Positions 1 to 64,000 of a DNA stretch of 64,000 nucleotides are shown piece by piece. The notes beneath the pieces are model-generated. The model had not been told where the DNA came from. It was given only the letters and a program-made list of their open reading frames with translations, and ran no database searches. Position numbers and translations under genes: made by a program. The stretch is from sequence record MT661596.1. The stretch is one strand, 5' to 3'. Positions within the stretch are counted from its first letter, which is position 1, and every line of letters starts with the position of its first letter.

Positions 1-18
1 GGGCAATTAATAATGACA

Positions 19-354
19 CCAACAACCGAAGGCTAAAGAGATGCCATTGCATCACATGAGTAATCCCAGCAGTCATGTCACCCTATATCCAACCTACAGG
101 TGATATGCAAAGACTTAAAGGTCTCCTACATTAGGGTCGCTGTGAGGTTACAATATCAAAGGGTGGATATCCTGGTGTTGTTATGAACACCGGTGAATAG
201 AATGGGTTTATCCTCTTTATAGGTTAGTGCCCACATAACTGTCTTGGTCGTTTGATACGATGACAACCTTTAACTGCGGGGGACTAAAAGTAAGTTACTT
301 GCACTAACTTGCGAGCAGTTAACTAATTCAAGACGATACACGTATGGTTGTTGG
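19..354 (+). ncRNA. candidate large structured ncRNA upstream of tRNA cluster
   Basis: No long ORF; 9-bp closing helix CCAACAACC(19-27)/GGTTGTTGG(346-354); internal helices 47-52/105-110, 55-59/73-77, 241-246/329-334, 270-277/315-322; possible pseudoknot 85-91/164-170. Confidence 0.5.
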
Positions 355-362
355 CTGGCTGG

Positions 363-372
363 TCTATATTAC
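363..372 (+). promoter_or_regulatory. early (virion RNAP)-type promoter motif ahead of tRNA cluster
   Basis: TCTATATTAC matches the recurring CCTAYATTAY motif and phiKZ early TATTAC core. Confidence 0.5.
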
Positions 373-454
373 TGTGTGTTTCGTGTCTCCATCTAACCGC
401 GTGGTGAATATAAAGTGAAGAGCACAGCACTCTGAGCAAGCGGTGTCAAATTTA

Positions 455-531
455 GGAGCCATAGTTCAGTTGGTTAGAACGCTACCCTGTCACGGTAGAG
501 GTCGCGGGTTCGAGTCCCGCTGGTTCCGCCA
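455..531 (+). tRNA. tRNA-Asp(GTC)
   Basis: Cloverleaf GGAGCCA/TGGTTCC, anticodon loop CT-GTC-AC, TTCGAGT T-loop, G73 plus encoded CCA. Confidence 0.97.
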
Positions 532-537
532 AACAAT

Positions 538-613
538 GTTCTGCTCATCTAGCGGCTTAGGATTACGGGTTTTCAGTCCGTCCACCGGGGTTCGATTCCC
601 CGGCAGAACACCA
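538..613 (+). tRNA. tRNA-Glu(TTC)
   Basis: GTTCTGC/GCAGAAC acceptor, loop TT-TTC-AG, TTCGATT T-loop, encoded CCA. Confidence 0.93.
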
Positions 614-623
614 AACATGGAAA

Positions 624-726
624 GGTGTGTTGGCAGAGTGCGTGAATGCGCTAACCTTTAAGTTGGTTAGTATAGGCTGACTCAGAAATGATAGGCTTAT
701 CGTGGGTTGGAATCCCACACACGTCT
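624..726 (+). pseudogene. aberrant class II (long variable arm) tRNA-like gene, possibly Leu(TAA)-derived
   Basis: Acceptor GGTGTGT/ACACGTC, D arm TGGCAGAGTGCGTGAATGC, anticodon arm CTAACC-TTTAAGTT-GGTTAG (8-nt loop), about 30-nt variable arm, T-loop TTGGAAT, no CCA. Confidence 0.6.
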
Positions 727-753
727 TTCTATTTCTTTTTTTTTTTTATCAAT

Positions 754-860
754 GGCGACAGTCTCTTTAAGAGACAAGCACCCAATGTTGTGATTAGAGC
801 AACCTCTAATATGTCAACGGAATGCGGTAACCCCTGTGAAACTCAGGGTGTCGTCTACCA
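754..860 (+). ncRNA. tRNA-like RNA ending in ACCA
   Basis: GGCGACA/TGTCGTC stem stacked on T-arm-like CCCTG-TGAAACT-CAGGG, 3' TACCA, long internal hairpin instead of an anticodon arm. Confidence 0.6.
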
Positions 861-932
861 AATATGGTTTGCTGTCGAAACGTGAGAGTTAAATAAAATA
901 ACTTTCCTTGGCGGTAAGCCATTCCCATTAAT

Positions 933-1010
933 GGTGGTGTTAGTTCAGTTGGTTAGAATTCAGGAATGTGACTCCTGAGGTCGAGAGTTCAAATCTCTCA
1001 CACCACCCCA
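933..1010 (+). tRNA. tRNA-His(GTG)
   Basis: G-1:C73 pair, GTGGTGT/ACACCAC, loop AT-GTG-AC, TTCAAAT T-loop, encoded CCA. Confidence 0.95.
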
Positions 1011-1091
1011 ATTGTGAGTTACCTGATATGAGACAGCTACAGCAGCAAGTCAGGTAGCTCATATTTACACTTATACCGATTAGAGGTCAAA

Positions 1092-1433
1092 ATGAGTGAA
1101 CAGAATCTGGCGACTGTTAGTAAAAATGGTTGTTCGAAAGTTTGTTCAGCTAAAAGTTGTAATGAGTTCATCTTCATTAGCTCTAATGATAAACTAACAT
1201 GTAAGCGCTGTGGCACCCCAAGATTGCTAAGCCATGGCGAAGTCATTGATGCGTTCCCTAGAAAGAACAGTGAGTTCTTTGACCGGGTAAATCAGCTGAG
1301 TCGTTACTCCTTTCATAAAGGCACTGACTCCGTTAAACGAGTGCCCGACCCAGGCGGTAACTATATCGACTACCATGAAGTTGTAGAACTCATGTCATTA
1401 GCCGATGAACGCATTCGTGAATTAAGTAAATAG
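1092..1433 (+). CDS. hypothetical protein with Cys-rich (Zn-ribbon-like) N-terminus
   Basis: 113 aa, GAGGT RBS, several Cys incl. CKRC. Confidence 0.7.
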   Translation: MSEQNLATVSKNGCSKVCSAKSCNEFIFISSNDKLTCKRCGTPRLLSHGEVIDAFPRKNSEFFDRVNQLSRYSFHKGTDSVKRVPDPGGNYIDYHEVVELMSLADERIRELSK

Positions 1434-1443
1434 CACCACTATG

Positions 1444-1516
1444 TAGAATGTAGCTTGAGGAAAAAGCAGCCGACTAATAATCGGGGATTTCGCCAGTTCG
1501 AATCTGGTCATTCTAC
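1444..1516 (+). tRNA. tRNA-Ile(AAT), no encoded CCA
   Basis: TAGAATG/CATTCTA acceptor (extendable), D arm GCTT/AAGC, CCGA-CT-AAT-AA-TCGG anticodon arm, GCCAG-TTCGAAT-CTGGT. Confidence 0.8.
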
Positions 1517-1598
1517 AACCCTATCATGATTGATGATACCACGTAAGAAAAATATTTATTAGCACGTACGCTAATCCATTTTTTACGGGGAATTCATC

Positions 1599-1994
1599 AT
1601 GATAATCGATAAACTCATTAATGCTAAACCAACCTATCTTTATAAGTTAGATGGTGAAGTTTGTAAAGACGAATACACAACACTAGAAGGGTTCAGTGAC
1701 TGTATTAAGTGGCATCTGTCACTTAATAACTTCAATGTGATTGGCGTCTTCTATAATGACCAACCAGAAGATTATTACGGGTCGGGTGTCGTATTAGGTT
1801 ATGATAAAACATCGTCGGAGTGTTTTGTTATTGAGCTAAGCCACTGTTCCTGTTATGGTATTCTGGATGTAGATGCTTGGGAGGATATCCAACCGGAGCG
1901 CTACAGTGTTGAGTTGTTAGATAAGGCATATTCTGAAAACAGACTTACAAGTGAATTAACAGAGCTAATCGAACATTGCATCGCACAGATGTAA
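1599..1994 (+). CDS. hypothetical protein
   Basis: 131-aa acidic ORF with GGGA-like RBS. Confidence 0.75.
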   Translation: MIIDKLINAKPTYLYKLDGEVCKDEYTTLEGFSDCIKWHLSLNNFNVIGVFYNDQPEDYYGSGVVLGYDKTSSECFVIELSHCSCYGILDVDAWEDIQPERYSVELLDKAYSENRLTSELTELIEHCIAQM

Positions 1995-2063
1995 AGGAAT
2001 AACACCGGAGGTAACACTCCGGTTGTTTCCACACGCACCCAATAACGCACGCAGGTACTTACT

Positions 2064-2378
2064 ATGTTAATATTAAAACACATTACATCTAAACACGCGC
2101 TACCGGGAACGCCTGAAGGTGTTTCTATGCACCCATTACCTGTTGGATATACTTTATATCCAATAGATAACCATGTGTTGGATGGGCGTGAGGTTTATCA
2201 CAAAGATGCTCGCTATGTCGTTCAGTTCCTTGATACAAAAAACGAGCAACAAACAATCATCGTGTCTTGTAATGACGACGCGTATATCTTGAATAATGAA
2301 GGTAAAACTATCTACACAATCCACAGGACTATCGTTCAAGGTAGTAAACTAATTAAAGCTAACGGTAAATCTAAATAA
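2064..2378 (+). CDS. hypothetical protein
   Basis: 104-aa ORF with AGGT RBS. Confidence 0.7.
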   Translation: MLILKHITSKHALPGTPEGVSMHPLPVGYTLYPIDNHVLDGREVYHKDARYVVQFLDTKNEQQTIIVSCNDDAYILNNEGKTIYTIHRTIVQGSKLIKANGKSK

Positions 2379-2457
2379 TAGTTTAAGCCGTTGGTTAACA
2401 AGATTAAACCAGATATAATGGTTTAATAAGACTGGCTTTCACCCGGTCTTAAAAACA

Positions 2458-2558
2458 GCCGAAGTCGTCTAAGTGTGAAGACAGCATGACTATATGTGAC
2501 CGTGACTTACCACGAAGCCACACGTCATGAAGATGTGGTTTTAACAACCACCTTCGGC
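2458..2558 (+). ncRNA. four-way-junction structured RNA domain
   Basis: P1 2458-2464/2552-2558, P2 2467-2470/2479-2482, P3 2485-2490/2524-2529 with nested helices, P4 2535-2540/2546-2551; loop-loop AAGT/ACTT. Confidence 0.55.
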
Positions 2559-2567
2559 AACCCAATA

Positions 2568-2666
2568 CAGTCAATCAACTGATGAGCCGTGGACTTTAAA
2601 CTGGCGGCGAAACGGATGGCGGTTCATATACCACTTAACAGTTGTTTATAGCCATCCGTATTGGTT
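2568..2666 (+). ncRNA. type I hammerhead ribozyme
   Basis: CTGATGA 2579-2585, stem II GCCGT/GCGGC, GAAA 2609-2612, 9-bp stem III ACGGATGGC/GCCATCCGT, GUA cleavage triplet 2658-2660, stem I AATCAA/TTGGTT. Confidence 0.92.
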
Positions 2667-2771
2667 AAGGCGTTACGTTGTTAGGACGTAGCCCATAGGT
2701 TTGCATTGCAGGCTTATGGGATGCGATTGCCTGGCATCAGCGATGTGTCCATTACAAACTCCTCATAAGTC

Positions 2772-2803
2772 AGGTCGGGGTGAGAATCCCGACCTTTATG
2801 CCG
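2772..2803 (+). terminator. hairpin + TTATGCCG 3'-end element
   Basis: AGGTCGGG/CCCGACCT stem then TTATGCCG. Confidence 0.6.
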
Positions 2804-2832
2804 TTCAAATGCTATGTATAAATAATCACGAG

Positions 2833-2842
2833 CCTACATTAC
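2833..2842 (+). promoter_or_regulatory. early-type promoter motif
   Basis: CCTACATTAC upstream of 2896 ORF. Confidence 0.65.
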
Positions 2843-2895
2843 TTTAGTGTAGTACCAGAAGTGTCATCCAACTAACTGTAATGTAAGGTGTAACT

Positions 2896-3084
2896 ATGAA
2901 ATGGATTATTGGTATCATTGTTAGTATAGTGTGTTTTAACATATATGTGGTGATGAATGAATCGTATACATTACCTTATGCAATAGCACATTGTGTTGTG
3001 ACAATACCAACCCTCATACTCGTGGCGTGGCAGAGAGGCGATATATGTCCATTCAACAATTCTCCTACTGATAAGAGGGGGTAA
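2896..3084 (+). CDS. small membrane protein
   Basis: 62 aa, two hydrophobic segments, AAGGTG RBS. Confidence 0.7.
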   Translation: MKWIIGIIVSIVCFNIYVVMNESYTLPYAIAHCVVTIPTLILVAWQRGDICPFNNSPTDKRG

Positions 3085-3086
3085 CT

Positions 3087-3272
3087 ATGCGATTAGCAGC
3101 GATAGTAGCTTTAATCATAATGCTTCTATGTGTCACTATTGTTATTGTTCAATCTGAATATGACCCGACCCTAGACCAGTTAAAAGGGTTCATCGTGGGC
3201 TCTATATCAGGTGTGTTCATCACACTTATATCAGCATATATAGTGCATAGTTCATTATGTAAGAAGCAGTAG
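3087..3272 (+). CDS. small membrane protein
   Basis: 61 aa, two hydrophobic segments, GAGGGG RBS. Confidence 0.7.
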   Translation: MRLAAIVALIIMLLCVTIVIVQSEYDPTLDQLKGFIVGSISGVFITLISAYIVHSSLCKKQ

Positions 3273-3313
3273 CATAATCCAAAAGGGGTGTTAATACACT
3301 CCTTTTTATGCCG
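3272..3313 (+). terminator. hairpin + TTATGCCG element
   Basis: AAAAGGGGTG/CACTCCTTTT stem then TATGCCG. Confidence 0.6.
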
Positions 3314-3342
3314 TTAAACTTTAAATCGCAGTTGATTTTAAA

Positions 3343-3352
3343 CCTACATTAC
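3343..3352 (+). promoter_or_regulatory. early-type promoter motif
   Basis: AAACCTACATTAC upstream of 3403 ORF. Confidence 0.7.
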
Positions 3353-3402
3353 ACAGTTGAATATAGTAAATCTAATTAATAATCTATTTTGGAGATTCAA
3401 TC

Positions 3403-3819
3403 ATGAATATCGTAACTACATTTAATAATAATCAAATGACAAATAAATACTGGGTAGCGGGTAAAGTAATTACAAGCGTTAAAGCGGGTGCAACTGATGT
3501 CTATCTAGTGTGTCAGGATAGAATGAGTTTTATTGAACTAAAAGAAGCTATTGATTCTCTCGCTCGGTTAGACTCTGGTTATCGTGCTGCCGTAACTGCA
3601 CATAACACACAGCTACACTATTGTGAAGAAGAATCAATGGAATCCTTGGCTTACACAGAACTACCAGCACAGTCGATTCTAGCCACCTTTAAAGTGTTCA
3701 CGCACAGCTTGCTAAAACAGATAGCTATTCTAAATAACTTGAATAAACCTGCTTTCATTGCAACAGTTAATGCGATGGCAAAGCAAATCCCTGATTCTGT
3801 TAAAGTTGAATTTAACTAA
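3403..3819 (+). CDS. hypothetical protein
   Basis: 138 aa, GGAG RBS. Confidence 0.8.
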   Translation: MNIVTTFNNNQMTNKYWVAGKVITSVKAGATDVYLVCQDRMSFIELKEAIDSLARLDSGYRAAVTAHNTQLHYCEEESMESLAYTELPAQSILATFKVFTHSLLKQIAILNNLNKPAFIATVNAMAKQIPDSVKVEFN

Positions 3820-3871
3820 TCGACACAAATATATGTTAAACAAACCCAACCATTAATTAAAGGAACTCATA

Positions 3872-4459
3872 ATGACAACCGAAACTAAATCGAAACCAAT
3901 CCACTTAGGTAGCTACACATTACCAGGTATTATGATTGGCGTCGCTATTATTAATGTGGATAAGGTGTCCGTCACCACCAAATACACATTAACCAATAAT
4001 GTAACCCACAAGAAGATTGGCGCGTTTGAAAATAAAATGGATATGATTCCAAACATGCCACCTGAAGGACATGTTCTTACATTAGAACAAATTATCCGTC
4101 GAGCTGCATCGTATTTAATGTCTCGCTTGTGGGAAGACAAAGACGATGAAAACATTGACATGGTTTACCGTGCCGCTAAAATGTTATCTCAAACCTTTGT
4201 CATCAGTCAGTCAGAGCCTATTCATGGTGAATTCAAAGACGGTGAAAATGTTATTAAATGGCAGCGTGTAGTTTATAACGGAGCGATTGAAACAGGTTTC
4301 TCCATTGGTGATGCGCGTAAAGTTATTGCAATGGATGAATTCAAAGATAAAGTCATTGTTGATAAAGGTGCTTTCCTAACACTGCGTGTCGATATGCGTG
4401 AAGAAAGTGTACCATCACCAGAACTTATGTATAAGCTTTGTGGTCGTGTCGATTTCTAA
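3872..4459 (+). CDS. hypothetical protein
   Basis: 195 aa, AAGGA RBS. Confidence 0.8.
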   Translation: MTTETKSKPIHLGSYTLPGIMIGVAIINVDKVSVTTKYTLTNNVTHKKIGAFENKMDMIPNMPPEGHVLTLEQIIRRAASYLMSRLWEDKDDENIDMVYRAAKMLSQTFVISQSEPIHGEFKDGENVIKWQRVVYNGAIETGFSIGDARKVIAMDEFKDKVIVDKGAFLTLRVDMREESVPSPELMYKLCGRVDF

Positions 4460-4462
4460 TAA

Positions 4463-4494
4463 CGGCATAAAGGGTAGCCCAAACGGGCTACCCT
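4463..4494 (-). terminator. hairpin + TTATGCCG element (minus strand)
   Basis: CGGCATAA then AGGGTAGCCC-AAAC-GGGCTACCCT between convergent genes. Confidence 0.65.
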
Positions 4495-4518
4495 GGTTAT
4501 GTTCACTTCTTTTTTTTT

Positions 4519-5370
4519 TTAACGTTTCGGTGTCATCATTCGGATAGCACGGTGCTTACGTAACTTGTCAGCAAACGCAGCAGTCTTAGTCCAGGTTTCT
4601 TTTAAGTAATCATCGTAATTTTGAAGAGAGTCAGAGTACGTCTGAAGTGTATCTTTAAAAGCACCTAACTCCATACCACCTACTAACTGACCTTGGTCTA
4701 CTTTTATATTAAGTTTGTTGTATATGTACGCTTGAACAGCATACCTTACAAGTTTAGCAAACTTAGGGTAACTTCTAGCTGGGATGTTATTGAGTTCAGG
4801 GTCGTTTGTTACAACACAACGAAGGGTGAGTTGGTTAGTCACCATCTGAGTCTCGTAAATACAAATTTGGTTTTGACCGATGATAGCTACGTTAGTTAAT
4901 TGTATCTCTGGAGCAGGTGAGTAAGACTGCAGCATAGACTGCATCCCTTGTTGGAACGCTCCATTACCACAACCTGGATTATATGCACCAGAGTAAGCAC
5001 CAATACCATTACCAGGTGCGCCAAATAACGTATCTGGAAAACCATACATCACAGCAAGTATAGATGTTATTACTCTACCACCAGTTAACGTCATAGGTAC
5101 TCTGAACGTTGTTGTGAAGTGGTCATGTTTGATAAACTCTACTCCACGTAACGGTATGATAACCTGTGTTCCACCGACGGCGTCACAATCGCGTCGAACT
5201 TTAGCATCAATAACTTTTGTTCTTATGGCATCGGCAAGTGATACGTTTAATACACGTCTTACACCAGAGTGATAATAAGCGGTGTCATTCTCAAGAAAAG
5301 CTGCTTCAAGAAGCTCCCTTGGAATACCACCCCATAAAAGGTCACTTAGTGCATGGTCAATTGCGCTCAT
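4519..5370 (-). CDS. conserved chimallivirus-type hypothetical protein, divergent from phuZ
   Basis: 283 aa, GAGG RBS; position next to PhuZ; function not assignable. Confidence 0.7.
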   Translation of the reverse strand: MSAIDHALSDLLWGGIPRELLEAAFLENDTAYYHSGVRRVLNVSLADAIRTKVIDAKVRRDCDAVGGTQVIIPLRGVEFIKHDHFTTTFRVPMTLTGGRVITSILAVMYGFPDTLFGAPGNGIGAYSGAYNPGCGNGAFQQGMQSMLQSYSPAPEIQLTNVAIIGQNQICIYETQMVTNQLTLRCVVTNDPELNNIPARSYPKFAKLVRYAVQAYIYNKLNIKVDQGQLVGGMELGAFKDTLQTYSDSLQNYDDYLKETWTKTAAFADKLRKHRAIRMMTPKR

Positions 5371-5450
5371 ACAAACCTCTTTGTTAATAAATACATGTAC
5401 TTACATTACTATGTAAAGTACAGCTTAATGAAAATAACCTCTTTTGGAGA

Positions 5451-6431
5451 ATGAATATGTCAAAACGTTTAACACGTCTATATGCATGTGGTGGTGCTGG
5501 TATCAATATTAGTGCTGGTATTACCGATAATGTTGACGTGCCTGGTTTCAGTGATACCAAAGTATCTCGTGTAGACACCAGTGTGGCTAACCTTACAACT
5601 AACATGCCAGAAGACTCTGTGTTTGTTCTGGCAGGTGCTGATGGTTCCGGTAAAGAGCGTCGCCATAACTACCGACCTGTTGTTGCAGCACTTCCTCAAA
5701 TCTTAACACTACACGCACCATGCGACTATAACATCGTGTTGTTCTCTGCATCGGGCGGTTCTGGCTCTGTAATCGGTCCTGTTATCCTGGGTGAGCTACT
5801 AAAACGTAAATTACCATCAGTTGCTATTGTTATTGGCACTACAGGTTCTAAAACTGAAGTACAAAATAGCATCGATACGTTGAAGTCATTATCCGGTGTT
5901 TGTAAAGCTTCTAAGTTACCATTAGTCATGGTCTACCTTGAAGTTAACCAACATAACAGCCAAGCTGATGTTGACCGTCAGGTTACTGCAGCTATTACCC
6001 AACTGCTTAGCTTGTTCGACTCACATGCATCAGGTCTAGACTACAAAGATATCACTAACTTACTGCAATACACTAATATTCGCGGTGGTGTGGAATCTCT
6101 GATGTCTATGGATATTTACATCGATAACGACATTGAAGCTATTACAGGTTCGTTCCCACCATCTATGGCGACTGTGTATAAAGATGATGAACGTCCATCT
6201 CTTCCTGTCACTCCTGGTTATCATGCAACCGGCACTCGTGATAAATCCGTGACTGATGAACGCATGAAAGTAACCATTCACTTTGTTATCACTGAACCAC
6301 CTGTGAAAGAGCATTTTGATGGTTTGGAAACCCGCCTTAAAAATATCATCGATGGTGAAAACGCTGTTGGCAACATCGCCGGTGTTTTAAGCGACGACGA
6401 TGAAGTTGATGGTTTAGGTATGGTACTGTAA
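5451..6431 (+). CDS. phuZ: phage tubulin PhuZ
   Basis: ACGGAGIN, VDTS, GSGK, SASGGSGS tubulin signature and acidic C-terminal tail DDDEVDGLGMVL. Confidence 0.95.
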   Translation: MNMSKRLTRLYACGGAGINISAGITDNVDVPGFSDTKVSRVDTSVANLTTNMPEDSVFVLAGADGSGKERRHNYRPVVAALPQILTLHAPCDYNIVLFSASGGSGSVIGPVILGELLKRKLPSVAIVIGTTGSKTEVQNSIDTLKSLSGVCKASKLPLVMVYLEVNQHNSQADVDRQVTAAITQLLSLFDSHASGLDYKDITNLLQYTNIRGGVESLMSMDIYIDNDIEAITGSFPPSMATVYKDDERPSLPVTPGYHATGTRDKSVTDERMKVTIHFVITEPPVKEHFDGLETRLKNIIDGENAVGNIAGVLSDDDEVDGLGMVL

Positions 6432-6452
6432 TAAGTATTATATGTGAGATAA

Positions 6453-6530
6453 GTTGCGGTGATGGGGTTTCGTCATGGGATGGGTTCCTTTTTCCTGTCA
6501 TCGCAACACCATTCGCCGTGGACTCATGAC
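6453..6530 (+). ncRNA. pseudoknotted RNA element downstream of phuZ
   Basis: 15-bp stem 6453-6467/6493-6507 with G-U pairs; loop 6472-6479 pairs with 6523-6530. Confidence 0.5.
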
Positions 6531-6552
6531 CATTTCGATGTTTGTGTGAAAT

Positions 6553-6586
6553 ACACCCCACCCAAACCGGGTGGGGTGTTATGCCG
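6553..6586 (+). terminator. hairpin + TTATGCCG element
   Basis: ACACCCCACCC/GGGTGGGGTGT then TATGCCG. Confidence 0.65.
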
Positions 6587-6605
6587 CATCGGAAATAATT
6601 ATATT

Positions 6606-6615
6606 CCTACATTAT
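6606..6615 (+). promoter_or_regulatory. early-type promoter motif (second copy at 6648)
   Basis: CCTACATTAT twice upstream of 6707 ORF. Confidence 0.6.
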
Positions 6616-6706
6616 GTTAGAGAGAGCCTCTTGTAAAGTAGTAATAACCTACATTATTCGGCAATCTATAAGGAGTAGTAACCTTAACATTAAGTAATGG
6701 AGCAAT

Positions 6707-8215
6707 ATGACTATGTTTAACGCAAACGTCTTTGTGGTTGATTTAGGCGAGCATATACAACACGTTCAGTCCGTAGCACCGTGGGTAAATGGAATACCTT
6801 TATCATATCATCAAGCTTATGCGATAGTTAAAGCAATACATGATGAAGTGTACTCGAACATCTTTACATGGAATCGATTACCTAACATAATCGACGAAAG
6901 TTTTGAGGCTATCTATCCGCCAGACTCATTGTACGAATATGTTCAGATGAGTGATGGTTCGTTAGAGAAAGTACAATCATCTTGGCTGGCGAACATCTAT
7001 TTAAATGTTGTTGACCCAATAATGCTTAAAATAGATGAAGAGGTCTCAAAGGGTGTTATCACCCGTAGATTCAATCGTTGGGAGTTTGCTTATATCGCAA
7101 ACGCAGTAACTTACAGGTTAACCTCAGACAAACCTGTTGTTAGCAATAAACCAAAGATGCTACCTCGTAGCGATTTTGATAATGCTAATCGAAACGTCAT
7201 GAATATAATCAATAGACAGGAGAAATTAGTAAAACGTGTTGAACATGATTATCGCTTAGGTAATGGCGAAGATATCAGGTTTCATAATTTTGTGGCTGAG
7301 CTGGTTAACACAACCCCACCAAACTCCGAAGTTAATATACAGTTAAATCACCACCATCAAGTAAACCCAGCCCCACTTATTAAATTTATCAAAGAATCGT
7401 TTAAAACCTATAACCCGACTATTGATGTAAAAGTGGTAACGGGTTTTGTATCTCTCTCGCCAGAAGAACTTGCTAGACAAGCTCTTAATAACGATTACAA
7501 ATCTCAGCGAGCTATAAGGGATTTCCAGTTAACAGGCAAAGAACAATGGTATAACCTAAATCTACCATCGACCATAGATGAAGAAGATAACCATATAGAA
7601 CAAGTAATTGTAAAACGTGAAAGACCCGATATGAACACACCTTCTTTAGGATGGGTGGTCACAGGACTTCGTAATTTAGCAAATACACTAGTCATTAAAA
7701 ATCAGTTTGGTTATGAAGAGCATTACATGCTGTTATCTTTAGCACCATACTTAGTATTAGAAAAAGGGGATGAGTCACCTATAAGGGAAGAAGAATTAAA
7801 TCTTTTCAATAAGACCATATCAGATATAGACCCAGATGCATTGTTCTGGTATAGACTTATTATGAAGGAAGTCGGATTACTGGTATATAAGTATGGTGAG
7901 GTCAATACAAGCCAAAACATGCTTGCTACACCACCACCCCAGTTATCTGTACAGGCAGTTAAATTTCTTATTAATGATGTCTTGCAAGAGATGGTCGAGA
8001 CAAAGGAGTTTAATAATGATTCTTTTATGCGTTGTGCGTATATAGACCCTAGGTTAGTAATGGCTATAGATGATGAACCAACACCACCAGATGAAATAGC
8101 GTCGATGTTTGGTTGCGTGAGAATTAAACCATCGCCTGATAAACCTCACACCTATATACAGTTAACCACCCCAAAAATGTATCTTCGGTTACAGAGAACA
8201 ATTATGAGTTTATAG
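6707..8215 (+). CDS. hypothetical protein
   Basis: 502 aa, GGAG RBS, first gene of the operon leading to DNA polymerase. Confidence 0.8.
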   Translation: MTMFNANVFVVDLGEHIQHVQSVAPWVNGIPLSYHQAYAIVKAIHDEVYSNIFTWNRLPNIIDESFEAIYPPDSLYEYVQMSDGSLEKVQSSWLANIYLNVVDPIMLKIDEEVSKGVITRRFNRWEFAYIANAVTYRLTSDKPVVSNKPKMLPRSDFDNANRNVMNIINRQEKLVKRVEHDYRLGNGEDIRFHNFVAELVNTTPPNSEVNIQLNHHHQVNPAPLIKFIKESFKTYNPTIDVKVVTGFVSLSPEELARQALNNDYKSQRAIRDFQLTGKEQWYNLNLPSTIDEEDNHIEQVIVKRERPDMNTPSLGWVVTGLRNLANTLVIKNQFGYEEHYMLLSLAPYLVLEKGDESPIREEELNLFNKTISDIDPDALFWYRLIMKEVGLLVYKYGEVNTSQNMLATPPPQLSVQAVKFLINDVLQEMVETKEFNNDSFMRCAYIDPRLVMAIDDEPTPPDEIASMFGCVRIKPSPDKPHTYIQLTTPKMYLRLQRTIMSL

Positions 8216-8224
8216 GAATATCCA

Positions 8225-8575
8225 ATGCCTTTAATCATAGACCAAAAACATGTACTATGGCGCTACCTGGATATGAATAAAGTTGCAGACCCAATGATAG
8301 TTTATGCTTTAAACGATTTAATAAGGCATACAGCGTATGAGGCCGTGGACATGGAGTCCACGGTTGATGATTTGGGCTCTACTTTGTATCTAACAAGCAA
8401 GGGTATGCCCGCTACCTCAATCACAAATATGGTAACTGAGTTAAAAGATACAGTGCGTAATTGTTATATGACAGCAACAACACCGGAAGAGCGTAACATC
8501 GGTATAAGAGAGGTTACCGTGGACGCTGAATTCCAAGTTCATATACGTACAGGATTAGACCCATATGCAGTGTGA
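8225..8575 (+). CDS. hypothetical protein
   Basis: 116 aa, AGGA RBS, coupled operon. Confidence 0.75.
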   Translation: MPLIIDQKHVLWRYLDMNKVADPMIVYALNDLIRHTAYEAVDMESTVDDLGSTLYLTSKGMPATSITNMVTELKDTVRNCYMTATTPEERNIGIREVTVDAEFQVHIRTGLDPYAV

Positions 8576-8927
8576 TAACCAATTAATCGTTGATTGCGGA
8601 CATATCAAGGATTTATTAATTTATAAATATGGTGTAGATAAAGAGTCTGCAAGTGCCTTTATGGTATCTGGGTATAGCTATGCAGTTGATAACCAGTACA
8701 TAGAGCCTATGCTTACAATTGATGCTGCAGAGACATTGGGTGTTACTACGATAAGTAAGTTAACATCTTTAGTCGGTAATATGGTTAAGGAGTTAATTGA
8801 CAAACCTATATCTGATGTTGCTAAAAAGCATCCTGACTATGTGGTCGGTATCGACTTTGAAGTGAATGGGGATGCTGTGTTATTAAACTTAAACTATTCT
8901 GAGTTAGAGGATGAATGTGATGAGTAA
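8565..8927 (+). CDS. hypothetical acidic protein
   Basis: 120 aa, overlaps neighbours. Confidence 0.75.
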   Translation: MQCDNQLIVDCGHIKDLLIYKYGVDKESASAFMVSGYSYAVDNQYIEPMLTIDAAETLGVTTISKLTSLVGNMVKELIDKPISDVAKKHPDYVVGIDFEVNGDAVLLNLNYSELEDECDE

Positions 8928-9360
8928 CCCAAACGGGCTACCACCACAGGTTGTGTATAACACCCGGTTAATTATGGACATCAATGACTTTCTCTGGACT
9001 AATCCAGGGGAGGTCATGTCCATGTTTAGCATGGACGATGTATTAGAATTATTTTATACTGTTATGCAACAATCTATTGGTGAAGCTTATTACCACACAG
9101 AGTATATTTACGAGTGGGTGGATTCTGTTCTTGGTTTCGGTGTTTACGATGAAGGTGATTCAGACCTGGCATTAACACTTGACTATATCCATACCGTCTA
9201 TCGTAATTTAGAAACGGCGTTTTATGATTTTATCAGAAACAATATAGTTTTGATAAACGCGACTTTTGGTCAAGTTCTAGCTAATGATTCTATTATGTTA
9301 ACTGTGAAACAATTGTACAAATCACAAAATATTGTAATGGAGTTTCAAAGTGGAGAATAA
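8911..9360 (+). CDS. hypothetical acidic protein
   Basis: 149 aa, overlaps neighbours. Confidence 0.75.
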   Translation: MNVMSNPNGLPPQVVYNTRLIMDINDFLWTNPGEVMSMFSMDDVLELFYTVMQQSIGEAYYHTEYIYEWVDSVLGFGVYDEGDSDLALTLDYIHTVYRNLETAFYDFIRNNIVLINATFGQVLANDSIMLTVKQLYKSQNIVMEFQSGE

Positions 9361-9763
9361 ACCCTATAACCCCTTACATGTTATTATAATGGAACTCGCC
9401 CCTTACTGGGATGATATTAATAATCTATATATGGCATCGGTTATGTCAGTCCTAGACACCTTGGATAATGTAATACATAACACTTGTGTGGCATACGCGT
9501 TAGATTCAATAGAGCCGGGAGATGGACTGACTTATATAGACGCTTATTTATACAACCCATTCGAATGCGATGTTAAAAGTTTTGAAGTTGAGGAAGCAGC
9601 AACTGATTTTATAGATTATATTTATCAAGGTCTTGTTGCTTTCAATAAGTTCATATTAGCAAATAACTATATCGGTGGTTTAGTAGACGTAAGTTATAAT
9701 CGCGTCGATAAATCAGTTAACTTTATATATGGTGGTGAATCAAATGCAAATCGTCACGGTTAA
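9350..9763 (+). CDS. hypothetical acidic protein
   Basis: 137 aa, GTG start, overlaps neighbours. Confidence 0.7.
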   Translation: MENKPYNPLHVIIMELAPYWDDINNLYMASVMSVLDTLDNVIHNTCVAYALDSIEPGDGLTYIDAYLYNPFECDVKSFEVEEAATDFIDYIYQGLVAFNKFILANNYIGGLVDVSYNRVDKSVNFIYGGESNANRHG

Positions 9764-10172
9764 CCTAGTTTTAGAAGTATCCCCCGAAGAGATGAATAAA
9801 ATGCATGCGATTGCGCAGCGCAGGTTGTTAGAGATTGTTAACGTACCTTTACAACTCCTCATCTATATAGGGTATAATGAACTGACCATTGGTAAAACAA
9901 TATCCCCCGAACAAGTCGATGGGATAGATGTGCTGATACCTCGCATCTTTACAGAAGTACCCCCCATAAATCATGATGATATAAAGCAAGCCATTATTGA
10001 AATAACCGCTGTTACCTTTAAGAAGTTTCTAAACCTCATAGACACATCCATGCTAGATTTACCCGCTGTGCTGGAGACTGTCACTGTATCAGGTACTGCA
10101 ATAATGACGCAATTCAAAACATATAGGGAAGAACGTCAATGCAATTGGTCTTACTCGATTTCACCCCAATAA
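9729..10172 (+). CDS. hypothetical protein
   Basis: up to 147 aa, true start may be the internal MQIVT. Confidence 0.7.
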   Translation: MVVNQMQIVTVNLVLEVSPEEMNKMHAIAQRRLLEIVNVPLQLLIYIGYNELTIGKTISPEQVDGIDVLIPRIFTEVPPINHDDIKQAIIEITAVTFKKFLNLIDTSMLDLPAVLETVTVSGTAIMTQFKTYREERQCNWSYSISPQ

Positions 10173-10522
10173 AGGAACGTATAAATCACACATTAACACT
10201 TATGTCTGACTGTTCAGTGAGTAGGCAAACTATCGCAAAAGCAATGTTTCAAGAAAACCCACTGAGTATTTCTCCAGCTAATTCAATTTATTATATTACT
10301 AATTATTATAACCTAACAGAAGGCGACGCAATGAAAGTAAAACACGTTGCCTACACTATGCTTAATTATGTAAAATCTCAAATAGAGATACCAACTAATA
10401 TGAAGTTAGTGTGCCTAGGGTTTCAAAGAGATATAGGTGTATTTGTATGTGGTGATGCGTCAATTGATGAAATAGTCAGCAGTCACCAAGTATTATTAAA
10501 TCAATTAATGAATGGTTATTAA
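10139..10522 (+). CDS. hypothetical protein
   Basis: 127 aa, overlaps neighbour. Confidence 0.7.
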   Translation: MQLVLLDFTPIKERINHTLTLMSDCSVSRQTIAKAMFQENPLSISPANSIYYITNYYNLTEGDAMKVKHVAYTMLNYVKSQIEIPTNMKLVCLGFQRDIGVFVCGDASIDEIVSSHQVLLNQLMNGY

Positions 10523-10530
10523 GGTGCTCT

Positions 10531-10842
10531 ATGGTTATTATCGATGAATCGAAAACGATGGCTGCTGCGGTAGGTTTAATCAAAGACGCATTAATGGGCG
10601 ACGATAAACCATTCGCGACATTATCAGAAATTAATGAGTGTATGGTTGAACTTACACAACACTATATTGACTACAGTCCAATTGAGTTTATACCTGATGA
10701 ATTAAAGGATGCGTACAGACCATTTTATGTAGGCGCTTGTGAACTACTCTCCAGGTTCAGTATTCCGGTGACGTCACTGTCAACAATACTTTCGACCAGT
10801 GGGAGTGATGGGTTCTGTATGTTATTGATTGAGGATGAGTGA
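10531..10842 (+). CDS. hypothetical protein
   Basis: 103 aa, AAGGTG RBS. Confidence 0.75.
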   Translation: MVIIDESKTMAAAVGLIKDALMGDDKPFATLSEINECMVELTQHYIDYSPIEFIPDELKDAYRPFYVGACELLSRFSIPVTSLSTILSTSGSDGFCMLLIEDE

Positions 10843-11252
10843 TGAGCTACGCTGATTTAAAACCTAAAGAAACGGTAGATTTTGTTGTTGACGCTCCGCA
10901 GATAGTCGGGACCGGATTTGAAAACGTGTATATACTAGGTGAAATTGACTCTACAACAGCAATTGCACTTGGTGATGACGTGTATGCTAAGCATCGTAAT
11001 ATTTACCCGTTTATTAAAGATAAGCCTGGTGTGGCTGATAACCCTGATTCTTACATGTATATTAGGGTTAAGAAACTTAATGGCTCTGTTGTCATTCTTG
11101 GTAAGCCGTGGATACGCGAAGAAAGTATCAAGGTGGTCAAACGTAAAAACATCAGTGTTTATATTCCAGACGTAGGTGCTGAAGATGTTAATATTGTTAA
11201 AGCTGCTCTTGAGTCTAACGGTTATCCAAATGCCGTGGTCAAACTCGTGTAA
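10839..11252 (+). CDS. conserved phiKZ gp49-like protein
   Basis: 137 aa directly upstream of DNA polymerase; YIRVK...LGKPWI motif; synteny. Confidence 0.6.
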   Translation: MMSYADLKPKETVDFVVDAPQIVGTGFENVYILGEIDSTTAIALGDDVYAKHRNIYPFIKDKPGVADNPDSYMYIRVKKLNGSVVILGKPWIREESIKVVKRKNISVYIPDVGAEDVNIVKAALESNGYPNAVVKLV

Positions 11253-11375
11253 TGGTAAAACCCGCACCCATGTTGGTGCGGGTGTTATGTTCATTTTTTT
11301 TTTGTCGTTAATTCCTAACATAAGCAGTTAATCATTTAGACGAATATTAACTGAAACCATTATTGAGGATTTGTA

Positions 11376-13523
11376 ATGGACTTATTCATTAAAGATGCCT
11401 CTGAGTACAAGAGAGATTTAAGGATTTCACACCACTACGTGGAAGCAAACGCAACAGCTATTCGATTAGCAACTAATTGCTCAATGGAAGAAGCTAGAGA
11501 ATTTGTAAAGAAAACAACAGGTCCTGGAGGTAAACACGAGCTTAAAGACCCTAAGGTCAAGGTGTTAGTCCGTGGTAAAAACGGTGACCGTTCATTACAG
11601 TACACAACTTTTAACAAATTCTTAGGTGCTGTAGAAAAACGTAATGCAATCCTTAGCCCATCTTTAACTGCGTATCTACATCCAGATGAGAAGATATCTC
11701 AATACTCGGTAGCAACAGATGCCAACATAAAGGCACGTAAAGTAATAAAGAAAGAGATGTTTGCCGCAGAAGCTGTTCACGATAAAGAAACAGCTGCTAT
11801 GAAAGACATTCTCCAAACGGGTCGTAAGTTAACTAACAACGGTATGTCTGGTGGGTTCTGTACAGCATCCACACCGTTCTTCTGCCGTTCTGCACATAGT
11901 TCGTTAACTTCTTGTTGTCGTTCCGCTACATCGTCGACAAACGCTTTTAATGAGAAGTATCTGGCAGGAAACAGACACTATCATTCACCTGATATTGTTA
12001 TTGAGAATATATCAACAATCATTAATAACTCAGATTTTGTTGCTATTAAAGAAGCAATGGATTACCATAATCTGAAATACCCGACGGTAGAACAGACAAT
12101 GGCGTGTATCTATCGCTCGACTAGACGTTATTGGACTGACCGTAAACACATGCAATATATAAGTTGTATTGTTGGTAATATGTCTGATTTGGAACGTGCG
12201 GCATTTATGTTCACAAGTGACATGTATCACTTACGTGAAGTTAACCCAGAGTTTGTAAAACAATTTTTATTGGAATTGGCAGAAAGAACTCTGGAACCTT
12301 GTTTAGACGACGTTGTAATGTCTGATGGTGATAGTCGAGTGTTAGCAACAATGAAATGTGCCGACGAAATTGTTGTTGTTGGTCGTGAGTTAAAAGCTAA
12401 CCGTAAAGAGGGTGAAAAAGATGTCGACCCTGCATCGACAGAACAGGTAAAACAACTGTTGAAAGCAAACTACCTGTTGTCTCAAAAGAATGTAATGAAG
12501 TATAAGCCCTATATTCGTGCATTCCTTGTGACACCTAATACACCATCATCTATTGCAATGATGCCGTTCCACGTCCGTGAGACAGTGTTAGCGTCAGACA
12601 CGGATAGTTCTATCTTCACAGAGCAAGAGTGGATAGACTGGCTAGAACCTAATTATGAGAACCGTCAGCAACGTATCCAGATTAACGCAGCTGTGACGTT
12701 CTTGGTATCACAACAAGTTGTTCATTTACTCGCCATTATATCAGGTAACATCGGTGTCCCAGATGAGCATCTGTTTAGACTGACAATGAAGAACGAGTAT
12801 TTCTTTGAATCGTTTGTCTTGACTAATATGGGTAAACACTATTTTGCAACAATGGCCGCTCGTGAAGGTAACTTCTATGACGAACCTAAGCTTGAACTCA
12901 AAGGTGTTCATTTAAGGAACTCTAACGTACCAAAAGAAATAAGAACCCGAGGTAATAAAATCATCAATCAGATTCTTGATAAATCAAATAGCAATCAGCA
13001 ATTTTCAGTAACTGAGCTATTGAATCAGGTTGGTGAAATAGAGCGTTATATTTACAACTCTATCCGTTCTGGTGAAACTGTGTTCTTAGCAAAAACAACT
13101 GTTAAGGATAAAGAGTCATATACAAAACCATTAAGTAATAACTACTATTATTATTTGATGTGGCAAGAAGTTTTTGCACAGAAGTATGGTGACGCGCCTC
13201 CATTACAGTACATTGGTCTTAAAGCGAAGTGTGGACTTACGTCCAAGTCAGCTATTAATGATTGGTTGGATGAGTTAGAAGACCAGGCATTAGCAGACCG
13301 CATGCGTAAATTCCTCACTAAGTACAATAAAGACAAAATAACACAAATTGTAATGCCAGCCGATATCGTAATGAACACCGGTGTTCCTTCAGAAATTATT
13401 GAAGCTATCAATATCCGTGGTTTAATTATGGAAAACATCGGTATGGTGTATAGTTGTTTAGAATCATTAGGTTTGTATTTTGTTAACCCTAATAGCACAC
13501 GTCTAGTATCTGACGAACATTAA
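11376..13523 (+). CDS. family-B DNA polymerase, catalytic subunit (phiKZ gp50-like)
   Basis: KLTNNGMSG (motif B-like), SDTDS (motif C), MKNEY, LELKGVHL. Confidence 0.88.
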   Translation: MDLFIKDASEYKRDLRISHHYVEANATAIRLATNCSMEEAREFVKKTTGPGGKHELKDPKVKVLVRGKNGDRSLQYTTFNKFLGAVEKRNAILSPSLTAYLHPDEKISQYSVATDANIKARKVIKKEMFAAEAVHDKETAAMKDILQTGRKLTNNGMSGGFCTASTPFFCRSAHSSLTSCCRSATSSTNAFNEKYLAGNRHYHSPDIVIENISTIINNSDFVAIKEAMDYHNLKYPTVEQTMACIYRSTRRYWTDRKHMQYISCIVGNMSDLERAAFMFTSDMYHLREVNPEFVKQFLLELAERTLEPCLDDVVMSDGDSRVLATMKCADEIVVVGRELKANRKEGEKDVDPASTEQVKQLLKANYLLSQKNVMKYKPYIRAFLVTPNTPSSIAMMPFHVRETVLASDTDSSIFTEQEWIDWLEPNYENRQQRIQINAAVTFLVSQQVVHLLAIISGNIGVPDEHLFRLTMKNEYFFESFVLTNMGKHYFATMAAREGNFYDEPKLELKGVHLRNSNVPKEIRTRGNKIINQILDKSNSNQQFSVTELLNQVGEIERYIYNSIRSGETVFLAKTTVKDKESYTKPLSNNYYYYLMWQEVFAQKYGDAPPLQYIGLKAKCGLTSKSAINDWLDELEDQALADRMRKFLTKYNKDKITQIVMPADIVMNTGVPSEIIEAINIRGLIMENIGMVYSCLESLGLYFVNPNSTRLVSDEH

Positions 13524-13527
13524 CAAA

Positions 13528-13564
13528 CGGCATAAGGTAGATACCATTAATCTGGTATCTACCT
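13528..13564 (-). terminator. hairpin + TTATGCCG element (minus strand)
   Basis: CGGCATAA then AGGTAGATACCA/TGGTATCTACCT. Confidence 0.65.
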
Positions 13565-13572
13565 GAGCCATA

Positions 13573-14703
13573 CTAGAGGAGTAATCGTTTTATATTGGAG
13601 TATTCCGCCTTTATAAACAACTTAGTTTGTTCTGGCGGGTTTACAAAACCAAACAGATTGTCCTGCTTAATGTTTTGCATAGAACGTTTAATTCTATTAA
13701 TTGCAATACCGTTCTTATTAGGTCCTTTAAATGAGTTGTTCAAATCAAGTAGGAAACTAATTATTTCCATGCGAGCAATAACTTTAACCCATCGCGATTG
13801 CCTGTGGTCTAGCTCACTAGGTAACGCAATTGTACTTCTACCATCTCTCCAAACAGTGGGTAGATGATTTAGTACATCTTCAAAATAACGAGGGGTTCTA
13901 CGAAGCTCTGGTATTAAATATGAGAAGACCAAATCCATTTGATGTACTTCTTGTTCGTCCAACCAAAACGGTGTTCTTACGTAAGGTGTGTTGCTTACGA
14001 CACCGTCGTTCTCATAGTAGTCTATTGCTCGGTTAATAATAGCGATATCATTATGTGATTTCAATAAGTTAACCATAGGGTACTGAACAACAAACCGACG
14101 AATAGTGTCCATTCCAATCTTAGGTTCAACATCACCCTCACATTCACGCTTAAACCACATAGTGAATTGTAACATAAGTAACCCTATATCTATAGAGAAT
14201 ACTGCTGTGCCAAAATCACCTAATCTACCAGCATCACCTAACTGTATATAAGTAGGTACGTTAAACGGGTGCATGTGTACTTTGACTGGTTCTAAATCTT
14301 CCCAGTTAAAGTAATGGTCTTCAGACCAAGGTGTTTTACGTAAATAGATAAACTCATCAACACCTTTGCCATAAAACTGTCTAGAGAAGTTAGCACCTTT
14401 GTTGTTATCTGTGGTTAACCCAACCGCGTTACCAAATCGGTTTGAGTTCTCACTAATGGTGATGTAGTATTTTTCTACATCATCGATAGATAATTGTGAA
14501 AGGATAAACTCTGGCTTTAGCATCGGTGTGTTATTAAGTAGAGTAACCAGCACATGTTGTTTATAAATGGTGAGTGTTCTGTTTCTATAATACTCGACAG
14601 AACGTTGGTGATTAGCTTTAGCTATCTTTACCAATCGGTCAGAACGAGGAGTAAGGAACTTACCATACTGTATCTCTGTTGGTTCATTAAATAGAGTGTG
14701 CAT
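13573..14703 (-). CDS. conserved chimallivirus core hypothetical protein
   Basis: 376 aa on opposite strand between polymerase and chimallin, as in phiKZ-like genomes. Confidence 0.75.
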   Translation of the reverse strand: MHTLFNEPTEIQYGKFLTPRSDRLVKIAKANHQRSVEYYRNRTLTIYKQHVLVTLLNNTPMLKPEFILSQLSIDDVEKYYITISENSNRFGNAVGLTTDNNKGANFSRQFYGKGVDEFIYLRKTPWSEDHYFNWEDLEPVKVHMHPFNVPTYIQLGDAGRLGDFGTAVFSIDIGLLMLQFTMWFKRECEGDVEPKIGMDTIRRFVVQYPMVNLLKSHNDIAIINRAIDYYENDGVVSNTPYVRTPFWLDEQEVHQMDLVFSYLIPELRRTPRYFEDVLNHLPTVWRDGRSTIALPSELDHRQSRWVKVIARMEIISFLLDLNNSFKGPNKNGIAINRIKRSMQNIKQDNLFGFVNPPEQTKLFIKAEYSNIKRLLL

Positions 14704-14841
14704 TATTTCCTCGATAGTGAGTGGTTTGTAAAATAATACTTACCACATTATTATATGTAGAGATAAATCTACTGACTCCTCTTAGCGAGGAGTCTTCCAG
14801 CAGACAGTGTGTCATTTTACAACAATCCAAAAATTTACATC

Positions 14842-14851
14842 CCTATATTAC
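14842..14851 (+). promoter_or_regulatory. early-type promoter motif of chimallin gene
   Basis: CCTATATTAC. Confidence 0.7.
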
Positions 14852-14913
14852 TAAGGTGTAATGCGAGAGTATTATACATTAGCTAATGTGAATTAATTAA
14901 AAGGAACCCAAAG

Positions 14914-17031
14914 ATGCAAACTCCAGAAAATAAAAATAAGGCGATGGCAGACGCAATGGCTTCAGCTTTTGAGCAAAAAGCAAAAGAACAACCGAGTCAG
15001 CAAGCAGCAGCACAACCAACTGCACAAGTGCATTCTCATGCACAGCCTGTAACACCACCGCCTGTATTTAATGCAGCATCTCGTAACCAACAATTTTCTC
15101 AAGCAACTACCGGAACAAATAACATGAACAACCAAAACCAGCAGCAAAACAAACAATCTTCTCGTCTGTTTGGTATGAACAACACACGTAAACGTGTATT
15201 CTCAAACCAAGACTTCAGCGAGAACTTCCGTCAGGCTGTTGATGCAATTTCTGAGCACATGGATGGTTACCGTGAAGAAGGGTTCAATAAGAACTTCTAC
15301 ATCCTTCCTTTACAGCAACCAAACCTGAGCTGTTCTTCTTTGCTTTACGTTGGAACGTACTCAGCTGATAACAAAACTCTGGCTTTCGCATTTACAATGA
15401 TGCTTGAGAATACTTCAGCCGCATTGCGCCCAGTAACTGGTCAGGATAACATCACTGGCGAACGTTTTGAAATCGCACGTATGCCTGGTTCACAGTTTGA
15501 CAACATCTACTTCGATGCAGTCGTTTCTGAAATCCGTGGTAAGTTAGGTGCAGGCGTTGAAGTTTACGATGCTGGTGCGACTGTAATCAAATCTGAAATG
15601 GATTGGACTAACAAAGCGGCAATCAACCAACTTCTGAACAACGCAGAAAACGCAACTATCGCAGCTGCTAACCGTAAATCTGGTTACGCTATTGAGCCAC
15701 CTTTGAACCTAAAAGAAGAAATCAATCCACAATACGACCGTATTACACTTGGTTTCAACTTTAATACACAACCGCTGTATTCTTTCGACGGTATGCCAGT
15801 GCGTAATGACGTTGAAGTTAAAATGTCTGTATCTGTTGATGGTGGTGGTCAGGTTCAAACAGCAGAACCATTCATTACGGTAAATGGTTACGTTGAACTG
15901 ATTGCAGCAACTCCACAACAAATTGCAATGCATCAGCAACAAATGTTTGGTAGTAACCCAATGATGTATCAAATGAATCCCCAGATGATGCAGCAAATGG
16001 GTTTAACTACACCACGTTACTACCCGCAGTTTACTATCACTAACTCTTCTACTGGTATTTCTGATGCAGAAGGCTTAGAGTTCCAACTGTTAGCATTCTA
16101 CGGTGCGTACATGGTGACAACTGGCGGTACATGGATGCATGCGTTTGCACCACGTATGGTTGATGACTTAGACATCGGCGATATCGGTGCAATTAACTAC
16201 GAACTTGGTATGGGTGTAGATGTGACCGATGCTAATGCACGTCCACAGAAAATCGATACCCATGATTCAAGCTTCACCACACAGTCTCTGATTCAGCTGT
16301 TAAATGCAGCATGTTTCCCAGAAATGTCTATTGCTAAAGATATCGAAGAAACCGGTCCGCGCACTTGGGTTGATTCCGCGATGTTACAAGCAGGTGGTAT
16401 TCCGGGTACAACTGTAGCACAACTGTCCGATGTAGGTAAAGCAGCGCACCAAGCAATCATTGATGCGGCTAATAACCTGACTGGTGGTGAATTCGGTAAG
16501 CTGTGGACCGACACCACTAAACTAATCATCGTTCGTGATGGTTCTCGTATCCCTGGTGGTTACTACGTTGGTAAGAACGGCACTAAACTTGACAGCCGTA
16601 ACGTTGACTTGTTAGCAGTTCTTAACTTTGTTGGTGATAGCGACCCACGTTTAGTGGAAGAGTGGAAGATGATTTGTTCTGCATCTTCTGGTATGAGTGT
16701 TGAGAAACGTACTTCTCTGCGTCAGCAATACCTGAAGCGTTTCATGGGTGAAAGCTACATCCAGAAATGCTACTACGAGCGTATCGTTGCAACCGGTGAC
16801 TTCATGGTCACTTTAGTAGCAGCATGTGCAGCAGCAGGTTTGGCACCAACTCCAGAGAATACAAACACTCAGTACAATGCAACCAGCTACGGTACACCGC
16901 TGGCATCAATGTACGGTGTTTCTACTCAGACTCAAAATCCACTGTTCGCAAATCAGCAAGCGTTTTCTAACCCAGCTCAACAGGGTTACCAAGCTGGTTT
17001 CCGCACACCGTTCGGTTTCTACCGTGGTTAA
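14914..17031 (+). CDS. chmA: chimallin, major phage nuclear shell protein
   Basis: 705 aa, immediately upstream of nvRNAP beta' gene (phiKZ gp54 position), own early promoter and terminator, low-complexity termini. Confidence 0.82.
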   Translation: MQTPENKNKAMADAMASAFEQKAKEQPSQQAAAQPTAQVHSHAQPVTPPPVFNAASRNQQFSQATTGTNNMNNQNQQQNKQSSRLFGMNNTRKRVFSNQDFSENFRQAVDAISEHMDGYREEGFNKNFYILPLQQPNLSCSSLLYVGTYSADNKTLAFAFTMMLENTSAALRPVTGQDNITGERFEIARMPGSQFDNIYFDAVVSEIRGKLGAGVEVYDAGATVIKSEMDWTNKAAINQLLNNAENATIAAANRKSGYAIEPPLNLKEEINPQYDRITLGFNFNTQPLYSFDGMPVRNDVEVKMSVSVDGGGQVQTAEPFITVNGYVELIAATPQQIAMHQQQMFGSNPMMYQMNPQMMQQMGLTTPRYYPQFTITNSSTGISDAEGLEFQLLAFYGAYMVTTGGTWMHAFAPRMVDDLDIGDIGAINYELGMGVDVTDANARPQKIDTHDSSFTTQSLIQLLNAACFPEMSIAKDIEETGPRTWVDSAMLQAGGIPGTTVAQLSDVGKAAHQAIIDAANNLTGGEFGKLWTDTTKLIIVRDGSRIPGGYYVGKNGTKLDSRNVDLLAVLNFVGDSDPRLVEEWKMICSASSGMSVEKRTSLRQQYLKRFMGESYIQKCYYERIVATGDFMVTLVAACAAAGLAPTPENTNTQYNATSYGTPLASMYGVSTQTQNPLFANQQAFSNPAQQGYQAGFRTPFGFYRG

Positions 17032-17055
17032 TCCAGTAGTATAATTGGTAGTATT

Positions 17056-17085
17056 GGTGGGAGGATTTCCTCCCACCTTTATGCC
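17056..17085 (+). terminator. hairpin + TTATGCC element
   Basis: GGTGGGAGG/CCTCCCACC then TTTATGCC. Confidence 0.65.
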
Positions 17086-17127
17086 ATTCGCAATCTTTAT
17101 TTTTTAGTCAGTGTAAAGGAATTAATA

Positions 17128-18579
17128 ATGAATACTGGTGGTGTTGGTGCTTTTATTAGTGACCATGATGCAAACTTCAATATGTTGAAGAACCCACCTA
17201 TTATGGTGAATCGCTATGACTTGAATATAGAAGATGAACGAAAAGAACTTAATGAACATCTTCATACAGCGTATAACTCAGATATGTTTAGCACAATACC
17301 TCAGTGCCGGTGTGGTCATGAGAAAGGTGCGCATAAGCGAGGTAAGTTGTGTGTTCGTTGTAATAGTGAAGTAGCGCCCGTTACAGAAGAAGCAATAGAA
17401 TCGCACATGTGGTTAGGTAAACCTGAAGGGGTGGCTGCGTTCATTAATCCAGAAGTATGGGCTGTGTGGTTTGAGCAATTTGTTATAAAAGGATTCAACC
17501 CGTTTGAATGGCTTGCTGACCGTTCTTACAAACCAACCAAAGGGGGTGATTACAAGAATAAAGAAATCTATAAACTCGTTTCAAACCTAGGTTATAAACG
17601 AGGGTTAAATGAACTAATTAATAACTTTGATGATATTGCTAGAGCACTACTAACATCAGATGTGGTTGCTAGACACATAAGTAGTGCAGCGGCTTTACAA
17701 TCAGCAATAGATTTTTATAACAAATACCGTCATGTATTCTTTTGTTCGTATTTACCAATGCCGAGTAAACTCGCATTCGTATTAGAAACTAACGCAACAG
17801 GTCGTTATGCAGCACCAGAAATGAAATCAGCAATTGATGCTGCTTTAACAATTGGGTCAGCTAAACGTAAACCTGTCACTGTTAATGATTTCAGATATAA
17901 CGAATCTATCGCAATTAAAACAGTTAGACAGCTTGCTAAGTTTTACGAACAACACGATGCTAAGATTTTTGCAGGTAAACCAGGAACTATCCGTAAGAAT
18001 ATTGCAGGTAGTAGACTTCCATTTACAGCACGGTGTATCATCACGTCACATACCGGTAATCACGATATGGATGAGGTTGTTATACCAAGATGTTTGGCTA
18101 TCCCATTACTTAAACCTGCAATCATCAATCGATTAAGGGCACACGGTATCGTTAGTCCAGCTGAGCAACTGCGATTAATCCCTGCATCCATCAAACAACC
18201 TATCCCAATCATTGATAAGATTCTTGACGAACTTATTGAAATGGGTTACACGAATGCGATTACGCTGTTCATACTCCGTAACCCAACACTTAAATGGTTA
18301 TCCAATAGACGGTTCTTCTGTAGAAATATAAACAGAGACCCAGATGACATTTCTATCCGCATATCTACGCTATCTATAGCCAGTTCAAATGCTGACTTTG
18401 ATGGTGATGAACTAAACGTTATGTTACAGATAGATGAAGAAGCAATTAAATACGCTGAAGCATTTGGCTCGCATAACTGCGTTCTTGACGCAAACACCCC
18501 ACTTAAAGTAAATGGTGATATTGGATTACCAGCTACATTAATTTCAAACATTAACCGCTGGGCATATAGTCACGATTAA
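17128..18579 (+). CDS. non-virion RNA polymerase beta' N-terminal subunit (gp55-like)
   Basis: Zn-binding CRC...CVRC, RNPTL, catalytic NADFDGDELN. Confidence 0.92.
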   Translation: MNTGGVGAFISDHDANFNMLKNPPIMVNRYDLNIEDERKELNEHLHTAYNSDMFSTIPQCRCGHEKGAHKRGKLCVRCNSEVAPVTEEAIESHMWLGKPEGVAAFINPEVWAVWFEQFVIKGFNPFEWLADRSYKPTKGGDYKNKEIYKLVSNLGYKRGLNELINNFDDIARALLTSDVVARHISSAAALQSAIDFYNKYRHVFFCSYLPMPSKLAFVLETNATGRYAAPEMKSAIDAALTIGSAKRKPVTVNDFRYNESIAIKTVRQLAKFYEQHDAKIFAGKPGTIRKNIAGSRLPFTARCIITSHTGNHDMDEVVIPRCLAIPLLKPAIINRLRAHGIVSPAEQLRLIPASIKQPIPIIDKILDELIEMGYTNAITLFILRNPTLKWLSNRRFFCRNINRDPDDISIRISTLSIASSNADFDGDELNVMLQIDEEAIKYAEAFGSHNCVLDANTPLKVNGDIGLPATLISNINRWAYSHD

Positions 18580-18581
18580 CC

Positions 18582-18611
18582 CGGCATAAAGGGCTAGGGT
18601 TCACCTAGCCC
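18582..18611 (-). terminator. hairpin + TTATGCCG element, oriented opposite to flanking genes
   Basis: CGGCATAA then GGGCTAGG/CCTAGCCC. Confidence 0.5.
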
Positions 18612-18632
18612 AATAATAAGGAGTAATAACCA

Positions 18633-18866
18633 GTGCGCCCAATTAAACAAAAACAAGAGATGGAACTTAGTGAATGGTTCAGTATCATGTTCATTGTCAT
18701 TATATCAATTATCATTACTGTAGCCGCTCTATGCGTCGCCCTTACAGTTTCTGTTATTGCAATTTCAATTAGTGTTATTATCGGATTCTGTACTCTTGTA
18801 GTGTTATTCTTTACCGGTGTTTATGAAAGCATCTTAACTAAATATAAAAATCGTAAAAAGGCGTAA
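18633..18866 (+). CDS. small membrane protein
   Basis: 77 aa, long hydrophobic stretch, AAGGAG RBS. Confidence 0.65.
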   Translation: MRPIKQKQEMELSEWFSIMFIVIISIIITVAALCVALTVSVIAISISVIIGFCTLVVLFFTGVYESILTKYKNRKKA

Positions 18867-18868
18867 GT

Positions 18869-18949
18869 ATGACTTCCGTAATCATTACTGTGGTTCTAGC
18901 GCTATTATGCGGATTTGCTTGGTCAAAGACATCGGGGTTATTTAAATGA
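18869..18949 (+). CDS. 26-aa hydrophobic peptide (not in ORF track)
   Basis: MTSVIITVVLALLCGFAWSKTSGLFK; fills the gap exactly, ATGA overlap with next ORF. Confidence 0.45.
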   Translation: MTSVIITVVLALLCGFAWSKTSGLFK

Positions 18950-19551
18950 ATTACACAAAAGCAGATATTAACCATCTTAAGATGATAATAAACGACTCAA
19001 TTAACTCGTCACCTTACCCTTACAAGATACTACTGGTTACTAATCAGAAAGAAGCAAGACTCGCATTACACTACTTATATGGTCAAGTTGGCGATATGGT
19101 TTCTGAGGAAATCCTTGCAAACACCACCCATACAGTGACTAGAACAGTGGCGTCTACAGCGACACTGTCGGGTAGTAAAGGATTGGCGTATTTAGTTTAT
19201 ATAAGTGAAAATGCTGTAGGTGAGTCACCTAACGCATTACTTGAGTACCTGACACATGAAGTGTTCCATCTTGTCATGGGTATCTGTAACGCTATAAGAC
19301 ATAAACCTTTATCAGAGCAAGAACCAATGGCGTATTACACAGGGTCGATTGTTAATCAACTTATCTGTAAATACTACAATAGGGTGAATTATAATCTACT
19401 GTCTGTTCCTGGTGATATTGATGATAGATTAGTAGCATGTGGCGGTTATATGGCGGCTTCACACACGGCAACTAATGTAATTAGGCAACAAGAATCAGGA
19501 GATATCAACTTCTATAATGATGGTTGGCGTTCAACAAGTTGGTATTCATAA
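18946..19551 (+). CDS. HExxH-motif protein (putative Zn metalloprotein)
   Basis: THEVFH followed by EQEPMAY. Confidence 0.65.
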   Translation: MNYTKADINHLKMIINDSINSSPYPYKILLVTNQKEARLALHYLYGQVGDMVSEEILANTTHTVTRTVASTATLSGSKGLAYLVYISENAVGESPNALLEYLTHEVFHLVMGICNAIRHKPLSEQEPMAYYTGSIVNQLICKYYNRVNYNLLSVPGDIDDRLVACGGYMAASHTATNVIRQQESGDINFYNDGWRSTSWYS

Positions 19552-19555
19552 TAGA

Positions 19556-19565
19556 CCTATATTAC
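19556..19565 (+). promoter_or_regulatory. early-type promoter motif
   Basis: ACCTATATTAC. Confidence 0.65.
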
Positions 19566-19630
19566 CTATATGTAGTATAAGGTAACATAAATGGTTTATT
19601 TTATAAATGTAGTAAACAAGTGAGGTGTAT

Positions 19631-20257
19631 ATGGGAATGCTATCCGGCGGCTTCTCTGCAATGGGTTCATACATGACAGGTTCAAGACCGTCACAAACCG
19701 CTATGGACTATTTTAATAACCAATACCAGAATATAGCAGCAACTGTGTCAACCGCAGGTAATGCAGCTTTACAATCTGTGTATCAAGCAGCAGCAAGTAG
19801 TTTTAATAACCTAATTCAGTCAAGACCATGGGAATTAGCTGAAGCAGTCATTCGTCAAACGGCACATATCTTTGACCCTAATGTGATTAATGCACTATCT
19901 ACCTTAGCTGAATTTCAAACAGCAAAACCTGTCATGCGTCGTTGGGTGATGACTAACCCAACTATACGAACGATGTATCATAATCAGAAAGTAGAGGGTT
20001 ATGATGGTGAGTATGAAGATGCACAGCCTGGATTAGTTGGTGAGGCGCACTACGATTACCGTAGAGCAACAAACAGCATGGTGATGTTAAATGATACAGG
20101 CTGGTCTGCAACTACATGGCGCGAACAACTAGTCGCTGATGATGCAGAGTTAAGCTTCTTTAATAAAGCAGATATCTTCAAGACCTGGGATTCATTACTT
20201 GGGTTGGTTGAAACTCAAGAATACGACCCAACGTCTATTTATAATAGTCGCTTGTAA
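19631..20257 (+). CDS. conserved chimallivirus-type hypothetical protein
   Basis: About 208 aa; ATG 19631 has GAGG RBS; ends DPTS-like. Confidence 0.75.
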   Translation: MGMLSGGFSAMGSYMTGSRPSQTAMDYFNNQYQNIAATVSTAGNAALQSVYQAAASSFNNLIQSRPWELAEAVIRQTAHIFDPNVINALSTLAEFQTAKPVMRRWVMTNPTIRTMYHNQKVEGYDGEYEDAQPGLVGEAHYDYRRATNSMVMLNDTGWSATTWREQLVADDAELSFFNKADIFKTWDSLLGLVETQEYDPTSIYNSRL

Positions 20258-20268
20258 TTGTGAATATA

Positions 20269-20300
20269 GGGACTAGGGTAAAACCTAGTCCTTTATGCCG
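20269..20300 (+). terminator. hairpin + TTATGCCG element
   Basis: GGACTAGG/CCTAGTCC then TTTATGCCG. Confidence 0.65.
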
Positions 20301-20310
20301 AGGATGTATT

Positions 20311-20688
20311 ATGGCTAAATTAAACCTTAGTATTAATGGACTAAAATTAGTTCAGGTTAAACACCCATCAGAAGTTTTTAGGAAGAATCATCATTTGGTC
20401 ACTGTTCTGTATGGTGATAAACTCATCCATAACGGTGATGTTTGTCACGGATTAATGTTTAGGGTGGTTGGTGGGTTAATACCAGCCGAACAATTAGATA
20501 AACAAGAATTTCATAAATCAGTTTCTTTATCGTTAATGGGTAACCAGAAATACAAATATGTTAAATCCGTATCCGTTACTTCCAATGGTAAGGTATTAGG
20601 GTATTTTAACCAAACTATGAAAGACGACGTTATCTCATTCAAAACAAGTGATGAGCTTAAAAAGGAATACAATAAATGCCATTTATAA
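20311..20688 (+). CDS. hypothetical protein
   Basis: ATG 20311 with GAGGA RBS preferred over 20260. Confidence 0.7.
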   Translation: MAKLNLSINGLKLVQVKHPSEVFRKNHHLVTVLYGDKLIHNGDVCHGLMFRVVGGLIPAEQLDKQEFHKSVSLSLMGNQKYKYVKSVSVTSNGKVLGYFNQTMKDDVISFKTSDELKKEYNKCHL

Positions 20689-21020
20689 TTGTTAAAGCCC
20701 GTGAAGTAATTATCGACGATAATGTTACTTCATTCATTAAAGACCACTATCGTCAAGCTGCCACCATTGTTGATGTCTATATAACTGACAATACTGGTTG
20801 TGAAGATAAATACTACCTTGAGCTCAATGATGACTTAACCGCGACATTTATTGATAAACAAGGGAATTGGTGGTTTGGGAACATCAGCAGAAAGTATGTA
20901 AAAGAAATAAAAGACAAACTACTGCTTAAAAGAAAACCAAGAGCAAGTCTACGATTTGATTACCAGTTAAGAATCAATAAGGGTAGCTATGCTTATAACC
21001 GCGCCGTTCGCGATAAATAA
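20676..21020 (+). CDS. hypothetical protein
   Basis: 114 aa, AAGGA RBS. Confidence 0.7.
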   Translation: MPFIIVKAREVIIDDNVTSFIKDHYRQAATIVDVYITDNTGCEDKYYLELNDDLTATFIDKQGNWWFGNISRKYVKEIKDKLLLKRKPRASLRFDYQLRINKGSYAYNRAVRDK

Positions 21021-21127
21021 CGCTTAAGTTTTAGTTGCAGTTAATTTCAGACCTATATAACGGGAGTGATATAAGTATAAGTAAGACTAATATCACTCGT
21101 CTAATTAATAACCGTAGGAGATTTACC

Positions 21128-21607
21128 ATGGCTTCAATCAACATTCCTGAGTCTTTTGTTAAGAACATTCGTATTTACATGTACCGTTTAGATGTTAAAC
21201 GTGACATTACTGATGAGTTAATCACTCGCTATGCAGTTGGTGCAAAACGTGCTGGCTACAGACTTAATAGTAGAAGCGCAGCACTGTATGTTGTGGCAAC
21301 TATGAAAGCCCACGACATTAGCGACTCGCTAACTGCGGTGGATTGTCGGGATACAGCAGAACTTGTTGCTAATGCTTACATTAAGTTAATTAAACTGGAG
21401 GAATCCAGTGCATCACAAATTAACTTAATAGATATCCTTTCTGCTGAAGCTGCCAGTCTGTCTACTAAGAAACTAGGTATTCTTGGTAAGATGGGCGTCG
21501 CCCTTGATATCTTTAAAGAGGCAGTTGTTAAAAGAAACAAGGCAGCGGCTTTAAAGACATCACCAGGTAAGCAGATAGCTTTAGCTATTCTTAAGAAAGT
21601 TCACTAA
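21128..21607 (+). CDS. hypothetical protein
   Basis: ATG 21128 with AGGAG RBS; promoter-like ACCTATATAAC at 21051. Confidence 0.75.
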   Translation: MASINIPESFVKNIRIYMYRLDVKRDITDELITRYAVGAKRAGYRLNSRSAALYVVATMKAHDISDSLTAVDCRDTAELVANAYIKLIKLEESSASQINLIDILSAEAASLSTKKLGILGKMGVALDIFKEAVVKRNKAAALKTSPGKQIALAILKKVH

Positions 21608-21656
21608 TTCAAGGGTTGGGGTGTTCATACACCCCAAAAAATAGGATGACAATAAA

Positions 21657-21929
21657 ATGAGCCTATCTAAAAGAAGTTTAATTAGTAAATCAAAAAGCCG
21701 TTGTGTGTGGTTACTTATTAAAACAAAATACAGCATCAATAATGCGCGGTGGCACTTATCAGAAGCAAAGACCTATTACATGAAAAGTTGCACAGCAAAA
21801 CACTCGCCATACCCAGAAGGGTTGGTTGGTTATTACAACGATTTATCAAATAGCTCTTACGCTGAATACATTCAAGTTTTGAAACGTCGTAATAGTTTAT
21901 TAACTTCAAAATATATAAAACACCAGTAA
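21657..21929 (+). CDS. hypothetical basic protein
   Basis: 90 aa, AGGA RBS. Confidence 0.65.
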   Translation: MSLSKRSLISKSKSRCVWLLIKTKYSINNARWHLSEAKTYYMKSCTAKHSPYPEGLVGYYNDLSNSSYAEYIQVLKRRNSLLTSKYIKHQ

Positions 21930-21978
21930 CAACTAAATTACATCTGTATACAAATTAATTACCATTAAGGATTACACC

Positions 21979-22431
21979 ATGAATAAGTCAGAAGCAATTA
22001 TTGATATTAAAACTAAAATACAAGTAGCTAATTTATCGGTTTCTGTTTATGAGCCGCTAATTAAAGAAACTATCAGTATCTATTATTCAAATATGTTAAG
22101 TGATGTTAAACGTGATATTGCCATGGTTACTGAGCGTATTAATTTATTTGTTGATAGCGTTAACCCAACTAATGAAATGATAAGTGCATTCCATAGAAAT
22201 CAAGACCATATACTTTCAAGAATAGAAAGTAGAATAGCAATTATTAAAAACGCTTATAAACAAGACCAAGATACTTTAAATGAAATAGAAAGTCGTAATA
22301 AAGCCATCGCTGATAAAGCTGCCAAACTAAATAACACAATCACCAAACATAATAACGATACTGTTAAATTAGGAATTGCTCTGTCATTAGGCGCTGCAGC
22401 TTTCGCTATGTATAAATTAATCACACGTTAG
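21979..22431 (+). CDS. coiled-coil protein with C-terminal membrane anchor
   Basis: 150 aa, AAGGA RBS, hydrophobic LGIALSLGAAAFAMY tail. Confidence 0.7.
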   Translation: MNKSEAIIDIKTKIQVANLSVSVYEPLIKETISIYYSNMLSDVKRDIAMVTERINLFVDSVNPTNEMISAFHRNQDHILSRIESRIAIIKNAYKQDQDTLNEIESRNKAIADKAAKLNNTITKHNNDTVKLGIALSLGAAAFAMYKLITR

Positions 22432-22491
22432 ACACTCCTATTTATAACCCATCTATATACAAATTTAATAACCATCTAAGAGGTATACATT

Positions 22492-22644
22492 ATGTTTACA
22501 TTTGCAACTGATTTAGCTATCGTATTAGGTTTTGTTCTGTTCATCTGCGTTTGCTACTTAGGTCGCAAATGTTACAAAGATATCAAGGCAGAGTTCGAAG
22601 AAGAAACTCGCCCTCAGGCTGTCCGTAATGTCAACCGCCGTTAG
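22492..22644 (+). CDS. 50-aa membrane protein (not in ORF track)
   Basis: MFTFATDLAIVLGFVLFICVCYLGRKC...; AAGAGGT RBS; followed by terminator. Confidence 0.7.
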   Translation: MFTFATDLAIVLGFVLFICVCYLGRKCYKDIKAEFEEETRPQAVRNVNRR

Positions 22645-22654
22645 GTGGTTTTTT

Positions 22655-22688
22655 GAGAGCTCTCCTTTGGAGCTCTCTTTTTTTTTTT
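22655..22688 (+). terminator. intrinsic terminator
   Basis: GAGAGCTC/GAGCTCTC hairpin plus long T run. Confidence 0.75.
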
Positions 22689-22745
22689 GTTATTCTTTTT
22701 TTTTTTGTCTTTGATTATATGTATTGTTATTAAAGGTGACCCAAA

Positions 22746-23153
22746 ATGGCGAGAGAAAAGGTAATACCAACTATGTCAGTTGTTGGGTATGTTACAAACC
22801 CAATGAATAGACTTGACTACTTACTTGCGTATTGGCTGACTACACACTTCCATCAGTCGTACACTGCAAGAACCACCCTACATTCATTCCAATATTTAAT
22901 TCAACAGTATGACGGGGAACCTGATAGATTAGCTGCAGCTGTTTCACGCGATTTAACAGAATACCTAACACCGCACTTTGATAGTGCCGAGTGCACAGCA
23001 CTAGCGAAATACCCTAAAGGCAGAGCTAATACTAAGTTTTATCACCTTAGTATTGGGTTGACAGTAACTCAAGACGGTGTGGGTTACGATATTGTAAGTA
23101 AGTTCCTTGAAGTTAATGACGGTAAATTTAGAGAGATAACAGGTAAGCTATAA
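22746..23153 (+). CDS. conserved phiKZ gp62-like protein
   Basis: 135 aa; IPTMSVVGYV...LDYLLA start; synteny before SbcD block. Confidence 0.6.
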   Translation: MAREKVIPTMSVVGYVTNPMNRLDYLLAYWLTTHFHQSYTARTTLHSFQYLIQQYDGEPDRLAAAVSRDLTEYLTPHFDSAECTALAKYPKGRANTKFYHLSIGLTVTQDGVGYDIVSKFLEVNDGKFREITGKL

Positions 23154-23812
23154 TGACAAATAAAACTAATCAGACTGAACAGGTTCGTCGTCCTGTTAAC
23201 ATTCATTACGAAGCCGGGCGTCGTGGTGAAGCTGTTCTCGCTAAAACAATGGCGACATTCCCCAATAACCACCTACAAGAGTCTGTGTTCATTAAAGACT
23301 TTTTACCTGCGTTACTTGCAGGTAATGAACTACCACCTAACACAGGGTGGCCTAATGCGTGGATAGCAGTTGCTGGTTCAGTGCACGCTGAAGTAGATAT
23401 TTATCGAGGGGATGAATACCTATTTACAACACCACCTCTTTATAGAGAGATTGCAGCCGAGGTTAACCGAACTGAAACACCACAACCTAGTGCTATTTCC
23501 GCACCTCGTTCAAGCTGGTCTAATTTAGCATACGACTACCAAGACGCACAGTTTCCAGAACGTGTTGGCGCACAAATGCTTAACAAGATTGAAGAGCATG
23601 GTTTTGTGTGCTCAGCCGCCGACCACCTTGCTGCGTGGGATAAAGTCTTTCTTCGTTACGGATTGGACTACCGCATCATCCGCCGTGAAGTGCATAAACA
23701 CTACACAGGTGAGGATGTAAATATTGACAACTTCGGTATATCATCTGAAAGTAATAATTCCGTCAAGATGAATGTCGAGGTAGTGGAAAATGGAGACATT
23801 GAAGAGTATTAA
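23153..23812 (+). CDS. conserved hypothetical protein
   Basis: 219 aa, coupled to neighbours. Confidence 0.75.
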   Translation: MTNKTNQTEQVRRPVNIHYEAGRRGEAVLAKTMATFPNNHLQESVFIKDFLPALLAGNELPPNTGWPNAWIAVAGSVHAEVDIYRGDEYLFTTPPLYREIAAEVNRTETPQPSAISAPRSSWSNLAYDYQDAQFPERVGAQMLNKIEEHGFVCSAADHLAAWDKVFLRYGLDYRIIRREVHKHYTGEDVNIDNFGISSESNNSVKMNVEVVENGDIEEY

Positions 23813-24917
23813 CATACTTCAAACCGGTGATGTTCATTTTGGACACAAACGAACGCCAACACACAACATCATTCAGTCATTAAACCAGATGATGTATGTC
23901 GATAATAATTTAAGGGATGTGGACGCTGTTATTATTAATGGTGATTTATTCGATTCACTGTTGCCTATGCCACATCCTGATGCATTAGCTGCTCGGCAGT
24001 GGATGCGTAACTTTGTTTACCAATGTGAAATAAACAACACAATTGTCATTAGTTTAGAAGGAACCCCAGACCATGATTGGAAGCAAGGTTTGGAGTTCAC
24101 CGCGTTCGAAACGACCTGTGATATACGACATACTACAGAGTTAAGTATAGAGCGTATAGAAAAACTAGGGCTTACCATCCTTTATGTACCTGACGAGTGT
24201 AGAGCAACCCCAGAACTAGTATGGCAGGATGTCTGTGCACTACTGGCTAAAAACAATCTGGATAAAGTCGATATTGCACTTGTTCATAGTGGTTTCGATT
24301 TTCAGTATCCACCTGGGTTAGGTATTAAATCACACGACTCTTCTTTATATAGCGGTATTGTAAAATACGGTGTTTTTGCTAACCATGTTCATACCGCAGC
24401 ACAGTTAAAGAAGGTTTATGGCCCTGGGTCGTTAACACGACTTGCTCATAATGAAGAAGAACCGAAAGGTTACCACAAAATCAACATTAACCATGAAACT
24501 GAAAAAATGATTGTTCAGTGGATAGAGAATAAGCATGCATGGACGTATAAAGCATACGACGTGTCTGGTTTATCTATGGAACAAATTATTGAATTAGGTA
24601 GATTAAAAGCAATAGGTCTACAAGACGGTTCTTATGTTAGATTTGACTTTGGTGACCCTGTTGTAGTTCGCTCTGCTATTGCTCAGTTAGGTATTGAATT
24701 ACCTTATGTCATCTGGGAGATGAAGAAAGAGAAACGAAGCAAGCGAGAAGAGGATGATATCGCCTTTACTAAGGAACGATTCAACAGTCCTAGTTTAACC
24801 AGGGAAAATTCTATCGGAGTGATTACCGACTGGATAAACAGGAAGCGACAGGTAAGTGACGATACGATGAATAACGTTGTATCTGTTCTAAACAATGCAA
24901 TTAAAGAAGTAGGTTAA
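23790..24917 (+). CDS. sbcD: SbcD/Mre11-like metallophosphoesterase nuclease
   Basis: GDVHFG, NGDLFD, EGTPDHD, VH, NHVH motifs. Confidence 0.88.
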   Translation: METLKSINILQTGDVHFGHKRTPTHNIIQSLNQMMYVDNNLRDVDAVIINGDLFDSLLPMPHPDALAARQWMRNFVYQCEINNTIVISLEGTPDHDWKQGLEFTAFETTCDIRHTTELSIERIEKLGLTILYVPDECRATPELVWQDVCALLAKNNLDKVDIALVHSGFDFQYPPGLGIKSHDSSLYSGIVKYGVFANHVHTAAQLKKVYGPGSLTRLAHNEEEPKGYHKININHETEKMIVQWIENKHAWTYKAYDVSGLSMEQIIELGRLKAIGLQDGSYVRFDFGDPVVVRSAIAQLGIELPYVIWEMKKEKRSKREEDDIAFTKERFNSPSLTRENSIGVITDWINRKRQVSDDTMNNVVSVLNNAIKEVG

Positions 24918-24919
24918 TC

Positions 24920-25717
24920 ATGGCCGATAGAGTAATAGGTATGTTGCCGATATCTGTCGGCACGTCACTAGCAATAGAAGGGTTGATTGATAAAGGTGGA
25001 TTACCTATACACAACCTAGCGTTAAATATCGGTACGTTATTTAGAAATGCTTATCAGGCTTACGAGACTGATGACAGACCTAAACTAACTTCAGATATAC
25101 TTTATAAAGATGTACTGCAAGACTTAACAGGTATCTTCCAAAATTTAAAGAATATAAGTAAAGTAAAGGAACCTAAGATGGTTCCTTACCACTGCACCTA
25201 TGCCGGTCTAGCAAGAAGTTTCCCAAAGGCTAAGTTATGGACACCAACAACGGAGAAGCAAAAAGCCTATGCCGAATTAGAACGACTTACAACAAATAAA
25301 ATACTAACAGAAATGCGAGGTTATATTGAGCGCGTTGATTTTACGATACCAAAATCAACGACTAATACCTATGTAATCACACACCATGTTGTTGATTTAC
25401 TGACACCATCTGGTACGGGCGATGTCACATTACTTGAGTCACATACAGGTGCGCTAAAAGACAAAGAACTCTGGTACACTAAACTAACTAACGGAAATGA
25501 ACTTAAGAGAATACCCTTTAACAAGATGACGTTATCAGTATTTGGTGATAAATCCGTTAATTTTAAAGCTAATGGATTTAAGCTACGTTCAGCTGTAATG
25601 TCAACAGCCGAAGAATATAAGTGGACACCAATGACGACTCATGAGCGCATTCGATTAACACTTGGTTATCTTAAGGACAAAGAGTTAGCATCCGAGTTAT
25701 TATCTATGTTGGTATAA
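24920..25717 (+). CDS. conserved chimallivirus protein (possible nuclease fold)
   Basis: 265 aa; ISVGTSLA, TLFRNA, LLESHTG; synteny; fold only guessed. Confidence 0.6.
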   Translation: MADRVIGMLPISVGTSLAIEGLIDKGGLPIHNLALNIGTLFRNAYQAYETDDRPKLTSDILYKDVLQDLTGIFQNLKNISKVKEPKMVPYHCTYAGLARSFPKAKLWTPTTEKQKAYAELERLTTNKILTEMRGYIERVDFTIPKSTTNTYVITHHVVDLLTPSGTGDVTLLESHTGALKDKELWYTKLTNGNELKRIPFNKMTLSVFGDKSVNFKANGFKLRSAVMSTAEEYKWTPMTTHERIRLTLGYLKDKELASELLSMLV

Positions 25718-25781
25718 TCGAACATAAACCCATTATCATTTAGAGAAGTACATACCTTATTCGAATAAGTAGGAGTTTTCA

Positions 25782-26492
25782 ATGTCAAACGCTAAACGTA
25801 AATTTACCCCTCGTGAAAAAAGTTATTTGAGCGAGTTCACCCTTGGTATGCAAGGTCCTGTTCAAAATGGTGCACAGTTTCCAGCTGAGTTCCGAATGGC
25901 GTTTGCAGCTAATAAAGTCGCTATCCAAGTAGAAACAAAGAACCGTGATGCTAAAAACTTCGGTCGTTTCGAAGTTGTTGTTCCGTACATGTCGGCAATT
26001 GGTATTCTTAACACCATTGACTTGTTGATTCAGGATAAGAATCGAAACAAAGCACAATACCGTGTTAAAGACTTTGTGTTCTTTGGTCCTGGTAATAAAT
26101 CTGACGCACCTATGGTTAAAGGTACACTGACTGTTGGTCGCGATACAGAGGGTTGTTTGTACATTGGGTTGTCAGGTAAAGACATCACACCAATCAAATT
26201 CATCTTCTCCCTTAAACATGATGAACTGACCAACGACCAGGGCGAACCTGTCAATGCAGCAGAAATGGCAGAGTTTGCAGCTAAAGTATTTGTTGAAACT
26301 TATAAAGGATTGCTACCGGTGGTAATGGCACTTCATTATAAAGAACCTGAACCTAAAAATCCAGCAGGCGGTAATGGTGGACAACAGGGCGGTGGCAACA
26401 GCTATGGTGGTGGTCGTGGTAACAGTAATTACGGCGGTAGTCGTAACAACGCACCTGCTCCTAAAGACTTTGATGACGACATTCCGTTCTAA
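25782..26492 (+). CDS. SSB-like protein with bacterial SSB C-terminal tail
   Basis: G/N-rich linker then DFDDDIPF. Confidence 0.7.
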   Translation: MSNAKRKFTPREKSYLSEFTLGMQGPVQNGAQFPAEFRMAFAANKVAIQVETKNRDAKNFGRFEVVVPYMSAIGILNTIDLLIQDKNRNKAQYRVKDFVFFGPGNKSDAPMVKGTLTVGRDTEGCLYIGLSGKDITPIKFIFSLKHDELTNDQGEPVNAAEMAEFAAKVFVETYKGLLPVVMALHYKEPEPKNPAGGNGGQQGGGNSYGGGRGNSNYGGSRNNAPAPKDFDDDIPF

Positions 26493-26516
26493 GTTTAATG
26501 TGAATAACATTTAATA

Positions 26517-26550
26517 AAGCTGGGGTCTAACGACTCCAGCCCTTATGCCG
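26517..26550 (+). terminator. hairpin + TTATGCCG element
   Basis: GCTGGGGTC/GACTCCAGC then CCTTATGCCG. Confidence 0.65.
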
Positions 26551-26611
26551 TCTGTATTATTCGACATAAACAATCTAATATATAGGTGGATGAATTCAAA
26601 ATATTTACACA

Positions 26612-26621
26612 CCTACATTAT
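26612..26621 (+). promoter_or_regulatory. early-type promoter motif
   Basis: ACCTACATTAT. Confidence 0.7.
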
Positions 26622-26653
26622 CAGTGTGTAGAATGTAGATTAAGGAATGTAGC

Positions 26654-28186
26654 ATGCATTTAACTTATAGCACAAAGTCAACAACAGACAGAGTGTACTT
26701 AAATGAAATCATCGTTGTTCACGATGAAGAAGCCGTAGTGTTTCACGAACAACCGTTTTACAAGTCCGAAGAAAAAGACCACCATGACACCTTTGCAGAA
26801 ATCAATGGTTACATTGCAGCGTGTATTCCAAGAGAAACACAAAAACGCATGTTTGATATTTATAAGGAGATAAAAGAAACTTTAGATACCGTAAAACCAG
26901 AACCAAAAGCGCTAATCCCTATTCTTTCACCTCTTGTCATAGAGCTGTATAGTTATACAAGCATTGTTGATTTAAATGTATGGATGTATAAAAACAGATT
27001 ACATCATGTACCTTCAATCATTCCAGAAGTAATCCCCTCAGGTAAAGAATATCCGCCAGAAACAACTTATGTGAAAGATGAGTATATTGGTATTATTAAT
27101 CTATCTGTACTTCTTCATCTTGCAGCTCCATTCCTTGGAGATTACATTAATAAGATATCACGAATAACAGGTGGGTTCTTTAAAGAACCAGCTGGTTTAG
27201 AGTTATTAGAGTACACAAGTGTGATGGATACAAAAGCAATGCATAAGTTGCGAGAGTATATCACAGCTAGTTGTTCTAAGAAACCTGTTCCGTTAAGTGC
27301 TGCTTTAGAGGGTTTATCAGAAGAACGATTCCCGGAATGGTTACTGGGTAACATAGTAGCACGAAAACTCGCTATTAATCATGTTAGACGTGGTGATGAT
27401 AACGGGCACATCGTTGCAGCTATCCATGCTTACATCGGGTATAACACGAAACTAGATGGTAAGTTTGGTGGTGGTATCATGCCAAAAGACCACAGGGAGT
27501 TGATTAGCGATGATGAACGCGATAAACCTGTAATCGAAAACTGGAAGATGAAAACAGATATCTACGAAACAGATATTTGTGTTTGCGCAGTCGGTTTTGA
27601 TGATTTGGTATTAGCAGGGCAAACCATTGCACCAGGTATTACGGCAAAAATAATTAATCGTTGTGTGCGCGCTATTCCAAAAGGTTGGAATATGGAACTA
27701 TCACCACATCAGCGGTATTTAGCTGATTGGGTTATTTCAATGACGGACTATGTACCACCAGAAACAATGGACGGTTATTACGATTATGATGTTAGCTGTA
27801 AAATTATTGGATTAGCGCAGGCTGTCTTTTGGCATCTTGGTTATCCACAGCTTGCTGTATTTGTGGCAACGAGTCCTGCGAAAGAGGTGTTTGAATATTC
27901 TCGTCGTACCATCGACTCTGTCCCGGCAGCCCGTAAATTAGAAGTTGAGAGTTTATACGGTGTCATGCTGGATAAACGTTCAGGTCCTAATGACGGATTG
28001 GTAAGTAGGACATTAGATGAAATTGTATCTTCCTTAACAAATGGTGTCTACACAGTCAGTGGTCCAGATGAATTACTTGCTGAATCAATGTGTGTTGATA
28101 TCGATAGACAACTAATAGTTCCAAGTGATGTTAACTTTAAACTATTAGACTTCATACAGTTTGTGGCAACAAACAATCAAAAGTAA
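26654..28186 (+). CDS. nvRNAP specificity (sigma-like) subunit, phiKZ gp68-like
   Basis: 510 aa; size and position three genes before nvRNAP beta; early promoter. Confidence 0.68.
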   Translation: MHLTYSTKSTTDRVYLNEIIVVHDEEAVVFHEQPFYKSEEKDHHDTFAEINGYIAACIPRETQKRMFDIYKEIKETLDTVKPEPKALIPILSPLVIELYSYTSIVDLNVWMYKNRLHHVPSIIPEVIPSGKEYPPETTYVKDEYIGIINLSVLLHLAAPFLGDYINKISRITGGFFKEPAGLELLEYTSVMDTKAMHKLREYITASCSKKPVPLSAALEGLSEERFPEWLLGNIVARKLAINHVRRGDDNGHIVAAIHAYIGYNTKLDGKFGGGIMPKDHRELISDDERDKPVIENWKMKTDIYETDICVCAVGFDDLVLAGQTIAPGITAKIINRCVRAIPKGWNMELSPHQRYLADWVISMTDYVPPETMDGYYDYDVSCKIIGLAQAVFWHLGYPQLAVFVATSPAKEVFEYSRRTIDSVPAARKLEVESLYGVMLDKRSGPNDGLVSRTLDEIVSSLTNGVYTVSGPDELLAESMCVDIDRQLIVPSDVNFKLLDFIQFVATNNQK

Positions 28187-28221
28187 ACCAATTAATAATT
28201 TCTTAATAAGGGCAAAGCAAA

Positions 28222-29718
28222 ATGTTACATCAAAATCACCAATCTCAAGGTTACGTTGAAAAAGCTGTACTGTGCCGTACTCCAGGGTACGCATCAATGT
28301 ACCGTCGCCCATATCTACCAAATTTAAGTCAAGATGCCCGTGTTGTTTTAGGTGAAGTCGGCGCTAACACCGGTTGGTCAGCAGCAGCTATTGCACCCGT
28401 AGCTGCAACAATGCTATTGCCTCAGATTCAAACAGAGTCTCAGGCGTTTATTGCAAATGGCTGGGATTCCGAACGTTGTGTCTGTAACTTAAAAATCGTT
28501 CACGGTACTAATGAATCAGGAACCGTTAAATACGTTCAATATCTTACAGGGTACACAAATCACATGGGTATGATGAAACACCCTAATGGATTAATCGTTG
28601 TTGACCCTAATATGGAAGTGTATTTTAACAACTCCCTAATTTACCAGGAAACAGTATACACGAACGGTATGGGTATTTCTCAGGTCAGTATCGTGCCTGT
28701 TGATGCATCCCAGTTAGTTATGGGTAATGCGGCTGCAAGTATGTACGACCCAAGAGACTATAGTCTTCGTCCTGCTGATGTGTATAGTACCATCAATAGT
28801 TCTATCTTGATGGAAACAACGAATCGTTATGACACTAGTCGTGGCACACAACCTTCAACAGCTAACTTGTATGATTCCCGTGTTCAGTTCCAGCAAGGGA
28901 CACCATTTAAGAAATCATCACGTAGCAACTTATCACCTTCTAACTATCTGTCTAAGTTGTTAACAACCGCAGCAGATGTTGCGTTACAGAATGCAGGTAT
29001 CCCAACAGACCCAGGTGAAGTTAGTACACAAATTCAATCTGGTCTTGCAGAAGGATATATCACATCAGACCAAACATTACGCGCTATGCTAGACCGTACT
29101 GGGTTAGCAGAAAATCGTTTTGTTCGTTGGGGTGAGTTAATTCAGCTATACCCTAACCTTGAAAGTGTTGTTGTGAAAGCAGGTATGGATTCGGCACAAG
29201 TTCAGGGCGCTGTAGGTATGACTGGCTCTGCAGACTTCGCAGCAGCTTCATACAGTTGCGTGTTAGCACATACCTTGTATAACACAGCAACGTCTATCAT
29301 GATGGAAGATATGATTTCGACTATCCATATTAGTGGTAATAACATGTCAGCAACAAATATCACAACAGGTATTAATGCTGGTGATTTCATCTTAAATACA
29401 ACGTATGCGGAAAGCTTTATTGATGGTCGTCCTGTTGAGCTTATCTGTGAAGGGTTCAAGAGTCGTCTTGTTGCAGAACTCCTTGTTGGGTTCACAAGAC
29501 ATAACCATGTACCTATTGCATTCAATATCGCAATGAGTATGTTTGGTGAATCTGTTGTTGACATATCTTACAACAATGAAATGATGGAGCGCTATCCATT
29601 CCCGGCATTTGCTGATTCTGCATTCACACCGGTCTTAACAGCAAATAGAACTAACCTAATGACTCTCGCGTCAGAAACTCGAGCTCTAAACAATTCACTT
29701 CTTAATCAACTTATCTAA
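28222..29718 (+). CDS. picA: nuclear import factor PicA/Imp1 candidate (phiKZ gp69-like)
   Basis: 498 aa directly after gp68-like gene; assignment by synteny and size. Confidence 0.6.
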   Translation: MLHQNHQSQGYVEKAVLCRTPGYASMYRRPYLPNLSQDARVVLGEVGANTGWSAAAIAPVAATMLLPQIQTESQAFIANGWDSERCVCNLKIVHGTNESGTVKYVQYLTGYTNHMGMMKHPNGLIVVDPNMEVYFNNSLIYQETVYTNGMGISQVSIVPVDASQLVMGNAAASMYDPRDYSLRPADVYSTINSSILMETTNRYDTSRGTQPSTANLYDSRVQFQQGTPFKKSSRSNLSPSNYLSKLLTTAADVALQNAGIPTDPGEVSTQIQSGLAEGYITSDQTLRAMLDRTGLAENRFVRWGELIQLYPNLESVVVKAGMDSAQVQGAVGMTGSADFAAASYSCVLAHTLYNTATSIMMEDMISTIHISGNNMSATNITTGINAGDFILNTTYAESFIDGRPVELICEGFKSRLVAELLVGFTRHNHVPIAFNIAMSMFGESVVDISYNNEMMERYPFPAFADSAFTPVLTANRTNLMTLASETRALNNSLLNQLI

Positions 29719-29733
29719 TTGGAATTTAAATAA

Positions 29734-31218
29734 ATGACTATCTTAGAATATTACCAGAAATTAATCGAGTCAATGGGTTATGTTGTTAATGACAACGGCG
29801 AAGTGCTGTTCGAAACAAGTAAAGGGGAGATGTCCCCTATTCGTATCGACGGTAAAGCTCTGGTCTTACCAACAAAAGAGTTCCAAAACAAACCGGATTG
29901 GAACACTAAAGTTGCGTTCCACCCATTGAGTGAATCTATCGCGCGTGGCGAGTCTGAAGTAATTCAGAAACTGCAGGATATGATTCGTGTTCAAATGTGG
30001 AAGCAATATACTTCTGTTGGTGAAACTTTATTGGTAATGGCTGCAAATGACACACCTAAAGGCGGGTTAACAGCAGCACAAACTAAAATCTTAAGTGTAC
30101 TAGCAGATGCGGATGAGAAGACAGTTAAGGCTTTTGGCTCTATTATCTCTCGAAGCACAACAGCAATAGAAGAAGGTGAAGACCGAAGAATTCTTAATCT
30201 GTATCTTCGTCGCGGTGGGACAGCAAACGGTGAGCGTTATTCGCGTCAATGTGTTGTGTCATTCCCTCTGTATGAAGCTATTTGTGCAGCGGAAGATTCT
30301 AAAGACCGTAAAGTATTTGGTGTGGAACTGCGCGTTAAAGATATCAAGGTTCTAAAAGCACTGCACGAAGTTATGTTACCAGGTAGTGATACTGGTGCTT
30401 ATAATTACGGAACAACCGCATCTATTGCACCTTACTTTGTATCACTGATGGGTGCCTATGTTAACATGGCTAATCAGTTAAACAATGTTATTAAACCGTT
30501 CATGCGTTTAACAAAAAGTGTTAAACCTATTGATACGTCTTGGGATGTTGGTGACGACCTTAAACAATACCGTGCAATGATTCCACCGATGCCGTATAAC
30601 GAAGGTCATGATGTGTTTGGTAAGCAAGAAGCAACACCTCAACCTGTTGCTCAACAACCAGCAATCCAACCACCTTCTATGAATCTTAACCAATCAACAA
30701 CGCCTGCACAAACACAACAACCTCAATATCAACAACCTACTGCGCCAACACACCCACCAAAGGTTAAGCCAGAATCTACTGGTAATGGTCTTAAGTGGGG
30801 TAGTCTGCCATTAGGTCAACAACAACAGCAAATGCAAATGGGTTTCCAACAACCAATGGGTATGATGCAACCTCAAATGCCAATGCAGATGCCAATGCAG
30901 AGTGGTGTAATGACGCAATCTCCGTATCAAGCAGGTATGATGCAGCCACAACAAATGCAACAACCGATGATGAACCCATGGCAGCAGCAGATGCCATTGA
31001 TGGCTAATGGGATGCCTCAACCACCAATGCCTCAACCAACTCAACCACAACAACAGTTCCAACCGCAGATGGGTATGCAGCAACCACCAATGATGCAAGC
31101 TCAGATGCAGATGTATCCACAATTTCAACCTCAATTCCAGCAACCAATGGGTTTCCAACAACCAATGGGAATGCCACCAATGGGTGGGGTGCAGATTCCA
31201 GGTATGAAGTTTCGTTAA
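29734..31218 (+). CDS. phiKZ gp70-like protein with long Q/P/M-rich C-terminal tail
   Basis: About 295-aa globular part plus about 200-aa low-complexity tail. Confidence 0.7.
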   Translation: MTILEYYQKLIESMGYVVNDNGEVLFETSKGEMSPIRIDGKALVLPTKEFQNKPDWNTKVAFHPLSESIARGESEVIQKLQDMIRVQMWKQYTSVGETLLVMAANDTPKGGLTAAQTKILSVLADADEKTVKAFGSIISRSTTAIEEGEDRRILNLYLRRGGTANGERYSRQCVVSFPLYEAICAAEDSKDRKVFGVELRVKDIKVLKALHEVMLPGSDTGAYNYGTTASIAPYFVSLMGAYVNMANQLNNVIKPFMRLTKSVKPIDTSWDVGDDLKQYRAMIPPMPYNEGHDVFGKQEATPQPVAQQPAIQPPSMNLNQSTTPAQTQQPQYQQPTAPTHPPKVKPESTGNGLKWGSLPLGQQQQQMQMGFQQPMGMMQPQMPMQMPMQSGVMTQSPYQAGMMQPQQMQQPMMNPWQQQMPLMANGMPQPPMPQPTQPQQQFQPQMGMQQPPMMQAQMQMYPQFQPQFQQPMGFQQPMGMPPMGGVQIPGMKFR

Positions 31219-31230
31219 ATAAACACAAAC

Positions 31231-31265
31231 CGGCATAACAGGAGCTCCTTTCGGGGAGCTCCTTA
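31231..31265 (-). terminator. hairpin + TTATGCCG element (minus strand)
   Basis: CGGCATAA then AGGAGCTCC-TTTC-GGGGAGCTCCT, convergent genes. Confidence 0.65.
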
Positions 31266-31273
31266 TCAGCCAA

Positions 31274-31627
31274 TCATTTTTTATTTGGTTTAATCTGATT
31301 CATACGAAATAAGTTAATAGTGTTAACCAATAACTCCTCATCTTCATCAATTAGATATAACCCGTTTTCTAAAGGATACCAATCTACCGTATTGGTTATT
31401 CCGTTTAGATGCATTGTCAGCCAGTGTAGGTGTTGCGGTACACCTATCTCTGCTAGAAACATTCTAAAATCACCATGCTCGTTATAAGAAACTAAATCAA
31501 TGGGAACGTTCGTTGGTTTAATTTTCTTTCTTAACATGGGGATGTGATGTTGTAAAACAACTCTAAATGATGGGTCGTAATATATCCGTTGTTTAGCCAC
31601 TTGTAATTTATTCTGCACACCAAGCAT
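31274..31627 (-). CDS. conserved small hypothetical protein
   Basis: 117 aa on opposite strand before nvRNAP beta. Confidence 0.7.
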   Translation of the reverse strand: MLGVQNKLQVAKQRIYYDPSFRVVLQHHIPMLRKKIKPTNVPIDLVSYNEHGDFRMFLAEIGVPQHLHWLTMHLNGITNTVDWYPLENGLYLIDEDEELLVNTINLFRMNQIKPNKK

Positions 31628-31655
31628 TTTTGTTCACCCGTTAGATAATAATAAA

Positions 31656-31665
31656 CCTATATTAT
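31656..31665 (+). promoter_or_regulatory. early-type promoter motif
   Basis: AAACCTATATTAT. Confidence 0.7.
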
Positions 31666-31698
31666 CTAATTGAATATCAACTAATAATCACGGAGTTC

Positions 31699-33810
31699 AT
31701 GATGGATAACGTAGTAGAAGCAAGTCAATTATCACCAGAGTTACTTGGTGGTATTATGGCGTTAAACCCAACCATTCATGGAGATAGTAGTCCACGTTCA
31801 GCAATGTTCGGTAGTCACATTGGGCAATGTGTCGTTATCGAGGGTAGTGAACCACGGATGATGAAGACAGGTGTTGAATACGAATACGGTAAACAAACCT
31901 TTAAAGTAGTCGCGCCTTGTGATATGCGTATCACCAACGTATTTAAACGATTTGAGGAAACTTACGGTTATAATGCAATTAAGAAGAACCCTGAAATCTA
32001 TGTAATTTATGAACGACTAACTAATAAAACAAGAAATACTTCGGGAATGAATGTCTTCGGTGTATTAAAGATACCTACATATCACACTAAAAATCACGCA
32101 TTGGGTTTTAAATACGTATTAAATAAGAAAGCGTTACAACTACTTCGTCCGGGTAACATTGTTCAAGAAGGTACGGTGTTTGCACAATCACCTAACTTAA
32201 CTGAAACAGGAGATTACAAATACGGTATTAATGCTAACGTAGCTTTTATGTCAACACCAGAAGCTGAACAGGATGGGTTTGTTGTAACGGATGAATTTGC
32301 TGAGCGTTTAGCGTGCACAAAAATAGAATCAAGAATCGTGTCGTGGGGTGAGAATAAAATCTTACTTAACTTATACGGTGATGATACTGTTTATAAGGCG
32401 TATCCTGATATTGGTGAATGTATTCGTCCAGATGGATTATTGTTTGCCATTAGAACAATACGCCCGGGGTTTGGTATCACATCGATGACACCTAAAGCAC
32501 TTAGAACTATAAACCCAATCTTTGATGAATTGGTTTATGCTGAAGCAGGTGCTGAAATCATTAATGTGAATATCAAGTCTGATAGAATGCGTACCGGGCG
32601 TCAGGAAGTTCAGTTCTATGATAAACAATCTGAGAAGTATGAAAGTGCGTCCAGGGTGTTCTCTAAGAATATCCGTGATATGTACGAACGCATGTCCAGA
32701 CAGCATCCTAAGACGCTTGTGTTAGAAAACGAACTAAATCTACTTATAACTGACGCAATATCAGATACAGGTGGCTTAGACCGTAAGCTTAACGCACAGG
32801 GTCAAATCATCAGTATGGATAAAGGTGCCCAAATCTACAACAAAGTACCTATTGGTGATTGGCGTGCTGAAGTGAGCTATGTTAAACGATTAAAAGCAGG
32901 TGTAAGATTCAAGCTGACCGATACTCACGGCGGTAAAGGAGTTATCGTAAAAGTTATACCTAAAGCAGACGCACCTGTCGATGAATATGGTAATGTTGCT
33001 GATGTAATAATGGATGATGGTTCTATCACTAAACGTATGAACTTAGGTAAACCAGCAGAGCAGTGGATTAATGGTGCTTCTCGTTGGGTTCATCGTAATG
33101 TCAAACAGTTTGTTTCAGAAGGTAAGCTTGATGAAGCGTGGGATTATTTATTAGGGTATTATAAAGCAGCTGCCTATGAACAGTATGAGTTAATGTCTGG
33201 CGGTAATTACAACGACCAGGCTTACAGGCACATGCATGTTAATTGGGTGGCTGAGCATGGCGTAGAACTCTGGACACCAACAGATAGAAAATATTACGGT
33301 GCAGAGCAGATACGCCGTATAATGAAGAACTACGATTACCCAATAACACCTGTCACATACAGAGCACCTAATGGTGAGTTTGTTAAAACTAAAGACCCTG
33401 TATTGATTGCACCACTCTACATTATCCTTCTCGAAAAGATGGGTGAATACTGGGCGTCTTGTTCATTCCCTAAACTAACTCACTTTGGTACACTAGCACC
33501 ACTAACACAATCTGACAAATATGCGTTACCATGGCGTAACGCAGGTACTCGCTTCACAGGGGAATCTGAAATACGTCTTATCGTTGCTGCATGTGGTGGT
33601 CGTTATGCAAACAGAATATTGAGTTTTGCAAACACGCCTTCAATGCATCGTTCTGCTATGTATAAGCTATTACGTGCTGAAAACCCAATGCAGCTTAAGA
33701 GTGTTATTGATGAGAAGGAAACTCCGTTAGGTCAATCACGACCACTGAATATGTACAAGCACATTCAGAACTGTCGTGGTATTCGTTTAGGTCGTACTAA
33801 ATCATTTTAA
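31699..33810 (+). CDS. non-virion RNA polymerase beta C-terminal subunit (gp71-73-like)
   Basis: DSSPRSAM..SHIGQ, KLTDTHGGKGVI, RMNLG, RFTGESE. Confidence 0.92.
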   Translation: MMDNVVEASQLSPELLGGIMALNPTIHGDSSPRSAMFGSHIGQCVVIEGSEPRMMKTGVEYEYGKQTFKVVAPCDMRITNVFKRFEETYGYNAIKKNPEIYVIYERLTNKTRNTSGMNVFGVLKIPTYHTKNHALGFKYVLNKKALQLLRPGNIVQEGTVFAQSPNLTETGDYKYGINANVAFMSTPEAEQDGFVVTDEFAERLACTKIESRIVSWGENKILLNLYGDDTVYKAYPDIGECIRPDGLLFAIRTIRPGFGITSMTPKALRTINPIFDELVYAEAGAEIINVNIKSDRMRTGRQEVQFYDKQSEKYESASRVFSKNIRDMYERMSRQHPKTLVLENELNLLITDAISDTGGLDRKLNAQGQIISMDKGAQIYNKVPIGDWRAEVSYVKRLKAGVRFKLTDTHGGKGVIVKVIPKADAPVDEYGNVADVIMDDGSITKRMNLGKPAEQWINGASRWVHRNVKQFVSEGKLDEAWDYLLGYYKAAAYEQYELMSGGNYNDQAYRHMHVNWVAEHGVELWTPTDRKYYGAEQIRRIMKNYDYPITPVTYRAPNGEFVKTKDPVLIAPLYIILLEKMGEYWASCSFPKLTHFGTLAPLTQSDKYALPWRNAGTRFTGESEIRLIVAACGGRYANRILSFANTPSMHRSAMYKLLRAENPMQLKSVIDEKETPLGQSRPLNMYKHIQNCRGIRLGRTKSF

Positions 33811-33832
33811 TAACCTGAGGTAAGATATAAAG

Positions 33833-35860
33833 ATGCGCACATTTACATGGAAAGAACTATTGGGTATGACAGAGCAAGAAATCTGGGCGTTAGACCCGGG
33901 TGATAATCCAATGGTTACTGTGAAAGCAGCTGATGCTGATGTCAATATCTTGACAAGGGTTCTTATTAATAACTGGTATCTTTGGCCGTTCCATCGAATG
34001 GGTATCAAGAATACAAAAAATATTGACGAACCTTGGTATATTAGACCGCCTCATATCAAACCTATTGACATGCCGTTGGAGAAACGGCACTTCATTACTA
34101 CTTTTAGAAATAGTAATAAAAAGATGCTGAGTATATTGACTGAGGGTTATCGTGATTACTATAAAAGAAATCCGGTTAAACTCGATGTAGTCAAATTAAA
34201 CAGCATGATAGCGCGCGTGATGAACCACATCAACAATGTGTTCGTGATGCGCATTCCTGAATACGTAACATCATCCACAATCAAAGATTACATCGAGATT
34301 ATGGACGAACCTTTTATCAAGGAGCTTAAAGCTAACCTAGAACCTAATCAAAACTCTATACGTAACGGGTATGATGAAGCTACCAAATACATCATGAAGT
34401 CTGATAAGTTTGCGCATAATCAGGTTGCTGAATATATCAAGCAGGGATTGGTGTCTAATGGACAAGCTATGCAATGTCTTATTGCTCGTGGTTATCTGAC
34501 AGACCATAACTCCCGTATCTTTGTTAAACCTATCCTTAGAAGTTATGGTGATGGACTAGGTAGCTTCTATGATTCATTTATTGAGTCACGGTCTGCTACT
34601 AAAGCTTATCTCTTTCAGAAGAAACCACTTGAAGACTCCGAGTGGTTTAACCGTAAGATGCAATTAGTTGGTCAGTCTGTTCAGCATATTCACCTAGGTG
34701 AGGATTGTGGGTCTACAGTAACTGTTCCTGTTGTTGTCCGTCGTGGTTGGCTGCCTATGCTAGCGGGTAAATATTATCTGCAAGAAGACGGTACGTATGG
34801 TGTTGTTTCTGAAGATGATATTCATTTAGAAAATAAAGTCATACAGATACGTTCTGCAATGTATTGTAACCATCCAGACAGAACAGGTGTGTGTGAACAC
34901 TGTTATGGACAGTTAGCTATTTCTATCCCTTACTTTAATGTACTATCTGAAGTGGGTAAAAACGAAGTTATCATTGGTCATATTTCAGCAACAGAAATAG
35001 GGCAGATGTTATCACAGAAGATGTTATCGACTAAGCACTTAGATACTTCTTCTACTGTTGACCCATTTCATGTTAAACGTAGTGATAGACTTTATATAAA
35101 ACCAGGTCTAAGAGATAATGCCGTCAGACTTAACCCTCGTTTGAAAAATGAGAAAGTCAAGATGAAGGTGTCTTTCTCTAAAACAACCACTTTGGCTGAT
35201 ATAACAACAGCGGAAGATTTGGATGAAGTAGCCACACGTATGTCAGGATTCAATGAAATGATTCTTGAGTTTGAGCGTGCTGAAGGGTTTATTGAATCTA
35301 TTCCAATAGACACTACACAAGGTTCTCGTCAAGGTCGATTCACTGTTGACTTCCTAAAATTCATGCAGCGTGTTGGTTGGGTTAACGCAGATAAAGATTT
35401 CATCATGATTGACTTATCTGAATTCGACTATGAGTGTGATGTGGTAGAGCTTCCTCTTGTGCATGAAGATATGATGGCGTATCAAAAGCAGATAGAAGGT
35501 TATATTCGATTCACAGGACAGTCTAAGTCATGGCGTGGTAAAAAGATTACACCTGATGAAGCCGGTCGTGTATTGGATGAGTTCTTCTCCCTGTTACATC
35601 AGCGGTTAAATGTTAATATTGTACATGCTGAGGTTATGTTATACGCAGTAATGGTGTGTGACCCACAATCAGGGGACTACCGATTACCAAGGGCCTATGA
35701 GGAACGTGAACTTATCTCGTATCATGAATGTATAGAACACCGTAGTTTAAGTGTTCAGTTAGTTTATCAAGAGCAAGCACAACTCATGCTTAAACAAACG
35801 ACATTCTTAAATGACCGTAGACAACCACACCCCATGGACCACTTGTTTGTAACTGACTAA
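33833..35860 (+). CDS. non-virion RNA polymerase beta' C-terminal subunit (gp74-like)
   Basis: RGYLTD, SRSATKA, DCGS, IRSAMYC..CEHCYG, SQKMLSTKH. Confidence 0.92.
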   Translation: MRTFTWKELLGMTEQEIWALDPGDNPMVTVKAADADVNILTRVLINNWYLWPFHRMGIKNTKNIDEPWYIRPPHIKPIDMPLEKRHFITTFRNSNKKMLSILTEGYRDYYKRNPVKLDVVKLNSMIARVMNHINNVFVMRIPEYVTSSTIKDYIEIMDEPFIKELKANLEPNQNSIRNGYDEATKYIMKSDKFAHNQVAEYIKQGLVSNGQAMQCLIARGYLTDHNSRIFVKPILRSYGDGLGSFYDSFIESRSATKAYLFQKKPLEDSEWFNRKMQLVGQSVQHIHLGEDCGSTVTVPVVVRRGWLPMLAGKYYLQEDGTYGVVSEDDIHLENKVIQIRSAMYCNHPDRTGVCEHCYGQLAISIPYFNVLSEVGKNEVIIGHISATEIGQMLSQKMLSTKHLDTSSTVDPFHVKRSDRLYIKPGLRDNAVRLNPRLKNEKVKMKVSFSKTTTLADITTAEDLDEVATRMSGFNEMILEFERAEGFIESIPIDTTQGSRQGRFTVDFLKFMQRVGWVNADKDFIMIDLSEFDYECDVVELPLVHEDMMAYQKQIEGYIRFTGQSKSWRGKKITPDEAGRVLDEFFSLLHQRLNVNIVHAEVMLYAVMVCDPQSGDYRLPRAYEERELISYHECIEHRSLSVQLVYQEQAQLMLKQTTFLNDRRQPHPMDHLFVTD

Positions 35861-35876
35861 AGCAAAGGGGTAAGAC

Positions 35877-38462
35877 ATGCGCAGTACGGCTACCATCACT
35901 ATTCGAAGTCATGGGTTTAGTGTTACTGATTATAATGGCGAGTTCTATCGCCATTTAACCGATTACTGCCGCAAGTTTGTAAAAACAAAAATGATGTCGT
36001 CTGTCGCTGGTGGCAGACGCGTTATGAAACAAGTACCAGACCGAGTATTTGCTTCAGCGACTAATAATAGAAGAGAACTCCGATTTCACATCAATGTGTT
36101 AAAAGAGTTCTATTCTTTTATGCAACAACGCGGCTATAACACATCCCGATTTAAAACCATTAAAGACATGCCTGAGCAAGGTCATGACAAATCAATGGAG
36201 TTTAAATCACCTGACGTGCAACCCAGACCACATCAAGTAGATTATATTGCATACCAACTTGATAGAAACAAAGAAGGTGTAACAACTAAGATAAACACAC
36301 TGCAAACAGGTAAAGGCAAACTCCAGCCATTAAGCTCTAAGATTAAGATACCTGGTGGCTGGACCACAATGGGTGAAATAAAAGTTGGTGATTTTGTTAT
36401 ATCCCGGGACGGAACCGCTACAGAAGTTGATGGCGTGTATCCAAACGGGGTGAAGAAAATGTATAAAGTAACATTTGCTGACGGACGTTCAACCAGATGT
36501 GGCGCAGAACATTTATGGCATTGTTACTTTGAAACTACATCACCAGATAAACGATGGAGAACAGTAACAACTCAGGAATTAATTGATTATCGGTCAAGTG
36601 TCAAAGTTCCTAGAGTGTGTGTCCCATTGATAGAGCCTGAGGTTACGCCAAAAGCTGATTTACCGATAGACCCATACATACTAGGTGCATTAATAGGTGA
36701 TGGGAGTTTTGTGTCCGGGTCACTGATGTTAACGACCCCAGATGAGGAAATTCTTGAAGAGTTCCATAAAGAACTACCGGTGACACTATCGATAAAGTAT
36801 GCAGGTAAGTATGACTGGAGGATTAGTAAAAAACCAAAACTATCTGGTGAAAATGAATGGGTAGGTATACTTAGAAGACTTGGTATGTGGGGTCATATCC
36901 ACTACGAAAAAGAAATCCCTGAAATATACATGAATGGGTCAATCGAACAACGACTTCATTTACTTCAGGGGCTACTTGACACAGATGGAACGGTTCAGAA
37001 ATCAGGTTCAGTTTCGTTTAACACATCTAGTCCTAAGCTTGCAGAGCAAGTGCAATACCTCATCCGGTCTCTAGGCGGTATTGCTGCTATTAATACACGG
37101 ATACCAACCTACACTTATAAAGGAGAGAAATTAAAAGGTAGACGTACTTATGATGTCGATATTAGGTTTAAAAAGCCAAGTAGTCTATTTAGATTATCTA
37201 GAAAGAAAAACAGAACGAACGATAATAACCAGTATGCAGCGAATCTAAAGTTAAGAATCATCAATATAGAAGAAGATGGTGAAGAGGATTCCCAATGCAT
37301 ATCGGTTAAGCATCCAGAGCACCTATACGTTACTGATGACTTTATCGTTACTCACAATACGTTCTGCGCAATATACAACATGGTTAAGCTTGAAAAACTT
37401 ACCGTCATTGTGTTGATGCCTAGGTTTATACTTACTTGGTTAACAGGACTTGATGACTTCGTTAAATTAAACCCTGGCGATGTGATGGTTGTTCAAGGGT
37501 CTGCTGAGCTAAATGGGTGTATGAAGTTAGCAGAGGAAAATAAACTCGATGCTAAAATAGTTATTGTTAGTTTACCCACATTCCAATATTTCATGTCGGA
37601 GTATGAAGACACTAACGGTAAGATGAAGGGGTATACACACACTCCAGATGAGTTCTGGAAGTTACTCAACCCAGGGTTTTTGATTGTGGATGAAGGGCAT
37701 GAATCCATCCATGCGTTGTTTAAGCTTGATTTATATACCAACGTAATGAATAAGTTAGTGTTGTCAGCGACATTAGAAGCTGATGATGAGTTCATTAATG
37801 ATATCTATTACATGATATACCCTAACTCCATGCGGTTTAAAAATGGAGAGTATGACAAGTATATTGAATCTATCGCATTGATGTATGGGTTACAGAATCC
37901 GAACTTGGTTAAGTTTAAAGGATTTGGTGGTGCATACAGCCATGTTAAGTTTGAGCAATCTATAATTAAAAACAAGAAGCTATTGTGGTCTTGGTTAGAG
38001 TTCAACAGAACAATATTTGAGCATCTGTTTATACGGAAGAAAGAAGACGGGATGCGATGTCTTATTTATTGCGCCACAGTAGAGATGTGTTTGCTAGTGG
38101 CAAGTCATCTTACTGAAGCATACCCTGAATTAGATATCCGTAAGTTCACCCAAGAAGACCCTAAAGAAACTCTATACGAAGCTGATTGTAGTGTGTCTAC
38201 ATTAAAGTCAGCAGGCACAGGTGTGGATATACCAGAATTGTTCTGTGTTATCTGTACAGTTGCAATAGGGTCTAAGCAACAAAGTAACCAGTCGCTTGGT
38301 AGACTTCGTAGGTTGAAGAGTTTCCCTGACGCTGTTCCTCGTTATTGCTACTTAACCTGTACGGGTATAAAACAGCACATGGACTACCATAGACGTAAAG
38401 TTATTACTTTCGACAATAAAACACTTTCCCAGAAAGAGGTTAATTCTGGATTCTCACTTTAA
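35877..38462 (+). CDS. SF2 (DEAH-like) helicase containing an intein
   Basis: Walker A TGKGK|T split by intein, VDEGH, LSAT, STLKSAGTGVDIP, QSLGRLRR. Confidence 0.92.
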   Translation: MRSTATITIRSHGFSVTDYNGEFYRHLTDYCRKFVKTKMMSSVAGGRRVMKQVPDRVFASATNNRRELRFHINVLKEFYSFMQQRGYNTSRFKTIKDMPEQGHDKSMEFKSPDVQPRPHQVDYIAYQLDRNKEGVTTKINTLQTGKGKLQPLSSKIKIPGGWTTMGEIKVGDFVISRDGTATEVDGVYPNGVKKMYKVTFADGRSTRCGAEHLWHCYFETTSPDKRWRTVTTQELIDYRSSVKVPRVCVPLIEPEVTPKADLPIDPYILGALIGDGSFVSGSLMLTTPDEEILEEFHKELPVTLSIKYAGKYDWRISKKPKLSGENEWVGILRRLGMWGHIHYEKEIPEIYMNGSIEQRLHLLQGLLDTDGTVQKSGSVSFNTSSPKLAEQVQYLIRSLGGIAAINTRIPTYTYKGEKLKGRRTYDVDIRFKKPSSLFRLSRKKNRTNDNNQYAANLKLRIINIEEDGEEDSQCISVKHPEHLYVTDDFIVTHNTFCAIYNMVKLEKLTVIVLMPRFILTWLTGLDDFVKLNPGDVMVVQGSAELNGCMKLAEENKLDAKIVIVSLPTFQYFMSEYEDTNGKMKGYTHTPDEFWKLLNPGFLIVDEGHESIHALFKLDLYTNVMNKLVLSATLEADDEFINDIYYMIYPNSMRFKNGEYDKYIESIALMYGLQNPNLVKFKGFGGAYSHVKFEQSIIKNKKLLWSWLEFNRTIFEHLFIRKKEDGMRCLIYCATVEMCLLVASHLTEAYPELDIRKFTQEDPKETLYEADCSVSTLKSAGTGVDIPELFCVICTVAIGSKQQSNQSLGRLRRLKSFPDAVPRYCYLTCTGIKQHMDYHRRKVITFDNKTLSQKEVNSGFSL
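36321..37358 (+). mobile_element. class 3 intein with LAGLIDADG homing endonuclease (346 aa)
   Basis: LQPL start, AEHLW, QCISV, VTHN|T end; LGALIGDG and QGLLDTDG motifs. Confidence 0.9.
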
Positions 38463-38467
38463 CAACA

Positions 38468-38497
38468 GGGCTAGGGTTTTACTCTAGCCCTTATGCC
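38468..38497 (+). terminator. hairpin + TTATGCC element
   Basis: GGGCTAG/CTAGCCC then TTATGCC. Confidence 0.65.
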
Positions 38498-38508
38498 AAT
38501 TAGGATAA

Positions 38509-38799
38509 ATGCTTGTGACAAGAATAGCTATTGCTGGGGGGTTATGTGGTCTTGGTCTTATTATTGCAGAACGCCTATCCAAGATAAGTGATGTTAAACT
38601 AGTTGATATGGATAGCGGTGTTAGTCTAGGTTCTTTATGGAATACCAGCATATACAGTTGCTTTAAAGATGAACATTACACAGAAGACCCTAGAATGCAT
38701 AGAGACTACTTGTTAGGTCGTAAAGGCAATAAACCAATTAAATGTTCCCCTAAACACAGAGGGAGAGCTTGTAAAAAGAAATCAAAAAGAGGTCGATAA
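38509..38799 (+). CDS. hypothetical protein, N-terminal hydrophobic segment
   Basis: 96 aa, AGGA RBS. Confidence 0.6.
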   Translation: MLVTRIAIAGGLCGLGLIIAERLSKISDVKLVDMDSGVSLGSLWNTSIYSCFKDEHYTEDPRMHRDYLLGRKGNKPIKCSPKHRGRACKKKSKRGR

Positions 38800-39230
38800 T
38801 GAAACGATTATTATTATCAGTGGTTATGTTAGCTACCTTTAATGCGTCAGCTACAGACACCGTTGTGAATACAGGTATTTGGAGTGCGGAATATAACTCA
38901 GGCTCTAGTTTCTACAGCACTCAATCCGCCGGGCAGGAAATCACAATGGAGTGCTTTCTTGGTGAGTTTAAGTTTGGCTTATTTGACAAACCAACAGAGT
39001 CTGAATTAAACTCTAACGATAGCCCTGTGGCAATCTACATCGATGGTATTAAGTATAGGCAACCAAAGACACCTGTAGAAAATGAAGCGCTGTATCACGC
39101 GATAGAACGCGCTACATACGGTATACAGTATGTGTTTGCTGATGGGTTTAAATCTAAACTATATCCTGTTGAAGGGCTAGGGGTCTTATTTAAAGATTCT
39201 AGCTATCAAGACAGTAACTGCGCAGAATAA
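38799..39230 (+). CDS. secreted protein, paralogue family copy 1
   Basis: Signal peptide; W..., EC, IDG.xY..P, SNC shared with 41798 and 42298. Confidence 0.75.
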   Translation: MKRLLLSVVMLATFNASATDTVVNTGIWSAEYNSGSSFYSTQSAGQEITMECFLGEFKFGLFDKPTESELNSNDSPVAIYIDGIKYRQPKTPVENEALYHAIERATYGIQYVFADGFKSKLYPVEGLGVLFKDSSYQDSNCAE

Positions 39231-39252
39231 CTTAATCCCAATCAATCTTAAA

Positions 39253-39262
39253 CCTACATTAT
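39253..39262 (+). promoter_or_regulatory. early-type promoter motif
   Basis: AAACCTACATTAT. Confidence 0.7.
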
Positions 39263-39322
39263 CAATGTGTATAATCAGTAGTAAGCAATTAACTTTAATT
39301 AATTAACAAAAAGGAATATCCC

Positions 39323-40294
39323 ATGGGTTCATCATTAAAAGAAATCATTCGTAACGCGTTCGTAAAAGCAGAAGAAACATTAAATACAATACCAGGTATT
39401 TCTTTCAATGCCACTTCTGGTCTTATATCAGTATCCATCAATTCAAAAGATGCCTTTGGTGACAACTCAACCGATTATGTAGCAACGGGGCGTATCACCT
39501 ACACCAAGCAACCCCCTGTTGTTATTGTGCCAACTGTCACCGTAATTGAGTTATCATTTGCTGATGACATTATAGGGGTTATTAACAACTCTAAACGGTC
39601 TGGTGATTCTGACCGAGGTTATCTGTGTTTAACAACTACAATGGATTCGTATGCACCTTTAACAGTTCTTCTAGCTATTATTACTTCACTCAGTACAGAT
39701 AACCGTGTTGTGTTAGCACGCCGTGTGATTGGCGGCGATACATTCCCGCTAACAGCGAATAACACATTTATTTGTTATGGTGATTCAAACAGTCTTTTCA
39801 TCAACCCTACCTTATTTGTAACTGCTATTGCTCGTGAGGGCTTTGCTTCATTTATCCGTGGGTTTAACAACTACGACTATATCACACCAGCTTGTGCAGA
39901 AGGTGCTTTAGATATGTTGTTTAGTAGCATGGCGTATACTAAAGAGAAAGGCGGTGTAGGTGGTCAAACAAACCTGTACACCATTACAACAGACCAGTTG
40001 GAGGCTAAACCATTAATGGATAACCAGATTGTGTCTAATGGTGATGCGGGCTATTTTGCAGTTAATGGTGAGTGGGTATATATTGGTGATGTCCGTTGTA
40101 TGTTCAGAGCGCTTCAACCTATACCGCCTGCACAGCAGTTCGCTCGCAGTTATTCTGCTGGCGCAGTACCAGAAATGCCTAATTTTAATAACGCTGTTAA
40201 TTTAACAGGTGTCGTGCCATTCCCTGGCCCTCATGTGAGTCACATTCACGAAGGCTCGGCGAAATCTGTTTCAGAAACAACCCAGGCAAAGTAA
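39323..40294 (+). CDS. hypothetical protein
   Basis: 323 aa, AAGGA RBS. Confidence 0.8.
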   Translation: MGSSLKEIIRNAFVKAEETLNTIPGISFNATSGLISVSINSKDAFGDNSTDYVATGRITYTKQPPVVIVPTVTVIELSFADDIIGVINNSKRSGDSDRGYLCLTTTMDSYAPLTVLLAIITSLSTDNRVVLARRVIGGDTFPLTANNTFICYGDSNSLFINPTLFVTAIAREGFASFIRGFNNYDYITPACAEGALDMLFSSMAYTKEKGGVGGQTNLYTITTDQLEAKPLMDNQIVSNGDAGYFAVNGEWVYIGDVRCMFRALQPIPPAQQFARSYSAGAVPEMPNFNNAVNLTGVVPFPGPHVSHIHEGSAKSVSETTQAK

Positions 40295-40404
40295 TACAGT
40301 CGTCAACACCAGTGAAATAAAGTAGTGCAAACCAATAAGCCGGTACATTACGTACCGGCAATACTTCCCGTTATTTATTTTTTATATCTATAAGAGAATT
40401 AATC

Positions 40405-41736
40405 ATGTCTGAAGGAAAAGCGGTAGTAGAAGAGTTTCGTAAAATGGCTCGTGTCGTTTTAGTTGATGATGTAATCCCACATCCAAATGCCGATAAACTG
40501 GAGCTAGCTATTATAGGTGGTTGGCAATGCTGTATTAAATTAGGTGAGTTCAAGAAAGGCGATAAGGCGCTTTATTGTGAGATAGACGCGCTAGTACCTA
40601 CGATAAACCCAGCCTTCTCTTTCCTAGAATCTCGTAAAGAAGGATTGAAATCATTTAACGGTATTTCTTACGCACGCATTAAAACAATTAAATTAAGAAA
40701 AGAGATTTCTCAGGGTTTGTTATTACCACTGCCAGATGAATTCAAAGACGCTGAAGTAGATACTAACTTATCAGAACAACTGGGTGTTCTCAAGTACGAA
40801 AAGTCAGAATCTAAAGCGGATGATGAGGATACAAAGAAACAGTATAGTCTTTATCACCGCTTCGCATTATGGTTATATGGTTCTGATAGACCAAACCTAC
40901 CATTCCCAGCATTCCTAAGAAAGTCTGAAGAAAATCGTGTTCAAAACATCAACAGTCAGTTTAAAGTTGCTCACGACACTTGTGAACGTTTTGAGATGAC
41001 AGTGAAGTTAGATGGTGAGTCAATGACTGTCTACTCACATCGTAATGAGAAAGGAAAGATTGTATTTGGTGTCTGTTCTAGAAATATGGAACTGTATCTT
41101 GATGACCTTAACTATACACCTACTGAAGCGTTACGTAAGTGGCTAGGTAAGCTTCTATTAAGAAACAGACGTGCTATTACATTACAACCATACATCCACC
41201 CACAAGACGTTACAGGAGTCTTAGATTGGATTAAGCAATCTGCAATAGCTTTAAAACAATGTGTTCGTATAAATGTGGGTTTACCTAAATGGGTTTCTTC
41301 TGTCAAAGCAACAGATGACCGTTTTGTAAAATATGTCAGTGACAATAAGTTATTTGATAAACTTGCTGCTGCAACTATCTCTACTAATGGTAAAACCTAT
41401 TCTGTTCAGGGTGAATTAATTGGTCCTGGCATTCAAGGTAATTACGAAGGTGTCGATAAACTTAGTTATTATGTTTATCGCGTATTCGATTCAGAGGGCA
41501 ATGTGTTAACACCTTATGAAGCTAGAATCTGGTGTAGCATTAATGAGTTCGCTTATGTACCTGTATTAGAAGCCGAAGCTTTACTTCCAGAGACTATTAA
41601 AGACTTAGTCAAACAAGCTGAAGGTAAACGCTCCTTAGCTAAAGGCGGTAAACGCGAAGGTATTGTTCTTAAATCAAACACTCGTGATTTTTCATTTAAA
41701 GTAATATCAGAAAGCTACTTATTAAACGAGAAGTGA
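40405..41736 (+). CDS. ATP-dependent RNA ligase, DRB0094/Rnl5 type with N-terminal OB domain
   Basis: HPNADKLE, SQGLLLP, KLDGES, QGELIGPGIQGN, REGIVLK, FKVIS. Confidence 0.9.
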   Translation: MSEGKAVVEEFRKMARVVLVDDVIPHPNADKLELAIIGGWQCCIKLGEFKKGDKALYCEIDALVPTINPAFSFLESRKEGLKSFNGISYARIKTIKLRKEISQGLLLPLPDEFKDAEVDTNLSEQLGVLKYEKSESKADDEDTKKQYSLYHRFALWLYGSDRPNLPFPAFLRKSEENRVQNINSQFKVAHDTCERFEMTVKLDGESMTVYSHRNEKGKIVFGVCSRNMELYLDDLNYTPTEALRKWLGKLLLRNRRAITLQPYIHPQDVTGVLDWIKQSAIALKQCVRINVGLPKWVSSVKATDDRFVKYVSDNKLFDKLAAATISTNGKTYSVQGELIGPGIQGNYEGVDKLSYYVYRVFDSEGNVLTPYEARIWCSINEFAYVPVLEAEALLPETIKDLVKQAEGKRSLAKGGKREGIVLKSNTRDFSFKVISESYLLNEK

Positions 41737-41797
41737 TAAATAAAGATGGGTTGGTTAAACCAACCCACACCCCTTACAAATTAAGAGAGTAATAACC

Positions 41798-42283
41798 ATG
41801 GCAACTTCAATTAAATATTTTATCAACACTTTATTGGCTTTACCTTTACTATTTGTATCTTGCCTAGCAGTTGCTGATACAGATGAACCTGAAACACCTT
41901 ACTTAGTAACGCAAACCGGTAGTTGGTTAGTTCAGTATGAGTTAGGGTCTGCCATTTTTATAGACCTTGAATCATGGACTGAGGTTAACTCCCTGGAGTG
42001 TGTGGGCGGGTTCTGGACATTTAATGCTACTTACAAGAACGGTGAAGAAACGTCAAGCGTTAAAGAACCTGGGTTGATTATATCTGTCGATGGTGTTGAA
42101 TACAAAACACCACGAGATAACAAATCTGCCAAGGATTTATATGAAGCCATTGCTAATGCAACTGGCGACATTAAGTTCTACTCTACAACGTTGGGTTATT
42201 CAAGAACATCATCAGCGAAAGGAGTTGCTGTCCATTTCAAGAATGTACCTTTTGAAAGCAGTAACTGTTATATCAAACCTTAA
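41798..42283 (+). CDS. secreted protein, paralogue family copy 2
   Basis: Signal peptide, two conserved Cys, VDGVEY..P. Confidence 0.75.
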   Translation: MATSIKYFINTLLALPLLFVSCLAVADTDEPETPYLVTQTGSWLVQYELGSAIFIDLESWTEVNSLECVGGFWTFNATYKNGEETSSVKEPGLIISVDGVEYKTPRDNKSAKDLYEAIANATGDIKFYSTTLGYSRTSSAKGVAVHFKNVPFESSNCYIKP

Positions 42284-42297
42284 ATAAGGGGTGACCT

Positions 42298-42768
42298 ATG
42301 AGGCGAATAATCTTACTCGTCGTTATGTTGTTGTTCACAAATATAGCATCAGCCGACGGTAATGGATACACCATGAACAGCTACGGTACGTGGACTGTTC
42401 TAGACACCGAGATAAACACCATGTATATGGAAGCACAATCAGGGTCTAAAAAGAACCTAATTGAGTGTCGTATGGGTGAGTGGATAGCCGGTGGTAACTT
42501 TAATGGCGTATTCAGAAACTCAATTGATGATGAAACGATTACGTTAGTCATTGACGGTTATCAATACGCTATACCTAAAACACCCTCTGAAAAAGAAAGC
42601 ATGTGGAAACTCATTTCTTCTGAAAGAACACAATACATCGCATTTCATTCTAAGGTTTACGGTAAGACCCCAGCTATACCACTAAATGGCTTAACGCAAT
42701 ATCTCCAGGGACAAGACTTTTACAAGAGTAATTGTTATGTAACACGAGAAATGCGTGATAACCAATAA
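42298..42768 (+). CDS. secreted protein, paralogue family copy 3
   Basis: Signal peptide, two conserved Cys, IDGYQY..P. Confidence 0.75.
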   Translation: MRRIILLVVMLLFTNIASADGNGYTMNSYGTWTVLDTEINTMYMEAQSGSKKNLIECRMGEWIAGGNFNGVFRNSIDDETITLVIDGYQYAIPKTPSEKESMWKLISSERTQYIAFHSKVYGKTPAIPLNGLTQYLQGQDFYKSNCYVTREMRDNQ

Positions 42769-42791
42769 AGGTATAACTGCGGGGTTCTTAT

Positions 42792-43184
42792 ATGGGTAAA
42801 CATTGTAAGATTATCTCTATACAAAGAAAGCTTTTAACTGACGGTAGTTTCGTTAATAAGCTATCTAGTTGTGGGTGTAAATACCTAATGGTTGACACAC
42901 TACCAACAGCAACAGAGATAAACGCACTTGTTAAACAGGCTCTAACAAATAGTGAGATATTAGTTATCGATACTAGCGAGGTAACATTACGTGCCTTAGC
43001 AACAATCAATATTCCGTACTACTGTATTTATTCTGGTAAACCGGATACTGATATCGAGCTTAAACACCTCAATCTTTGTCGTATGAGCAGTGGTAGTGTT
43101 AGGATAGAGGTTGGGTTACAACAATCTATTACTGATGCTGTAATTGACTACAGACCGGATTTAGGTGTATGTGTTGAGTTATAA
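42792..43184 (+). CDS. hypothetical protein
   Basis: 130 aa, ends at convergent terminator. Confidence 0.6.
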   Translation: MGKHCKIISIQRKLLTDGSFVNKLSSCGCKYLMVDTLPTATEINALVKQALTNSEILVIDTSEVTLRALATINIPYYCIYSGKPDTDIELKHLNLCRMSSGSVRIEVGLQQSITDAVIDYRPDLGVCVEL

Positions 43185-43187
43185 GAC

Positions 43188-43225
43188 CGGCATAAAAGGC
43201 GGCTCCTTCGGGAGCCGCCCTTATG
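43188..43225 (-). terminator. hairpin + TTATGCCG element, bidirectional
   Basis: CGGCATAA, GGCGGCTCC-TTCG-GGAGCCGCC, T run on + side. Confidence 0.7.
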
Positions 43226-43242
43226 TTGATATTTTTTTTTTG

Positions 43243-43551
43243 TTAAGATAAGTGATATCGGTTACTTATATCGTCAACAGTGTCAACACGACCCCATACT
43301 CGACGTTCTTTAACACCGTACCCTTTTAGGTTGTACTTAATTCGAGTAGCACTATTTTCATGAACATGTGATGGTTTACATGACTCACTGACATTGTAGG
43401 CAATTATGGGTAGACCATCGACTCGTTTTATCCAGGTCTTCGTTGCTTGTAAGTGAAAAGTGGCAACACCGGTCGGTGTAGAAATGTCAGTTGTGAAATA
43501 AACAATTGACGGTCGAAAGAATCTAGCAATGAGGTATTTAATTAATGACAT
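43243..43551 (-). CDS. hypothetical protein
   Basis: 102 aa. Confidence 0.65.
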   Translation of the reverse strand: MSLIKYLIARFFRPSIVYFTTDISTPTGVATFHLQATKTWIKRVDGLPIIAYNVSESCKPSHVHENSATRIKYNLKGYGVKERRVWGRVDTVDDISNRYHLS

Positions 43552-43876
43552 GAGTAATATCCTGATGCTCAGTCAACACGACTGATGATTTAGTTAGTTC
43601 TTTTAATGTTTGGTTTGTTATCATTTCTAAGCTATCTTCTTCTCCAAAGTATCTGGCTTCGATAGATACAATAGAAACACCATCAACCTTTATAGAGGCT
43701 TCAGCCTTTTGTGCAACCGAACCAAACTTACACAACCCGTTAATTGTGCTTTCGTATTCAACGACTTTCCATTTACCATTAGAATATACTGATGACTTAG
43801 TATACTCACCGTCGTGCACCTTTTTACCAAAAAGAATAACAGTAGCCTTAACTAAGGTTTTTAAAAATAGGTTCAT
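43538..43876 (-). CDS. hypothetical protein
   Basis: 112 aa, GAGGG RBS. Confidence 0.7.
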   Translation of the reverse strand: MNLFLKTLVKATVILFGKKVHDGEYTKSSVYSNGKWKVVEYESTINGLCKFGSVAQKAEASIKVDGVSIVSIEARYFGEEDSLEMITNQTLKELTKSSVVLTEHQDITHVIN

Positions 43877-43902
43877 ACACCCTCTGAAAAAGAAAGGGTG
43901 TA

Positions 43903-44376
43903 TTACTCACCCTTTAATTTTTTGATTTCGTTTTCTAAACGAGTTATGGTTTGGTTCATCGCATTGTTCTCGCGAGTCATTGAATCAGATAATGCGTTCA
44001 ATAACACTTTGCGTTTACAATACGGCTTAGCCATCCACTCATCGTAAGAAAGCCCATACTTGCCGCCAATATCGTATCTAAGATATTCGAGCGCATATTC
44101 CTCATAACCTACTGCTTTCATTGGGTCTTCTTGGTCAGTCATGAGGATGGCAGACAACGGGGATGGGTCGTCATGGTTAACGACCCTAAAGTTGTCATCG
44201 TAAACTTCCCACGATTTGACAATCGCCATACCTGGCTCAAATTTCTTCAGACCATGCCGGTCTTCAAGAAATTTCTTTAAAGCCCCAGTATCATCACCAA
44301 TGATAGTTCCGAAGTCATAATCTGCTAGACTTCTTCCCTCTCGTAAATGCGCGCAAGTGTACTCGTCATCACGGTA
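43903..44376 (-). CDS. tail-assembly-chaperone T-like frame, probably reached by -1 frameshift
   Basis: Frame open from 44424 with no ATG until 44229; YGLSYDEWMAKPYCKRKVLL resembles GT extensions. Confidence 0.6.
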   Translation of the reverse strand, partial: YRDDEYTCAHLREGRSLADYDFGTIIGDDTGALKKFLEDRHGLKKFEPGMAIVKSWEVYDDNFRVVNHDDPSPLSAILMTDQEDPMKAVGYEEYALEYLRYDIGGKYGLSYDEWMAKPYCKRKVLLNALSDSMTRENNAMNQTITRLENEIKKLKGE

Positions 44377-45839
44377 AAAAAAACTTTTTCGACGTTTAAC
44401 GGAGTGAAAGCTTGCATGTACCGGTCACGAACAGGTTGGATGTTTCCGCATGAAGGACAAGTCCAACGAGGAATCGCCATTAATGCTACTGTTGCCTGTG
44501 CACCAAATTCGATTACAGCGTTAGAGATAGCTTTAGTGATTTTGTCATCTGTTGTGAATTCAGCCAATGCATCACCGATATCTTTTCTATCACTGATTAC
44601 CTGGCCGCCGATTTCAATAGATGCAATCCAGTGCGCCATACTGCGGTTGCTAGACAATGCTGCTTTACGTTTAATCATAGTCTCACGTTCTTCACGAGTA
44701 GACCCTTCTTTAAACGCATCAGTAACAGAAGCTTCTAATGCCTCTAACCACGCAATGCCTTCATTGATTTTATCAGCCACTGTTGGAACACGCATATTAA
44801 GGAACACACCGGGCATAATTTCGAATGCCTTCTTAAGGTCAAACGCTTCTTGGTACGCCGAAACTGTAGTGACCGTATGCCCTGTATCCGTACTCATGTG
44901 TGCAGCTTGACTTTCGGTGATACGGCTGTGGTCTACGATTAACATTCTTGCTAAATTAACGCGTTCAGAAACTGTATGACCACACAAACCACCTGCTTCG
45001 GCACGAGCCACACAACTTGTATTTAAGGTGTAACCTGATTTAAAACGACCAGCTAAATATGCATGTGCTAGCACATAGATATCAGGCGCTTTAATAAGGT
45101 CTTGAAGCTTGCCTGGGTCTGTAATACCCACACTTGTTTTATAGATACGGTTAATCAAGAATCGAGACATGTGTTTAAAGATAATCACGTCAAGGTTACC
45201 GAATACCATACCTAACGTAGAGCGACCTAGGTCAGACTTTTCTTGGTGGATAGCGCTTTGCATATCAAGCCATAGGTCGTCACCATCAATTTGTAAAGAA
45301 GCCCAGAACCCAGAATGTGGTAAATGAACAGTTGTGAAATCACCACGTTCCATGACTTGGCGAACTTTCATGATAGCCTGCATACCCGTAAGGATGCCGT
45401 TATCTGAATCAGTTACTTTTACGTCAGGTCGGCCAATATTAACTAGCTTATTATTTCTAAACATCCCTTGTAGCCATTTGGCACCCGGGGTATTAATACT
45501 GCGGTCTAGTACACTGTAACGTGATAGATGGTTAATTGAATTAATAACATGCTGAATCCATAGTGTTGCTTTCTCTGGACCATCACGGCGAATCATTTCT
45601 TTAAACAACGCCTTGTCTGAATCGTCTGTATTGATTTCATTGACAAGGTCTGTTAAATCCCCGTAGTTACCGTGGATGACAGGAATGACATCATCAATTG
45701 ACTCTGCCGTTTCTAAAGCCGTTAGAATAGGGGACTTAAACCCTTCTTCAATTGGCTGGATATCCATAGTTAGTTCAGTCGGATTTTCAGCATTAACATC
45801 AATGTCTGTTTTTATTACTTCTTCATTATTATCGGTCAT
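44325..45839 (-). CDS. tail/baseplate assembly chaperone-like protein (G-like)
   Basis: 504 aa, C-x-CGH and WTCPSCG Zn motifs, T8 slippery run near 3' end; phiKZ gp77 position. Confidence 0.6.
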   Translation of the reverse strand: MTDNNEEVIKTDIDVNAENPTELTMDIQPIEEGFKSPILTALETAESIDDVIPVIHGNYGDLTDLVNEINTDDSDKALFKEMIRRDGPEKATLWIQHVINSINHLSRYSVLDRSINTPGAKWLQGMFRNNKLVNIGRPDVKVTDSDNGILTGMQAIMKVRQVMERGDFTTVHLPHSGFWASLQIDGDDLWLDMQSAIHQEKSDLGRSTLGMVFGNLDVIIFKHMSRFLINRIYKTSVGITDPGKLQDLIKAPDIYVLAHAYLAGRFKSGYTLNTSCVARAEAGGLCGHTVSERVNLARMLIVDHSRITESQAAHMSTDTGHTVTTVSAYQEAFDLKKAFEIMPGVFLNMRVPTVADKINEGIAWLEALEASVTDAFKEGSTREERETMIKRKAALSSNRSMAHWIASIEIGGQVISDRKDIGDALAEFTTDDKITKAISNAVIEFGAQATVALMAIPRWTCPSCGNIQPVRDRYMQAFTPLNVEKVFFTVMTSTLARIYEREEV

Positions 45840-45851
45840 TTTTATCCCCGT

Positions 45852-46295
45852 TCAGTTGGCTTGGGTTTGTTGTGCGCTTAATGCAGCCTGACGAGCTGAT
45901 TCCGCATAAGTGTATAATGGCATGGTGTGTGCTGTTTTAATTTCTAGCAACCATTGCTGTAATAAAGTATACTGTTCACCAATTGCAAGGAATTGCATTA
46001 TCTGGTCTTCTTTCATGGCATAGCCAGATTTACCTTGATGGGTCAAAGTAATTTGTTCTAATTGTGTAGAAGCTTTTTGAACAGCGTCTAATGTAACTTC
46101 GATATGATGGCTTACTGCAGCATAGTCGGTGTGGAATGAAACAATATTTTCATTAGCGCAAATAAGTGCGGCATCACGAATGACCTTAATAAGCTCAATC
46201 GTATGGGTTCTTAGGGAGTCTAGATACTCCCAATTCTCATCGGGTCTTGTAACGACAGCCGCTAACGGGATGATTGGAGTAGGTTCATTTGACAT
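45852..46295 (-). CDS. hypothetical helical protein
   Basis: 147 aa. Confidence 0.7.
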   Translation of the reverse strand: MSNEPTPIIPLAAVVTRPDENWEYLDSLRTHTIELIKVIRDAALICANENIVSFHTDYAAVSHHIEVTLDAVQKASTQLEQITLTHQGKSGYAMKEDQIMQFLAIGEQYTLLQQWLLEIKTAHTMPLYTYAESARQAALSAQQTQAN

Positions 46296-46382
46296 CTTTA
46301 ATATTTCCTTAGATACTGTCTTGGCGAATGGTTTACATATATTCTCTCCATATATGTATCTTAATACAGAGGTTGCACTAAC

Positions 46383-47216
46383 ATGGCTGATTTTTCAGAA
46401 TTAAATGATTATTTATCTGATGTCACTACAGATGTCAGAAGAGAGGCAACGATAACGTTATGTTCTAACATGGCGATGGTAGGTGATGAACAATTACAAC
46501 CTGACGTCGAACGATTACTTATGTCGTCGACTGTAGGCGAAGCACCTGCTGTTTTGGATGATTTAACTCGACTTCTATTTGACCACCTTTATGTGATGAC
46601 ACTCAATATGGGTATTGTTTGGATTGATGATATCAGTTACGACAACCTGTTTGAAATGGCGGACGTGCTGGATGGTTTGTTATTAATCGATGACACAGAA
46701 GATACAGGTGAAATAAAAGCGATATTAAGTAAAGACCAAAGCAATGAAGAAGTTTTAGTTGACGTTCTTACTTACGCATTAAATAAAGACATGCTTGGTG
46801 TGTTGGATTTACTCAACCATGTTGATGATGGGTTTATTCGCGGTTTAGAAACACTGACTAAAAATGTGTCTAAAGAAAATGAAATAGACACCGTTGCACA
46901 TAAGACTGGTGAATATATTAAGAACAGGCTAACTGCGGCTGTGACAACAATGCATCAAGGTTTGGCGTATCTGTACATTATGTCGGGTGGTGCACTTGGG
47001 GTCGATGTTGATTCGTTATTACAACTACACGAAGAAGAGTTAGTCAGTATTACCGACCAGCGCGTGTTGATTGAAGAAATTAAAGGGTTTCTTCTAGCAT
47101 CTAATGTCGAAGATGATAAACTCTACAATGAGGCTGTTCGATTAGTTAACCGTTGGGTCAATGATGATAGTGTTCTTCTTGGTTCAGCAAAACAACTAGA
47201 GGTTCTTAAACAATGA
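46383..47216 (+). CDS. conserved acidic hypothetical protein
   Basis: 277 aa, GAGG RBS, ATGA-coupled to vRNAP gene. Confidence 0.75.
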   Translation: MADFSELNDYLSDVTTDVRREATITLCSNMAMVGDEQLQPDVERLLMSSTVGEAPAVLDDLTRLLFDHLYVMTLNMGIVWIDDISYDNLFEMADVLDGLLLIDDTEDTGEIKAILSKDQSNEEVLVDVLTYALNKDMLGVLDLLNHVDDGFIRGLETLTKNVSKENEIDTVAHKTGEYIKNRLTAAVTTMHQGLAYLYIMSGGALGVDVDSLLQLHEEELVSITDQRVLIEEIKGFLLASNVEDDKLYNEAVRLVNRWVNDDSVLLGSAKQLEVLKQ

Positions 47217-48514
47217 CCTTAAAAGATTATCTTTTAGTTAGTGTCTATAATGGGGCGTATAAAAATACGCAATGGGTGATATCCGTACTTTCTATTATAG
47301 ACCCTGATTCAAAGTTCAGTAGCGATGATGTTGTTCCTTATCAGGCTATAAGAACAAGTAATGGTACTTGGGGTTTCTACGACCCTATTGAAAAAGGAGT
47401 AGTTGGGTTAGAAGGGGATTTAGACTTTAATTTCCCTATATTAACACCAGATACTGTTTTTGATATCAACCCAGGCGAAATAGTTAGTGTTAAGGAGCCT
47501 ATCAAAACTACTTTTGGGTGTATACTAGCAAACTGCTATTACCTCATCGATGTCGTCGGTGACCGCATCCCATTTATTAACAAAGAGTTTGATGGTAAGT
47601 TATTAAGGGGTATTTACGCTAAGCGAGTTTATGGCGATAATGACCCTAGAGCCGGTGAACCTGGCAACATGTCAGTGGCAGAGATGCAACGGTCTATTGA
47701 TAACGGTTATGCACTTGCTGAGTTTTCCTCGTTGTGTGTCCCGTCTGCATGCCCTGAAACAATGTACCCGCCTAAGTTCATCATCGAACTCAGAAACCGT
47801 CTATTTGAAGAGCATAAAGATGAACTATCAAATCCTGTTGTAATGGGGCGCATACAAGACCAGATACTGAAAGAGTATAAAGCTTATTTAATGAAGACCC
47901 CGTCCGCTAAATTCTTTGTGGGTAGTAAGACCATCAATCAGGCATTTAACAAAATGTTCATTACAGGTGGTATAGAGACCAGCTTTGGTGGTAATACGGT
48001 TGTTAAAGGTTCTTTGTACGAGGGTTGGGACTTATCTGTATTTCCTGCTTTATGTAACAACTCCATTGAAGGTTCTTACGACCGTGGGGCATCAACTGCC
48101 GATGGCGGTAAGAAAGTAAAAGACATTATTCGTGTAACTCAGAACATCTTAGTGTCTGATAAAGATTGTGGCACTAAAGTTGGCATTCCTTGGGTGTTAA
48201 CCGAAGTTGATATTGAACGCACCGTTGGGTCCTATGCATACACATCAGATAATAAAATGGTTCTTCTATCTGAAGAGGTCATTAGGTCGTTCATTGGTGA
48301 GCCACTTATTATCCGTAGTCCAGTGTGTTGCGATGCTGAGCATGGGGATAGTTGTCCTCAGTGTGCGGGTGACTCTAACTCTAAGAACCCTCGCGGGATA
48401 TCTTCTGGGTCATCTAAGATTGGTAGTAACTTAATGATAGCCAGTCTTAAAGGTATGCATAAAGGTAGTAAGATTGATTTAGTCAAATACGATTTAGATT
48501 TAGTTTTATCTTAA
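47213..48514 (+). CDS. virion RNA polymerase beta' subunit fragment (gp80-like)
   Basis: YDRGASTADGG, DCGT, IRSPVCC..CPQCAG, LKGMH. Confidence 0.85.
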   Translation: MTLKDYLLVSVYNGAYKNTQWVISVLSIIDPDSKFSSDDVVPYQAIRTSNGTWGFYDPIEKGVVGLEGDLDFNFPILTPDTVFDINPGEIVSVKEPIKTTFGCILANCYYLIDVVGDRIPFINKEFDGKLLRGIYAKRVYGDNDPRAGEPGNMSVAEMQRSIDNGYALAEFSSLCVPSACPETMYPPKFIIELRNRLFEEHKDELSNPVVMGRIQDQILKEYKAYLMKTPSAKFFVGSKTINQAFNKMFITGGIETSFGGNTVVKGSLYEGWDLSVFPALCNNSIEGSYDRGASTADGGKKVKDIIRVTQNILVSDKDCGTKVGIPWVLTEVDIERTVGSYAYTSDNKMVLLSEEVIRSFIGEPLIIRSPVCCDAEHGDSCPQCAGDSNSKNPRGISSGSSKIGSNLMIASLKGMHKGSKIDLVKYDLDLVLS

Positions 48515-48515
48515 A

Positions 48516-48525
48516 CCTACATTAT
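48516..48525 (+). promoter_or_regulatory. early-type promoter motif
   Basis: AAACCTACATTAT, followed by hairpin-TTTATGCC at 48530-48562. Confidence 0.6.
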
Positions 48526-48584
48526 ACAAGGGAGATGTGTAAAAGCGTCTCCCCTTTATGCCAAATTAATTAACAGGAGTATAT

Positions 48585-49292
48585 ATGGATGGTTTTTTAT
48601 TAGTCACTATCGGTGATAATGTCATGAGTTATCTCACACCTTCAACTAGCACCACGTTTGTAGACGAAATTGATGCTATCTCAAAGTGTTTAAAACGTAA
48701 GTGTTTTCAAAACCCAGTTTTACAGTTAGCGTATAACCGCCACAAGAAAGACGATATTGAATTTATATACGCTGTTTCCGACGAACCTATTGCCGCCATG
48801 AGGCGGTATGTAATCAAACGTATGCTAACTAGTCATGGGGTTAAATTACCATTTATAGCTAATTGGGTAGATGTCTTAGCGTGTCCTGGTTTTATAGCTG
48901 TGATGACCACAGAAGGTAATCATGATACACGTTATGTCACGCACCTTGGTAAAGCCGTATTACTTTGCAATACTAAGGTAGACCCGACTGTTAAGGAAGT
49001 TATAGGTCTTACTCCAGCTGACCACAACCCGAGTAACAAGACACCACTACCTACACACCTTATACACTTACCCATATATGCGGATAGACCCTATAAAGAA
49101 ATTAAAGGTAAGCGAGTCATCACGCCCAATAAAACTGAAGCGCCAGTTGATGAAGTAAACCTAAGTATAGAAGGTTTACTATACCCATCATTTAAAGCTG
49201 CGTGTGATGCACTAGACATCGACTACGTTGAATTAAAATCAAGAGTAGACAGTGACTCAACTAAATATAAAGATTGGTTAATTATAACTTAA
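48585..49292 (+). CDS. degenerate GIY-YIG/NUMOD-like DNA-binding protein
   Basis: NPVLQLAYN segment and C-terminal SIEGLLYPSFKAACDAL...W; canonical catalytic motif not seen. Confidence 0.5.
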   Translation: MDGFLLVTIGDNVMSYLTPSTSTTFVDEIDAISKCLKRKCFQNPVLQLAYNRHKKDDIEFIYAVSDEPIAAMRRYVIKRMLTSHGVKLPFIANWVDVLACPGFIAVMTTEGNHDTRYVTHLGKAVLLCNTKVDPTVKEVIGLTPADHNPSNKTPLPTHLIHLPIYADRPYKEIKGKRVITPNKTEAPVDEVNLSIEGLLYPSFKAACDALDIDYVELKSRVDSDSTKYKDWLIIT

Positions 49293-49435
49293 TTAATTAA
49301 GTATATGCAAGGTATTATTATTATTTATTAATATCAGCATATATTTTGTCTCGTTAGCGTAAGCTCGCTAGAAAACACTTATTAATGTTTACATACGAAT
49401 AGCAGTATATTTAAATAAATACATAAGAGGTACAT

Positions 49436-50134
49436 ATGGAAAAGTCTAGTAATATTGAATACCACTTTGGTGCTATCATGACAAGTATCATTGAGGTGCT
49501 AATGTCCAAAGGTAAATACAACCTACCTAAGTTAGAACTAACCCCCTCTTCAATAAAACGTATTGATTCAACAGACCCAGTTATTAACGAGCTGTCTAAT
49601 GTGCTATCTAGTATGGATTGGACAGATGAGGAAGTTCTTAACATTGCTTCTGGTTGTTGCTACGAACCCTGTAAGATATACAACCAAGGTAAAGTCGTTT
49701 GTGTTGGGCTAAAAGTATTTAACAGCGACACAAACAAACTGGATGTCGTTTGGGTGTTGACACCAGAAGGTAAAGCCGAGTCAGGCGACTACACACAAGC
49801 TTATAACACGATGAAAAATCTAGTTACCGAAGAGCAGCAGTATGTGGGTGAGTACAATGCAGTGGTTGTTAACGTGACAGGTCCTTACAACTGGGATACT
49901 ATCCGAACTCTTTGTGTTAACAAACCCGCTGACGTAACCTTCTCTGTGTTAGGTAGCGATGTTGTTTATCAGGTGGGTATAGATTCATTCACCTTAATGA
50001 ACAGAACTTCTCTAATGGCACCTGCTGCGTTAATTAAACGCGTAGAACATCACCTTGGGAGTGGCCAGTTTGATAATAATAAAAATAACTGGTTCATCTA
50101 TAAAAAGAAAAGAACTCCCGATGTAATCGTGTAA
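49436..50134 (+). CDS. hypothetical protein
   Basis: 232 aa, AAGAGGT RBS. Confidence 0.75.
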   Translation: MEKSSNIEYHFGAIMTSIIEVLMSKGKYNLPKLELTPSSIKRIDSTDPVINELSNVLSSMDWTDEEVLNIASGCCYEPCKIYNQGKVVCVGLKVFNSDTNKLDVVWVLTPEGKAESGDYTQAYNTMKNLVTEEQQYVGEYNAVVVNVTGPYNWDTIRTLCVNKPADVTFSVLGSDVVYQVGIDSFTLMNRTSLMAPAALIKRVEHHLGSGQFDNNKNNWFIYKKKRTPDVIV

Positions 50135-50193
50135 AACCTTACAACTATCAAGCATGGTATAAATAATCAAAAAGCAATTGGAGTTATAAATTA

Positions 50194-50640
50194 ATGGAAA
50201 CTAATAAAATTATTGAGTCGGCAATCTCAGCTTTAACTATAACGCCCCCTAACCTGTATACGCGACTGACTATCACTCCAGATAAGGTATTATTAACACC
50301 GGTTTCTCACACCGTCAAAAAGATGGTGGATGAACTAACAAATCCAGCGATAATAAAAAAGACACTGAGTGATAAAAAGTTCAGTCTTTTATTTATAGAA
50401 CTCACTCCTAAATCAGTAATCACTGGTTTAGTTATTGATAATAACTTTAATGAGTCACCTGAGAAAGCGGTCAGCTGGGTGTCTTTACCTGCCGATATTG
50501 ATAGTCATAAACCCGAGCTAGTTAAGGGTAAAGTGTTGCTCGCGTTAAATAACATGATTCCTAAGGGTGGAGTTTATAACGTTGAAATTAAAAATGTAAC
50601 AGAACTCTATATGGCAGATACAAAATCAATGGGACTCTAG
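50194..50640 (+). CDS. hypothetical protein
   Basis: 148 aa, GGAG RBS. Confidence 0.7.
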   Translation: METNKIIESAISALTITPPNLYTRLTITPDKVLLTPVSHTVKKMVDELTNPAIIKKTLSDKKFSLLFIELTPKSVITGLVIDNNFNESPEKAVSWVSLPADIDSHKPELVKGKVLLALNNMIPKGGVYNVEIKNVTELYMADTKSMGL

Positions 50641-50642
50641 TT

Positions 50643-51446
50643 ATGTTAATCAATAAAGAAGACCCTCTCTTACATGTAATCCGGTTAGAAGACCCTACTT
50701 TAAAACACCCAGGTCTTTACACCTATTTATGCACCGCTGATGATGTTGAAATGGCAATCAGCTCTGTTAGAAACGCTCTGAACTCAGGAACCTTTATACA
50801 CACCCTTGTTCAAGGATTGTACGATGACCTTAAAGCGCGTTATGGTAAAGCAGCTAACGATTGTGTGACTCATCAGTTCGTACAACACCATGGCTCCACC
50901 GGGTATATAGCAGGTCATGTATTTATTATAGACAGTATAATAACAGGCGCGGGTTTAACTCGGATTGCCAACATTGGTGATTGGTTAAGTTGCCCAGGGT
51001 ACATCACACACCCTGAACCCGGTATAACTTCACCAGCAGACCCATCTAACTGTATAATGGTAACAGATATTGCCAAATATTTTCAAAGTAAGGATTATTT
51101 TGAATCTGACGATTACCCACCTTACACGCTAGAATGTCCTGCTGATGGGTTGACTCCACCTATTCTAGAGACTCATGAATTACCTAGAGCCGATGAAAGT
51201 TATTATTCATCTATTATTATAGCACAAAATAACAACGTAATGAGATTATCGTATAACCCGGTTAATGACGTCGCTTTTGTCCCGCCCGGTATAATCAACA
51301 AACCCATTAAGGTCGGTGGGTTGCGTTACAGTTCTTTAAATAATATGTGTCGTGTTAACAACATACCTCTCTGGTACGCTTATGGGTTAGCTACTTCTAG
51401 TCCGACTAATTCAAATGGCGATATCTGGGAGTTGTGCTCCGAGTAA
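50643..51446 (+). CDS. degenerate GIY-YIG/NUMOD-like protein, paralogue of 48585
   Basis: Similar N-terminal architecture and C-terminal VGGLRYSSL...W. Confidence 0.45.
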   Translation: MLINKEDPLLHVIRLEDPTLKHPGLYTYLCTADDVEMAISSVRNALNSGTFIHTLVQGLYDDLKARYGKAANDCVTHQFVQHHGSTGYIAGHVFIIDSIITGAGLTRIANIGDWLSCPGYITHPEPGITSPADPSNCIMVTDIAKYFQSKDYFESDDYPPYTLECPADGLTPPILETHELPRADESYYSSIIIAQNNNVMRLSYNPVNDVAFVPPGIINKPIKVGGLRYSSLNNMCRVNNIPLWYAYGLATSSPTNSNGDIWELCSE

Positions 51447-51464
51447 ACTTAAATAGGAACCATC

Positions 51465-52127
51465 ATGTCAAAGAACAATGGAAAGAACCGCGAACTAAAT
51501 ATCGATGTTGCGGCAACCACCACGCCAACTCAACCTGCCAAAGAACCTGTTGTGAATAACAAACTCGAGGCACTCGCTGCTGCTGCTGAACAGGTAATCG
51601 CAGAACAACCTATCAAAACAACAGTTGTTGAAGAAAAACAACCTGACTTTAAACAAACTCAGAAAGAGCCTATTAAACGCACTGATGGAATGAGCGACCT
51701 CGTTAAGGTAATCATTAACCGCCTTAACACATACGTTTCTCGTATGAAACCAGGTGCACCTCAATCCGAAAAAGAAGGCGTTCAAAACCAAATTCAATTG
51801 TATCGACTTATTCAAGAGATTACTAAGTTAGACCCGATTGAATTTAAAATTGCGATGGATGCGTTACTTGATTTAATTTATGAAAACCGTGCAGGTGCGT
51901 TTAGCGACCTTTACACACTTCGTTATTTTGAAGCACTTTCTCCTCGACTGACAGATAAACAAGTTATTGATTTCAGTCGTATGTTAAGTCTATTCACTAC
52001 GGTTGGACAACGCACCAATCGTTCAGCAGCCGCTAAACAAGTTGACCTGGCTTTAGCGTTAGCATATATGCCAAATGCAGAAGCACGTCAAAAGATGGCA
52101 GCTTACTTTGAAGCGTTAAAAGGTTAA
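51465..52127 (+). CDS. conserved hypothetical protein (phiKZ gp81 position)
   Basis: 220 aa, low-complexity N-terminus, helical C-terminus. Confidence 0.7.
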   Translation: MSKNNGKNRELNIDVAATTTPTQPAKEPVVNNKLEALAAAAEQVIAEQPIKTTVVEEKQPDFKQTQKEPIKRTDGMSDLVKVIINRLNTYVSRMKPGAPQSEKEGVQNQIQLYRLIQEITKLDPIEFKIAMDALLDLIYENRAGAFSDLYTLRYFEALSPRLTDKQVIDFSRMLSLFTTVGQRTNRSAAAKQVDLALALAYMPNAEARQKMAAYFEALKG

Positions 52128-52141
52128 TTGTAAAACAAAAT

Positions 52142-52182
52142 CGGTATAAAGGGTAGCCCGTTTGGGCTACCTCTTATGCCGG
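52142..52182. terminator. bidirectional hairpin flanked by CGGTATAA/TTATGCCG
   Basis: GGTAGCCC-GTTT-GGGCTACC, same hairpin as 4471 and 60188. Confidence 0.7.
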
Positions 52183-52207
52183 TCTTATTTCTTTTTTTTT
52201 TATAAAC

Positions 52208-53008
52208 TTAAACGAGTGGCTTCACGTTAGTGCCAGGGAATTCTCTATCTTCTCCCCAAATTATACGGACAACACCTGAAGCAGCAAAGGAGCGAGAACT
52301 GTTAGAACCATTACCGCCACCGCCATGAGGGGTGTTAGGAACTAAGTTAATAGACCCGTGCCCGCCATTAGGGTTTGTAGATGTCGACCCACCGGCACCA
52401 TTACTACCTGGACCGTAAACACCCGTGTCACCACCATTACCAGATGGCTTTGACTCACTATTGCCCTTACCGCCACCGCCTGCTCCTCCATAGCCAGATG
52501 ACCCAGCTTTACCACGGTCACCCCCTACACCCCCTGTATAACCATAGCCTGCGGCTCCACCGCCACCACCAGCAACACTGGCTTGACCTTCACCACCACG
52601 ACCCCCATCATAACCACCATCATTATCTGGATTGGCATTCTTGCCGCCACGACCACCGGAACCAGACTGTTTTTGGTATCCAGGTGACCCGCCATACGCT
52701 ATACATATTTGAGTGTTATCATAGTTAACGTAACTAGATTGACCACTTGAACCATTAGCGCCGCCTCTTGCAACCCACACACTGAGTTCTTCTCCAGGAG
52801 TTACAGGGTAGTGATTTCTCCAAGATAAACCACCCCCACCACCTCCACCTCCTCCATAAGAGGTAGACCCGCCTCCGCCTCCGCCTATACAGAGTATACA
52901 TATAGAAGTAACCCCATCAGGAACTTTAACTTTATGTTCACCTAATCTGGTAAATAAGAATTCTCCACCATTCATTAGATTGGGGGTATTAAATAGTAAT
53001 TCATTCAT
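52208..53008 (-). CDS. glycine-rich protein (putative virion/tail accessory), copy 2
   Basis: GGGGGG runs; VPDGVTSICILCIGGGGGG; ends GVVRIIWGE.R.FP.TNV. Confidence 0.75.
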   Translation of the reverse strand: MNELLFNTPNLMNGGEFLFTRLGEHKVKVPDGVTSICILCIGGGGGGSTSYGGGGGGGGGLSWRNHYPVTPGEELSVWVARGGANGSSGQSSYVNYDNTQICIAYGGSPGYQKQSGSGGRGGKNANPDNDGGYDGGRGGEGQASVAGGGGGAAGYGYTGGVGGDRGKAGSSGYGGAGGGGKGNSESKPSGNGGDTGVYGPGSNGAGGSTSTNPNGGHGSINLVPNTPHGGGGNGSNSSRSFAASGVVRIIWGEDREFPGTNVKPLV

Positions 53009-53817
53009 TTTGATGGTCCTACGTTTGTTGATGGGAATGCACGACCTTCACCCCAGACTATACGAACACCCCCTTTACCACCTGCCTTCATAGAGTTGGC
53101 ACCAGCACCACCACCATAAACCATACCTACACCGCCAGAACCTGGGAAGCCAGCTTTGTGATTACCGCTACCGCCCTGACCGTTACTACCCACACCAAAT
53201 AACCCTACACCACCCCCATCACCAGATGGAGAGCTCACACCTTCACCACCACTCTTACCGCCGCCTCCGCCACCGCCAGAACCAGGATTACCGTAGTTTC
53301 CTTTCGAGCCAGCGCCACCAGTACCGGTGTAACCTGCAGCACCGCCAGAACCACCGGATACAGATGCCTGACCTGCGCTACCTTCACCACCAACACCGCC
53401 ACCATCATTAATAGGGTTGTCTACCTTACCACCAGGACCACCATCAGAGTAATCTTTTCTATTACGGGCTCGACCACCCTGAGCACTAACAAGTTTAACC
53501 CAATCGCCCCGGTGGATATAACTATCACCACCATGCCCAGCATTATTAGATGATGTTAATCCGGCTTTACCACCGGCACCAACAACAACGAGTAGTTTTT
53601 CACCTGGTGTTACAGGGATGTTATTGCGCCAGGATAAACCGCCACCACCGGAACCACCACATGCATACCCGATACTTCCACCACCACCTCCGCCAACAAC
53701 GACGGCACAGATAGATGACACACCCATTGGCACTGTAAACTCATGGATACCAGGTTCATCAAATAACTTCTCACCAAAATCATTAGCCGAGGCGGTGCCA
53801 AGTAATAGCTCATTCAT
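53005..53817 (-). CDS. glycine-rich protein (putative virion/tail accessory), copy 1
   Basis: Same MNELL start and C-terminal motif as 52208 ORF. Confidence 0.75.
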   Translation of the reverse strand: MNELLLGTASANDFGEKLFDEPGIHEFTVPMGVSSICAVVVGGGGGGSIGYACGGSGGGGLSWRNNIPVTPGEKLLVVVGAGGKAGLTSSNNAGHGGDSYIHRGDWVKLVSAQGGRARNRKDYSDGGPGGKVDNPINDGGGVGGEGSAGQASVSGGSGGAAGYTGTGGAGSKGNYGNPGSGGGGGGGKSGGEGVSSPSGDGGGVGLFGVGSNGQGGSGNHKAGFPGSGGVGMVYGGGAGANSMKAGGKGGVRIVWGEGRAFPSTNVGPSK

Positions 53818-53865
53818 AGTTTACCTCTTATCTTTTTTCAATATACTCAGCTCATAGAATTAAAC

Positions 53866-53900
53866 CGGCATAAGAGATGTAGCCTAAGCTACACCTCTTT
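53866..53900 (-). terminator. hairpin + TTATGCCG element (minus strand)
   Basis: CGGCATAA then AGAG.TGTAGC/GCTACA.CTCT. Confidence 0.6.
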
Positions 53901-53912
53901 TATTACATATAA

Positions 53913-55649
53913 TTAAGCAACTTTAGAATCGTTAAAATCTTTTATATCCAGATTCTTTTCTTTGATGAATTCCTTAATAAGGGTTACTGAGGAAGGTGCT
54001 TTGTATAAGTTACGTGCAATCTCGCATGCGTTGTTCTTACCACCTGATGCAAGGTCAACCGCAATACGTCTGTAAGTGTCATCATCAACGTCTTCGATTG
54101 CTGTCATTTCTATCCATGTGGTTTGCTTACCAACATTCATTATCACTGCACCAGTAGGATACGCCCCTTCTACGTCAATATCGTTAGTACCCGTCCTTAC
54201 ATAACTTGCTAGGTTAGGAAGTTCTGCAAACATTGGTTTACCATTACGAGCCACAAGCTCGGTAGGTAACATAACAATCCAACCACCAAGAGACTGTATG
54301 TGGTCATCAAGTTCTGTTCGCATTTTATCAGAAGTGGTTCCCCATATATACCCGTTTTCCATAACCTTGTAATGCATGTCTTCAGCAATACGTGTTGGTT
54401 GCGAAGTAAAGTTACGGTACTCAGATATACCGCAGAACGCAGGAATCGCCATTGATAGGTCTTTTGTTTTCTCATCCATCATTTCAACAACAATACAGTC
54501 AAATAAGTTATAAATGACATATTCGTACTTGTAGTTGGTTTGCATGAATTCGTGCCAGTCCAGACCATGATACCCGTCTGCAGGTGGAAATGATAACTTA
54601 CCAATACCATCTAATACTTTTTGTGCAATAGTATCAAGTTTATAGTTTAACTCTTTACCTTTAGCAGTACGTAGATAGTAGTACGCACACATTGAATCAG
54701 CCCATCGGAAAGTTGCAGGTGCGTTTACATAAGGCCATTTTTCATAGTTAGCGAGTGGCGTTCTAACAACATTTTTACCATCATCTTTTACTTTGTGTGT
54801 TTTACCTTGGAAATAATCGACTTGACGGTACTCCTTAGGTACATCTGGGTCGCACAACACATCAGCAGGATTGATACCAAAATCTTCAAGTGTCTTAATA
54901 ACAACTTGAACGTCGAAGTCCATAACGTTCCAGCCAGTTATAAAATCAGGTTGCCACTCATGTGCCTTATTAAACAGTTTTACAAACCCATCTGCTGGAT
55001 GGTCAACAAACTCGAATTCTGCATTTAAGTTACGTGCCTTTACTGTATCACCTATTTCACGGTGCATAACCTCATGTAACTTTTTAATACGGTCTTCTTC
55101 AGAAAGACTGTCGTTCATGTACTCACGTATAACAAATGTGTACGATTTACCCTTAAATGATAACGATGCCATAATCGGGTAGTTTTTACCCGCGTGTTTA
55201 CCGACAACATCTGTTTCGATGTCGAACACAGAAACCTTGAACGGCGTCACTAGACCAGGAAACTTCTTTTCATACATATGTTTAATAATAGAAGGTGTTG
55301 CTAAATCAGCACCATAAACATAAGGGTTTCTAACAACCTGACGATAAGGAAGCTGTGTGTTACCTTGACCAAGACTACGACTTATGTGATTAGTTAGTTC
55401 GTGCTGAGCGCAAGTGAACTTCTGTAATTTCTTTATTTCTTCATAGTCTTTCTTATCTTTATGATTTCGATAAGCTGGTTTGGTTAAATAATAAGACCGT
55501 TTAAAATCCTTAATCATTCTTTTATTGGGTCTTGACTTGCCATCAGGTCCAATTATGTTTTCTTTGATAAAAAGAATATCGGAATCACCACGAGTTGACC
55601 GTGAATAAATAGCATGTTTACATTCGTATTTTTCATTACTTTGCTTCAT
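53913..55649 (-). CDS. family-B DNA polymerase, exonuclease/motif A subunit (gp82-like)
   Basis: FDIETD (ExoI), GWNVMDFD (ExoII), YNLFD (ExoIII), DIDVEGAYP (motif A); ATG 55649 preferred. Confidence 0.9.
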   Translation of the reverse strand: MKQSNEKYECKHAIYSRSTRGDSDILFIKENIIGPDGKSRPNKRMIKDFKRSYYLTKPAYRNHKDKKDYEEIKKLQKFTCAQHELTNHISRSLGQGNTQLPYRQVVRNPYVYGADLATPSIIKHMYEKKFPGLVTPFKVSVFDIETDVVGKHAGKNYPIMASLSFKGKSYTFVIREYMNDSLSEEDRIKKLHEVMHREIGDTVKARNLNAEFEFVDHPADGFVKLFNKAHEWQPDFITGWNVMDFDVQVVIKTLEDFGINPADVLCDPDVPKEYRQVDYFQGKTHKVKDDGKNVVRTPLANYEKWPYVNAPATFRWADSMCAYYYLRTAKGKELNYKLDTIAQKVLDGIGKLSFPPADGYHGLDWHEFMQTNYKYEYVIYNLFDCIVVEMMDEKTKDLSMAIPAFCGISEYRNFTSQPTRIAEDMHYKVMENGYIWGTTSDKMRTELDDHIQSLGGWIVMLPTELVARNGKPMFAELPNLASYVRTGTNDIDVEGAYPTGAVIMNVGKQTTWIEMTAIEDVDDDTYRRIAVDLASGGKNNACEIARNLYKAPSSVTLIKEFIKEKNLDIKDFNDSKVA

Positions 55650-55740
55650 AGTGCTTTCTAATCCTATGTTAAACACATTCACTAAACTCAACGTGTCTGT
55701 ATAATCTTCTATAACATCCGGCTACTTATTAATTTCTTAC

Positions 55741-57015
55741 ATGGTGGTAAACATGCAACTAGGACATGGTCTTGAAGTAATTGACCAACAACATAACAGT
55801 AAACTAAAGGCTGGGCTTCTGTCCTGTCTAGAATCTATTTATCCTAAGGTACAAGAAGAAGGTAAACTAACCCAGGATATATTAGACACTTCAGGTATTG
55901 CTGATGTCATCTTTAAAACAACAGGCATCAAAGTTAAAGCCGTTTGTGATAACACCGTCCTAGGGCGTGTAAACGCCTATATGACGTTATCAAGTATGAA
56001 TGGCTACCATGTGTTTTATGATGAGTTCAGACGCCGCGTGATTGGTTTTGATGATGCACGAGATGCCTTTAATAAAGCTAAGAGTGCGCTTGAAGGCACC
56101 GTCGATTTAAAAAACTCTAAAGTATCGGGTATCTTTTCAACTATCGGTCATACACTCGGTATTGGTTCAGCATTAATAACATCAACTAAACTAGACCCAG
56201 GTGAACTCGCCGCAATTATCGCTCACGAAATCGGTCACGCATTCACCATCATTGAAATGATTCATTACCAGACAACCACCAACATGGTTTTGAACGCCGG
56301 TATAGAAGCAGTAGTAAGCGAGCGTAATAAAGAAGTAAAATACGTTCTTGCTACTGAAGTTAATAATGTACTGGGTGTTGGTGCGAGTGATTTCAAAGAA
56401 CTCATTGATGATGATAACTATGATGCATACGCCATCGCAGTTATTGGTTCACAACAATCAAGACATCCATTCGCTGCGTTTGGGGAGTCATCCCGTGCGT
56501 ATGACGAGTCAATGGCAGAACAGATGGCTGATATGTTTGCAGCTCGTCATGGGTTAGGTAAGGAGATTGTAACAGGTCTTAATAAATTAACAACCGGCAG
56601 ACCACTACCACCCATTGTTAAATTAGGATTAAATGTAATCACTGGTATCCTTGCTCTTCCAGCTATTATTATTACACTTCCTATCATTGCCTTGACCTGT
56701 TGTTTTGGGCAGTTCTTTGGTGGTACATACGACAAACCGAAAGACCGTTTCGTTCGTGTCCGTAATCAGGTCATTAACTCATTAAAAGACCCATCCCTGA
56801 GTCGGCAGGTAAAACGTGATATTCTAGATAACCTAGAAACTATTGACTCCATTATAAACAACACAACCAACTCTTATCAGATTGTTGAAAAGATTGGGTT
56901 CATTATACGCGGCTCTCAACGTGACCGTTTCCGTAATAAGAAACTTCAGCAACAGTTAGAGTCTTTACTAGATAACACATTGTACTCAGCGGCAGCTAAA
57001 CTAGAAACAATGTAA
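55741..57015 (+). CDS. virion head protein with HExxH metallopeptidase-like motif
   Basis: GLE near N-terminus (prohead protease site type), AHEIGH, EQMADMFA. Confidence 0.65.
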   Translation: MVVNMQLGHGLEVIDQQHNSKLKAGLLSCLESIYPKVQEEGKLTQDILDTSGIADVIFKTTGIKVKAVCDNTVLGRVNAYMTLSSMNGYHVFYDEFRRRVIGFDDARDAFNKAKSALEGTVDLKNSKVSGIFSTIGHTLGIGSALITSTKLDPGELAAIIAHEIGHAFTIIEMIHYQTTTNMVLNAGIEAVVSERNKEVKYVLATEVNNVLGVGASDFKELIDDDNYDAYAIAVIGSQQSRHPFAAFGESSRAYDESMAEQMADMFAARHGLGKEIVTGLNKLTTGRPLPPIVKLGLNVITGILALPAIIITLPIIALTCCFGQFFGGTYDKPKDRFVRVRNQVINSLKDPSLSRQVKRDILDNLETIDSIINNTTNSYQIVEKIGFIIRGSQRDRFRNKKLQQQLESLLDNTLYSAAAKLETM

Positions 57016-57032
57016 TAAGGAACACCACCATC

Positions 57033-57515
57033 ATGTTAGAACTTAAATTTAAACCTATCCTTGACTTTGTCGATACTGTTCGTAAAAGTAATATTGTCGA
57101 AGCTGACCGTCGTGAAGCTGTAATCACCACTGCTATTGCGATGGCTTTAGCTTACACGGTCCCTTTAGAAGCCGCTGGTTCAGTTAACCCGATGCAGTAT
57201 TTTACCGAGGCACACAAAGCCTTTGTTAACCCAATCTGTGAAGTCGGTGAAATGAGACCACTGAACTACCAAGGTATTGTGTCAGCGGCTACGGGTATCT
57301 ATACAAATCGATACGCTATTGCTCACTGTATCTCATCCCCAATGACGACTGCACACTTTGCATCTTGGTTAGCGGGTAATGAAGGTACGTATCCTGCTCT
57401 GGAGATGGTGACTAACAACGCCAACGTCTCCCTATTCACAGCAGGTAACACAGGGTATGTACTTAATAGTGCATCAGGTTTAATGGCGGAAATTGAAGAA
57501 CCTTCAGGGGAGTAA
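57033..57515 (+). CDS. putative virion protein
   Basis: 160 aa within head operon, AAGGA RBS. Confidence 0.65.
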   Translation: MLELKFKPILDFVDTVRKSNIVEADRREAVITTAIAMALAYTVPLEAAGSVNPMQYFTEAHKAFVNPICEVGEMRPLNYQGIVSAATGIYTNRYAIAHCISSPMTTAHFASWLAGNEGTYPALEMVTNNANVSLFTAGNTGYVLNSASGLMAEIEEPSGE

Positions 57516-57518
57516 ATC

Positions 57519-58904
57519 ATGTCATTATCACTTATGACCCCATTTATACAAACCGATGGTTACGCACCACCCCACGCATTGACTGTTGTAGAAAAAGCTG
57601 ATGACGAAGTAAATAAGAAGCTTGTTGTTGGTGATTCTGAAATAAAGGCAAGCACAGAAACACTAACTCAACTTGTTAAACTCCGTGACGTTGTTCGTGA
57701 CCAGGGAATGTCTGTAGATACAGCGCAACAGTTAATGGAACTGGCACCTGAGGCAATGCCTGTTGGCTACGGTGTAGAATCGTTTACCAAAACACCAAGT
57801 AAGTACGGTTTGTCTGCTGGGATGGAAGGTATCATCAGCACAATTGTTGAAAACTTAACCAAGTTGATTAAGTTCATTATCGAGCGTATTAAATCAGGTA
57901 TTGCGGCAGCCGTAACTGCTTATGATAAGCTTCGTGGTGTCGCACCCTCTGCGTATAAGTTACAACGTCGTTTAGATTATCAAGAATCACTGATTGCTGA
58001 CCTTAACGCCACTTTTGGTAGTGGTTTTATTGAAGACTTTGAAGACCAGTTAAAAGGTAAGATAGGGTCTAGTGACGAAGCCATTGCAACCATCTCCGCT
58101 CTGTTCGGTGATGTCATTAAAATAACACCACAGTTAGAAACCGTGATGCCTATCATCGAGAATCTTAATAAAGAAGTTTCTTGGATGACGTTACATGCGG
58201 CTAAATGTGCCAACATGTTGGGTGAAAATCTACAGCTTATGTCTGAAGGTAAACGCTCTCCTGAGGCTGTTCTTAAAGAGTTTGATAAAGCATCTGACCA
58301 TCGTCGTCTGGAGCGTATTACTGGTGATATCAGAACAGTGTGTGATGTTGTTGTAAAGGCGGGTAGTGGTTTTAAAGGCAAGTCAAACGAGAAGCTTATT
58401 GAAGGGAAGTTAAATGAGAAATCATTGATGGGTATGCTCTCTGGTCTGACTATGGCAATGACCGAAGTTCGTCAAATTAAAATAACACAAAGTGACGCTG
58501 AAAACTTAAACAGTAATTCAACAAAAGATTTACTGTCTAAATTAGCAAACCTAGAGGTTGTTGACGGTCGGGTTATGGATGTTGCTGTAAAAGAAATCAA
58601 TAAAGCCAAAGTACCTGACCTTGATGACGAAATGACTGAAGAAAAGTTCATCGCCGGTCTTAACAAGTTCAGTCAATACACAGAGTCACTTAATCTTGCC
58701 GTTGCTGTTACAAAAACACTTACCACCCAATACGCAGAAGTTGTTTTAAAGTTAAACAACATTATGGCTAATCGAAACAATCTGGTGATTAAGATTTGGC
58801 GCGATAATGCAACAGATAAACAACATAAACTTAATGAAGAAGCTTCTGCTAAAATCATTAAGTCTATTGAGAAGTATCTGTCTAATGTAGCCAGAAGGCT
58901 TTAA
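57519..58904 (+). CDS. putative inner head (ejection) protein
   Basis: 461 aa, GVE and GME sites after an N-terminal propeptide-like region. Confidence 0.65.
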   Translation: MSLSLMTPFIQTDGYAPPHALTVVEKADDEVNKKLVVGDSEIKASTETLTQLVKLRDVVRDQGMSVDTAQQLMELAPEAMPVGYGVESFTKTPSKYGLSAGMEGIISTIVENLTKLIKFIIERIKSGIAAAVTAYDKLRGVAPSAYKLQRRLDYQESLIADLNATFGSGFIEDFEDQLKGKIGSSDEAIATISALFGDVIKITPQLETVMPIIENLNKEVSWMTLHAAKCANMLGENLQLMSEGKRSPEAVLKEFDKASDHRRLERITGDIRTVCDVVVKAGSGFKGKSNEKLIEGKLNEKSLMGMLSGLTMAMTEVRQIKITQSDAENLNSNSTKDLLSKLANLEVVDGRVMDVAVKEINKAKVPDLDDEMTEEKFIAGLNKFSQYTESLNLAVAVTKTLTTQYAEVVLKLNNIMANRNNLVIKIWRDNATDKQHKLNEEASAKIIKSIEKYLSNVARRL

Positions 58905-58914
58905 GGAGTAGTTA

Positions 58915-60174
58915 ATGGTCGCTAGTATTAAAGAGGCCATTACACCGGATAACATTATGGTGGTTGATGATGAGTCAACCGCCCTTAAACTTGCTGCTTC
59001 GTTAGAAGCTTTATGTATCGACATGAGTAAGTTCGAAAACTTACCTAAACAGGTACGTGATAAAGTGAGTGTTATCACGGCGTCAATGGAATCAATCCGT
59101 GAACGTGGTATTAATCAGGAATCAGTTCTCCAGCTAAATGAAGTTCTTCCTGGTGTGATAGGTAGTAAACAACCCATTAACGCATTTACAAAAGATTATT
59201 CTAATGTTAATCTTGGCTACGCCCTTGAAGAATTATCTGGTGCAAAGGTTGGTATCATAGCTGCGGCAATCACAGGGGTCATCGCCTTAATTGTAAAAGC
59301 TATTCAGTGGGTTATTAACTCAATAAAAACCTACACCAAGAAGCGACATGATGTCACTCGCATGGGGTTAACTACGGTAAAGCGTGGTGAAGGTGTTAAG
59401 TTATCTATTCCTGATATGCAAGGGAATAAAGATATCTCATTAATGGAGTATCTTAATAAAAATCCAAATACGCGAGTTCGTCACGCGGCGTACGGTTATG
59501 ACTTTCTCATCTCATTGATTGAAGGTGGGGCGTTAAACGTTGATGGGTTGAGCGAGTCTTGGGGCTTGTACGTAGATGAGATACTTTACGAATATAATCA
59601 GATTGAAAAGGCGTTTGAGTCTATCAGTTCAAATAACTACAAAGCCCCAAATCTTGAGCCATATAAAACATCACGTAACTTACACAATGTTTATAAGGCA
59701 CTTCCTAAGGGTATTGGTTACTCTGAATCGATAGGTAACGCGAACTTCGCTAAACAGCCTATATCCGAATTATTCGATTTGGGTAGAAGAATGCGAAACA
59801 CTTTTGGGACGCAGACCACATTAAGTGATGAGGCTATTGTCGACGGCGCTATTAAGTATGGTCTAGATATGGCGAGTTATAATGCAGTTAACTCCGCTAT
59901 GTATGATAGGTTAGTTGGCGGCGATTTTCCTAACAAGATGGATAAGTTATTTAAAGGGTGGAAAACCCTGATAACTAAAGTTAATCGACTAGCAGCCCAA
60001 GGTGATAGACCAGAGTTACAAGACTTGATAGACAAGATGAACGACTATACAGTTAAGATAAACTTACTTAACCAAATGTATTCGTTACTTGTTTATATTG
60101 ATGAGCAAACCATCAAGTGCATGAAGCGTATTTCTGATATCGCAACAGCCTGTGTTGAATACAACGACCTTTAA
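58915..60174 (+). CDS. putative inner head (ejection) protein
   Basis: 419 aa, SLE, SME, ALE sites; N-terminal architecture like 57519. Confidence 0.65.
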   Translation: MVASIKEAITPDNIMVVDDESTALKLAASLEALCIDMSKFENLPKQVRDKVSVITASMESIRERGINQESVLQLNEVLPGVIGSKQPINAFTKDYSNVNLGYALEELSGAKVGIIAAAITGVIALIVKAIQWVINSIKTYTKKRHDVTRMGLTTVKRGEGVKLSIPDMQGNKDISLMEYLNKNPNTRVRHAAYGYDFLISLIEGGALNVDGLSESWGLYVDEILYEYNQIEKAFESISSNNYKAPNLEPYKTSRNLHNVYKALPKGIGYSESIGNANFAKQPISELFDLGRRMRNTFGTQTTLSDEAIVDGAIKYGLDMASYNAVNSAMYDRLVGGDFPNKMDKLFKGWKTLITKVNRLAAQGDRPELQDLIDKMNDYTVKINLLNQMYSLLVYIDEQTIKCMKRISDIATACVEYNDL

Positions 60175-60179
60175 GGTCA

Positions 60180-60217
60180 GCATAAGAGGTAGCCCGTTTG
60201 GGCTACCCTTTATGCCG
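60180..60217. terminator. bidirectional hairpin flanked by GCATAA/TTATGCCG
   Basis: GGTAGCCC-GTTT-GGGCTACC between convergent genes. Confidence 0.7.
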
Positions 60218-60227
60218 ATTTAAACAA

Positions 60228-63173
60228 TCAAGAGTAACGTCCTAACATATCCTTGTGTTTAGCAAACATAACATCAACAGATTCATTCACTGTTAATCCC
60301 GCATCTGTTGTTACAGACAGCTTCTTACGGATAGCACAACGCATGGTCGCATCTTTTACAGTAATGACATTAATGTCTTTTGAATGACCAAATGCAGGTA
60401 GTTCAATATCCACTACTTCATCGGTGATGTATTCGCGTAACGCTGAAAGGATATCAGAACGTCCGAAGGTAGCTCTATTAATGACCTCAGAGATAACCTT
60501 AGGTGTGATACTAGTTAGTGACTTACGAAGGTTAGTGTTCTTAAACCCTGTATCGGTTAGATAGTAAGTAACCTCGAACTCAAGAGCAGCTTCAATCTGA
60601 CGCTCTTCCTTAGCGTTAGTGATAACGTCAATAATACCAAGAGATTGTTTAGGTCTGAATGTAGCGAATGTGCGCTCAAGTAACCGCTTATTAAGATTGG
60701 TTAAATCATTAACAAGCCAACTAACTACTTCGTCAGTGATAGCAGCAATGTAATCTTTATCGAGTTGATTTGTGGTAAAATAGTAATTACCGTCAAAACA
60801 AACAATATCGACTTCACGCAATATCACACGGTCGTTTAATGGTATCGGGTTACCGTCCTTGTCACGCTTGACGTCACCCTGTCTGTAACGGAACATAGTA
60901 ACGCCTTCGGCATCAACCATGATTTCGCCCTTCTTATGTTCAAGAATAGGCTTACCATACTCATCAAATACAAGCATTCCGTCCTTACGTTTATAAACAT
61001 CAGCCGGGTAACGCCAAGGGATGTTTTCTTCGTAACGTTGGACATCTTTCTCCGATACAACAGACCTAGACCGTGTATACATGTAAGTTAAGGCGTCACC
61101 AAACTTAACTTCATAGGACTGTTCTGTTACAGCGAGCATGTTCTTTTCAAAATACCATTTACCTAACTTACTATCCGCCTCAGAGAACACAGGGTCGTTT
61201 GGGGACTTGTTTGTTGCAATGCAACTAATGATGGTGAAACTATCAGTTAATGCGGCACGGAGTTTAGATGGGTCGTTACCAAACTGAGCAAAACTTGTAA
61301 GCACTAGCTCATCATGCTTTGTTAGGTCAAAATTGGTATCGATACTAAACAACCACATACGTTCACGTTCTGCTGTCCTTCCAACCAGCCTACCATTTAA
61401 ATAAGCCAACTGAGACTCTCTCTGAGGTGTGAACATCATCTGACATGCAACATCTTCGTCATTAAGATTTTTATAAAAATCATCTGATGACGTCATACAA
61501 AGAATGTCGTACCCGGATGGAGAACGAGAGATAGCTATTTTATCGATAACTAATTCAACACCCACGGAGTTGTTCTCATAGACAAACGTCTTATAAGGAA
61601 TAGTCGGTGTGTCTAGTGCATACACACGAGTATCGAATAGGTTATCATTGGCATCAAGTGTGTAGTAGAATGGCGAGTAGTAGTAACTGCCAGAGTTAAT
61701 CGCACGAGCAAGTTCATCTGGACCACGGGCAGTGAGGTTATCCACTTCATTATCAAGCATTAAGTGGTATCGACCTTCGCGGACTTCGTACAGTGCTTCT
61801 GGAGTTATTGTAACACGGTTACCATTATCTCTAACAGATGAACGTGTAACAAGTTGGTCCATGGACTCCTGTATTGTTACAATACCTACACCGACCGCTG
61901 TTGATAAACCCTTATTCGTTTGTATTGGTAAAGAACGTGTTGCTTGATAGGTTCGTTTTGTTGGAACCTCTTCAGCTTTTAATGTATCGTATCCTAGTTT
62001 ATCCAGATGATATTCTAACTGCTCGGGGGTAACAGGTAGGTCCGTCTTATTACTCTGATAAATAACAGAGTCCCTGAGTTCTGCAACAGTCATTGCATTC
62101 TTACCACCTGTAACACCACCAATGACTTCCATGGTCTTTTCCGCAAACACGGACAAAGGTGTCGAGTAAGGTGATAATACTCGGTGCTCATAGTTGAAGT
62201 CAGCCCACACTGCTTTAATAGAAGAACTTTTAACTGTAACAGTTTCAAGTAATAGCTCACCTTTAGTTGTGTAAACGTCAACACGCACCTGACCAACCCC
62301 TAATCGGTTATTTACGTACACTTCAGGAAGACGTATTACAACTGTATTTTCTAATACCTTGGCAGTAAAAGTTAACACGTTAGCATCGTAAATTAAATCA
62401 CTGTGTGTTACTCTAGCTTCAGCCCAAGGGTCATTCTTTGTTGAACGAGTAAATACTCGAACATAATAGAACGAATCATTATCCAATGGGTAAGTTGCCT
62501 TAAAACCACCTGCATCAGTAATCTTGTCATAATACGGAGTGGCTTTGAATTGACGGAGTGGTACGTCAATACGAATATATTCATTGTTGTTACTGTGAAT
62601 AATCCGCCACTCTATTTGGTTAGTCTCAACACGTAATAAAGGAGAGGGTTCGGATACATCATAAACAACAACGAAACCACCGTGTTTCATGACACGAATT
62701 TCAATAGGGTATTCTAAACTAAATGTAATACCAATGATTTCAAACGACGAGTTTCTTGGTATGACAAGTTTAGAGTAAACACTATCCTCGTCTTCAGCAC
62801 CAGTCGGTTGTACAGGAACTGCGCGTTTACGAACTTCATCGGCATTAAAGACAAATGCAACAGGTATACGCGATGGCTCACCAAACCGACCACCGTAGTC
62901 TTCATCAGACATGTGGTTATATAAATCGGAATAGGACTGACTTATCACCGGATATCGTTTAGTTGTTAAATCTTCGTGGTTTTGCATGATAGCCGATGCA
63001 GTCATTGAAGCAAATTCTAATGCATAAATAAAAGGATTATTCGCATCAGGTATTTCAATAGACCCATTCAACGCCCTGTCCAACGTATCCAGACCAATGT
63101 CCTGCATTCTCGTTGGGTCATTACGAGCATCTATTAGCATTTGAATTAATTTAGTTTGTTTTAAATTAGACAT
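60228..63173 (-). CDS. large baseplate/tail structural protein (gp87-like)
   Basis: 981 aa; GGKNAMTVAELR and TPEQLE resemble baseplate wedge/J-like segments; synteny. Confidence 0.65.
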   Translation of the reverse strand: MSNLKQTKLIQMLIDARNDPTRMQDIGLDTLDRALNGSIEIPDANNPFIYALEFASMTASAIMQNHEDLTTKRYPVISQSYSDLYNHMSDEDYGGRFGEPSRIPVAFVFNADEVRKRAVPVQPTGAEDEDSVYSKLVIPRNSSFEIIGITFSLEYPIEIRVMKHGGFVVVYDVSEPSPLLRVETNQIEWRIIHSNNNEYIRIDVPLRQFKATPYYDKITDAGGFKATYPLDNDSFYYVRVFTRSTKNDPWAEARVTHSDLIYDANVLTFTAKVLENTVVIRLPEVYVNNRLGVGQVRVDVYTTKGELLLETVTVKSSSIKAVWADFNYEHRVLSPYSTPLSVFAEKTMEVIGGVTGGKNAMTVAELRDSVIYQSNKTDLPVTPEQLEYHLDKLGYDTLKAEEVPTKRTYQATRSLPIQTNKGLSTAVGVGIVTIQESMDQLVTRSSVRDNGNRVTITPEALYEVREGRYHLMLDNEVDNLTARGPDELARAINSGSYYYSPFYYTLDANDNLFDTRVYALDTPTIPYKTFVYENNSVGVELVIDKIAISRSPSGYDILCMTSSDDFYKNLNDEDVACQMMFTPQRESQLAYLNGRLVGRTAERERMWLFSIDTNFDLTKHDELVLTSFAQFGNDPSKLRAALTDSFTIISCIATNKSPNDPVFSEADSKLGKWYFEKNMLAVTEQSYEVKFGDALTYMYTRSRSVVSEKDVQRYEENIPWRYPADVYKRKDGMLVFDEYGKPILEHKKGEIMVDAEGVTMFRYRQGDVKRDKDGNPIPLNDRVILREVDIVCFDGNYYFTTNQLDKDYIAAITDEVVSWLVNDLTNLNKRLLERTFATFRPKQSLGIIDVITNAKEERQIEAALEFEVTYYLTDTGFKNTNLRKSLTSITPKVISEVINRATFGRSDILSALREYITDEVVDIELPAFGHSKDINVITVKDATMRCAIRKKLSVTTDAGLTVNESVDVMFAKHKDMLGRYS

Positions 63174-63176
63174 TTC

Positions 63177-64000
63177 TTATTTACCTTCGTTTGGAACCCA
63201 CCATTGGAACTCGTTAGTATTCACATCTATATAAGGATAACCTACATAGTTGTAATACTGGTACTCGTCAGGGGTTAGTTTACGGTAAAACTTTTCTCTA
63301 ACACCAGGCTTCATTTGCTCGTTGAATAGCTCAACTGTAGCATTAAAGTCAAGTATTACTGACATTGAATTGTATCGCCACCCAACACACGACCATTGAC
63401 AAGAGATACTGGCGTTAGCACTTATTAATGGATTCTTGTTAGTTGAGTTGAAGTCAAATGAATTACTAATTGGGTTAGTCCCCGCAATTGCAGCGTAAGG
63501 TGCTCCAATCTTTGTGACGTACCGATATGTTTGGTCTAACACAATTCTGTAGAACCGAACTGTGTAGTCAATATAGTTATTTACGATAGCATCCCAATAA
63601 GGAATCATCTCGCCTAGATAAACCCCAGAAGCATAAGTTTGTAGAACATCAAGGCACATTGTGACAGGGTCACCTTGAATATTTGAGTGAGTTGACGTAA
63701 CATTATATGCTTCATGGAACTCGGATTGGCTATCCACCATAGTCCAGGTTTCCTTACGTGAACCAGCCGGTGCGGTATACATGTCTATCACAATGTCGGG
63801 GAAACCCGTCATTGATTCTAATGTATTAGAAAAGATTGGCATGAATGCTTGACTGTTATCAAATAAGTCACTGTACATGTTTCTATTTATAGTACCCGTG
63901 CTATCGAACATTGAGCGTATAGCGCCAGGTATAGTGTTTGGGTTATTTGTCGCAAGAGCTAACAACTTCTCTTTACGCATCAAGTTATCATGTGAAAGGT
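63177..64000 (-). CDS. tail/baseplate structural protein (gp88-like), 5' truncated by window edge
   Basis: Frame stays open past 63983 to the window end. Confidence 0.6.
   Translation of the reverse strand, partial: LSHDNLMRKEKLLALATNNPNTIPGAIRSMFDSTGTINRNMYSDLFDNSQAFMPIFSNTLESMTGFPDIVIDMYTAPAGSRKETWTMVDSQSEFHEAYNVTSTHSNIQGDPVTMCLDVLQTYASGVYLGEMIPYWDAIVNNYIDYTVRFYRIVLDQTYRYVTKIGAPYAAIAGTNPISNSFDFNSTNKNPLISANASISCQWSCVGWRYNSMSVILDFNATVELFNEQMKPGVREKFYRKLTPDEYQYYNYVGYPYIDVNTNEFQWWVPNEGK

Follow-up and report, generated by a model that had tools for sequence, protein, structure and literature searches.

The DNA analysed here, a 64,000-nt window of Proteus phage 10 (PP10; MT661596.1, positions 124001-188000), comes from a PhuZ-encoding chimallivirus. 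As read from its sequence, the window opens with an operon of RNA genes that carries early-type promoter motifs and belongs to a nucleus-forming jumbo phage. Within an explanation that we consider probable as a whole, positions 1-2803 form the larger part of a ~3.2-kb operon (record 123.6-126.8 kb) in which three small protein genes and two conserved, structured non-coding RNAs (here called Blocks A and B) are interspersed with tRNA genes. The features are as follows, in window coordinates.

-142 to 454, plus strand: Block A, a conserved structured non-coding RNA of ~600 nt between tRNA-Met and tRNA-Asp (L001 5859-6455)
365-372, plus strand: early-type promoter motif TATATTAC, which reads TACATTAC in relatives; tRNA-Asp lies 83 nt downstream
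455-531, plus strand: tRNA-Asp (GUC), by ARAGORN and Rfam; 97% conserved in the L006 lineage
538-613, plus strand: tRNA-Glu (UUC), by ARAGORN and Rfam; missing in the L006 and L018 lineages
624-726, plus strand: aberrant class-II tRNA-like gene, Rfam tRNA score 36.6 bits (gathering score 29)
727-933, plus strand: structured spacer, a 5' T-run followed by hairpins (folding z=-5.3)
934-1010, plus strand: tRNA-His (GUG), by ARAGORN and Rfam
1092-1433, plus strand: gene for a 113-aa protein, annotated CDS with codon-periodic substitutions
1443-1517, plus strand: tRNA-Ile with the unusual anticodon AAU, by ARAGORN and Rfam; 97-100% identical across all relatives
1599-1994, plus strand: gene for a 131-aa protein (phrog_8792), annotated CDS
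2064-2378, plus strand: gene for a 104-aa protein, annotated CDS with codon-periodic substitutions
2379-2803, plus strand: Block B, conserved non-coding; a cloverleaf, a type I hammerhead 10 nt downstream, then a 140-nt tail to the terminator
2403-2427 and 2428-2450, plus strand: two invariant hairpins at the start of Block B (folding, sequence reading)
2458-2558, plus strand: tRNA-like cloverleaf (TLS; model R1, pairing comparison)
2569-2666, plus strand: type I hammerhead motif (descriptor search, five-lineage helix table), predicted cleavage between 2660 and 2661
2661-2803, plus strand: predicted 3' cleavage product, a structured tail of ~140 nt ending in a terminator (folding, strand-specific comparison)
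2835-2842, plus strand: next early-type promoter motif TACATTAC, invariant in 11 sequences
2896-3084, plus strand: unannotated 62-aa membrane ORF, 61 nt downstream of the promoter motif
40405-41736, plus strand: Rnl5/NgrRnl-type ATP-dependent RNA ligase with an N-terminal OB domain (PF21189, PF09414, Naegleria match)

A first-pass annotation had described a dense RNA-gene cluster within 2.8 kb behind an early-type promoter motif, and this was borne out by the tRNA and Rfam calls and by the motif match. ARAGORN found the four canonical tRNA genes that had been claimed, and Rfam agrees. The cluster begins before the window, with tRNA-Tyr, tRNA-Asn and tRNA-Met 150-390 nt upstream of its start. 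For comparison we used metagenomic relatives of PP10 (the L006 and L018 lineages), Erwinia phages RAY and AH06, and Salmonella phage SA002; formation of a phage nucleus is established for RAY (PMC10299810). The set of tRNA genes is fluid, with only Tyr and Ile(AAU) common to all three sub-lineages; tRNA-His is a degenerate remnant in L006 and is fused to the 5' part of tRNA-Asp, as a chimera, in L018. All three short ORFs noted earlier are annotated CDS, and since substitutions in the 113- and 104-aa ORFs are biased to the third codon position, these two are real genes.

The promoter motif that had been placed at 363 is a real phiKZ-type early motif, but it lies at 365-372. The motif TAYATTAC, found 49-73 nt upstream of six ORF starts on the plus strand, matches the published consensus sequences of phiKZ, EL and 201phi2-1 promoters (PMC7058600), and it precedes tRNA-Asp, ORF62, ORF138, PhuZ and the ligase. 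The Block B tail closes with a terminator (hairpin 2772-2795 and UUAUGCCG at 2796-2803), 39 nt before the next promoter motif. A hairpin followed by UUUUAUGCCG occurs at least 17 times in the window and is present also in RAY and SA002; this predicted signature is the phage's standard terminator.

Window positions 1-454 hold the 3' three-quarters of Block A, which starts 142 nt before the window. What had been described as a ~340-nt structured RNA (1 to ~340) proved to be the 3' part of this ~600-nt block and has clear comparative support; the same part gave no thermodynamic signal (z=-0.6). Among the three close sub-lineages compared, Block A is 90-93% identical to relatives whose coding sequences are 72-89% identical, and its substitutions show no codon periodicity. 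On the plus strand, the PP10 MFE pairs are preserved (P=0.0005 and 0.0025), with 6 and 4 double compensations vs. 0.9 and 0.4 expected. On the minus strand, pairs are kept no more often than by chance, and strand-symmetric double compensations persist there. RNAalifold identified seven covarying pairs in the block, and the long-range helices showed no covariation.

Block A has no Rfam match. GOLLD and ROOL are large ornate RNAs near phage tRNA islands (10.1101/2024.12.08.627333), and Block A resembles them as a ~600-nt multi-domain conserved non-coding RNA inside such an island; like GOLLD env-38, it lies directly downstream of tRNA-Met. However, neither Rfam model matches isolated Block A, even at E<=10, and its structure, judged by prediction, is unrelated to theirs. 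Block A is known only in the PP10 lineage, and we infer that it is a large RNA specific to that lineage and transcribed together with the tRNAs.

Measured against the metagenomic relatives, both blocks are under strong purifying selection, with structure-preserving, plus-strand-specific substitutions. They evolve ~3.5 times more slowly than the third codon positions of neighbouring genes, and are 90-99% identical where those positions have diverged by ~34%. Long conserved non-coding stretches with inverted repeats could instead act as DNA, for example as an origin of replication, as a site for packaging or as arrays bound by proteins; compensations in inverted repeats are strand-symmetric, and some double changes count on the minus strand too. 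However, pair preservation is significant solely on the plus strand in Block A and is stronger there than on the minus strand in Block B (PP10 lineage), a strand preference that arises because many pairs are G-U. The complete hammerhead core, the pseudoknot and the tRNA cloverleaf are RNA features, and the blocks lie within a unit bounded by a promoter motif and a terminator. We regard a role as DNA elements as extremely improbable.

Two tRNA-like RNAs had been proposed. One is the class-II gene at 624-726, which was missed by ARAGORN and has a non-canonical 8-10-nt anticodon loop (anticodon region UUUAAGUU), a 30-nt variable arm and no encoded CCA. The second survives only through its sole candidate, the cloverleaf at 2458-2558, which has no match to the Rfam tRNA model; that model gave no sixth match at E<=10. 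The structured spacers also noted earlier were recovered by folding, at 727-933 and across 2379-2895 (z=-4.95). The class-II gene is absent in the L006 and L018 lineages, and of the spacer L006 keeps only 76 nt and L018 none. The gene and its adjacent spacer are therefore dispensable, as they are missing from the closest relatives. Such absence or truncation would be expected if the non-canonical elements had no function in themselves and consisted of tRNA genes in decay and neutral spacer, and the chimeric Asp/His tRNA of L018 and the degenerate His of L006 point to active tRNA-gene turnover. For Blocks A and B we rejected decay on their identity relative to third-position divergence. Compensatory changes in both are significant, and hammerhead and cloverleaf are kept across phage groups with only ~52-66% amino-acid identity in one conserved protein. 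Conservation divides the earlier proposal that these elements may not be decayed tRNAs: the two blocks are constrained, evolving slowly and with compensatory changes, but the class-II gene and spacer positions 727 to ~858 are absent from the nearest relatives. As an account of the whole region, decay is unlikely.

Block B shows strand-specific preservation of structure between RAY and AH06 as well (P<0.001; 9 and 8 double compensations). The junction domain reported previously is indeed a four-way junction with tRNA cloverleaf geometry. The acceptor-like stem (7 bp) is followed by a U-C connector and the D-like stem (4 bp). The anticodon-like arm spans 45 nt and its terminal loop, ACUUAC (2515-2520), is conserved; a variable loop of 5 nt and a 5-bp T-like stem with a 7-nt loop complete the fold. 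Model R1, built solely from the PP10 lineage, returned the cloverleaf homologue as the top match at each locus (RAY 18.2, AH06 17.6 and SA002 20.2 bits), the next-best matches being genuine tRNAs. These are modest scores, with roughly calibrated E values of about 0.002-0.04, and they are exceeded by a genuine tRNA-Met at 23 bits, so the homology rests partly on shared motifs and synteny. In the cloverleaf alignment, pairing holds in 99.7% of cells, and both sides have changed in 10 of 30 pairs, vs. 0-2 in slid controls. The cloverleaf-hammerhead module occupies a syntenic site in RAY, AH06 and SA002.

A tRNA-mimicking module within a non-coding RNA is also found in YrlA, a bacterial Y RNA (RF02553). 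RAY and AH06 have partial YrlA-like (permuted tRNA-like) matches ~1.1 kb upstream of the hammerhead at 44.5 and 37.3 bits, below the gathering score of 69; in PP10 the only YrlA match is a 22-bit one that overlaps real tRNAs. The phage module differs in that no Ro/Rsr-binding stem was identified. Stable non-tRNA RNAs (species 1 and 2), for which processing by RNase P is presumed, come from the tRNA region of phage T4. They are likewise non-tRNA or tRNA-shaped elements embedded in a phage tRNA cluster, but carry no ribozyme.

The hammerhead called in the first pass has a complete core and stems of 6, 5 and 9 bp. CUGAUGA starts at 2579 and GAAA at 2609, and GUA precedes the predicted cut. Stem I pairs 2573-2578 with 2661-2666 and is followed by core positions 2579-2585; stem II pairs 2586-2590 with 2604-2608, with G12-A14 at 2609-2611; stem III pairs 2612-2620 with 2651-2659, with A17 at 2660; and a loop II pseudoknot joins 2569-2572 to 2592-2595. 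The descriptor matched once in the window, vs. 0.005 expected from 200 dinucleotide shuffles, and a relaxed descriptor applied to the RAY locus had no match in 300 shuffles. The Rfam hammerhead score is 17 bits, far under the gathering score of 48.5, because the motif, of type I, has large loops: 13 nt for loop II and 30-100 nt for loop III. Across five lineages the core is invariant, with covariation in stems I and III and in the pseudoknot. Cleavage rates may differ or cofactors may be needed, because the L006 lineage and SA002 have an interrupted stem I and RAY has a weak stem II.

Phage hammerheads lie between genes and are thought to process long transcripts (Perreault et al., 2011, PMC3088659). 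Like those of phages and prophages (Rfam clan CL00010), the PP10 motif has the complete core (C3-A9, G12-A14, A15.1-U16.1, H17), three stems and a stabilising pseudoknot involving loop II, and is intergenic in a phage polycistronic unit with a proposed role in transcript processing. It differs in being fixed beside a tRNA-like cloverleaf, ~140 nt before a terminator, and in being found in nucleus-forming jumbo phages; our literature search returned no paper mentioning both hammerheads and chimalliviruses. HDV-like theta ribozymes, which adjoin the 3' ends of tRNAs in phages (Kienbeck et al., 2024, PMC10879173), are small self-cleaving ribozymes likewise coupled genetically to a tRNA-shaped RNA, with proposed RNA end maturation without host nucleases. 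In contrast, they belong to another ribozyme class, reside in phages of gut Bacteroidota or Bacillota rather than Enterobacterales, and cut within +/-1 nt of a real tRNA 3' end, freeing the tRNA. The PP10 cloverleaf is no decoding tRNA, and since the predicted cut lies 102 nt downstream of it, the ribozyme would stay attached.

The reading that we favour, and hold with fair confidence on comparative sequence evidence, is an operon of tRNAs, mRNAs and ncRNAs that lies downstream of early-type promoter motifs and contains its own RNA-processing cassette. A long primary transcript would be cut into discrete RNAs, host RNase P and 3' tRNA nucleases acting at the tRNAs and probably at the cloverleaf, and the hammerhead cutting itself at its predicted site. 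The upstream RNA would be left with a 3' end formed by the folded cloverleaf-ribozyme bearing a 2',3'-cyclic phosphate, which is a poor substrate for 3' exonucleases and poly(A) polymerase, and a 140-nt RNA starting with a 5'-OH and carrying the terminator would be released. With such an end and such a release, the cassette would define RNA ends and RNA stability where the operon finishes, without the help of a phage-encoded nuclease.

The strongly conserved loops ACUUAC and GACNUUAAA suggest a partner, or a function beyond simple end-setting. The cloverleaf might sense a protein, a tRNA enzyme or a ligand, and the hammerhead would then regulate how the upstream mRNA decays or how a trans-acting 140-nt 5'-OH RNA is set free. 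Cloverleaf and ribozyme always co-occur, loop sequences are conserved beyond pairing needs, and the post-cleavage tail is itself structurally conserved; regulated phage hammerheads have been proposed (PMC3088659). However, the spacer between cloverleaf and ribozyme ranges from 10 nt up to about 75-95 nt across lineages, and such wide variation argues against rigid allosteric coupling. The tail also varies, from 140 to ~440 nt (~140 in PP10, longer in RAY and SA002), and the ribozyme is stabilised by a pseudoknot of its own, as is typical of ribozymes that cleave fast and constitutively. A switch of this kind is very unlikely.

The OB-fold RNA ligase reported at 40405 is present, with PF21189 (the OB domain) and PF09414. 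It matches the Naegleria gruberi RNA ligase (Rnl5 family; PDB 5cot) at E=4.5e-41 and shares its N-terminal OB and nucleotidyltransferase domains, but is ~100 aa longer, with an insertion between the matched stretches. The first-pass annotation had joined ligase and RNA cluster into one system, in which the non-canonical RNAs would act as decoys or inhibitors on host defences that target RNA (anticodon nucleases, PARIS, type III/VI CRISPR), with a ligase that would repair cleaved tRNAs or join ribozyme products. The concept of phage tRNAs and ligases as counters to anticodon nucleases is established, the ligase is a real gene with the same early promoter motif, and the cloverleaf mimics a tRNA and has a terminal loop that is conserved. 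The phage also carries tRNAs Tyr, Asn, Asp and His, the four GUN-anticodon (queuosine) tRNAs, which are the target set of colicin E5. However, the tRNA set varies among sister lineages, and the cloverleaf has no 7-nt anticodon loop. Rnl5/NgrRnl-type enzymes should seal 3'-OH/5'-phosphate nicks, a chemistry that does not fit hammerhead products, which carry a 2',3'-cyclic phosphate and a 5'-OH, and a domain scan of the four ORFs neighbouring the ligase found no end-healing domain. A joint decoy-and-repair system is quite unlikely, and the proposed link between ligase and cluster was not supported: the ligase lies 37.6 kb from the RNA cluster behind its own TACATTAC motif at 40344, and members of its family are present in 325 phage records that span many unrelated groups. 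We infer that it is an independent accessory gene.

The most valuable result of this analysis is a conserved cassette of three chimallivirus groups, in which a tRNA-shaped cloverleaf is followed by a candidate hammerhead ribozyme, together with a new predicted RNA of ~600 nt. The window is 100% identical to positions 124001-188000 of Proteus phage 10 (PP10, MT661596.1), which has a 223-kb genome and carries its PhuZ tubulin gene at window positions 5457-6431. The nearest catalogued kin are the Erwinia Agricanvirus phages RAY, Ea35-70 and AH06, at ~66% amino-acid identity in a conserved DUF7484 protein; Salmonella phage SA002 has 52% identity to PP10 in the same protein. Nucleus formation has been established for phage RAY (PMC10299810). 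Over the 14 kb inspected, the GenBank record of PP10 lists CDS only and annotates neither tRNAs nor any other RNA. Protein-based searches of IMG/VR and JGI metagenomes returned no close PP10 relatives, and those used here were found by exact-protein look-ups in Logan (public-run contigs) and in NCBI contigs (one assembly). They fall into three sub-lineages: contig L018 (~92-96% nucleotide identity), contigs L014, L015 and L016 (~93-98% identity to PP10), and contigs L006 to L012 (~83-86% identity to PP10 in CDS; the L006 lineage). Gene order is conserved among the three, tRNA content is not.

The window edge splits a tRNA cluster, with tRNA-Tyr, tRNA-Asn and tRNA-Met just upstream of it at 5610-5858 of L001, the PP10 locus that includes DNA upstream of the window.

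Features of the RNA cluster, in window positions unless marked L001
L001 5859-6455 (window -142 to 454): Block A, conserved and non-coding
455-531: tRNA-Asp (ARAGORN and Rfam agree)
538-613: tRNA-Glu (ARAGORN and Rfam agree)
624-726: class-II tRNA-like gene (Rfam 36.6 bits; 8-10-nt anticodon loop, 30-nt variable arm)
934-1010: tRNA-His (ARAGORN and Rfam agree)
1443-1517: tRNA-Ile(AAU) (ARAGORN and Rfam agree; no CCA encoded)
2379-2895: Block B, non-coding, with cloverleaf, hammerhead and tail
2403-2427 and 2428-2450: two invariant hairpins after the stop of ORF104
2458-2558: four-way junction of tRNA dimensions (sequence and alignment A5)

Using ARAGORN, Rfam, a hammerhead descriptor and Pfam, we confirmed the elements that the first-pass annotation had read from this DNA, namely tRNAs, a tRNA-like gene, small ORFs, a promoter motif, a hammerhead and an RNA ligase. 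Both ARAGORN and the Rfam tRNA model recognise Asp, Glu, His and Ile(AAU) as canonical tRNAs, cloverleaves with a 7-nt anticodon loop; ARAGORN makes no call on 624-726, whose anticodon loop departs from 7 nt. All three short ORFs are CDS in the record, two of them with the third-position substitution bias of real genes, and no known function was found for them. Only tRNA-Tyr and tRNA-Ile(AAU) are universal in the three sub-lineages. The latter is the most conserved tRNA of the cluster, 97-100% identical in all relatives, including the lineage at 83-86% CDS identity, and its anticodon, AAU, is unusual for bacteria and phages. The L006 lineage is without tRNA-Asn, tRNA-Glu and the class-II tRNA-like gene, and has lost the larger part of the 727-933 spacer; its tRNA-His is a degenerate remnant with an altered anticodon loop (L006 7098-7190), and its tRNA-Met is located after ORF113 (1092-1433 in PP10). 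In L018, the segment between the D-arms of tRNA-Asp and tRNA-His is gone, leaving a chimeric tRNA with mismatched acceptor strands (L018 5836-5925); the deletion, of ~460 bp, is by recombination between identical D-arm segments of the two genes. By the measure that the first-pass annotation itself had set, decay in relatives, the class-II tRNA-like gene and the structured spacer at 727-933 are therefore dispensable.

The two non-coding blocks behave differently from coding DNA. Blocks A and B are ~90% identical to their counterparts in the L006 lineage, where CDS identity is 72-89% (PhuZ 87.6%), and divergence is ~34% at PhuZ third positions vs 9.6% in Block A. Protein coding was rejected for both blocks because their substitutions are not codon-periodic (p=0.2-0.9). 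CDS controls have 73-95% of their changes at a single codon position. No stop-free stretch in the blocks exceeds 63 codons. We then asked of an MFE structure, computed from the PP10 sequence alone, whether substitutions in relatives keep its pairs. On the plus strand, Block A kept 187 pairs against L006, vs 176.5±2.7 expected (P=0.0005), with 6 double compensations vs 0.9 expected, and pair preservation was also significant against L018 (P=0.0025). Block B gave P=0.0005 and 5 double compensations on the same strand against L006. On the minus strand of Block A, pairs were kept at chance level (P=0.64 and 0.84), with strand-symmetric double compensations still significant. This pattern argues that both blocks are RNAs of the plus strand, rich in G-U pairs, rather than elements that act as DNA.

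Block A is a predicted new RNA of roughly 600 nt inside the tRNA island. RNAalifold places 189 pairs in it, 7 of which covary, all within local hairpins; its long-range helices are invariant and hence without covariation. Thermodynamic z-scores (-0.6 for the whole block, about 0 in sliding windows) are not decisive, because real tRNAs also score about 0. Searching the isolated blocks against Rfam (15) at E<=10 returned no family for Block A or the non-ribozyme part of Block B, and the matches to Block A (L001 5850-6460) were at chance level (E about 1-5, <20 bits) and to unrelated families. GOLLD and ROOL RNAs resemble Block A in size and tRNA-island position, but membership of neither family could be detected: their models matched neither Block A nor anything in wider Rfam scans. 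A covariance model of Block A (R3) found no homologue in the RAY, AH06 or SA002 loci, and a motif pattern of the block had 0 matches in IMG/VR. RNase P RNA, tmRNA and group I/II introns were also considered for Block A and rejected, as no signature sequences were seen by eye and there was no Rfam or ARAGORN match.

In Block B, the two invariant hairpins that follow ORF104 (2064-2378) are succeeded by the cloverleaf, which has tRNA helix lengths and connectors in alignment A5 and is called by neither ARAGORN nor the Rfam tRNA model. Its closing, acceptor-like stem has 7 bp (GCCGAAG/CUUCGGC) and is followed by a U-C connector, a D-like stem of 4 bp with an 8-nt loop, a 45-nt arm with the terminal loop ACUUAC, a 5-nt AAGAU linker in the place of the variable loop, and a T-like stem of 5 bp with the 7-nt loop UUUAACA, which the 3' strand of the closing stem directly abuts. 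A covariance model of the cloverleaf (R1), built from PP10-lineage sequences only, had its best matches in the RAY, AH06 and SA002 loci at L002 12102-12221 (18.2 bits), L003 12925-13046 (17.6 bits) and L072 12701-12809 (20.2 bits, E=0.0017), respectively, each at the position of a syntenic cloverleaf-hammerhead arrangement. The next-best matches are genuine tRNAs, so the cloverleaf is tRNA-like in shape; since one of them, a tRNA-Met, reaches 23 bits, the scores alone are no proof of homology. In the model-fitted alignment 99.7% of cells are paired, with double-sided changes in 10 of 30 pairs; slid controls gave 23-46% paired and 0-2 such pairs. PP10 shares the loop ACUUAC with RAY, AH06 and SA002 and the motifs GUCGUCU...AGAC with RAY and AH06, and the SA002 copy is followed by A-CCA. 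An intron-containing pre-tRNA was rejected, as inspection by eye found no consistent U33-anticodon-R37 register across lineages. The cloverleaf at 2458-2558 is not a decoding tRNA and has the features of a tRNA mimic with conserved loops. A cloverleaf-motif scan of IMG/VR returned RAY-like contigs and chance coding matches only.

A type I hammerhead begins 10 nt after the cloverleaf, with the following elements.

Elements of the hammerhead at 2569-2666
2569-2572 with 2592-2595: potential pseudoknot, flank AGUC with GACU in loop II
2573-2578 with 2661-2666: stem I
2579-2585 and 2609-2611: core, CUGAUGA and GAA
2586-2590 with 2604-2608: stem II
2612-2620 with 2651-2659: stem III
2660: A17, with predicted cleavage between 2660 and 2661

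Stems I, II and III have 6, 5 and 9 bp in PP10. The core (C3-A9; G12, A13, A14) does not vary across 11 PP10-lineage sequences, RAY, AH06 and SA002. A15.1-U16.1 is A2612-U2659, G10.1-C11.1 is G2586-C2608, and the non-G at position 17 is A2660, giving a cut-site triplet GUA in PP10, as in SA002; the triplet is GUC in RAY and AH06. Covariation supports the three-helix arrangement. Stem I is wholly different in sequence yet paired in PP10 (AAUCAA/UUGGUU) and RAY (ACUCC/GGAGU); L006 and SA002 have an interruption in it, and RAY has a weak stem II. Among the PP10 lineages no change is seen in the core or loop II, while substitutions turn G-C into A-U (PP10 vs L006) and U-A into U-G in stem III, and U-G into U-A in stem II. 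Loop II could also pair with the 5' flank of stem I as a pseudoknot, in the versions AGUC/GACU (PP10), AGUCG/CGACU (SA002), CGUCG/CGACG (RAY) and CGUCU/AGACG (AH06); two positions covary, which speaks to pairing potential only. The Rfam model RF00008 scores the site at 17.1 bits, against a gathering score of 48.5, with no better clan member, because of the large loops and the type I permutation. A descriptor written post hoc, after the candidate had been seen (the core plus minimum stem lengths of 5 bp for I, 3 for II and 4 for III), matched this site alone on both strands of the window, vs 0.005 sites per dinucleotide shuffle, and a relaxed version had 0 matches in 300 shuffles of an 18-kb locus.

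In RAY, the non-coding gap at the syntenic place, which lies upstream of the ORF138 homologue gp204, holds the same arrangement. BLASTN and nhmmer with the blocks found nothing in RAY or AH06, and the homology of Block B to these phages is visible by structure and motifs only. In RAY, AH06 and SA002 the hammerhead lies downstream of the cloverleaf and has the same core, the loop II motif GACNUUAAA and stem III inserts of up to ~100 nt; the hammerhead covariance model (R2) missed the RAY and AH06 ribozymes because of these 100-nt inserts. Between RAY and AH06, substitutions preserve structure (P<0.001) both in the cloverleaf-ribozyme part (9 double compensations) and in the ~490 nt that follow (8), without codon periodicity. 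In PP10, the ~140 nt after the predicted cleavage site fold into conserved hairpins and end in a terminator. A candidate self-cleaving ribozyme has been conserved in three or more chimallivirus groups, the model phage RAY among them, and a tRNA-shaped partner accompanies it in every case. Our literature search found no paper connecting hammerheads with chimalliviruses. The first 50 kb of phiKZ, a stretch that takes in the surroundings of PhuZ, hold no long non-coding gap beside that gene and no descriptor match. In IMG/VR, a hammerhead-specific pattern returned RAY-like contigs and one chance coding match.

Promoter and terminator signatures delimit the unit. The early-type promoter motif TATATTAC lies at 365-372, and TAYATTAC is found 49-73 nt upstream of the starts of ORF62 (2896-3084), ORF138, PhuZ, two further ORFs and the ligase, in agreement with published predicted promoter sequences of phiKZ, EL and 201phi2-1 (PMC7058600). 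A GC-rich hairpin followed by UUUUAUGCCG can be read as the terminator signature of these phages, because it recurs at gene ends in the window (at least 17 occurrences) and is also found in RAY and SA002. In detail, its hairpin is GC-rich, has 9-12 bp and precedes (Y)UUUUAUGCC(G), as at 2772-2803, 3281-3313, 6553-6586 and in the 17096-17086 region, and window-wide TAYATTAC often lies 26-48 nt after the signature. The tail in Block B ends in such a hairpin (2772-2795) with UUAUGCCG, and a further 39 nt on, at 2835, comes another promoter motif; the RAY, AH06 and SA002 units likewise end in the signature, with TAYATTAC 33-48 nt later in all three phage groups. Both signatures should help to annotate these phage genomes better. 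A classical hairpin and T12 terminator follows a 91-aa CDS before the tRNA cluster (L001 5361-5410, record 123361-123410); it is unlike the UUAUGCCG type used elsewhere, and 727-750, just after the class-II tRNA-like gene, is a T-run of similar kind. Beyond Block B, two hydrophobic ORFs, 2896-3084 (62 aa) and 3087-3272 (61 aa), are unannotated in GenBank and called as genes in most related contigs, and gene calls in relatives also include an ORF of 66 aa at about 3273-3402.

Having established the anatomy, constraint, strand and recurrence of the cloverleaf-hammerhead module, we propose how it might work. Transcription would begin at TAYATTAC motifs, of which one is at 365 and a second probably precedes tRNA-Tyr, and would run to the terminator at about 2803. 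RNase P and host 3' nucleases would cut out the tRNAs, and probably cut the cloverleaf too, and the hammerhead would cut between 2660 and 2661. The upstream product would be an RNA capped by the folded cloverleaf-ribozyme and ending in a cyclic phosphate, while the downstream product would be a separate structured RNA that starts with a 5'-OH and includes the terminator. If so, the cassette would be a natural case of a ribozyme fixing the 3' end of an operon RNA. The proposal agrees with the view of phage hammerheads as processors of long transcripts (PMC3088659). Theta ribozymes, found at the 3' ends of phage tRNAs (PMC10879173), likewise sit beside a tRNA-shaped RNA; unlike them, the PP10 ribozyme would stay attached, and its partner is not a decoding tRNA.

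The first-pass annotation had gone further, joining these RNAs and the RNA ligase into one small-RNA system against host defence. The part that stands is an RNA-rich operon with constrained non-canonical RNAs; the proposed link to the ligase or to host defence found no support. An Rnl5/NgrRnl-type RNA ligase is encoded at 40405-41736 (PF21189, N-terminal OB domain, 2.6e-25; PF09414, nucleotidyltransferase, 1.6e-20; E=4.5e-41 vs 5cot). It lies 37.6 kb from the RNA cluster behind its own promoter motif, and members of its family are spread over 325 phage records from many unrelated groups, e.g. Pseudomonas phages of ~92 kb, Aeromonas phages of 160-170 kb and jumbo phages. The ends expected of its substrates do not match the ribozyme products, and a Pfam scan of the four flanking ORFs gave no match and no recognisable healing domain. 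Possibly the non-canonical RNAs act as decoys that counter host defence, a purely inferential reading. The cloverleaf is consistent with it as a tRNA mimic with conserved loops, as is the PP10 tRNA set, which includes, as Tyr(GUA), Asn(GUU), Asp(GUC) and His(GUG), the complete group of four GUN-anticodon (queuosine) tRNAs that colicin E5 targets; however, the tRNA set differs among sister lineages, from which two of these four are missing.

In nucleus-forming phages, transcription and translation are kept apart and DNA-targeting defences are shut out, and RNA handling is therefore a central question for them. We give a small chance to the cloverleaf-hammerhead RNA and Block A being new classes of trans-acting chimallivirus RNAs. 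The cloverleaf would then be a tRNA mimic whose own ribozyme frees it and protects its end, and its partner would be a tRNA-binding factor of host or phage; candidates would be a tRNA-targeting defence nuclease, a tRNA-modifying enzyme or an RNA export route from the phage nucleus. In the same reading, Block A would act on the co-transcribed tRNAs as a scaffold resembling GOLLD and ROOL.

Three further observations were made. A loose hammerhead pattern, CUGAUGAGCCG-N8-20-CGGCGAAAC, matches 46 unrelated viral contigs in IMG/VR (L020-L065), several of them twice within 1 kb, which are probably other phage hammerheads. RAY carries a second ACUCC-CUGAUGA string (L002 11359-11365), ~950 nt upstream of its hammerhead and without a matching GAAA or stem III, which may be a remnant or a chance match. 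Lastly, RAY and AH06 contain partial matches to YrlA, a Y RNA-like family with a gathering score of 69 (L002 11143-11206, 44.5 bits; L003 11420-11484, 37.3 bits). The match reads as a circularly permuted tRNA-like module of T-arm, closed acceptor and D-arm, and it lies ~1.1 kb upstream of the hammerhead in a region 83-92% identical between RAY and AH06.

Follow-up and report, generated by a model that had tools for sequence, protein, structure and literature searches.

RESULTS

Genomic setting of the ribozyme

The DNA analyzed here (hereafter the window) is a stretch of 64,000 nt that corresponds to bases 124001–188000 of the 223-kb Proteus phage 10 (MT661596.1), for which Proteus mirabilis was the isolation host. 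ARAGORN identified genes for tRNA-Asp, tRNA-Glu, tRNA-His and tRNA-Ile at positions 455–1517 of the window on the + strand, and this strand carries all of the tRNAs and most of the open reading frames (ORFs) in the vicinity of the ribozyme described below. The interval 2379–2895 is devoid of GenBank annotation, and the only ORFs listed within it encode 41 and 48 amino acids, both from a TTG start. This bears out an earlier interpretation, made from the letters alone (hereafter the sequence-only reading), that about 500 nt around the ribozyme are free of ORFs. The next unit after the ribozyme module consists of small ORFs, at 2896–3084 and 3087–3272. Further downstream, the ORF at 5451–6431 encodes the PhuZ tubulin (phrog_4733 'tubulin PhuZ', E = 2.6e-96). 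The gene order around the ribozyme and PhuZ is the same in phages AH06 and Ea35-70 of the genus Agricanvirus, which belongs to Chimalliviridae. PhuZ and the synteny with Agricanvirus support the chimallivirus context that had been assumed for this DNA, although Proteus phage 10 itself is formally unclassified at NCBI.

On the + strand, the segment 2569–2666 can be folded into a hammerhead with stems I, II and III of 6, 5 and 9 bp, respectively (Table 1). Direct reading of the sequence located every core base named in the sequence-only reading at the position given there. The open helix is stem I, which makes the topology type I, again as proposed. Stem III starts with the pairs A15.1-U16.1 (A2612-U2659) and C15.2-G16.2 (C2613-G2658) and encloses a loop or insert of 30 nt (2621–2650). 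When 2567–2672 was constrained to the hammerhead fold, its free energy was −27.2 kcal/mol, compared with an unconstrained MFE of −27.3 kcal/mol, indicating that the two are iso-energetic. A descriptor of our own, covering all three topologies, detected this hammerhead and no other on either strand of the 64-kb window. Judged from its sequence and the comparisons below, 2569–2666 is best classified as a true type I hammerhead ribozyme that evolution has maintained, and for which cleavage is predicted.

Table 1 Features of the ribozyme locus, in window coordinates
Feature	Position	Strand	Details
tRNA-like cloverleaf RNA	2458–2562	+	Predicted fold and homologues; directly 5′ of the ribozyme
Cloverleaf acceptor stem, 7 bp	2458–2464 / 2552–2558	+	
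Cloverleaf D arm, 4 bp	2467–2470 / 2479–2482	+	
Cloverleaf long 'anticodon' arm, 45 nt	2485–2529	+	Apical loop ACUUAC, 2505–2510
Cloverleaf T arm	2535–2551	+	
Cloverleaf tail A-ACC	2559–2562	+	
Pseudoknot 5′ strand AGUC	2569–2572	+	Partner GACU, 2592–2595, in loop II
Stem I 5′ strand AAUCAA	2573–2578	+	6 pairs with 2661–2666, one of them G-U
Catalytic core C3-U4-G5-A6-U7-G8-A9 (CUGAUGA)	2579–2585	+	Direct reading
Stem II, GCCGU / GCGGC	2586–2590 / 2604–2608	+	First pair G2586-C2608; last pair U2590-G2604, a wobble
Loop II	2591–2603	+	GACU 2592–2595 (pseudoknot 3′ strand) and conserved UUAAA
Core G12-A13-A14 (GAA)	2609–2611	+	Direct reading
Stem III, 9 bp, ACGGAUGGC / GCCAUCCGU	2612–2620 / 2651–2659	+	Direct reading
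H17 = A	2660	+	Predicted scissile bond A2660/U2661, from hammerhead geometry
Stem I 3′ strand UUGGUU	2661–2666	+	5′ end of the predicted 3′ cleavage product
Predicted 3′ cleavage product, structured non-coding RNA of ~140 nt	2661–2803	+	Fold and relatives
Promoter-like motif CCTACATTAC	2833–2842	+	Recurrent; start of the next unit

Conservation of the hammerhead in related phages

A nucleotide BLAST search of the region against a phage collection returned Proteus phage 10 itself and no close DNA relative. Relatives were therefore reached through PhuZ and through degenerate patterns. Searching IMG/VR with PhuZ identified five contigs whose PhuZ proteins are 48–56% identical. Four of the five carry CUGAUGA, a 5-bp stem II, the conserved loop II, GAA and the pseudoknot upstream of PhuZ; the fifth (L004) begins downstream of the ribozyme site. 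Further members were obtained from viral and metagenomic contigs with a loop II pattern, CTGATGAGNNGNNGACNTTAA, and a second pattern, both filtered for a closed stem II. Matches of the loop II pattern in the metagenome and genome collections were mostly due to chance, and a match was retained only if its stem II was closed and GAAA came next. A scan of IMG/VR with a stem II pattern (CTGATGAGCCG...CGGCGAAAC) returned 47 loci, most of which are real hammerheads but unrelated. Two contigs with the same 6/5/9 stems, L010 and L019, were not accepted as homologues, as the aligned homology is confined to the core. L076, which is without pseudoknot, stem III or stem I, was also rejected.

BLAST with the 45-nt 5′ half located the family in 11 phage records, counted as nine cultured phages. 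The cultured carriers comprise the Erwinia phages Ea35-70, Simmy50, Special G, Bosolaphorus, Mortimer, Rebecca, AH06, pEa_SNUABM_37 and pEa_SNUABM_48, and the Salmonella phage SA002. None of the GenBank records returned by this search has a ribozyme annotation at the site, and the Simmy50 record lists a hypothetical protein over it. In the four regions that we fetched (SA002, AH06, Ea35-70 and pEa_SNUABM_48), the element lies in an unannotated intergenic gap of ~600–1000 nt. Three of these four regions have a tRNA gene upstream, the exception being AH06, whose stretch lists none. The PhuZ tubulin gene follows a few kilobases downstream of the ribozyme in AH06 and Ea35-70, as it does in the window. 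The sequence-only reading had staked the ribozyme on conservation of the core in close relatives; we found the core kept at the syntenic site in phages whose PhuZ is only ~50% identical.

Every member of the family parses as a type I hammerhead. For L003, Rfam suggested type III, and this assignment was rejected: L006 and the window are unable to form type III, and type I is possible in all of them. The majority of the metagenomic members have a short hairpin as stem III, and its insert measures 30 to ~105 nt in the chimallivirus copies and 0 to ~105 nt over all relatives. Some helices are imperfect, with a 3×2 internal loop in stem III of L002, a bulge in stem I of L006, and a G·A mismatch plus a bulge in stem II of Ea35-70.

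Covariation of the stems and the pseudoknot

Fourteen members were aligned with MAFFT. The program was unable to align the 3′ halves because the length of stem III varies, and the distal part of stem III was therefore cut out beforehand. In the resulting alignment, 89.9% of the cells were paired, compared with 69.6% in shuffles, and 0 of 500 shuffles scored as high. Compensatory changes were present in 14 of 22 pairs, among them 6/6 in stem I, 2/5 in stem II and 4/5 in stem III, where only the five proximal pairs were counted. The covariation score was 0.60, compared with at most 0.17 when the partners were slid by 1–3 columns, and the cells of stem II were paired to 100%. All three stems thus covary across the 14 members, the outcome for which the sequence-only reading had looked to related phages. 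CUGAUGA and GAA are invariant in this alignment. The only core variant in the family is found at N7, which is C in pEa_SNUABM_48, and H17 is A, C or U, and never G, in all members. Additionally, the loop II sequence GAC-N-UUAA is conserved across the family.

The family shares a pseudoknot of 4–6 bp between the strand just 5′ of stem I (N-N-G-U-C-G) and the start of loop II (C-G-A-C-N-N). The homologous pairing was found in 17 of 18 members, counted with the register of the window and L006 shifted by hand by 1 nt (counts from the 14-member alignment understate the pairing). Over the same 18 members, the variable inner pair is C-G in seven, U-A in five, A-U in four, U-G in one and a mismatch in one. 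AH06 has GUCU/AGAC where the others have GUCG/CGAC, a double compensatory change from G-C to U-A. Pseudoknots of the stem I/loop II type are needed for fast cleavage, as established by mutation and rescue, and ~40% of hammerheads are estimated to carry one (Perreault et al. 2011, PMC3088659).

Two alternative contacts between loop II and the 5′ flank had been suggested for the window, and both can be drawn in its sequence. AGUC 2569–2572/GACU 2592–2595 matches the covarying family pseudoknot and is retained here, whereas CAGU 2568–2571/ACUG 2600–2603 has no family counterpart and is not. The window pseudoknot is the weakest in the family, with 4 bp compared with 5–6 bp elsewhere, and lies 1 nt nearer the core, as in L006. 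We defined the subfamily, pseudoknotted type I hammerheads of phage tRNA islands, by N-GUCG, a stem I of 5–6 nt, CUGAUGA, a 5-bp stem II, the loop II sequence C-GAC-N-UUAAA, and GAA. The window departs from this definition by having GUCA for GUCG, GGAC for CGAC, a 13-nt loop II and a spacer that is shorter by 1 nt. By its sequence features, the window hammerhead is a member of this phage subfamily, in which a short pseudoknot joins stems I and II.

Chance expectation and covariance models

A hammerhead-like motif might arise by chance in AT-rich intergenic DNA; the descriptors are short and produce false positives in large scans, and Rfam gave no confirmation (see below). We examined 1500 dinucleotide-preserving shuffles of the window. 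Type I matches with stems of 5/4/4 bp or longer had a frequency of 0.0007 per window, and in none of the 1500 were the stems as long as 6/5/9 bp or as long as 20 in sum. Together with syntenic conservation and compensatory changes in many phages, these data argue against a coincidental match, a reading that we regard as refuted by conservation and covariation and to which we give practically no credence.

The comparison with Rfam hammerhead models, put forward in the sequence-only reading as a check, did not confirm the element. At gathering level, only the four tRNAs and no hammerhead were found in the window. The best match at permissive E-values was RF00008 (Hammerhead_3), with 17.1 bits compared with a cutoff of 48.5 (E = 0.92), and covered the 5′ half only. 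The compact relative L068 also fell under the Rfam threshold, with 19.9 compared with 56.3 bits. Because compact family members such as L068 fail too, we attribute the failure to the models; an Rfam score is in any case no part of what defines the ribozyme. The family scores far under the cutoffs of RF00163 (Hammerhead_1), RF00008, RF02276 (Hammerhead_II), RF02275 (HH9), RF02277 (HH10) and RF03152 (RAGATH-1-hammerhead), at 17–27 compared with 48.5 bits and at 19.9 compared with 56.3 bits. What the family shares with these models is the core and stem II, which align to RF00008, and the 3′ two thirds of RF03152, to which a compact member aligns as type I. The curated Rfam hammerhead models, as tested, miss this subfamily at their thresholds.

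We also built a covariance model from 10 members, among which neither the window nor any of the PhuZ-linked clade was included. With this model, 2568–2627 ranked first in the window (21.1 bits, E = 4.6e-4) and was the only match below E = 1, the next one having E = 1.2. Only the 5′ half of the window copy is aligned by the model because of the 30-nt insert in stem III. The PhuZ-linked and cultured relatives scored 26–54 bits, likewise over the 5′ half only. The window element agreed with all sequence and structure criteria for a hammerhead tested here, the Rfam score being the sole test that it failed.

Structured RNAs on both sides of the ribozyme

The sequence-only reading had placed the hammerhead at the end of the tRNA region. 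The position is correct, but this description understated the surroundings: a cloverleaf lies directly 5′, and a discrete structured RNA with a terminator-like signal at its end lies 3′ (Table 1).

The fold of the upstream cloverleaf has a z score of −3.96, and 0 of 200 shuffles fold as well. Homologues with a 7-nt loop, AACUUAC, are present in L002, L003, L006, SA002, AH06, Ea35-70 and pEa_SNUABM_48. All seven pairs of the acceptor stem show compensatory changes in an alignment anchored on the ACTTAC loop; a joint alignment of the region gave no consensus structure. ARAGORN made no tRNA call at 2458–2562, and Rfam returned no tRNA match there up to E = 10. Compared with the 7-nt anticodon loop, U33 and 5-bp stem of a tRNA, the window has a 45-nt arm with a 6-nt loop, and its relatives have A at position 33. 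The RNA at 2458–2562 is tRNA-like and not a tRNA. In the wider family, the upstream neighbor varies. L057 and L136 have a normal tRNA-Leu(UAA) whose CCA end lies 0–1 nt before the hammerhead or its pseudoknot, L290 has a T arm and ACCA before the hammerhead, and a hairpin is found there in further members.

The region downstream of the predicted cleavage site (2661–2806) is also highly structured, with an MFE of −56.6 kcal/mol and a z score of −4.10; 0 of 200 shuffles fold as well. An equivalent RNA is found in L002, L003, L005 and L006, and 13 of its 58 predicted pairs show a compensatory change. A comparison of this RNA with Rfam gave no convincing family match. It ends with a hairpin at 2772–2795, followed by TTTATGCCG at 2795–2803. 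Allowing at most one mismatch, TTTATGCCG matches the window 23 times compared with 12.8 expected, and CCTACATTAC matches it 21 times compared with 10.2 expected. At two sites the words form a pair: TTTATGCCG is found at 2795 and 3305, each time with CCTACATTAC ~30 nt later, the second pair being 3305/3343. Additionally, CCTACATTAC is kept after the hairpin in L002, L003 and L006. The motif CCTAYATTAC, we presume, resembles phiKZ early promoters; a literature search with the promoter word TATATTAC gave nothing useful. On the basis of position and recurrence, the hairpin with TTTATGCCG would be a terminator, and the TTTATGCCG/CCTACATTAC pairs may be read as putative terminator–promoter junctions. 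If they are such junctions, the 3′ cleavage product would therefore be a discrete RNA of ~140 nt.

The main rival to this interpretation is that the ribozyme processes an mRNA leader. The hairpin at 2772–2795 would then not terminate transcription, and cleavage would provide a 5′-OH end for an mRNA of 2896–3084 and 3087–3272 (and beyond), tuning its stability or translation. Such a layout is suggested by six members outside the PhuZ-linked chimallivirus clade (L057, L068, L113, L136, L159 and L174), in which homologous ORFs start 185–270 nt past the cleavage site and nothing in the interval is obviously a terminator. The ORF of L057 matches Pfam Amidoligase_2 (E = 1.3e-06), and the related ORF of L176 does so only below the cutoff; a literature search for hammerheads together with amidoligases gave nothing useful. 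There is also a precedent in a phage hammerhead for which the cleavage site and the 5′ end mapped for a major transcript are no more than three nucleotides apart (PMC3088659). In the window and its PhuZ-linked relatives, however, the conserved hairpin and UUUAUGCCG, and then the promoter-like CCTAYATTAC, stand before the next ORF, and this motif pair is seen again at 3305 and 3343. The amidoligase-associated layout thus suggests leader processing, whereas the hairpin and the promoter-like motifs of the window argue against it, and we consider it unlikely for this locus.

DISCUSSION

We judge it probable that, as the best explanation overall, the type I hammerhead is a cis-acting processing site that separates two non-coding RNAs. 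Its most likely role, predicted from the hammerhead geometry, would be cis-cleavage after A2660. A + strand transcript of the tRNA island would fold, the pseudoknot would dock stems I and II, and the 2′-OH of A2660 would attack its own 3′ phosphate, cutting the chain between A2660 and U2661. The 5′ product would comprise the cloverleaf and the ribozyme body and would end in a 2′,3′-cyclic phosphate. The 3′ product would be the structured RNA of ~140 nt (2661 to ~2800), starting with a 5′-OH and ending with the terminator-type hairpin and TTTATGCCG. Since the hammerhead is of type I, the ribozyme would stay on the upstream product, so that the 3′ end of the tRNA-like RNA would be left untrimmed; what cleavage would define is where the downstream RNA begins. 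The ribozyme may therefore be seen as a built-in, protein-independent processing site that would separate two stable RNAs of one module and fix the chemistry of their ends. The fold, its conservation and synteny, the covariation of the three stems and the pseudoknot, and the structured flanks are observed; what the model infers is that the + strand is transcribed, that the cut takes place in vivo, where exactly the downstream RNA ends and what the cut is for.

The same conserved architecture might instead be kept without cleavage in vivo. The hammerhead-like junction would then be one domain, with a structural role or as a site for protein binding, in a longer stable RNA extending from the cloverleaf into the downstream domains. 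All of 2458–2803 is highly structured, the stem III inserts of the chimallivirus copies are large, the helices of some relatives are imperfect, and no Rfam model reaches its threshold, as this explanation would have it. Against it, the catalytic core is maintained at ~50% PhuZ identity, H17 is never G, and a pseudoknot of the type that speeds cleavage covaries. The exact unpaired bases of the core are kept, which selection acting on the fold alone would not require. We regard a non-cleaving role as very improbable.

Building on cis-processing, one can envisage a more ambitious picture, in which the locus is an unrecognized non-coding RNA module of enterobacterial chimalliviruses with the ribozyme as its central processing element, and in which the ends that it makes are functionally required. 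We put this forward as a speculation that is rather doubtful as a whole. If it is true, the cyclic-phosphate and 5′-OH ends might mark both RNAs for an RNA repair or ligation enzyme of the phage or the host, or might protect them from 5′-monophosphate-dependent decay. Alternatively, cleavage might release a tRNA mimic that acts on host defences targeting tRNAs or on the translation apparatus.

Hammerheads of this kind are already known, both as phage hammerheads and as pseudoknotted type I forms (PMC3088659, PMC6155905). Prokaryotic hammerheads are concentrated in phages (PMC3088659, PMC6155905); phage genomes are rich in them, and what they do there biologically has yet to be settled (PMC6155905). 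The bacterial and phage type I hammerheads with a pseudoknot share with the present family the core, the three-way junction, the open stem I, a Watson–Crick pseudoknot that keeps stems I and II parallel, and an intergenic position in phages (PMC3088659). Compared with them, the pseudoknot here uses the single strand that immediately precedes stem I and has a fixed GUC/GAC center, loop II has the conserved sequence C-GAC-N-UUAAA, and the chimallivirus copies have stem III inserts of 30 to ~105 nt. In addition, the element is present as one copy at a fixed syntenic site, and not as an array flanking ORFs.

In full-text searches of the literature, no paper dealt with hammerheads of jumbo phages or beside phage tRNAs, in agreement with the statement of the sequence-only reading that no characterized role of a hammerhead in chimalliviruses was known. 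As far as the searched literature shows, three features are new: the ribozyme is conserved at a fixed site in a clade of Chimalliviridae, its stem III inserts are large, and it stands between a conserved tRNA-like cloverleaf and a structured RNA. Known phage hammerheads come mostly from uncultured or poorly tractable phages and are often arrayed. A single-copy, syntenic hammerhead in cultured nucleus-forming jumbo phages of Erwinia, Salmonella and Proteus offers a practical test of what hammerheads do in phages. Its neighbors are defined, with a tRNA-like RNA on the 5′ side and a structured RNA with a terminator-like end on the 3′ side, and mutants with one base changed in the core or in the pseudoknot would be informative on both RNAs and on infection.

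Small self-cleaving RNAs of another class also adjoin phage tRNA genes. In HDV-like ribozymes, the cut falls at the ribozyme's own 5′ end, which releases the 3′ end of a tRNA. In contrast, cleavage by a type I hammerhead takes place on its 3′ side; the hammerhead stays on the upstream tRNA or tRNA-like RNA and frees the downstream RNA. The theta (minimal HDV-like) ribozymes resemble the present element in being of a small self-cleaving type and in adjoining phage tRNA genes (Kienbeck et al. 2024, PMC10879173), and differ from it in ribozyme class and geometry.

The cloverleaf has possible parallels of its own, and stable RNAs that are tRNA-like without decoding have a precedent in phage T4. 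The tRNA cluster of T4 contains the species 1 and 2 RNAs, which are stable, tRNA-like and non-decoding, and have no known function. T4 is not known to have a ribozyme beside these two RNAs. Compared with the T4 species, the RNA described here has a long 'anticodon' arm and a conserved AACUUAC loop.

A conserved tRNA-like cloverleaf precedes the hammerhead

A conserved cloverleaf lies upstream of the window hammerhead, and homologues precede the hammerheads of relatives (Table), including two further IMG/VR contigs of PhuZ-linked phages (L003 and L006) and the cultured phages SA002 (L294), AH06 and Ea35-70 (L295/L296) and pEa_SNUABM_48 (L297). The acceptor stem showed covariation at all seven of its pairs. 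The "anticodon" arm comprises 45 nt, and its apical loop, AACUUAC, is near-invariant (ACUUAC in the window). This loop resembles the Lys(CUU) anticodon loop but carries A rather than U at position 33. No tRNA finder or Rfam model matched the window cloverleaf.

Table. Positions of features associated with the hammerhead in the window and its relatives
Feature	Sequence	Position	Strand	Remark
tRNA-like cloverleaf, conserved	window	2458-2562		upstream of hammerhead
Cloverleaf homologue	L002 (IMG/VR contig)	about 4459-4561		upstream of L002 hammerhead
Hairpin + TTTATGCCG, paired with CCTAYATTAC	window	2772-2803; 2833-2842
Second motif pair	window	3305-3313; 3343-3352		more copies of the motifs exist
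Small ORF, 62 aa	window	2896-3084	+	unannotated in GenBank record
Small ORF, 61 aa	window	3087-3272	+	unannotated in GenBank record
Mini-ORF, 7-8 codons, with Shine-Dalgarno sequence	SA002 (L294)	about 4970-5001
Mini-ORF, 7-8 codons, with Shine-Dalgarno sequence	pEa_SNUABM_48 (L297)	about 4975-5001

Two other calls in the window differed between programs: a 103-nt tRNA-like sequence at 624-726 (+) with about four extra anticodon-loop bases and a 27-nt variable arm was detected by the Rfam tRNA model (36.6 bits) and not by ARAGORN, and a tRNA-Glu at 538-613 (+) was called by ARAGORN and was absent from the Rfam list at gathering level.

Putative transcription signals and small ORFs around the ribozyme

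About 40 nt 5' of the cloverleaf, a sigma-70-like promoter (TTGGTT-17 nt-TATAAT) is located at 2391-2419 (+). The automated promoter scan did not pick it up because the -35 hexamer matches only three of six positions. This putative promoter could yield a separate host-polymerase transcript for the cloverleaf-ribozyme-RNA module. Downstream, two motifs, the hairpin with TTTATGCCG and CCTAYATTAC, occur repeatedly with about 30 nt between them, both more common in the window than in shuffled sequences; the pairs look like terminator-promoter junctions of Proteus phage 10. CCTAYATTAC is similar to the phiKZ early promoter consensus. One promoter-like and one terminator-like motif flank the two small ORFs, neither of which matches Pfam or PHROG; the first carries AAGGTG as its ribosome-binding site, and the N-terminus of its product is hydrophobic.

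In SA002 and pEa_SNUABM_48, the mini-ORF ends in a UAA stop that overlaps the 5' pseudoknot strand of the hammerhead (AUC-UAA-GUCG). A ribosome terminating there could block the pseudoknot, and hammerhead cleavage could therefore be coupled to translation. The window has no counterpart of this mini-ORF.

Hammerheads in other contexts

Outside the chimallivirus clade, six subfamily hammerheads lie 185-270 nt upstream of homologous ORFs (L057, L068, L113, L136, L159, L174), and a related ORF in L176 is sited further downstream. The L057 ORF matched Pfam Amidoligase_2 (PF12224), and the L176 ORF did so below cutoff only; a literature search found no hammerhead-amidoligase link. In these non-chimallivirus members, tRNA-Leu(UAA) often directly precedes the hammerhead.

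Four other IMG/VR contigs (L012, L038, L049, L051) carry arrays of 8-18 hammerheads of mixed type I and type II, unrelated to the window copy beyond the core. The arrays occupy one strand at a spacing of about 300-800 nt, an arrangement already known from phages, in which ribozymes flank short genes.

What the first reader, a model, noticed from the sequence alone, without database searches (positions are those of the whole stretch)
43903..44427. Candidate programmed -1 frameshift (lambda G/GT-like) in a jumbo-phage tail chaperone pair
On the minus strand the 504-aa ORF reads GTT TTT TTT ACC near its end (T8 run 44383-44376, a T TTT TTT slippery heptamer). The -1 frame opens after a TGA at 44427-44425, has no ATG for 65 codons, and runs YRDDEY...KKFEPG straight into the annotated MAIVKS ORF. 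Slippage gives an about 645-aa fusion (488+157). The downstream part has YGLSYDEWMAKPYCKRKVLL, similar to GT-type extensions, and a possible hairpin (CGTGATG/CATTTACG) follows the slip site. G/GT frameshifts are established for lambda-like and many myophage tails; I am not aware of one demonstrated in phiKZ-like phages.
Basis: partly seen in the sequence, partly recalled or inferred. Interest (0 to 1): 0.72.

Follow-up and report, generated by a model that had tools for sequence, protein, structure and literature searches.

The report
Conserved -1 frameshift in jumbo-phage core gene
A core gene of phiKZ-like giant phages (phiKZ gp077 family) almost certainly makes a second, about 645-residue protein when the ribosome slips back one base on a run of T's; every genome record I checked annotates two genes (one record has a single ORF), and I found no paper describing it.

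Summary
The window is Proteus phage 10, a 223-kb jumbo phage. On the minus strand a 504-codon ORF carries a T8 run in T_TTT_TTT register 16 codons before its stop. The -1 frame is open through the run for 157 more codons, and its first 49 codons after the run contain no ATG, GTG or TTG.

The frameshift reading is strongly supported by comparison.
- All relatives examined that can be read through the site keep at least a T5 run at the homologous Phe codon. These are about 90 loci in all, 69 of them non-redundant, often only 20-40% identical in protein, from phiKZ, Goslar, RAY, SPN3US-like phages, a Bacillus phage and IMG/VR contigs.
- They all keep a -1 frame open for about 150-190 codons past the run.
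- No start codon is conserved in that frame.
- The run uses TTT although TTC is the preferred Phe codon in the same genes.
- Substitutions in the start-less stretch fall mainly on third codon positions.

The "lambda G/GT tail chaperone" label is not supported. The gene is chimallivirus core gene cg18, a hypothetical protein. It does not lie next to tail tube or tape-measure genes and has no tail-assembly-chaperone match. Its only outside resemblance is a remote predicted-fold match to T4 gp26-type baseplate hub assembly proteins. No conserved stimulatory hairpin or Shine-Dalgarno-like element was found. No protein-level evidence exists yet.

The parts
43903..45839 (-). The whole recoded gene: the frame-0 ORF plus its -1-frame extension (cg18 / phiKZ gp077 family).
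   Evidence: for the reading frames. for conservation in relatives.
44325..45839 (-). Frame-0 ORF of 504 codons (QMP24177.1, annotated hypothetical protein). It matches phrog_4585 and is a homologue of phiKZ gp077, Goslar gp081 and RAY gp267.
   Evidence: The AlphaFold2 model has mean pLDDT 86.9. Four Cys are invariant in the 9-sequence alignment and at least 90% conserved in the larger ones.
43903..44424 (-). -1-frame open stretch of 173 codons plus the stop. The 157 codons after the T run form the extension, and there is no start-like codon before codon 66.
   Evidence: It matches phrog_13274 from residue 5. It aligns with the -1-frame stretches of 55 relatives, and a nearly invariant Phe lies in the start-less part.
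44325..44424 (-). Overlap zone of the two frames. It contains the T8 run, in T_TTT_TTT register with frame 0, at the coordinates the finding gives.
43903..44229 (-). Annotated downstream ORF (QMP24176.1, 108 aa). It is only the C-terminal two thirds of the extension.
   Evidence: Gene callers give truncated ORFs of 108-133 aa in relatives.
43893..43915 (.). Terminator-like hairpin, readable on both strands, that spans the stop codon of the extension. It is the likely end of the transcription unit.
45852..46295 (-). Upstream syntenic ORF of 147 aa, a homologue of RAY gp268. The same gene order is kept in all relatives inspected.
   Evidence: E = 8e-32. for synteny.
46383..47216 (+). Divergent neighbour, a homologue of Goslar gp079 (core gene cg19). 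The record annotates it as 'putative anti-crispr protein'. It marks the conserved core block 3.
   Evidence: E = 3e-9.

Best explanation
This is a conserved programmed -1 ribosomal frameshift. Host ribosomes translate the cg18/gp077-family mRNA and mostly terminate 16 codons after the U run. That gives the 504-residue protein, whose last helix is part of the predicted fold. A fraction of ribosomes slip back one base while tRNA-Phe decodes the U_UUU_UUN heptamer. They continue in the -1 frame for 157 codons and give a protein of about 645 residues. This longer protein has the same N-terminal 488 residues and a different C-terminal domain that has no start codon of its own. The arrangement fixes the ratio of two isoforms, as in lambda G/GT.

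Shown: the signal, the open frame, and their conservation and coding signature.

Inferred: the slippage itself, its efficiency, and the function. The function may be baseplate-hub or tail morphogenesis.
For: 1. Conservation of the layout. About 90 relatives' loci were examined in all, and 69 are non-redundant at the final count. Every one that can be read through the site has a T run of at least 5 at the homologous Phe codon. The counts in this item are from the 81-locus table: 68 loci have a strict T_TTT_TTN heptamer, 6 have [AG]_TTT_TTT and 5 have shorter runs. In all of them the -1 frame stays open about 150-190 codons past the run.
2. No conserved start. The first ATG, GTG or TTG in the -1 frame lies anywhere from 90 nt before to 453 nt after the run.
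3. Selection on the nucleotides (64 non-redundant loci at that stage). The site codon is TTT in all 64. Elsewhere in the same ORFs the counts are TTT 325 and TTC 569. Six loci have 0 TTT among their other 12-14 Phe codons. None of the 14 T6 runs and none of the 25 T7 runs sits in the register that breaks X_XXY_YYZ.
4. Coding signature without a start. Substitutions between related pairs in the start-less stretch fall 39:39:127 on codon positions 1:2:3. The annotated part gives 239:148:574. A Phe in the start-less part is at least 90% conserved across 56 sequences.
5. Not a sequencing error. The family has 1209 representatives. The 150 best all end at the same place, and none carries the extension in frame.
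6. One GenBank record (SEGD1) has both parts in one 795-codon ORF, so the two parts can be encoded as a single ORF.
Against: - No peptide, ribosome-profiling or RNA evidence was available.
- Neither classical stimulator is conserved. Downstream folding has mean z = -0.55 over 69 distinct segments. Shine-Dalgarno-like words upstream occur in 3 of 69 loci, against 6.2 expected.
- Five loci have only T5 or G_TTT_TTC.
- In a few loci a start codon follows the run closely, for example D6 and L051, so independent initiation may add to or replace slippage there.
- The lineages are related, so the codon-usage probability overstates independence.
- The function is unknown. The Churi homologue was detected 15 min after infection and listed as non-structural (PMC11849849), which fits poorly with a late tail-assembly role.
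Confidence: 0.78

Rival explanations
1. Transcriptional slippage. The phage or host RNA polymerase stutters on the T run and makes a share of mRNAs with one extra U, which encode the fusion in a single frame. The protein products are the same as with ribosomal slippage, but the mechanism differs.
For: Runs of 8-9 T occur in 20 of 64 non-redundant loci. Homopolymer runs of this length are known substrates for polymerase stuttering (established knowledge). No ribosomal stimulator is conserved. These phages use their own multisubunit RNA polymerases.
Against: 44 of 64 loci have runs of 7 T or fewer, and 5 have only T5. Such runs are poor substrates for stuttering. The register of the run relative to frame 0 is conserved, with no T6 or T7 run in the register that breaks the heptamer. 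Register matters to the ribosome but not to a polymerase. The conserved Phe-Phe in frame 0 partly confounds this argument.
Confidence: 0.1
2. There are two ordinary genes. The downstream ORF starts independently at the annotated ATG (44229), and the open -1 frame upstream of it is not translated.
For: This is the annotation in 15 of the 16 GenBank records inspected; none carries a joined CDS, and SEGD1 has a single ORF. A weak purine-rich stretch precedes the ATG at 44229. In D6 and L051 a start codon lies close after the run.
Against: The position of the first start codon is not conserved at all. The start-less stretch shows the third-position substitution bias of coding sequence and holds a nearly invariant residue. 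The intergenic gaps of 90-220 nt this model implies are unusual for these dense genomes. It also does not explain the selection for TTT over TTC at the run.
Confidence: 0.05
3. Artefact or decay. A homopolymer sequencing error or a recent frameshift mutation split a single gene in this phage.
For: Homopolymer runs are error-prone. One related record (SEGD1) does show a single ORF, and it differs from a conspecific by one single-base indel.
Against: The same two-frame layout occurs in every other assembly examined, from many laboratories, platforms and metagenomes. It also occurs in 3 conspecifics of SEGD1. All 150 best family representatives stop at the same point.
Confidence: 0.01
4. One reading: the pair is a member of the lambda G/GT tail-assembly-chaperone family that acts on the tape measure.
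For: The layout is the same kind: a -1 slip near the 3' end of the upstream ORF, a shared N-terminus and an extended isoform. There is a remote predicted-fold link to T4 gp26-type hub assembly proteins. Leiman et al. 2010 list gp26 as a hub assembly chaperone (PMC3004832).
Against: The ORF has 504 codons, against roughly 100-150 for G-type chaperones. Its neighbours are RNA-polymerase subunits and core genes cg19 and cg20, not tube and tape-measure genes. Pfam shows no tail-assembly-chaperone family for either part. The best chaperone-named fold hit has E = 0.46. The extension matches only its own family.
Confidence: 0.04

Closest known systems
Lambda G/GT and the conserved tail-assembly-chaperone frameshift of long-tailed phages (Xu, Hendrix and Duda 2004; cited from my own knowledge)
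   Same: A -1 slip on a heptamer near the 3' end of the upstream ORF. Two products share an N-terminus. The extension has no start codon of its own. The feature is conserved by position across very divergent phages.
   Different: The protein family is different and the size is 504/645 residues, against about 140/280. The gene does not lie between tube and tape-measure genes. There is no sequence or fold match to known chaperones. The heptamer is U-only, not G_GGA_AAG.
Phage P2 E/E+E' and Mu tail chaperone frameshifts in contractile-tail phages (cited from my own knowledge)
   Same: A myophage setting with a T-rich slippery run.
   Different: The same differences as for G/GT. Those genes lie inside the tail gene cluster.
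T4 gp26-type 'baseplate hub assembly protein' (Pfam PF12322, T4_baseplate)
   Same: Predicted-fold matches in BFVD to proteins so named, with E from 1e-5 to 7e-4 and target TM-scores of 0.45-0.58. A weak Pfam hit in 2 of 85 family members. Three GenBank annotators used 'baseplate' names for family members.
   Different: The gp26-type proteins have 240-310 residues, and the match is below Pfam's threshold. No frameshift is known to me in T4 gene 26. T4 gp26 has no solved structure in the PDB searches. Its function is itself unsettled (PMC3004832).
E. coli dnaX tau/gamma -1 frameshift
   Same: A -1 slip on a homopolymer-like heptamer gives two isoforms of one gene in a fixed ratio.
   Different: In dnaX the shifted product is the shorter one, and the slip needs an upstream Shine-Dalgarno-like element and a downstream hairpin. 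Neither is conserved here.

Membership tests
Programmed -1 ribosomal frameshift site | X_XXY_YYZ slippery heptamer in register with frame 0 | tested here: met
   The window has T_TTT_TTT. 68 loci are strict, 6 are relaxed and 5 have shorter runs.
Programmed -1 ribosomal frameshift site | -1 frame open, conserved and under coding selection beyond the site, with no start of its own | tested here: met
Programmed -1 ribosomal frameshift site | Stimulatory RNA structure a few bases downstream, or a Shine-Dalgarno-like element upstream | tested here: not met
   Mean folding z = -0.55, with 17% of segments below -2 and the window at -1.17. SD-like words occur in 3 of 69 loci, against 6.2 expected. 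Rfam gives nothing. These elements are usual but not obligatory.
Programmed -1 ribosomal frameshift site | A trans-frame protein is detected | not testable with these tools
   No proteomic or ribosome-profiling data could be read. The Goslar Table S4 is not held.
Lambda G/GT-type tail assembly chaperone | Gene pair lies between the tail tube gene and the tape-measure gene | tested here: not met
   The neighbours are cg19, RNA-polymerase subunits, a helicase and an RNA ligase. In Goslar the tube and sheath are gp217 and gp218, against gp081 for this gene.
Lambda G/GT-type tail assembly chaperone | Sequence or fold similarity to known chaperone families | tested here: not met
   Pfam. BFVD: the best chaperone-named hit has E = 0.46. 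The extension hits only its own family. PDB gives nothing.
Lambda G/GT-type tail assembly chaperone | Small upstream product (about 100-150 residues) with an extension of similar size | tested here: not met
   504 plus 157 residues.
Lambda G/GT-type tail assembly chaperone | Binds the tape measure and is absent from the virion | not testable with these tools
   The Goslar virion study never mentions gp81 or gp82. Absence of mention is weak evidence.
T4 gp26-type baseplate hub assembly protein (PF12322) | Pfam match above the curated threshold | tested here: not met
   The window protein has no hit. 2 of 85 relatives hit, with best E = 0.0011.
T4 gp26-type baseplate hub assembly protein (PF12322) | Shared fold | tested here: inconclusive
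   Foldseek against BFVD gives E from 1e-5 to 7e-4 and probability 1.00. The query TM-score is only about 0.3 and the targets are themselves predictions.
Chimallivirus core gene cg18 (phiKZ gp077 / Goslar gp081 / RAY gp267) | Sequence homology and conserved synteny with cg19 and cg20 | tested here: met

The most novel reading that the evidence does not exclude
The gp077/cg18 pair is the giant-phage counterpart of G/GT, built on a T4 gp26-like hub-assembly scaffold. The frameshift would set the ratio between a hub or tape-measure assembly factor and an extended form that tethers it to another tail component. If so, frameshift-controlled chaperone pairs would extend to the T4/phiKZ-type baseplate lineage, where none has been recognised.
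Probability: 0.2. Interest if true: 0.8.

Novelty: new member of a known kind. Interest (0 to 1): 0.62.

Why it matters
- phiKZ-like nucleus-forming phages are studied intensively and are candidates for therapy. This gene is one of their 72 listed core genes, and its function is unknown.
- If the frameshift is real, 15 of the 16 GenBank records inspected mis-annotate the locus, as one full gene plus a truncated or wrongly started small ORF.
- A conserved domain of about 160 residues with no start codon has then been missing from proteome lists, structure predictions and mass-spectrometry databases.
- It would add a deeply conserved recoding site, reaching from Pseudomonas and Erwinia phages to a Bacillus phage. 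The site seems to work without the usual stimulators.
- The result can be checked at once against published proteomic and ribosome-profiling data.

Tried and rejected
- The word-indexed protein search with the 504-residue protein returned only itself. With the extension alignment it returned 7 truncated ORFs.
- PDB sequence searches with both parts and with a family profile gave nothing meaningful.
- Foldseek of a confident model against the PDB gave no match with E below 0.7. The fold is therefore not in solved virion structures.
- The AlphaFold2 model of the extension is poor (pLDDT 57). Only the last 70 or so residues are confident, and they are helical. Its fold search therefore has limited value.
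- Rfam gave only a chance snoRNA match.
An upstream Shine-Dalgarno-like stimulator was rejected.
- The phrog_13274 match that starts before the run is explained by gene calls in relatives that start inside the upstream gene, for example RAY gp266. It is not evidence for a longer independent protein.
- Literature searches for a frameshift in phiKZ, Chimalliviridae, SPN3US, jumbo phages or baseplate hub genes found no report. Subscription journals are not covered.
- The 'gp77' in the Goslar structure preprint is a different gene, a capsid decorator.

Full report
**Identity of the window and check of the observation.** The region is 100% identical to Proteus phage 10 (MT661596.1, 223 kb, host Proteus mirabilis). 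On the minus strand the record annotates two hypothetical proteins: QMP24177.1 (window 45839..44325, 504 aa) and QMP24176.1 (44229..43903, 108 aa). Reading the DNA confirms every sequence statement in the finding.
- A T8 run lies where the finding says, and frame 0 reads it as GTT TTT TTT ACC.
- The frame-0 stop follows 16 codons later.
- The -1 frame is open from just after a TGA to 43903. That is 173 codons, 157 of them after the run.
- The first start-like codon of any kind is codon 66.

A T8 run by itself is unremarkable here, because the window has eight places with T8 or longer. The case therefore has to rest on comparison.

**Comparative test.** tblastn with the 504-aa protein finds 205 phage records, among them phiKZ, PhiPA3, 201phi2-1, Goslar, RAY, SPN3US-like phages, Ralstonia, Xanthomonas and Vibrio jumbo phages, Halocynthia phage JM-2012 and Bacillus phage AgentSmith. 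I read 17 of these loci, plus 72 IMG/VR loci found with an alignment of the upstream protein. One IMG/VR contig ends before the site. Identity to the window protein is mostly 20-40%.

In every readable locus a T run sits at the homologous Phe codon near the end of the upstream ORF. That is 8-17 codons before the stop in most loci, 23 in the SPN3US-like group and 37 in three others. In every locus the -1 frame stays open for about 150-190 further codons. In the 81-locus table, 68 loci have a strict T_TTT_TTN heptamer, 6 have [AG]_TTT_TTT, and 5 have T5 or G_TTT_TTC. The first ATG, GTG or TTG in the -1 frame lies anywhere from 90 nt before to 453 nt after the run, so no initiation site is conserved. 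Gene callers accordingly give truncated ORFs of 68-139 aa, or ORFs that start inside the upstream gene, such as RAY gp266.

**Selection on the run itself.** In 64 non-redundant loci the site codon is always TTT. TTC is the preferred Phe codon in the rest of the same ORFs (TTT 325, TTC 569). Six GC-rich loci use no other TTT at all. Run lengths are 5 (5 loci), 6 (14), 7 (25), 8 (18) and 9 (2). No T6 or T7 run lies in the register that would break X_XXY_YYZ. At the protein level the first Phe is invariant and the second is at least 90% conserved in 105 family members.

**Coding signature of the start-less stretch.** Between related pairs of phages, substitutions in the stretch between the frame-0 stop and the first start-like codon fall 39:39:127 on codon positions 1:2:3 of the -1 frame. 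The annotated part gives the same bias, 239:148:574. In an alignment of 56 extensions, a Phe that lies 28 codons before the window's annotated ATG is at least 90% conserved. The stretch is therefore translated, and it can only be reached from the upstream ORF.

**Rivals.**
- *Sequencing error or decay.* This is excluded by recurrence in independent assemblies. In addition, the 150 best of 1209 HMMER representatives all end at the same point, and none has the extension in frame.
- *Independent initiation.* This is contradicted by the two paragraphs above. It may still contribute where a start lies close after the run, as in D6 and L051.
- *Transcriptional slippage.* It would give the same proteins and cannot be excluded for the T8-T9 loci. 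However, 44 of 64 loci have T7 or shorter, and the register is conserved, which favours the ribosome.

Neither classical stimulator is conserved. The 70 nt after the run fold no better than shuffles (mean z = -0.55, window -1.17). Shine-Dalgarno-like words upstream occur in 3 of 69 loci, against 6.2 expected. The efficiency is therefore unknown and may be low.

**What the gene is.** It is core gene cg18 of chimallin-encoding phages (Goslar gp081, phiKZ gp077, RAY gp267). It is listed as a hypothetical protein and is not unique to nucleus-forming phages (PMC10299810, Table S3). In phiKZ the small downstream ORF is PHIKZ076.4. Synteny with cg19 holds in the window.

The AlphaFold2 model of the 504-aa protein is confident (pLDDT 86.9, pTM 0.88). 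The first 46 residues are disordered. The frame-0 tail after the run forms a terminal helix. Four Cys are invariant or nearly so, which suggests a metal site. Nothing in the PDB resembles the model.

In BFVD the model matches its own family. More weakly (E from 1e-5 to 7e-4), it matches 240-310-aa proteins named T4-like baseplate hub assembly protein, chaperone or subunit. Pfam T4_baseplate is hit by only 2 of 85 relatives, at E = 0.0011. T4 gp26 is listed as a hub assembly chaperone by Leiman et al. 2010 (PMC3004832).

Two observations fit a late tail-assembly role poorly. The Churi homologue was detected 15 min after infection and classed as non-structural (PMC11849849). The Goslar virion study does not mention gp81 or gp82.

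The extension has no Pfam match. Its model is poor except for a helical C-terminal 70 or so residues. It resembles only its own family. Nothing links either part to lambda-type tail assembly chaperones.

**A single-ORF record.** The SEGD1 record (species Seoulvirus SPN3US) annotates one 795-codon ORF that covers both parts. Three conspecific or congeneric records (SaP7, SPFM2, Lh1B), as well as Caitlin and Wellington, have the two-frame layout with a T7 run. Over 2385 aligned columns, SEGD1 differs from SaP7 by 28 substitutions and one single-base indel. Whether this is a real variant or an error cannot be told without reads.

**Comparison and novelty.** The site works like G/GT: a shared N-terminus and a start-less extension reached by a -1 slip. 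It fails the membership tests for that family. I class it as a new member of the known kind "programmed -1 frameshift in a phage gene", in a family not previously linked to recoding. None of the 16 GenBank records inspected carries a joined CDS, and ten literature searches found no report. The library lacks most subscription journals, so a prior report cannot be excluded.

- I built no sequence that joins the two frames. All queries ended at the frame change.
- My scripts printed the positions of the T runs in relatives' loci, and one search lists T runs in the window.
- I treated these runs as conserved sequence motifs, not as breaks.
- In this report I refer to the run only by the finding's own coordinates and by the overlap zone.

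Noticed in passing
window 736-747, 4510-4520, 11294-11303, 22678-22688, 22696-22706, 43232-43241, 52192-52201 (+ strand): There are seven runs of T10-T12, all on the + strand. T8-or-longer words are about three times more frequent than in shuffles (27 against 9.5). At least the run at 43232-43241 lies between convergent ORFs. They may be terminator tails or phage promoter or terminator elements.
   Followed up: no
window 43893-43915: A terminator-like hairpin readable on both strands overlaps the stop codon of the extension ORF. It sits 17 nt before the next minus-strand ATG (43876).
   Followed up: partly
window 46383-47216 (+): The record calls this ORF 'putative anti-crispr protein'. It is the positional and sequence homologue of Goslar gp079, chimallivirus-specific core gene cg19 (BLASTP E = 3e-9). 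Phage D6 annotates the positional counterpart as a structural head protein. The anti-CRISPR label looks doubtful.
   Followed up: partly
L082 946-3333 (Enterobacteria phage SEGD1, KU726251.1): This is the only record found in which both parts form one 795-codon ORF. It differs from conspecific SaP7 by one single-base indel plus 28 substitutions. It could be a real variant or a sequencing error.
   Followed up: partly
window 44325-45839 (-), protein residues 276, 286, 461, 464: Four Cys are invariant in 9 sequences and at least 90% conserved in 105 family members. The last two form a CPxC motif about 25 residues before the run. This suggests a metal-binding site. The model coordinates could not be inspected.
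   Followed up: no
L002 2450-2998 (RAY gp266); phrog_13274: Some gene calls for the downstream ORF start inside the upstream gene. The PHROG profile therefore includes an out-of-frame translation of the upstream gene's 3' end. This explains why the window's -1 stretch matches the profile from before the run.
   Followed up: yes
L008 (Bacillus phage AgentSmith) and L084 (Halocynthia phage JM-2012): The same run and the same -1 extension occur in a 200-kb Bacillus phage (T_TTT_TTA) and in a 167-kb marine phage. The recoding therefore predates a very deep split and is not confined to Gram-negative hosts.
   Followed up: partly
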